Origin: Elainellaceae cyanobacterium
GTDB lineage: Bacteria; Cyanobacteriota; Cyanobacteriia; CAZCXK01
Assembly (NCBI GenBank): GCA_051117555.1
Contig: JBNPEG010000216.1
Location: forward strand, 1 to 14,606
Length of the DNA stretch: 14,606 nucleotides
Reading direction: 5' to 3'
A program made the position numbers and the translations under genes. The number at the start of each line of letters is the position of its first letter. Within the stretch, counting starts at the first letter, position 1. Positions 1-14,606 of the stretch are shown here, piece by piece. The notes below the pieces were generated by a model. The model saw nothing but the letters and a program-made list of their open reading frames with translations. It made no database searches and was not told where the DNA came from.

Positions 1-60
1 GAGCAGATGTTTTAACTCCTCGCTACTTTCCGAAATTTCTAATCGGTAGACCCCCGCCAT
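1..60 (-). CDS. IS630-family transposase N-terminus (partial)
   Basis: ATG at 60 reads MAGVYRLEISESSEELKHLL, which resembles N-termini of cyanobacterial IS630 HTH transposase ORFs. Confidence 0.75.
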   Translation of the reverse strand, partial: MAGVYRLEISESSEELKHLL

Positions 61-129
61 GGATATATGCCAAACTCTGCTCCTTCATAATTGCAGAATC
101 TGTAGCCTCAACCAAGAGAATTGGTATTA
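1..129 (-). mobile_element. Left end of an IS630-family insertion sequence (continues beyond window start)
   Basis: Minus strand begins TA-ATACCAATTCTC at 129, resembling a cyanobacterial IS630 terminus with TA target. A transposase-like N-terminus follows. The boundary coincides with loss of epimerase-like sequence. Confidence 0.75.
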
Positions 130-861
130 GGTGTCATCATCAACATTTCAGGTGCTGGTGTGAGTGACCAACCGTGGTCGGATGCCTACAAGCAAGTCAT
201 GACCGATAGCCGTCTAGATACTACCCACACCTGCGTTGAGGTCTGAAAACAGAATCCCGCGATTCGTCTGATCAACGCGTCAGCGGTTAGTGCCTACGGG
301 TTTTATGAGGATGATCATGAGGCGTTTTCAGAAGCTGACAGCGATCGCAGGACAGGAACTTGCTTTTTGCAGGAGCTGATTGACCAATGGGAGCAGGCAA
401 CGAAGCCAGCGATGGAAGCAGGCAATCGGGTCGCGCTGCTGCGCATTGGGGTCGTATTTGATCGCTCCGAGGGCGCACTGCCAACCATGGCAACTCCGTT
501 TCCCTATTTCCTGGGGGGAAAATCTGGCACGGGGAAGCAAATCATGTCCTGGGTCAGTTTGCGCGATTTAGTCGCTGCCATCGAGTTCATTTTTGATCAT
601 CCAGACCTCAACGGGCCGACCAACGTCGTTTCGCCGGGAGCCTGTAGCAATCAGGTTTTTGCCCAAAGCCTGGGCAAAGCGTTGGGTAGACCAAGTCTCG
701 TACCTGCCCCCGCTTTCTTGATCAAAGCGCTAATGGGGCAACTGGGGCAAGAGCTGGTTCTGACGGGGCAGCGCGTCTCACCGAGCAAACTGCTGGATGC
801 GGGTTTCGTATTCCAGGATCAGGAAATCGAACAATGTTTGAGAGAAATTTACCGCCGTTAG
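130..861 (+). pseudogene. TIGR01777/YfcH-type NAD-dependent epimerase (SDR), disrupted
   Basis: Frame 1 reads GVIINISGAGVSDQPWSDAYKQVMTDSRLDTTHTCVEV*KQNPAIRLINASAVSAYG...WE...LRIGVV...GGKSGTGKQIMSWVSLRD...PSKLLDAGFVF. In-frame TGA at 244-246. The N-terminal GxxGxxG region is replaced by the IS630 end. Confidence 0.85.
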
Positions 862-964
862 ATCGTGATGGACTGATGGCGGTTGTGTGCTGCTTCTCTA
901 TAGATTTCACCGTCGATTGGTTCATAGCATTCGAGAAACCAGCATTTAATTCGGGAGTAAATGC

Positions 965-1357
965 ATGAATTCTACCTATGGAAGGTTATGTGGTATTACT
1001 GGTGGAGCACTGATATTGCTTGGTTTGACCCTACTTACCGTGATGCTGGTTTTCTTGGGCACGGGTCAGTCACCGATTCCAGTGGATGGCGTAGGGCATT
1101 ACTTTGTGGCATTTACGGGTTCTGTGCTAATGGTCTGGGGGGTGAGTCTACAAGTAGCCTCTCGGCATATGGAACTAGCACGTATCCTCGCCCCTGCTAA
1201 TGCAATTGGGATGGCGTTGATGGCGCTCTATCGATTGGTGATTGTGCTCAGCAGTGCTGATGTCAGAGCATGGATTGGCTTCCTTCCAATAGGCGAAGCG
1301 TTTCTTTTTGGTGGTTTAGCGATCGCCTTTTGGTGGGGACGCCCCAAGCCTGTTTAG
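965..1357 (+). CDS. Hypothetical integral membrane protein (about 4 TM helices), 130 aa
   Basis: GGAG at 954-957 upstream of the ATG; four hydrophobic segments. Confidence 0.75.
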   Translation: MNSTYGRLCGITGGALILLGLTLLTVMLVFLGTGQSPIPVDGVGHYFVAFTGSVLMVWGVSLQVASRHMELARILAPANAIGMALMALYRLVIVLSSADVRAWIGFLPIGEAFLFGGLAIAFWWGRPKPV

Positions 1358-1373
1358 GGCTGAGTGTTAAGCT

Positions 1374-1456
1374 ACCTAACGTGGAGCTGAGCGGCGGCCA
1401 GTATCTTGAGAAATATTAAGGATTGTCCGTCCGTCCGCTCCTGCGCAAGGTTATAT
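1374..1456 (-). other. Integron attC-like recombination site (83 bp)
   Basis: Minus strand: R'' ATATAAC, 5 nt, L'' GCAGGAGC, GG-A-CGG ... CCGCC, L' GCTCAGC, 5 nt, R' GTTAGGT. It has imperfect dyad symmetry with extra unpaired bases on the left arm as in known attC sites, and lies 46 nt after the helicase stop. Confidence 0.8.
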
Positions 1457-4243
1457 TGCTGCCAACAATTATTGGCTCATTCTATCTTTAAAATTACATG
1501 AATTATTGAACTGGCAAATCTTTCAGCTTTTTCTTTAGCAGCCAATCTTTAATATGTCGTAAATCAATTGATTTATCAGTATAAAATTTTAATGCATTGT
1601 CCTTTAATGCTTCCTCAGTATTGCCAGAGGCTGATGCACGTAGCTTTTCAAGCACGGTTGCAGTCTTTTTAAAGAGGTCAATTATCTCGTCATGAGAGAT
1701 GTAAGCAATATCTTTAAGATGAGGTACTGCTAACTGGTCAACAGTGTTTCTTGGAGAAATAACGACAGTAACACAAGGCATATATTTGGGAATAAGTTCA
1801 TCTGCACGAACTGTAGTTTCATGAGCACCTGCTTGTCGAAGTGTATCGAATGAAATCCCCCTTCCTGGCCTCTCGTTAGTTTTAGCTTCAAATACAAATG
1901 CACACCAATCTCCAAAGGTCCACAGTCCATCAGGTGCTCCATCTTCTTGACTCTTCTGATACATTTTCGAGCCGAGCATTCTTCCAAGAGCAGCTAAGCC
2001 TTTCTCAAACTCTCTAGCTTCTTTACTCCTGATTTGGGATTCCACATCGGCTAACCTGCGAGCGAATTTCCCACCTGTAATTCCCCATTCCTGAAGTAGT
2101 GTGTCGATCTCCAAGAACCAATCTTGTAAAGGTAAAGCTGTATCAATACTCTGATCAGATTGCCCTGAGACTTTAAAGCGCAGTTTTTCAAGCCATGTGA
2201 TGTGGGAAGAACTAGCTGCTGCTTTTTCTAAATTTGCAATAGTTGCAGTTCTAAATGACTCATTTTCTGAATGCTTCCAGGCTAAAAACGCAGCTTCAGC
2301 GGCCTGATGATACCAAAAAGCTCTGTATGGTTTTAGATCTGAACCTCCTTCCAAAGCATCAAGCACTTTATTTGACAAACTTAATGCGTCCTCATATCGA
2401 CCACGCCATAAAGAATATACATAGTCAATTTCATAAGGCATCGCTCTTGCTAGTGCATCGGCTGTCGAATCCGACACTTTTTCAAAAGCATCACGCCGCT
2501 TACGGATATCTTGTTCTGCTTCTTGCCATGCCGGATCACTATTGAGGAAAGCCTCAGAAAGTTCTACAAAATCTGATGTTTCATAATCTGTAGAGTTGTC
2601 TAGCCCGAATGCGATCTCAGCTTGTAATTCAGGGTGTATACCCTGTGTGAAGGTTTTAGTACAGTAACGCTTGGTTAACTTGTCTCCAATGACCACGACA
2701 ATAGAGTAATCGCTTTCATCACGAGTGCATCTTCCCATTGCTTGTGTAATCCGTGTTCGGATACGGTTTTGCAATTGAGAAGACACGCCAAGTCGAGTCC
2801 TCATATACATTTCTTGTAGTCCTGAAGCAGATGGTTCACCATCTAACACCATAAAGTGGCAATCATCTCCTGGAAGATCAATCCCATCGTAACGAGTTGC
2901 TAGTAGCAGAACAGATGGACTTGGATGCTTTGTGAATTTATCCAAATTCTGCTCAATATCCTCTGATTTAATAATGGTATGAGTTTCTTCTAAACCCTCT
3001 TCCCATTTACGAAGGCTATTGTTATCAGGAACAAGAATAAGAGCGCGAGAAACCTTCTTTATCATCTCAACTGAAGTTTTTACCGGATCTAAATTGGATG
3101 ATTGTCCTGGGAACAGAATTAGTCGCCTACCTGTACTCCGCTTATGCCATTCTTCGGGAATAGGCAATCGAGCAATTTTCTTTACTCCAAATACTCGTTC
3201 AATATCTCCATCTTCTCCTAGCGTAGCGGACATATATATACGCTGCTTTGCTTCTGAAAATGGGTGATGACTTTGTGTTGGTGGAATAAGCGGTCGAATC
3301 TCGATGGTTATAGGAGAGATATAAACTGAACATGCTTCAAGATGGGATGAAAGTATGCCCCATGAGTACTTTAAGTCTCTATGTTGAGGTGCAAATTCTT
3401 CTAATACTTCCTTCAGTTCATCTAAATACTCATGAACTGAAATGTTCGAAATCAGATCTACTAAGTATTCATCATACCGATTACTACTTTTTTCGATATG
3501 GTGCTTTATATAGTCAGGTATGGCGGACTGCAATAATCTATGTATAGCTGTATACAACTCCTTGTGTCTTAGCCGATTGATTGTAAGAGTCCATAAATCA
3601 ACAATGTAGTTATCCGCTGCATGAGCATCATCACAAATTATTACTTCGGGGTCATCTATACGAGGATTTGTATTGAAAACTCCACTGTAAGTTGTTATGG
3701 CAATAGCATTGCCTTGTTGATATTGGTAAAATAGAGACGAATCATACTCATTTTGGGGACCAATAAGCAGTGCAGTTTTAATACCATAGCGACGAGCTTG
3801 TTCATTAACTTGAAAACAAAGCTGTTTAGTTGGACACAAAAACACAATACGCTCTTTCAGAGCCCGACGGCGGTACTCTGCAATGAGAAGACCAATTAGA
3901 GTTTTTCCCGTACCTGTAGGTAGCTCAAGGGCTAGATCCTTACTTTTAAGATGTTCTTGATAATATCCTTCAAGCACTCTGTCCTGATGCGAATAAAGGT
4001 ATTTAACCGAAGGATCACGATTAAGATCCCTAAACATGAGCACTATAGATTGAGGCTTCGGTTCTTCAGAAGCAGAAGTACGAAATTTAACCATTGACTC
4101 CTCAGCAGATAATAATTTGTGGATTTTCAGTTTTATCCAGTTTAGCTGCTGTATTCAAGTATGACTTAGGCAGCTCAATCTCGTAGCTATAGAACTTCCT
4201 ATGTATTTCTATAGGAGGAGTTGAAGCAGTTGAAGCAATATAA
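1380..4243 (-). mobile_element. Integron-type gene cassette carrying the helicase-nuclease gene
   Basis: Bounded by GTTATATTGCT (minus strand, 4244-4234) and its exact inverted copy at the attC R'' end (1450-1460). AT-rich and free of HIP1. Confidence 0.72.
1503..4094 (-). CDS. SF2 DinG/XPD-like helicase fused to a C-terminal PD-(D/E)xK nuclease; Hna-like anti-phage candidate, 863 aa
   Basis: Motifs LPTGTGKT (I), IICDDAH (II), MSATLG (III), DGIDLPGD (V), QAMGRCTR (VI); C-terminal PDGLW...FEAKT; GAGGAG RBS at 4104-4099. Confidence 0.85.
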   Translation of the reverse strand: MVKFRTSASEEPKPQSIVLMFRDLNRDPSVKYLYSHQDRVLEGYYQEHLKSKDLALELPTGTGKTLIGLLIAEYRRRALKERIVFLCPTKQLCFQVNEQARRYGIKTALLIGPQNEYDSSLFYQYQQGNAIAITTYSGVFNTNPRIDDPEVIICDDAHAADNYIVDLWTLTINRLRHKELYTAIHRLLQSAIPDYIKHHIEKSSNRYDEYLVDLISNISVHEYLDELKEVLEEFAPQHRDLKYSWGILSSHLEACSVYISPITIEIRPLIPPTQSHHPFSEAKQRIYMSATLGEDGDIERVFGVKKIARLPIPEEWHKRSTGRRLILFPGQSSNLDPVKTSVEMIKKVSRALILVPDNNSLRKWEEGLEETHTIIKSEDIEQNLDKFTKHPSPSVLLLATRYDGIDLPGDDCHFMVLDGEPSASGLQEMYMRTRLGVSSQLQNRIRTRITQAMGRCTRDESDYSIVVVIGDKLTKRYCTKTFTQGIHPELQAEIAFGLDNSTDYETSDFVELSEAFLNSDPAWQEAEQDIRKRRDAFEKVSDSTADALARAMPYEIDYVYSLWRGRYEDALSLSNKVLDALEGGSDLKPYRAFWYHQAAEAAFLAWKHSENESFRTATIANLEKAAASSSHITWLEKLRFKVSGQSDQSIDTALPLQDWFLEIDTLLQEWGITGGKFARRLADVESQIRSKEAREFEKGLAALGRMLGSKMYQKSQEDGAPDGLWTFGDWCAFVFEAKTNERPGRGISFDTLRQAGAHETTVRADELIPKYMPCVTVVISPRNTVDQLAVPHLKDIAYISHDEIIDLFKKTATVLEKLRASASGNTEEALKDNALKFYTDKSIDLRHIKDWLLKKKLKDLPVQ

Positions 4244-4250
4244 CTATTAA

Positions 4251-4392
4251 TAGGCTGAAATTTTCCGCCTAAGATCCCAATTTGGGTGGATAGGCAGAAT
4301 GATTCAGCATAACACCCCAAATTTCATGCTTATGCAGATGGTTTCTGCATAATATGCCGCTCAGGCAGAATAGCCAGAATCTTTCCGCATAT
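4251..4392. repeat. Array of four ~22-bp imperfect palindromes at exact 40-bp period (candidate attI-like/recombinase binding region)
   Basis: 4251 TAGGCTGAAATTTTCCGCCTAA; 4291 TAGGCAGAATGATTCAGCATAA; 4331 TATGCAGATGGTTTCTGCATAA; 4371 TAGCCAGAATCTTTCCGCATAT. Confidence 0.85.
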
Positions 4393-4502
4393 TTTCAAAT
4401 TCGTTACGGAGGTGAGCGAATGGACTGTTAGTGCGATCGCCAAAGACCGTTCCTAAAGGATCATCACCCCACAATCCCATTAAATCTTTGCTAATAAGCC
4501 AA

Positions 4503-4538
4503 AGTACGGTTGTATTTCTTTCACGAATACACTATTCT
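4503..4538 (+). promoter_or_regulatory. Putative sigma70 promoter with overlapping LexA-like box
   Basis: TTGTAT (4510-4515), 17 nt, TATTCT (4533-4538). AGTACGGTTGTATT (4503-4516) is one mismatch from the cyanobacterial LexA consensus RGTAC-N3-DGTWCB. Confidence 0.45.
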
Positions 4539-4547
4539 TTGCCATTA

Positions 4548-4733
4548 AGCGCTCAAACAGCGCAGCGCTCCCTAGAAGTGCGGACACACGACTAGGAAGC
4601 TGACCCCTGACCCTGTCTCAGGCAGAATCAGTGGCTTTAGGCATTTTAGCTCCTATCGCCATCCTCCTTTGCCATGTCAAGTATCAGGGTGGCGTGTTTG
4701 TTTGAGCGCTCCTTATCAAAAAAAAAAGGAGCG
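4548..4733 (+). ncRNA. Putative structured leader RNA
   Basis: Perfect 12-bp closing stem AGCGCTCAAACA (4548-4559)/TGTTTGAGCGCT (4699-4710). Inner hairpin CCTAG...CTAGG (4571-4596). An alternative hairpin CGCTCCTT/AAGGAGCG (4707-4733) covers the RBS. Confidence 0.55.
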
Positions 4734-4739
4734 TACTTC

Positions 4740-4976
4740 ATGGTTTATCCACCTAATCCGCCCGGTGGGGCGGACAGTTCATCGCGTCCAGATGACGATC
4801 GCCATACCCTCCGCATCATTGCAGTAGGGTCGCTTACTGTTGTGAACCATCACATCATGCAGATGTATCAACTTGGCTATGCCGAACCGGGTGACTGGTC
4901 AAAACCCATTCCCACCGTAAATCCCAACGAAGTGATGCAAATTCTCACGAAACGTATCATGGGCATTGGTGACTAG
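4740..4976 (+). CDS. Small cyanobacterial hypothetical protein (78 aa; LGYAExxDWS motif)
   Basis: AAGGAG at 4726-4731 favours ATG 4740 over 4674. The sequence LRIIAVGS...LGYAEPGDWSKPIPT...EVMQILTK resembles a recurrent cyanobacterial small-protein family of unknown function. Confidence 0.75.
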   Translation: MVYPPNPPGGADSSSRPDDDRHTLRIIAVGSLTVVNHHIMQMYQLGYAEPGDWSKPIPTVNPNEVMQILTKRIMGIGD

Positions 4977-4996
4977 CACCGATTTACTACTTCACA

Positions 4997-5040
4997 GACT
5001 GGCGTACGGGCAAACGGCGCCATTTGCCCGTACACCAGTC
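4997..5040. repeat. REP-like palindrome
   Basis: GACTGGCGTACGGGCAAA / TTTGCCCGTACACCAGTC form an 18-bp stem with one mismatch, resembling cyanobacterial GTA(G/C)GGGC...GCCC(C/G)TAC REPs. Confidence 0.65.
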
Positions 5041-5090
5041 ATTCTTAGCCAATTTGGAGCAACTGCGCATCAAGTACAGAAGTAGTGGAT

Positions 5091-5137
5091 TGAGGCAACG
5101 ATGGGATGGCTAAAATAGCTATCCCATCGTTGTTTCA
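5091..5137. terminator. Long hairpin between convergent genes, likely terminator
   Basis: TGAGGCAACGATGGGATGGCTA-AAA-TAGCTATCCCATCGTTGTTTCA, 19 nt past the aroF stop. Confidence 0.65.
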
Positions 5138-5156
5138 TCGGGCTTCTATGCAATGG

Positions 5157-6014
5157 CTAAACGGCAACAAGTTGAGGCCGACTGACCTGTTTGGGAATGG
5201 TTCGACCGACTGCGGCAGCAATGGGGTCGAGGCTTTGAACCAGGCTTACCATATCCTCAAGCGATAAGGCTTGGCGGGCATCAGACACAGACTCATCGGG
5301 CACAGGATGACACTCAATCATGAGTCCATCGGCTCCACAGGCGATCGCTGCACGTGCTAGGTCAGGCACGAGTTCGCGTTTTCCGGTTGCATGACTCGGA
5401 TCAACAATCACAGGGAGGTGGGTAATTTGCTTGAGTGCCACGACTGCCCCCAAATCAAGCACATTGCGCGTGTAGGTATCAAAACTGCGAATGCCGCGCT
5501 CGCATAAAATCACGTTTGGGTTACCGTGAGCGATGATATATTCTGCCGCCATCACAAACTCTTCAAGGGTTGCAGCAAGTCCACGCTTGAGCACGACTGG
5601 CGTGCCTGCTTGCCCAACGGCTTTGAGCAAATCAAAATTTTGCATATTGCGGCTGCCAATCTGGAGCACATCTGCGTGGGTGGCGATCGCCTCGATCTGA
5701 GAAATTGCCATGACCTCGGTAATGACGGGCAGATTGTGGCGGGTGCGAATGGTGTCCAAAATTTTAAGCCCCGCATCGCCTAATCCCTGGAACGAGTAAG
5801 GAGACGTGCGGGGCTTATAGACACCACCTCGGAGAGCTTGTACCGGGGCGATCGCCAGTTCTGTTGCGATTGTGTCCATTTGCTCAAGACTTTCAACCGA
5901 ACATGGCCCTCCCACAATCAGCAAGTCTGTTCCTCCGACTGCTACCTGGGCTGACAATTGCACAACGACCTGGTGATCATCATGAGATTTGCGAACGAGT
6001 TTGGCCTGTTGCAT
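5157..6014 (-). CDS. aroF: 3-deoxy-7-phosphoheptulonate (DAHP) synthase, type I-beta
   Basis: Motifs GPCSVES, RGGVYKPRTSPYSFQG, QIGSRNMQNF, LKRG, CERGIR, DPSH; AGGAG RBS. Confidence 0.95.
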   Translation of the reverse strand: MQQAKLVRKSHDDHQVVVQLSAQVAVGGTDLLIVGGPCSVESLEQMDTIATELAIAPVQALRGGVYKPRTSPYSFQGLGDAGLKILDTIRTRHNLPVITEVMAISQIEAIATHADVLQIGSRNMQNFDLLKAVGQAGTPVVLKRGLAATLEEFVMAAEYIIAHGNPNVILCERGIRSFDTYTRNVLDLGAVVALKQITHLPVIVDPSHATGKRELVPDLARAAIACGADGLMIECHPVPDESVSDARQALSLEDMVSLVQSLDPIAAAVGRTIPKQVSRPQLVAV

Positions 6015-6074
6015 GGAGTTCTCCTGACATTAAGTAATTGGATTTGATAACACATTGACCACGAGCAGCGCATT

Positions 6075-6105
6075 AAAAAACCCGGAACTGGTTACGTTCC
6101 GGGTT
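6075..6105 (-). terminator. Attenuator terminator proximal to aroF
   Basis: AACCCGGAAC-GTAACCA-GTTCCGGGTT-TTTT on the minus strand. Confidence 0.85.
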
Positions 6106-6129
6106 GGCTAGAAATATTGCATCACCAAC

Positions 6130-6204
6130 TTACCCGGAACGTGGGCGGGGCCAAAAATAAAAGCCAAAAAAGTAGCTTAGATGGGTGGATAAGCGGTTAA
6201 GCAT
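6130..6204 (-). CDS. Aromatic-rich leader peptide 2, MLNRLSTHLSYFFGFYFWPRPRSG (24 aa)
   Basis: ATG 6204 to TAA 6130; 7 aromatic codons within 8. Its 3' end CGTTCCGGGT is complementary to the 5' arm of the downstream terminator. Confidence 0.85.
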   Translation of the reverse strand: MLNRLSTHLSYFFGFYFWPRPRSG

Positions 6205-6249
6205 GAGTATGTCGAGACAATAAACGCCGGTTCAGATTCGGTATCCATT

Positions 6250-6282
6250 AAAAAGACCGCAAGCTCTAATCGAACTGCGGTC
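6250..6282 (-). terminator. Attenuator terminator distal to aroF
   Basis: GACCGCA...TGCGGTC-TTTTT on the minus strand. Confidence 0.75.
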
Positions 6283-6309
6283 CACCTAGAGGTTCATACG
6301 ACGATGAAT

Positions 6310-6366
6310 TCACCTCTGGTGAACCTCCGTAAACCAAAAATAAAAAAATCGCTTGCTGAGAATCAT
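6310..6366 (-). CDS. Aromatic-rich leader peptide 1, MILSKRFFYFWFTEVHQR (18 aa)
   Basis: ATG 6366 to TGA 6310; six consecutive Phe/Tyr/Trp codons, followed by a terminator. Confidence 0.8.
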   Translation of the reverse strand: MILSKRFFYFWFTEVHQR

Positions 6367-6600
6367 AGTTGACTGTCTAATTTTCCTAATTGAGTAGCTG
6401 CTCGAGCAGCGCCTTCTTGGATATGTCTAGAACATCTTTGGGACATCGTTGGACGCATTTCGCCCCGAAGAATATTTCTGAATATATCACCGGGCACATG
6501 TGCAGATTATCTGCGTCGCGTGCCTACACCTATCTTCTTAACAGAAGCAATCGAGTTGGGTCAAGACCTGATATGAGGAAACTATGACCCAACCCCTATG

Positions 6601-7047
6601 CTAAGCCTGCTGAGTTCGAGTCTGAACTCGCTCGTAAACGCGCTTGAGCTGGGCGATCGCCCGTTTCATCGCTTGTTTCTGTTCCGATGATGAGACATCG
6701 GATTGCAGTGCATCGAGCTGCTGGTGAGCTGTTTCTTGTTTGAGCAGCAATCGCTTCATACCCGGAACCGATGGAGAATCTGCTTTGAGAGCATCGATTT
6801 GCTGATCGAGCGTTTCAAGCTCAAGGGCAATCTGCTGAGCATACTCTTCGCCATCTGATCCAGACAGTGCTGAGTCGGAAGCATCGGATACAGACGCCTC
6901 TAATCCAGATCTGTCCGGTGAAGACGCTGCTGGCTCATCAGACGAAACAGCACTTCCATCAACGGGCCGATCTGGAGCACTACAAGCACCCAGCACAGCC
7001 GACGAGAGCAGAAGCGCTGCAAACGCAGACCTGACTAAATTGTTCAT
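6601..7047 (-). CDS. Hypothetical lipoprotein with coiled-coil C-terminus, 148 aa
   Basis: Signal peptide with lipobox LGAC, Ser/Asp-rich linker and helical C-terminus. Confidence 0.8.
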   Translation of the reverse strand: MNNLVRSAFAALLLSSAVLGACSAPDRPVDGSAVSSDEPAASSPDRSGLEASVSDASDSALSGSDGEEYAQQIALELETLDQQIDALKADSPSVPGMKRLLLKQETAHQQLDALQSDVSSSEQKQAMKRAIAQLKRVYERVQTRTQQA

Positions 7048-7095
7048 ACAGAGTGGTGACCTTCTCGCGTCTCAGCGAGATGAAAGTGGAATTAA

Positions 7096-7263
7096 TTATT
7101 CTGCAGGCTCTTCTTCAGGAGCTTCCTCTTCACCCGCTGGGACTTCTTCGGGAGCTTCCTCAGTGCCAGTATCAGCACCGCCACAGCCTACCAACGCAAA
7201 CGGAGATACAAGTCCTAAGAAAGCGAGTCCAACAACGATGGGCTTTGCAAATGCAGTTTTCAC
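7096..7263 (-). CDS. Small acidic lipoprotein, 55 aa (not in ORF track)
   Basis: GAGGAGG RBS then GTG: MKTAFAKPIVVGLAFLGLVSPFALVGCGGADTGTEEAPEEVPAGEEEAPEEEPAE*; lipobox LVGC. Confidence 0.85.
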   Translation of the reverse strand: MKTAFAKPIVVGLAFLGLVSPFALVGCGGADTGTEEAPEEVPAGEEEAPEEEPAE

Positions 7264-7642
7264 GATAAACCTCCTCGAATAAATCGATGCCGTGTATTAC
7301 ACGAACAAACCTATCATAAGCTAAATCAAGCTACAAGATAGCATAGCGAAAAAACCGGAGAATCGTGAGACGTTAGCTTGATGCCAGCATAATTCTTGTT
7401 ATTTTCCACGATATATGCCGCATTCACCTTGCTTATGAAACCCGGATTTGCCATAACTAGGTTGGCTTCTAGCCGCTAGCCTAGAAAATTTCCCCAACAT
7501 TTTAGATTCTCAGGATTTGCTCATTCTAGTCATTTGGTAGTCCGGCATAATACTTTTGAGGAAAATAACTTCAATCTACTTATATCAACGTAGTACACGG
7601 GTATAAATACTATATAGACGTCAACGCTTAAGCAACAGGTCA

Positions 7643-8419
7643 ATGTCTAGACTCCGGCGCAGGAAAGACGGGAAATTTAGGGCTAAGTCAACTGAAGATC
7701 GCAAAGTCCGTAGTATCCGAGCAACCGATTCAGCATGGGAATCCTTGGGGGATATTGCTGAGTCACAAAACATGACGCGGGCTGACCTGATGGAGAAAAT
7801 GGTTCAGGATGGCAAGCTAGACTGCATTCAAGGGATTGACGTGCTTCAAGAGCTAGTCCATCAGCTTAAACCGGATCACGAATTACTACCAATTCAAGAA
7901 CTGGTGCAGCAGCTTGAACCTGAGGCACAGATTGGCTCGCTTCGCGAGCTTGTTCAACATCTGCAACCCATTCAGGATCTTGTTCATCAACTCGACCCCA
8001 TTCAAGAACTCGCTCAAAAGTTAGAACCCTTTCAGGAACTTGCTCAAAAGCTAGAGCCCATCCAGGAACTTGCTCAAAAGCTGGAAGCGATTCAAGGAGT
8101 CGGCCTTCTCCAGGCGCTGGGTAAAGATATCGATGTCGTGTCGGATACTGCGGCGGGTATAGAAGCTCTGCGAACAACGCCCAATCAGCTAGAAGTACTG
8201 GATAAACGTGCGATCGCCCTTGACATGATCCATCAATTTATCGAGGAATATGATTTGGAGCATAAAGTTGCGAACCCCCACGAATATCGTGAATATCAAG
8301 GGCTAGCAGACCTGGAAAAATGGCTCATGCGGCAGTCGGCGCTGATGTCGCTGGTTCACATCAATGGTCAATCCAATGGTCAATCCAATGGTCAATCGTC
8401 TTATCCCAGCCCAATTTGA
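7643..8419 (+). CDS. Ribbon-helix-helix (CopG-like) DNA-binding protein with internal 10-aa repeats, 258 aa
   Basis: VRSIRATDSAWESLGDIAESQNMTRADLMEKM fits a beta-helix-helix pattern; PIQELAQKLE repeats follow. Confidence 0.7.
   Translation: MSRLRRRKDGKFRAKSTEDRKVRSIRATDSAWESLGDIAESQNMTRADLMEKMVQDGKLDCIQGIDVLQELVHQLKPDHELLPIQELVQQLEPEAQIGSLRELVQHLQPIQDLVHQLDPIQELAQKLEPFQELAQKLEPIQELAQKLEAIQGVGLLQALGKDIDVVSDTAAGIEALRTTPNQLEVLDKRAIALDMIHQFIEEYDLEHKVANPHEYREYQGLADLEKWLMRQSALMSLVHINGQSNGQSNGQSSYPSPI
7967..8095 (+). repeat. Coding tandem repeat, 30-nt unit, about 4.3 copies
   Basis: PIQDLVHQLD PIQELAQKLE PFQELAQKLE PIQELAQKLE AIQ. Confidence 0.9.
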
Positions 8420-8662
8420 ATAGTGGGGAGCATCACACATTTGTAACTGTATCAATGTTTGTAGCGCGGACATCTTGCCCGCGTTGGCTACGCTAATTCT
8501 CAATTTTGGATTTTCGATTTTGGATCGACAGATATCGATGTTGAGAAGATTCCAGCCTGTGCGTAGTGTTCACTTCTTGCGGTGCGATCGCCCGTTTGCA
8601 ACCATACCTGTGCAAGATATTCATCAACGATCACACTCTGCTTTTGTGCAACTCGTTAAAAT

Positions 8663-10132
8663 ATGTCAGCAGGGCAGTTCCAAACGTCACCTATGATCTC
8701 TGAACTACAGCAGGCACTTAATTCGATTCACGTTTCCGCCGACTGGGTTGGATTGCGCGTCGTCAAAGAAGCAATCAGCACCCGCTCCGTTCGGGATGGC
8801 AATCCGCAGAGAAACGGAAAATCTCTCGATCGCGGCATCATGGTCGAGGTTTTAGTCGATGGGCAGATTGGCTACGGCGCGACGAATTCTCTGAGTCCTG
8901 ATGCGATTCAAGCCGCGGCTCAGACGGCCTATCAGCAGGCTAAGGCAGCGAGCCAATGGGCGCTTCATCCTTTCACAACCGCGGTACGCCCTAAAGTAGT
9001 GGGCAACTACGTCTCACCGTTTCTAAAGCCACTGGATGTGCTTAGTCCTGGCGATATCAACGATTTGCTGGTGCGGATCTGTAAGACGATGAAAATATCC
9101 GATCAGATCGTGCAGGCGATCGCCACCGCAGTGACTAATGAGACAGAGACGTGGTTTGTCAGCAGCAACGGCTCTGAGGTGTATCAAAAGTTTCTGATGC
9201 TGCAAACTCATTTTGGCGTGACGGCTCAAGATGGGGCGATCGTGCAACATCGGAGCGATCATGGGTTTCGTGCTCACTGTCACCAAGGTGGCTGGGAACT
9301 CTTTCCGTTAGACGCAATCTGGGATCAGGCGCAAACGGTTGGGGAACAAGGGATTGAATTACTCTCTGCTGATGATTGTCCGACGGCTACCACTCATCTT
9401 GTCCTCGCGCCTGACCAGATGATGCTTCAAATTCACGAAAGCGTAGGGCATCCCCTTGAGCTCGATCGCATCCTCGGGGACGAACGGAACTATGCAGGGG
9501 GCAGCTTTGTGAAGCCCTCAGACTTTGGTACGTTGTCCTACGGCTCGACGCTGATGAATATCACCTTTGACCCTACTGTGGCTGGAGAGTTTGCGAGTTA
9601 TAACTTTGATGACACCGGGAATCCGGCAACTAAAGAATATTTGATTCGCGACGGGATGCTGATGCGAGGACTCGGGAGTCTAGAGAGCCAAACTCGACTC
9701 GGCGTTGCAGGAGTTGCCAATGCCCGTGCATCGTCGTGGAATCGCCCCCCGATTGACCGCATGGCAAATATCAACCTGGAGCCCGGCACCGAATCATTGG
9801 AGGAGCTGATCAGCGACATTGAACACGGCGTCTATATGGAAGCCAATCGCTCGTGGTCGATTGACGATCAGCGCTATAAATTTCAGTTTGGGTGCGAATA
9901 TGCCAGGCTCATTGAAAATGGCACGCTGACTAAACCGTTGCGAAACCCAAACTATCGAGCTACAACGCCAGAATTTTGGCATAGCCTTGTCCGCATTGGG
10001 GATGCAAAAACCTGGGAAAACTACGGCACCCCCTATTGCGGCAAAGGGGAGCCCAATCAGGCCATTCGAGTGGGGCATGGCTCACCCGTCTGCGTCTTTG
10101 AACAAGTAGAAGTGTTTGGGGGAGATGCATGA
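8663..10132 (+). CDS. tldD: TldD/PmbA-family metalloprotease, catalytic TldD subunit (true start may be 8693)
   Basis: HESVGH zinc motif, PIDRMAN, CGKGEP. Confidence 0.92.
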   Translation: MSAGQFQTSPMISELQQALNSIHVSADWVGLRVVKEAISTRSVRDGNPQRNGKSLDRGIMVEVLVDGQIGYGATNSLSPDAIQAAAQTAYQQAKAASQWALHPFTTAVRPKVVGNYVSPFLKPLDVLSPGDINDLLVRICKTMKISDQIVQAIATAVTNETETWFVSSNGSEVYQKFLMLQTHFGVTAQDGAIVQHRSDHGFRAHCHQGGWELFPLDAIWDQAQTVGEQGIELLSADDCPTATTHLVLAPDQMMLQIHESVGHPLELDRILGDERNYAGGSFVKPSDFGTLSYGSTLMNITFDPTVAGEFASYNFDDTGNPATKEYLIRDGMLMRGLGSLESQTRLGVAGVANARASSWNRPPIDRMANINLEPGTESLEELISDIEHGVYMEANRSWSIDDQRYKFQFGCEYARLIENGTLTKPLRNPNYRATTPEFWHSLVRIGDAKTWENYGTPYCGKGEPNQAIRVGHGSPVCVFEQVEVFGGDA

Positions 10133-11490
10133 TGATTCAGGCTATGCCTACACGAATAATCGCCTCGTTTGAATCGACCTTTGGCCAGGTTGTCGACGCG
10201 CTTCTCAATGCCCTCAATGCTGACGAATATTTAACCATTCAGTTAGTCGGTGAAGATAGCCAGTTTATTCGGTTTAATCATGCCAGAGTCCGGCAAACCG
10301 GATGCGTTACTGACGGACAGATGAAACTGACGCTGATGCACAATCAGCGCATGAGCTTTCGGTCATTTCCGTTTCGGGGTGAATGGGATGGGGATTGGGC
10401 CTATGCAAAAGCGGCGCTCGACGAGCTACGTCAAGAGGTTCCGCAGCTTCCTGTTGATCCCTATTTGGTGCTCCCAACAGGAAATGCGACCAGCCGCGAT
10501 CGCCACCAAGGACAGCTCCTTTCACACGATTCGGCGGTCGATGAAATCTTGCCTGCCGTAAGTGGGCTAGACTTTGCAGGAATTTATGCGGGAGGCTTGT
10601 CTATTCGGGCGTATGCCGATTCGGTTGGGCAACGCCATTGGTTTGCGACAGACTCATTTGCGCTCGATTATTCAATCTTTGCTGACGACGGGCAAGCCGT
10701 TAAGGGCACGTTCGCCGGAACTGACTGGGATGCGCACTCCTATGCTGAAACCCTAGCCACGTCAAAGCGCCAGCTTGAAAAACTTGCGCGATCGCCCAAA
10801 CAGGTTCCCAAAGGACACTATCGCACCTATTTTTCGCCGGCGGCAGTTGCAGATTTGGTGAGCATGTTTTCGTGGGGATGTGTGAGTGAGGCATCCCTCC
10901 AGCGAGGGGGAAGCGCATTAGGTGCCCTCCAGAGAGGTGATAAAGCGCTGTCGCCGCTGTTTACGCTCAGCGAAAATTTTGCCCGTGGATTGGTGCCTCG
11001 CTTCAACGATTTGGGAGAAGTCGCTCCAGTAGAGTTGCCCCTGATTAAAAACGGCAAACTTATGAACACGCTGATCAGTTCTCGGACTGCCAAAGAATAC
11101 GGCAAAACGGCTAATGGGGCAGCTAGTGGAGAATATCTGCGATCGCCTGAGGTCAGCCTAGGCACCCTATCCACCTCAGATATTCTCCCCGCTCTTGATA
11201 CGGGGCTGTATGTCTCTAACCTGCACTATCTCAACTGGAGCGATCGCCAAAATGGTCGCGTCACGGGCATGACTCGCTATGCGTGCTTTTGGGTAGAAGA
11301 CGGAGAGATGATTGCTCCCATCAAAGATCTTCGATTTGATGAAAGCCTCTACCGATTTTTTGGCGAGAATCTCATCAACCTAACCAATGTTCCAGAATTT
11401 ATTCCTGAAGTAGGCACCTACGGACTGCGAGATTTGGGTGGGACCTGGGTTCCCGGTGCGCTTGTCGAAGGATTTACCTACACGCTCTGA
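10129..11490 (+). CDS. tldE: TldE/PmbA-like partner subunit
   Basis: ATGA overlap with tldD; TldE-like C-terminus (TGMTRYACFWVEDG...LRFDES); lacks HExxxH. Confidence 0.85.
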   Translation: MMIQAMPTRIIASFESTFGQVVDALLNALNADEYLTIQLVGEDSQFIRFNHARVRQTGCVTDGQMKLTLMHNQRMSFRSFPFRGEWDGDWAYAKAALDELRQEVPQLPVDPYLVLPTGNATSRDRHQGQLLSHDSAVDEILPAVSGLDFAGIYAGGLSIRAYADSVGQRHWFATDSFALDYSIFADDGQAVKGTFAGTDWDAHSYAETLATSKRQLEKLARSPKQVPKGHYRTYFSPAAVADLVSMFSWGCVSEASLQRGGSALGALQRGDKALSPLFTLSENFARGLVPRFNDLGEVAPVELPLIKNGKLMNTLISSRTAKEYGKTANGAASGEYLRSPEVSLGTLSTSDILPALDTGLYVSNLHYLNWSDRQNGRVTGMTRYACFWVEDGEMIAPIKDLRFDESLYRFFGENLINLTNVPEFIPEVGTYGLRDLGGTWVPGALVEGFTYTL

Positions 11491-11658
11491 TGGGTGACCT
11501 ATGTGAACCGTATCAAATGGTATACACGGGCGATCGCGCATCCCTTAACACAGCATTAGCCAGCTTAGGACATGACTTCTGACTCAAACCAAAGCCGGGG
11601 AAGCTGGCATGCAACTGCACAAAGAACTGTGGCGGTTGATATAAAATCTACCCAAGGC

Positions 11659-12792
11659 CTACACAGGCAGGGAACTCGATGGCGTTGAAGGGGACGGTTC
11701 CGTTTGGGATAACTTGGCAGGTTTCTCTGCTATTAGTTTGGGCTGAAGATAGAGATTCTCGACTAATACGGCTGTTCCCGCAAACCACGGCGGCACAATG
11801 AGCGCCCCAATAATACCGAGTACTTGAATTCCCCCCAACACTGCCAAAAGCTGATAAAGCGGATGAATCCCTACTGACGACCCCACAAGTAATGGATCAA
11901 GCACATAGGTTTCAAGGTTTTGAATCACTATAAACAGCAGAAACACCCACAGCAGAATCCACCAGCTTTGTGATACTGCAACAGCAAGCGCAGGAATCGC
12001 ACCCAAAATGGGACCTAGAAACGGAATGAGATTGGTTACAGCGGCGATCGCCCCTAGACCAATCGCAAAATCTGATAAGCCAATAACGCTTAAGGTCACT
12101 GTGATAACAAGCCCTAAAATGGCCGAGACAATGATTCGTCCACGGATGTAGCTACCGATGCGATTGCTAATCGGAGCTACCTGAGCTGCGAGGCGCTCAT
12201 CCCAAGGTTGCGGAAATAATCGGGTGACGCTGTGAACCAGCGTTCGGCTATCTGAGAGCATGTAGCCTGAGAGAAATAGCGACAAGATGAGGCTAAACAC
12301 TCCGCCCACGATCCCTGTCGTGAGACTAAAAGATCGGATTAGCAGCTTCTGGGTTGAGCGAATGGCCCACGTGGTGAGTCCCTGGACATCTAAGACCTGG
12401 TCAAACAGTTGATTAATAAGCTCGGGACGCGTATCGCTCTGGGTCATCACCCAGTTTTCCGCTACAGATAGCAAGTTTTTTAGCGAAACAGGTACTTGCC
12501 GAATCAACCGCTGAATTTGTTCAAAGATAGTGGGACCAATCAACAGCCCTGCTCCTGTCAACCCAGCAACCAGAGTTAAGTAAACTAAAATGACAGTCAC
12601 CCAACGAGGAATTCGGAACTGTTCAGCCCAATCTACTACGGGCGAGATTGCCGACGCCAGCACCACCGAAATCAGCAGCAACACAATCAGGCTGCGTACC
12701 TGCCAAACCACAATGACCAGCAAGAAAATTGCTGGAATAAGAAGTAATGTTGTCAACGAAACTGTGATTCGCTGTTCAGGCAACAGTGTCAA
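11659..12792 (-). CDS. AI-2E (UPF0118/PerM) family transporter
   Basis: Multiple TM helices; NLIPFLGPILGAIP and QNLETYVLDPLLVGSSVGIHP; GGAGG before the TTG start. Confidence 0.92.
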   Translation of the reverse strand: MTLLPEQRITVSLTTLLLIPAIFLLVIVVWQVRSLIVLLLISVVLASAISPVVDWAEQFRIPRWVTVILVYLTLVAGLTGAGLLIGPTIFEQIQRLIRQVPVSLKNLLSVAENWVMTQSDTRPELINQLFDQVLDVQGLTTWAIRSTQKLLIRSFSLTTGIVGGVFSLILSLFLSGYMLSDSRTLVHSVTRLFPQPWDERLAAQVAPISNRIGSYIRGRIIVSAILGLVITVTLSVIGLSDFAIGLGAIAAVTNLIPFLGPILGAIPALAVAVSQSWWILLWVFLLFIVIQNLETYVLDPLLVGSSVGIHPLYQLLAVLGGIQVLGIIGALIVPPWFAGTAVLVENLYLQPKLIAEKPAKLSQTEPSPSTPSSSLPV

Positions 12793-13240
12793 TCCATTCG
12801 CCTCCCAATGATGTTATGCATTCATTTTGCCAATAGTTTGGAAAATTACGGGCCTATCCAAGGGTAAAGAATAGCCCGATAAGGGGGTATCGTTCTGACA
12901 TTATTCTGAATACTGTTCTGACATTAATCATAGGCCGATAACTAAATTTAGCTATCGTAGGGACATTGGCTGTTCTAAGGATAGAGATTGATTAATGCTC
13001 TCCTGTAAGAGGTTTGAGAGCAAAAGGCATACTGGCTCTGTAACCGCGTTAATTCAACCCTGTGATAGCGAACGTGATGGCGGGGGCACGCTGTTCCTTC
13101 GAACTGGGAGCACTATGGATGGCATTATAGCAGCGATCGCCCGATGTGCTGGTTATCTGAGTAACGTTGTTCGACAGACTCCAGCAAAACTACGGGGGTA
13201 GGTGTGTCGTAAGCCCCCGCGCCGCGAGGGCTCACGACAC

Positions 13241-13592
13241 GTTCAACGTGTTCAAGATTGTCGCCCCAGACGGTGACATTGATTACTGGGCAACTAATGA
13301 CCTCGAGATGAGTGAACTGCAACGACTCAAGTGGGCTGACTTCGAGTGCTCGATTGAGGAATACCATCGCGGTTTGAAACAGTGTTGCGGCGTCGAAAGC
13401 GCCCAAGTGCGCTCCTCCAGGGCACAGCGCAACCATATTGGCTTTGCCATTCGAGCCTTTCTGCGCCTAGAGATGCATTGGTTCAACACGGGCGTGAGTT
13501 GGGACGAGAGCACACTCAAAATTGTGCGCGAAGCCGTGCGATCCTATTTAGCCGCTCCCACCATTAAGCTAGTTCCAACTGCGTAAGTCCTG
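13241..13592 (+). mobile_element. IS701-family remnant: transposase C-terminus plus right end
   Basis: VFKIV...YWATNDL...IEEYHRGLKQCCGVE..QVRS.RAQRNHI; ends TGCGTAAGTCCTG (13580-13592); N-terminal part absent. Confidence 0.85.
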
Positions 13593-13594
13593 AG

Positions 13595-13622
13595 CTTTCA
13601 CCTTTCACCTTTCACCTTTCAC
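13595..13622. repeat. Heptamer tandem repeat (CTTTCAC)x4, STRR-like
   Basis: Four exact copies. Confidence 0.9.
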
Positions 13623-13910
13623 CCTTTTCTTGCCTCACCTCCATCGCCACAGCTCGAATGCCTTCAGCAATTTCTCGGAACGCTTCGTCTTGATTATCCC
13701 AGGTGGTGACAGGCTGGTAGTTTGTGGGCAGCACAGTTAACGAACTAAAAGACGCACCTGTCCAATCTACCGGGCGCAACAGGATGGGAATGACGTGGGC
13801 TTCGTTTGCTTGATGTCGCTCCATTGCCCGTTGGATTTCGAGGGTGTAGCAGGTGTCGTCGGCTAGGGAGTTGGCGCTGATCAGCAGCAAAATGATGTCG
13901 GCGGTGTTGG
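13612..13910 (-). pseudogene. TIR-domain protein, C-terminal fragment
   Basis: NTADIILLLISANSLADDTCYTLEIQRAMERH...VIPILLRPVDW...PVTTWDNQDEAF. The N-terminal FxSYSHxD region is absent. Confidence 0.8.
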
Positions 13911-13918
13911 GTTGTACT

Positions 13919-14329
13919 TTACGCTCCGTGGCCGGGGGCTTCACTCATCTTGTCAAGGTAGGTGATCGCTACTTTCGCCAAAAGGCTTTCTTCCAGATAG
14001 TGCTTGGCGACTTCTCCAAGGGTGGCTTTAATCGCTTGTGAGTGACGTTCGGGATTGAGGAGTTGCTGGTGAAGCGTGACCAGCCGATGATTGGGAGACT
14101 GTTTGATGTCCGTAAATTCAGTATCAATAATGGCCAGTACTTCAGTTTCAGTGGTGACGTTGGGATGCTAGACTTGAAGCTGGGTAATCGGGGTTTGCAA
14201 GTTTGCGATCGCTGCTTCAACTTCAGGATCAACAGCATGATTGTGCTGACTTTCGATGTAGGTCTCCACGCGCTCGAAGATTTGAACCTTTTCGGCTTTT
14301 GGGAAGTTGTATTTTGAGGGTTCTGTCAT
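13919..14329 (-). pseudogene. Cyanobacterial hypothetical protein with an internal stop
   Basis: MTEPSKYNFPKAEKVQIFE...TQLQV*HPNVTTETEVLAIID...YLDKMSEAPGHGA*. TAG at 14170-14168; the frame stays open on both sides. Confidence 0.7.
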
Positions 14330-14348
14330 ACTTAACCTTTCCGAATTA

Positions 14349-14483
14349 TTAATTCCAGAGTCGTTGAATAGGGTAGGCATCTATTTGAGTATCTTGGCTG
14401 ACGAGAGCCAGAGAATGATGGGTAGCTTGAGCAATGAGAAGTCTGTCAAAAGGATCGCGGTGGTGCAGAGGCAAAGACAGATA
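14349..14483 (-). pseudogene. vapC: PIN-domain VapC toxin, C-terminal fragment
   Basis: YLSLPLHHRDPFDRLLIAQATHHSLALVSQDTQIDAYPIQRLWN*. The upstream frame is closed by a stop and no N-terminal PIN sequence was seen. Confidence 0.8.
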
Positions 14484-14606
14484 TACCGTTCTCAAATAGG
14501 ACATGAACAATAACCGTACATGAATGCTTTAGGAAAAGCGAAGGTTTGCAAATGCGTTACCAGTCCAAATAGCAACTTAACCGACTTGAATTTCTTGCAC
14601 ATGCGA

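Follow-up and report, generated by a model that had tools for sequence, protein, structure and literature searches.

The window, a stretch of 14,606 nucleotides that makes up the entire contig C7 of an Elainellaceae cyanobacterium assembly, very probably carries a genuine integron gene cassette: an Hna-type helicase-nuclease gene of 2.9 kb, docked at a platform whose own integron integrase gene (intI), judging from sequence comparison, has been deleted. We assign the cassette with high confidence to the minus strand at 1380-4243, where a leader of ~150 nt and a single 863-aa open reading frame (ORF) are followed by an 83-nt attC site. Integron-borne defence cassettes have been recorded before, as have decayed integrons of cyanobacteria.

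The probable cassette, its ends and its attC site

1380-4243, minus strand: whole integrated cassette, 2864 bp, with limits set by the R' box of attC and by the putative attI junction; low G+C, HIP1 absent
4095-4243, minus strand: 5' leader of the cassette; its first bases past the crossover, TTATATTGCT (minus strand, from 4243), form the complement of the R'' box of the same cassette
1503-4094, minus strand: cassette ORF of 863 aa, an Hna-family SF2 helicase with a C-terminal PD-(D/E)xK nuclease; PADLOC candidate family PDC-S28
1374-1456, minus strand: attC of the cassette, with R'' ATATAAC at 1456-1450, a G+C-rich bulged stem, a loop of ~30 nt and R' GTTAGGT at 1380-1374

The preliminary description of this DNA had proposed that an AT-rich, HIP1-free segment is a cassette of ~2.86 kb inserted at G^TT, and both the composition and the structure of the segment bear this out. 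G+C content was 0.36-0.45 over 1401-4400 versus 0.47-0.58 in most flanking intervals, and HIP1 (GCGATCGC) occurred 18 times in the window but not once in the 3.1 kb between 1327 and 4432. We counted these two properties as support for a foreign origin, together with the absence of the cassette and its left flank from the locus in same-genus relatives. The ORF runs towards its own attC (4094..1503, then attC at 1456..1374), with its stop at 1503-1505, before the attC on the minus strand; a promoter scan found no sigma-70-like promoter upstream of the ORF on that strand. G|TT is present at both cassette ends (minus-strand GTT at 4244-4242 and 1380-1378), and the crossover in attC is expected between G1380 and T1379. 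The attC model, the boundary of the adjoining repeat element B (see below) and the match of the cassette start to its own R'' box all agree on this placement.

The attC-like site directly 3' of the stop belongs to a family of hairpins in the same genome. A search for sibling sites recovered 19 others, which make up a covarying family: the consensus hairpin is bulged and closed by AAC...GTT, with asymmetric bulges and the '' arm the longer, and compensatory changes were found at 9 of 19 pairs among the 8 seed sites. Across 19 distinct sites, pairing was realized in 84.8% of cells, compared with 68.4% in shuffles (0 of 500 reached the observed value) and 32-45% in slid controls. A covariance model, R2, trained on the 19 other sites of the genome with the window site excluded, scored the latter at 31.0 bits (1365-1469, minus strand; E 5.9e-6 in the window), the runner-up in the window being the reverse strand of the attC itself (8.8 bits). 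Genome-wide, the site had an E of 0.0024, a modest value, and ranked 21st of 24 matches, 19 of them trained and 5 untrained. An earlier model, R1, scored it no higher than 16.1 bits (in-window E 0.011) and did not include it among its 19 genome-wide matches at E up to 1. An exact 22-nt word from the attC 3' arm led to eight metagenome loci, seven of which hold an attC whose 5' arm is the same but whose loop and R boxes differ (23-38 bits with R2); these siblings lie in same-strand arrays, with 17 R2 matches across the eight loci. No Rfam family matched anywhere in the window at gathering score, and below that threshold only three matches to miRNA models appeared over 1300-5200.

Folded as single-stranded DNA, the minus strand of the attC reached -18.2 kcal/mol, compared with -11.35 +/- 2.23 for shuffles (z -3.07; 1 of 200 equal). 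The plus strand folded no better than its shuffles (z -0.66; 57 of 200). In a classical attC the plus strand would be the recombining bottom strand, and its failure to outfold shuffles counts against the cassette reading.

At the other end of the cassette, the plus-strand sequence at 4234-4244 (AGCAATATAAC) is the exact reverse complement of that at 1450-1460 (GTTATATTGCT), so that the inverted copy reported for 4244-4234 is verified. Such a repeat is weak evidence alone because the window contains 76 inverted pairs of at least 11 nt; only its position makes it meaningful. The cassette start matched its own R'' box at 11 of 11 positions and the other 28 R'' boxes at no more than 9 of 11. More generally, start-to-own-R'' complementarity averaged 7.67/11 over 15 cognate pairs and 6.32 over 420 non-cognate ones (p 0.0098 by permutation), and the rule failed (6/11 or fewer) in 7 of the 15 cassettes, perhaps owing to undetected attCs.

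It is possible, though less likely than not, that the element, once captured by an integron, can no longer be mobilized because it is too large, its attC has decayed or the IntI is incompatible, and that it now behaves as an ordinary chromosomal defence gene. Recovery of cassettes drops with size, and an attC spacing of 4 kb abolished recovery in Vibrio according to an excerpt of 10.64898/2026.03.17.712381. The attC of the window forms 14 of the 19 model pairs (family range, 12 to 19), and a homologue in a same-genus genome (G002:C77) has retained the 5' boundary, with the identical start (GTTATAC...) adjoining a B-like site, in the absence of an attC. Against such fixation, both R boxes are intact, the perfect match between start and R'' would decay in a long-fixed copy, and the genome still holds an intact intI.

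Element B and the deletion of the integrase gene

4244-4432, minus strand: element B, a putative attI-like site plus the former intI upstream region, ending at the G of G|TT (4244)
4433-4440, no strand assigned: HIP1 at the junction of the intI deletion
4504-4976, plus strand: gene A, with a conserved structured leader of ~235 nt (4504-4739) and a 78-aa ORF (4740-4976)
G014:C47, G014:C8, G014:C55, G031:C328, G037:C95, G002:C13 and G002:C66: loci of related genomes in which B lies directly upstream of intI

Element B is ~190 bp long and contains several GTTATGC-like boxes in alternating orientation. It has one sharp end only; the other side continues into intI, and the two are directly adjacent in the seven loci listed above. 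In 19 of 22 copies the sharp end is a conserved AAC (GTT), with unrelated DNA beyond, and the insertion boundary at 4243/4244 that had been proposed as a G|TT crossover falls on this shared end. On these sequence grounds we read B as attI, which would here lie beside the first cassette as in other integrons.

As had been noted at the outset, the window lacks an integrase: the integron integrase model TIGR02249 had no match on contig C7, so that, by the usual definition of a complete integron, there is no intI adjacent to the array. A genome-wide search for intI yielded TIGR02249 matches on contigs C211 and C168 alone. The gene at C211:1257-2195 is intact and scored 466 bits (cut-off, 265), compared with less than 150 bits for XerC/D models; none of 14 control genomes passed the TIGR02249 cut-off. 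Alignment of B-A fusions with B-intI copies indicated that the intI of the window was deleted between B and the HIP1 at 4433. The intI stop lies directly before the homologous point in C211, C168 and G002:C13, and positions 4433-4957 match the sequence that immediately follows intI on C211 and C168. The deletion spans the DNA between a point ~40 nt upstream of the start codon of intI and the HIP1 just past its stop codon, and it fused B to the gene that normally follows intI. An identical fusion was found in the window and three G002 loci, such that the intI-less platform recurs in at least four loci of two species. At a sibling intI-less platform, G002:C20, IetA (340 bits) and IetS (1217 bits) lie between B and the first attC, which is 3.8 kb from B.

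Gene A, which lies downstream of intI in complete platforms, is the neighbour of the cassette and is outside it. At least 11 paralogous copies are present in the genome, mostly away from intI; the consensus fold of the leader has a free energy of -45.6 kcal/mol, and gene A matched no Pfam family and no Rfam family at E up to 1. The repeat at 4433-4957 was considered as the attI of an "inverted integrase" integron and rejected, being instead this small multicopy gene with its structured leader.

The preliminary description had left it open whether the IntI responsible acted in trans or had since been lost. Both may hold for a cassette in first position at an attI-like platform that has lost its intI: the alignment shows the loss, and an intact IntI is encoded elsewhere in the genome. 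One refinement is that the cassette is no orphan at a secondary site. In the history that we propose, a circular form of the cassette would have integrated through attI x attC recombination, catalysed by IntI, at the G|TT of B, the recipient being a chromosomal integron platform with B (4244-4432) as its docking site. Later, as the sequence shows, the platform lost intI by deletion, leaving B fused to gene A; the intact intI of C211 might yet act on the cassette in trans, by excision or reinsertion.

A bolder version, which we regard as unlikely, holds that the B-A platform is more than wreckage: a docking module that recurs and is maintained, that the one intact IntI serves in trans, and that prefers large defence systems in first position. 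The suggestion of a module comes from the deletion endpoint common to the window, contig C182 and three loci in the same-genus genome. That of a preference comes from cargo size, with Hna at 2.9 kb here and IetAS at 3.8 kb in a relative. B is also multicopy, which counts against the main reading: one genome (G027) carries four copies of B in a single 7-kb array and has no intI match at E 1e-20 or better, so B may be more than a plain attI. On the bolder version, B might be a distinct recombination site that spreads or acts without a resident integrase.

Returning to the reading of B as attI, there is only a slight chance that IntI placed a real cassette at a secondary (non-attI) GTT site, with B a mere neighbouring repeat. 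Secondary-site insertion and single attC sites are both on record in an excerpt of PMC4889954, and many of the copies of B lie away from intI. However, B abuts the 5' end of intI in seven loci, the 19 copies ending at AAC do so each time beside different DNA, and the first cassettes in C182, G002:C56, G002:C20 and G002:C13 start exactly at the end of B. Least credible of all is an origin without any integron, as a defence island acquired by another route, with a terminator or REP-like repeat for a hairpin and a MITE with a chance end at 4241 for B: the hairpin does lie between convergent genes, where a terminator is expected, and 11-bp inverted repeats are common by chance, but the hairpin family shows covariation, AAC/GTT closure and members in same-strand arrays next to intI or B, the hairpin is followed by no T run and was not listed by a terminator scan, and B has a single sharp end with its other side running into intI.

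The Hna-type cargo and its homologues

Domain and profile searches upheld the helicase-nuclease identity given to the ORF at first sight. The protein matched PDC-S28 over its full length (E 1.3e-118), and the ResIII, DEAD and Helicase_C_2 domains all scored above their cut-offs. As a single sequence it aligned with PDB 10UJ over residues 9-499 only (E 4.2e-40); the data-availability passage of PMC13381803 gives 10UJ as the Hna monomer. A profile of 45 homologues extended the alignment to query stretches 1-525 and 686-814 (E 1.5e-69), the nuclease part (686-814) aligning with 10UJ residues 677-804. The profile was needed for this part because the C-terminal domain alone gave no meaningful match in the PDB. 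In all 45 homologues, the helicase motifs (Walker A, DEAD/H-type; G61, G63, K64 and T65, and D155, D156 and H158) and the PD..ExK motif (P721, D722, G723, E736 and K738) are invariant. By homology, the cargo most likely protects against phage as Hna does. If its mode of action is that of its homologue, the enzyme would be held by ATP in an auto-inhibited state until a phage protein unleashes its ssDNA exonuclease, aborting the infection.

The gene is not generally cassette-borne: of six homologous genes from other cyanobacteria, five have only the ORF in common with it, and R2 detected no attC behind any of the six. Outside any cassette, the ORF occurs in other cyanobacteria with a nucleotide identity of 70-81%, and the homology ends where the ORF does; the sole significant R2 match in the homologue loci is upstream of the gene, at the G002 locus. 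The search for an empty site, as proposed in the preliminary description, did not succeed: the predicted empty junction had no exact match in metagenome contigs, and none was found in relatives, whose DNA could not show the locus in its unoccupied form. G001, G002, G003 and G023 all lack a homologue of the left-flank gene (965-1357), and the DUF1731 gene has only paralogues of 33-37% identity in G001 and G002. Public sequencing runs each contained at most 0.21 of the sampled words, and the matches listed included no RNA run. Contigs of four public runs held no excision or integration joint; one (X6) follows 2935-4228 and then diverges, and another (X3) has 33 nt in common with the attC.

Significance and comparison with known systems

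With these results, the recent picture of integrons as anti-phage gene libraries would reach beyond Vibrio and clinical plasmids to cyanobacteria and to the Hna family. The results also suggest that cassettes of ~3 to 4 kb with one or two large genes can occupy attI. How an attC becomes attached to a gene is described as an unknown step in an excerpt of PMC4889954; the pair formed by the cassette ORF and its non-cassette counterparts offers a concrete case, whichever the direction of change. Cassette-borne defence genes may also be under-counted, because standard finders would drop a single attC with an attI and no intI.

Cury et al. (2016; PMC4889954) count cyanobacteria among the hosts of integrons. 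As in the sedentary chromosomal integrons and CALIN elements covered by excerpts of that paper, the window combines one ORF, an imperfectly palindromic attC closed by AAC...GTT and insertion at G|TT beside a putative attI. An IntI of the TIGR02249 family is common to known integrons and the host genome, and loss of intI with cassettes left behind is seen in known decayed integrons and in the window alike. A CALIN comprises two or more attC sites with no intI near them; in contrast, the window has one attC, retains the putative attI and has lost intI by a clean deletion, so the default IntegronFinder rules would discard the element. Also atypical are the recurrence of an intI-less platform in at least four loci of two species and the cassette length of 2.9 kb.

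Phage-defence cassettes in integrons have reportedly been described by Darracq et al. in 2025 and by Getz et al. in 2025, and the sibling platform carrying Iet parallels such cassettes. In an excerpt of Kieffer et al. (10.1101/2024.07.02.601719), as here, a defence gene is the first-position cassette of an integron; these studies deal with mobile integrons of Proteobacteria and chromosomal integrons of Vibrio, whereas the present cassette is from a cyanobacterium and has an Hna-type cargo. A literature search combining Hna, integron and cassette returned no relevant paper by title. Hna itself is said to have been first described by Sather et al. in 2023. Like the Hna of Hooper et al. (2026; PMC13381803, in excerpt), the ORF product is a single polypeptide of ~850 aa in which an SF2 helicase takes up the N-terminal part and a PD-(D/E)xK nuclease the C-terminal part, both of them collinear with PDB 10UJ. 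It is a distant relative of Hna, in another host and another genomic setting.

The attI1 site of class 1 integrons consists of a simple site (L/R) and the accessory repeats DR1 and DR2. B resembles attI1 in its L/R-like imperfect inverted repeat at the end, its G|TT crossover and its further GTTATGC-like boxes upstream. It differs in being longer, with more boxes, in its conservation at 70-96% identity across several cyanobacterial families and in its many copies, some of which lie within arrays.

Cassette layout and the attC hairpin

The source assembly (6.06 Mb) is rich in HIP1 sites, and the window, which is contig C7 in its entire length of 14,606 bp, carries the following features in the flagged region.

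1503..4094, minus strand: helicase-nuclease ORF, the sole long ORF in the region (863 aa)
1456-1450, minus strand: attC R'' box ATATAAC, beginning 46 nt past the ORF stop
between R'' (1456-1450) and R' (1380-1374), minus strand: attC stem-loop, G+C-rich and bulged
1380-1374, minus strand: attC R' box GTTAGGT

The preliminary description had placed an attC-like site after the stop and an inverted 11-bp copy at the opposite end, within a segment AT-richer than its flanks and lacking HIP1. Sequence confirmed the first two: taken as its reverse complement, 4234-4244 is identical to 1450-1460 over all 11 bases. Alone, this repeat is little proof because a repeat scan found 76 inverted pairs of at least 11 nt in the window. 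The compositional claims also held, with G+C at 0.36 to 0.45 within the cassette segment versus mostly 0.47 to 0.58 outside, and none of the 18 HIP1 sites in the window lying between 1327 and 4432.

The attC hairpin folded better than shuffled sequences on the minus strand (z, -3.07; 1 of 200 shuffles as good) and no better than shuffles on the plus strand (z, -0.66). IntegronFinder discards single attC sites, and CALIN needs at least two (PMC4889954, in excerpt). Two covariance models were trained without the window. The seed was the hairpin behind the first ORF beside the integrase gene (intI) of contig C211, with siblings on other contigs gathered by nhmmer; in the eight seed siblings, AAC...GTT closed the consensus hairpin, and compensatory changes were seen in 9 of 19 pairs. 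The model built from these eight, R1, placed the attC site on top of seven places in the window at E ≤ 10 (16.1 bits; E, 0.011), and the site was absent from the 19 that R1 listed genome-wide at E ≤ 1. Model R2 was retrained on 21 matches (19 distinct). In its alignment, 84.8% of cells paired versus 68.4% in shuffles (0 of 500 reached this value) and 32 to 45% with slid partners.

R2 matched the window at 1365-1469 (minus strand) with 31.0 bits (E, 5.9e-6); the second place, at 8.8 bits, was the reverse strand of the attC site itself. Genome-wide at E ≤ 1, R2 listed 24 matches (5 in addition to the 19 training sites), among which the window attC ranked 21st (E, 0.0024); sibling sites, proposed as a check, do exist in this genome. 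Same-strand arrays of R2 matches lie on C182, C194, C168, and C248. Of the 19 pairs in the model, the window site makes 14, within a family range of 12 to 19. An exact 22-nt word from the attC 3' arm matched eight metagenome loci, seven of which share the attC 5' arm, which lay outside the query, and score 23 to 38 bits with R2; their loops and R boxes differ from those of the window site. Further same-strand R2 sites occur at six of these seven, with 17 R2 matches over all eight loci. The eighth locus was rejected as a chance match in G+C-rich DNA, with no R2 match there. Judged by its R2 score and the metagenome siblings, we regard the window hairpin as an attC.

The cassette boundary at an attI-like element

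When a cassette is circular, one R' box that pairs with R'' is formed by the bases after the 5' G|TT together with the G before the 3' end. We compared 11-mers from 15 cassettes with known start and closing attC (from the window, C182, C211, C194, C168, C248, and loci of the same-genus genome G002). Start/R'' matches averaged 7.67 in the 15 cognate pairs versus 6.32 in 420 noncognate pairs (permutation P = 0.0098). The window cassette start matched its own R'' at 11 of 11 positions and any other R'' at 9 of 11 at best. Cognate scores were 6 or lower in 7 of the 15 pairs, possibly reflecting missed intervening attCs.

Upstream of the cassette, element B (window 4241-4437) recurs in many cyanobacterial genomes, with matches beginning sharply at 4240-4242. 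It abuts the 5' end of intI on the upstream side in five contigs of other cyanobacteria (G014:C47, G014:C8, G014:C55, G031:C328, and G037:C95) and in G002:C13 and G002:C66. When 22 copies were anchored on the conserved block, 19 had ...AAC directly before it and unrelated DNA beyond; one was shifted by one base, and two were misanchored on an internal repeat. Read on the cassette strand, conserved B ends in G, followed by TT and variable bases, the product expected of attI × attC recombination. B also holds several GTTATGC-like boxes in alternating orientation. On these comparisons, the boundary at B reads as the attI crossover. The R2 match, the B boundary, and the 11/11 fit to the cassette rule together bear out the proposal of a ~2.86-kb integron cassette.

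Another cyanobacterial locus, L078 (G027:C1:2645000-2661000), carries four B copies (3826-3890, 4814-4968, 8554-8646, and 10970-11117) in one orientation, interspersed among ORFs on the same strand and two attC matches over ~7 kb; at a threshold of E 1e-20, G027 had no intI match. The textbook integron does not account for several attI-like sites within a single array.

Integrase loss and the flanking DNA

An intact 322-aa intI is present on C211 (TIGR02249, 466 bits versus a cutoff of 265; Xer models give much lower scores), and C168 holds two small intI fragments. TIGR02249 scored above the cutoff in 18 of 41 genomes sampled from the class and in none of 14 control genomes. C7 had no TIGR02249 match, as the preliminary description had held in reporting no integrase in the window and suggesting a search elsewhere in the genome. 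Of its two alternatives, an IntI acting in trans or since lost, alignment bears out the second, and both can be true. Where intI is retained, its start codon lies ~40 nt past the position at which B stops in the window, and a homologue of window 4433-4957 starts right after the intI stop codon in C211, C168, and G002:C13. In the window, the end of B is joined to a HIP1 site where intI would follow, and intI is deleted between them. The same intI-less fusion occurs at three G002 loci, and C182 shares its left endpoint; therefore, the platform is old or was copied.

Next to the cassette, "gene A" (4504-4976, plus strand) comprises a 78-aa ORF (4740-4976) after a conserved ~235-nt leader with a multistem consensus fold (-45.6 kcal/mol). 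Paralogous copies (68 to 93% identity) number at least 11 and are scattered over the genome; four copies directly follow intI (C211, C168, G002:C13, and G002:C66). It matched no Pfam or Rfam family and is possibly an undescribed cis-regulatory RNA, or a noncoding RNA plus a small protein.

The same-genus genomes G001 and G002 align with the window solely to the right of 5067/5149, at the DAHP synthase gene, with other DNA on the far side; the window's left-flank genes are absent or merely distantly related there. Between gene A and the DAHP synthase 3' end, near this homology start, are two near-perfect palindromes with 22-nt arms (4997-5040, 91% complementary, and 5091-5137, 86%). The DUF1731-domain gene (123-862) is 91% (DNA) and 93% (protein) identical to a gene of G023, from another family, whereas same-genus paralogues are only 33 to 34% identical, which suggests that the left flank was also recently horizontally transferred.

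The contig ends (1-130 and 14478-14606) are 98 to 100% identical to ~125-nt stretches at or near other contig ends (seven contigs match the left end, four the right); the assembly broke there at dispersed repeats or assembly-graph overlaps. A 258-aa ORF (7643-8419) without a Pfam match contains 30-nt periodic repeats (7841-8088; six copies, 69 to 100% identical to a reference copy) and, at 8362-8397, a perfect 12-nt triplet repeat. Three dispersed repeats (8425-8562, 11550-11645, and 13190-13252; ~60 to 95 nt, ~7 to 14 further copies in the genome, 76 to 93% identity) look REP- or MITE-like.

The cargo and known defence cassettes

The 863-aa protein matches the PADLOC candidate family PDC-S28 end to end (E, 1.3e-118) and carries Pfam domains ResIII, DEAD, and Helicase_C_2. 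As a single sequence, its closest solved structure is 10UJ (E, 4.2e-40; residues 9-499), the Hna monomer (PMC13381803, in excerpt). A profile of 45 homologues matched 10UJ in two collinear stretches (E, 1.5e-69), the second spanning the nuclease, in which PDGLW...FEAK aligns to PDNLW...FECK; P721, D722, G723, E736, and K738 are invariant among homologues. Hna is described in that paper as an autoinhibited dimer and a 3'-5' ssDNA exonuclease activated by a phage SSB, and we infer by analogy that the 863-aa protein would work likewise.

Homologues occur at six loci of other cyanobacteria (67 to 85% amino acid identity over the best segment), where nucleotide homology of 70 to 88% is confined to the ORF; only in G002 does it run further, to 4144. 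R2 found no attC behind any of the six genes. The G002:C77 gene follows a diverged B-like site and the identical cassette start GTTATAC..., has no attC on its 3' side, and looks like a cassette fixed by attC loss. This homologue (locus L017, 3457-6300; 79% nucleotide identity) departs from the window about where R'' is expected. Among other cassettes, one of ~3.8 kb on G002:C20 (L068, 849-4623) encodes IetA (328 aa, 340 bits) and IetS (806 aa, 1,217 bits), the pair filling the 3.8 kb that separates a B platform lacking intI from the first attC; another encodes PDC-S70, and several encode DUF433/DUF5615 pairs.

The window segment is a real integron cassette that carries a putative defence gene of the Hna type and sits at an attI that has lost its integrase gene by deletion. 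Cyanobacteria are listed among integron hosts (PMC4889954, in excerpt), and cassette recovery drops as size grows (bioRxiv 10.64898/2026.03.17.712381, in excerpt). Defence systems are established cassette cargo (Kieffer, bioRxiv 10.1101/2024.07.02.601719, in excerpt), and bioRxiv 10.64898/2026.03.17.712381 cites three papers of 2025 on integron defence cassettes, two in Science and one in Nat Microbiol. Searching the literature for Hna in combination with integron and cassette gave nothing relevant, judged by titles. Integron defence cassettes are already known, and the Hna-type cassette adds a member.

Follow-up and report, generated by a model that had tools for sequence, protein, structure and literature searches.

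Two conserved leader-peptide units, likely transcription attenuators in series, precede a cyanobacterial DAHP synthase gene

Why is one biosynthetic gene preceded by two short reading frames rich in aromatic codons, each with a hairpin and a run of T residues behind it? The question is raised by a DAHP synthase gene of an Elainellaceae cyanobacterium (GCA_051117555.1, own genome of 6.06 Mb), which lies on the minus strand of contig JBNPEG010000216.1 within the 14,606 nt analyzed here, hereafter the window. From the sequence elements and their conservation, we consider it likely, with a probability of about 0.8, that the two leader/antiterminator/terminator units in series are two ribosome-mediated transcription attenuators, at which charged tRNA-Phe, tRNA-Tyr and tRNA-Trp are sensed. 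The elements of the locus are listed below in the order of transcription.

6535..6564, minus strand: promoter-like site, with -35 TTGACC at 6564-6559, 15 nt, TGT, and a -10-like TAAGAA at 6540-6535; assigned by homology.
6310..6366, minus strand: leader ORF 1, MILSKRFFYFWFTEVHQR, 18 codons plus TGA, read directly from the sequence.
6331..6348, minus strand: F F Y F W F, six consecutive aromatic codons in leader 1 at which sensing is predicted, from the codon table.
6313..6325, minus strand: 5' arm of antiterminator 1 (AT1), GGTTCACCAGAGG, in the final codons of leader 1 (E-V-H-Q-R).
6293..6308, minus strand: small hairpin TTCAT...ATGAA in the AT1 loop; the counterpart helix in the orthologs is paired.
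6279..6292, minus strand: 3' arm of AT1, CCTCTAGGTGGACC, whose last 4 nt double as the base of the T1 stem.
6250..6282, minus strand: terminator 1 (T1), GACCGCA...TGCGGTC followed by TTTTT, predicted from the fold and covariation.
6130..6204, minus strand: leader ORF 2, MLNRLSTHLSYFFGFYFWPRPRSG, 24 codons plus TAA, read directly from the sequence.
6151..6174, minus strand: Y F F G F Y F W, the aromatic stretch in leader 2, from the codon table.
6125..6141, minus strand: 5' arm of antiterminator 2 (AT2), made of CGTTCCGGGT, the stop codon and GTTGG, from covariation and the fold.
6095..6107, minus strand: 3' arm of AT2, CCAACCCGGAACG, which doubles as the 5' arm of T2.
6075..6105, minus strand: terminator 2 (T2), AACCCGGAAC / GTTCCGGGTT followed by more Ts, predicted from the terminator scan and covariation.
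6024-6021, minus strand: GGAG, Shine-Dalgarno sequence of the DAHP synthase gene, from the sequence.
5157..6014, minus strand: DAHP synthase of type I-beta, catalytic core only, 285 aa (Pfam DAHP_synth_1, E 4.7e-77).

The original prediction had placed two short ORFs on the strand of the synthase gene, and both read exactly as it stated. Its hairpin plus U-tract after each leader was found as well, T1 at 6282-6250 and T2 at 6105-6075, with predicted folds of -16.2 kcal/mol for T1 and -16.7 kcal/mol (10 pairs) for T2. The end of leader 2 had further been called a perfect complement of the 5' arm of its terminator, and indeed CGTTCCGGGT is the reverse complement of ACCCGGAACG without a mismatch. 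In the window this complement is extended by TTGG:CCAA, so that the AT2 helix (6141-6125 with 6107-6095) reaches -23.5 kcal/mol. Aromatic codons stand in an unbroken row of six in leader 1 and take seven of the eight positions of the run in leader 2.

Unit 1 of the window also holds an antiterminator, AT1 (6325-6313 with 6292-6279, -21.9 kcal/mol), which the earlier description did not include. The AT1 helix encloses the small hairpin, and it is with its last four bases that it reaches into the stem of T1. We speculate that the small hairpin may act as a pause signal.

The gene downstream is one of three I-beta DAHP synthase paralogs in the own genome. A paralog of 353 aa (L002) can be aligned over the full length of the Thermotoga enzyme 1rzm, with the N-terminal domain, through which feedback inhibition acts, included. 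Alignment of the window enzyme to 1rzm begins only at chain residue 70, and among solved structures it is most similar to 1vs1 and 1zco, both unadorned enzymes. Judged by these alignments, the putatively attenuated isozyme is without the regulatory (extra N-terminal) domain, and therefore attenuation would be its main feedback control; the missing domain fits control at the level of transcription. If this is true, many filamentous cyanobacteria would enter the shikimate pathway with one feedback-inhibitable isozyme and one isozyme used in starvation only. In addition, the RNA-binding domain family of Rho was not found in the own genome (100% complete), which fits a control that relies on intrinsic terminators.

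To analyze the conservation of the leaders, we took the best 80 of 518 relatives of the window protein, with one genome per species; these are 72-93% identical to it. Among them are Elainellaceae, Leptolyngbyaceae, Oculatella, Stenomitos, Coleofasciculus, Microcoleus, Desertifilum, Scytonema, Fischerella and many Nostoc. We excluded L040 and L065, both truncated on the upstream side, and leader counts refer to the window plus the remaining 78 loci (n = 79). Leader 2 is present in 79/79 loci and leader 1 in 78/79, with L045 as the exception. A typical leader 1 ends in ..SYFYFWFrvVHRE, and a typical leader 2 reads MTYfSSWFYGFYFWPRxSSG. Leader 1 is 18 aa long in 64/77 loci and starts with ATG in 76/77; leader 2 is 20 aa long in 43/73 and starts with ATG in 64/73, counts that omit the one leader 1 locus and the six leader 2 loci that failed the start-finding rule. 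A Shine-Dalgarno-like 4-mer precedes leader 1 in only 2/77 loci.

The sequences of the two leaders are constrained very unevenly. Positions -12 to -7 of leader 1, read with the codon table, are almost exclusively F, Y or W, and all three aromatic amino acids occur in 76/78 leader 1 and 77/79 leader 2 sequences. Within the aromatic core of both leaders, synonymous changes (TAC/TAT and TTT/TTC) stand next to swaps among the three aromatic amino acids; one of these swaps, TTT to TGG, takes two base changes. The N-terminal halves vary freely, and the indels within the leader ORFs are 3 nt long in both alignments. At the other end, the conserved tails (V-H in leader 1, S-S-G in leader 2) are encoded by precisely those bases that take part in antiterminator pairing. 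This pattern shows selection on aromatic identity, not on the peptide as such. The arrangement as a whole is also beyond chance, as shown mainly by the conservation of both leaders.

An alignment of the upstream regions had been suggested as a check on the attenuator reading. It returned both of the things looked for, namely conserved uORFs with aromatic codons (78/79 and 79/79) and covarying stems. For the stems we used two alignments, A1 of unit 1 (n = 78 sequences) and A2 of unit 2 (n = 79), with the following results.

AT1, A1 columns 27-37 with 68-78: 94.6% of cells paired, double-sided changes in 6/11 pairs.
Inner hairpin of unit 1: 82% of cells paired, double-sided changes in 5/6 pairs.
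T1, main helix of 8 pairs: 99.5% of cells paired over 76 distinct sequences, double-sided changes in 3/8 pairs.
AT2, A2 columns 29-36 with 70-77: 95.4% of cells paired, double-sided changes in 2/8 pairs.
T2: 97.9% of cells paired, double-sided changes in 3/9 pairs.

For each helix, 0/500 shuffles matched the observed percentage of pairing or the covariation score, although these shuffle counts are not probabilities because the sequences share kinship. When the registers were slid by 1-3 columns, at most 73% of cells paired. In unit 2, where one arm is common to AT2 and T2, changes in the shared arm are followed, or tolerated by wobble pairing, in both partners. Six sequences have G in place of A at A2 column 76, and in all six the leader tail has C in place of T; the 3' arm of T2 has C in three of them and keeps its T, forming a G-U pair, in the other three.

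The double role of the tails bears on whether the peptides themselves could be the signal. They might be arrest peptides like TnaC, in which a free aromatic amino acid in the tunnel holds the ribosome at the stop codon and so raises termination. Leader 1 indeed stops with TGA in 56/58 distinct sequences, and its V-H tail is near-invariant; leader 2, which uses all three stops, ends in P-R-x-S-S-G, and a ribosome at either stop codon covers the antiterminator arm. However, the conserved tail bases pair in covarying helices, which explains their conservation without a peptide function, and F, Y and W are swapped freely, unlike in a fixed arrest motif. We therefore regard arrest peptides as highly improbable here.

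We then asked where transcription may start. A TTGAC-N16-19-TAnnnT motif, in most cases with TGn ahead of the -10, lies 5' of leader 1 in 70/78 loci; the median distance from the end of its -10 box to the start of leader 1 is 48 nt. Elsewhere the motif was absent, with 0/78 in the spacers between the leaders, 0/79 in those from leader 2 to the gene, and 0/81 in stretches within the gene. The homologous motif of the window (6564-6535) and of its closest relative (L004) is conserved between the two, lies further upstream and has an imperfect -10; about 150 poorly conserved bases separate it from leader 1. The window site is ~170 nt 5' of the leader 1 ATG, and the final base of its -10 is A, not T. 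From this distribution we infer a transcription start ahead of leader 1.

The position of the promoter motif also matters for a different explanation of the hairpins. They could be the ends of small RNAs or of genes for small proteins, with the hydrophobic micropeptides being functional and the DAHP synthase gene transcribed separately. The conservation of both ORFs with an ATG start and the strength of the terminators would suit such genes, and short transcripts ending at T1 or T2 are expected under any model. Against this, no consensus promoter was seen either between the leaders or between leader 2 and the gene. Moreover, the conservation of the peptides is limited to aromatic identity while their tail residues track the RNA pairing, a constitutive terminator needs no covarying competitor helix, and in the 151 genomes searched the element is confined to this DAHP synthase. 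Small RNAs or micropeptides are thus quite unlikely to account for the locus.

Taken together, the locus combines an aromatic-codon uORF, a predicted terminator and an antiterminator that a ribosome could select with a gene in the pathway of the sensed amino acids, the features by which attenuators are classed. The sequence-level predictions of the attenuator reading that could be tested (aromatic uORFs, covarying helices, a single promoter and association with the ortholog) all held.

Under the attenuator reading, transcription would start ~40 nt 5' of leader 1 in most orthologs and ~160 nt in the window. In each unit the 3' arm of the antiterminator serves in the terminator stem as well; unit 1 shares the final 4 nt of this arm, and unit 2 the whole 5' arm of its terminator. 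An ample supply of charged tRNA-Phe, tRNA-Tyr and tRNA-Trp would let the leading ribosome reach the stop codon and cover the 5' arm of the antiterminator. The terminator would then form, and RNA polymerase would stop at ~6250 or ~6075. If any one of the three charged tRNAs is scarce, the ribosome would stall on the aromatic codons, 7-14 codons ahead of the stop, and the free 5' arm could pair with the newly made 3' arm. This would block the terminator, and the polymerase would read on. The DAHP synthase gene would be transcribed only after both checkpoints are passed. The two serial switches may provide the steep integrated control that the original prediction had envisaged.

To see whether the RNA could behave in this way, we folded the units with a ribosome mask that extends 15 nt to the 5' side and 12 nt to the 3' side of the first A-site base. 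Nascent folds, that is, folds of the transcript before the 3' arm of the terminator exists, were chosen over equilibrium folds. Without a ribosome, the antiterminator was dominant in the nascent transcript of 76/78 loci for unit 1 and 75/79 for unit 2. An A site placed at -8 to -13 made it dominant in 74-78 of 78 loci for unit 1, and one placed at -7 to -14 in 78-79 of 79 for unit 2. For leader 1, the number dropped to only 38/78 at the final aromatic codon (-7). A ribosome placed at the stop codon of the full-length unit made the terminator dominant in 75/78 (unit 1) and 79/79 (unit 2), which is a matter of geometry and not a test, since this mask forbids the antiterminator by construction.

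In the window, unit 2 is predicted to be a clean switch, with a terminator probability of 0.00 for the stalled ribosome vs 0.96 for the ribosome at the stop. Unit 1 of the window is predicted to be a poorer switch than its orthologs: the antiterminator reaches a probability of at most 0.73 in the nascent and at most 0.47 in the full-length fold, and T1 stays at 0.70 or more at every ribosome position. Equilibrium folding was rejected as a full test of unit 2, since it favors the terminator in most orthologs, and in 47-71 of 79 even when a ribosome is stalled. Therefore, the unit 2 switch would have to be kinetic. The choice of fold in the E. coli trp leader is likewise kinetic.

The nascent folds also predict that an untranslated leader would read through, unlike the classical trp design. 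In the trpL/pheL geometry, a clear 1:2 helix makes the untranslated leader terminate. Such a helix is hinted in unit 1 of the cyanobacterial device and was not found in unit 2. The unit 1 candidate joins the U-rich aromatic codons with the purine-rich tail and UGA, and is 93% paired. Slid registers reach at most 64%, but shuffles reach 92.7%, and only one double change was seen. A 1:2 helix of this kind would explain why the stop codon of leader 1 is nearly always TGA.

Folding energies and general scans were applied to the window as well. The entire leader of 406 nt is more stable than all 100 shuffles (z -2.63). Of T1 and T2, a simple terminator scan picks up T2 only, because the loop of T1 exceeds the limit of the scan. 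The total of 2 sites is not above chance (shuffle mean 2.5), and therefore the terminator scan alone proves nothing. With cmscan of 5900-6700 at E up to 10, no Rfam family was matched: there was no covariance-model match to Phe_leader, Trp_leader or other curated leader families, and none to the T-box model. The search gave only four chance-level matches to unrelated families, with ~16 bits each vs gathering scores of 32-79.

Across the own genome (6.06 Mb), 278 ORF tails have at least five aromatic residues in seven, and 6/278 have a simple terminator at most 130 nt downstream. Leader 2 is among these six and is the only convincing case; leader 1 escapes through the loop limit of the scan. 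One further match (C189), an out-of-frame ORF over the terminator of a light-harvesting-like gene, was rejected by eye as a chance match.

How does the locus compare with known systems? Leader-peptide attenuation is textbook biology in proteobacteria and actinobacteria, and an aroR-aroF leader-peptide attenuator in Corynebacterium glutamicum was reportedly described by Neshat et al. in 2014. The aroR-aroF system is the closest functional precedent, with an aromatic-codon leader before a DAHP synthase gene: according to the accessible text of PMC11802643, ribosome stalling on a Phe-Tyr-Phe leader peptide raises transcription of the DAHP synthase operon. It differs from the cyanobacterial device in its single leader, in the phylum and in a motif that, as described in that text, has no Trp codon (PMC11802643). 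It is also reported there to respond to Phe and not to Tyr (PMC11802643). The likeness between the two is a functional one.

The E. coli trpL-trpEDCBA and pheL-pheA leaders are also described in PMC11802643. As in our units, a short ORF is rich in the cognate codons, antiterminator and terminator exclude each other, and the signal is where the ribosome stands. They differ in that each senses one amino acid, and no Rfam family matches the cyanobacterial device. For an arrangement in tandem, the Salmonella mgtCBR leader is a precedent, but it belongs to a virulence/Mg2+ transport operon and not to a biosynthetic gene. Its ORFs answer to different signals, not to two copies of the same amino-acid signal. 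It is alike in its two short ORFs, each of which is expected, in the accessible portion of PMC3641672, to control alternative stem-loops and transcription.

Within cyanobacteria, the accessible text of a 2026 preprint suggests that Synechocystis Sml0012, 45 aa long and encoded upstream of aroQ, is a possible attenuator peptide (bioRxiv 10.64898/2025.12.20.695498). Sml0012 differs in being a validated protein at another gene, and that text mentions neither an aromatic run nor a terminator/antiterminator pair (bioRxiv 10.64898/2025.12.20.695498). In the literature covered, which includes subscription journals thinly and leaves a mention in a transcriptome supplement possible, there was no description of the device in cyanobacteria. 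The view that attenuation is little described in this group, voiced in the original prediction, agrees with this and with a 2016 paper, whose accessible text states that reliable data for attenuation in cyanobacteria are lacking (PMC4833913).

It is rather probable that the locus represents the first leader-peptide attenuation in cyanobacteria, with two serial switches that each read all three aromatic amino acids, an allosterically blind isozyme, and tight coupling of ribosome and polymerase. As a conserved and covarying double attenuator, it would be a concrete system in which to ask about the coupling of the leading ribosome and RNA polymerase in cyanobacteria. The device would respond to aromatic supply and could thus serve as a genetic part for strains that make aromatic products.

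Finally, we examined how the two units are distributed in the phylum by searching one set of 151 genomes, drawn from across it, with covariance models of unit 1 (R1) and unit 2 (R2) and with the protein. The identity of the DAHP synthase is bimodal, with a best match of at least 67% in 21 genomes and at most 56% in all others. All 21 ortholog-bearing genomes have at least one unit, in one copy per genome and directly 5' of the gene, and 19/21 have both. The 130 genomes without the ortholog gave one R1 match (G050), a leader 1 beside a remnant frame of ~130 aa, the mark of a decaying locus. Apart from this remnant, the device was found only at this DAHP synthase ortholog among the 151 genomes.

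With the remnant counted, carriers are 22/53 of the sampled genomes in the class of the window, and there was no convincing match in the 98 sampled genomes of other classes of the phylum. Three R2 matches in another class (~28.7 bits, E ~5e-4) were treated as false: two of them (G069 and G105) have no aromatic leader, and the third (G129) matches the terminator half only.

Three loci have a single unit, namely leader 1 only in G038 and leader 2 only in G089 and L045. Each unit can therefore stand alone. Such loci, along with the poor predicted switch of unit 1 in the window, might suggest that only one unit is a working switch and that the other is a decaying duplicate or a plain pause/terminator element. 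R1 also weakly matches unit 2 (20.9 bits), and the stem sequences of both units are similar, which gives a hint, indistinguishable from convergence, that units 1 and 2 may come from one duplication; common descent of this kind would suit a decaying duplicate. Yet both units are kept in 78/79 loci, with compensatory changes in both antiterminators and both terminators, and each unit type occurs alone before an intact gene. A single working switch is very unlikely on this evidence. Under the reading of two attenuators in series, the natural single-unit variants bear on why two switches are kept; a second switch could lower leakiness or steepen the response.

Among the ortholog loci, one contig labelled Sericytochromatia (L012) has leaders near-identical to those of a Stenomitos locus (L038), and we doubt its label.

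Leader 1, the upstream of the two aromatic-codon leader ORFs preceding the DAHP synthase gene, has a candidate pairing of its own. Its U-rich aromatic codons can pair with the purine-rich tail and the UGA stop codon, and 93% of the cells in the alignment of unit 1 sequences (A1) are paired.

Window 6366-6250, minus strand: leader 1 codon-tail pairing, A1 columns 5-15 with 33-43.

This candidate pairing, as read from the alignment, would account for the almost invariable use of TGA as the leader 1 stop codon.

We also compared the two attenuator units, each comprising a leader with its antiterminator and terminator. The unit 1 covariance model matched unit 2 weakly, at 20.9 bits (orthologous locus L045, 1377-1494), and the antiterminator stems in the consensus lines of A1 and its unit 2 counterpart A2 look related (GGTTCACCGGG:CCCGGTGAACC versus GTTCCGGG:CCCGGAAC). 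Together, the weak model match and the likeness of the stems hint at an old tandem duplication behind the two units.

Three loci carry a single leader and are natural single-attenuator variants; a fourth is a locus in decay, in which leader 2 is absent and only a frame of about 130 aa remains of the DAHP synthase.

L108 (genome G038): leader 1 only, intact gene downstream.
L110 (genome G089): leader 2 only, intact gene downstream.
L045: leader 2 only, intact gene downstream.
L109 (G050:C49), about 531-894, minus strand: leader 1 type ORF MFSSRSYFYFWFRVVHWE retained.

On the promoter side of leader 1, many aligned orthologs have a short inverted repeat, rich in GC, right next to the conserved TTGAC of the promoter. 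It could be the terminator of the upstream gene or a protein-binding site. In the window, about 36 nt separate the promoter-like site from the end of a 148-aa ORF upstream of it, and L004, the window's closest relative, keeps this ORF beside the leader.

Directly upstream of the -35 box, in the alignment: inverted repeat, seen in L013, L076, L006, L067, L021 and L015.
Window 6601-7047, minus strand: 148-aa ORF without a Pfam match.

The leaders of L012, on a 5.5-kb contig from a MAG labelled Candidatus Sericytochromatia, hardly differ from the Stenomitos frigidus leaders (L038), and the taxonomic label of this contig looks doubtful.

The window's own genome holds a third DAHP synthase paralog, clustered with three further ORFs on the same strand. 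Judged from sequence alone, these neighbours resemble a sugar-phosphate epimerase with fused CBS domains, a HAD-type phosphatase and a cytidylyltransferase, and the cluster may belong to a pathway for sugar acids and not to aromatic synthesis.

L003 (G000:C105), 209-3790: cluster holding the third paralog (340 aa, extended at the N-terminus).

Other genes in the window include one for a helicase and, elsewhere, two neighbouring ones for metallopeptidases.

Window 1503-4094, minus strand: 863-aa helicase with ResIII, DEAD and Helicase_C_2 domains.
Window 8663-11490, plus strand: adjoining pair of TldD/PmbA-family metallopeptidase genes (489 and 453 aa).
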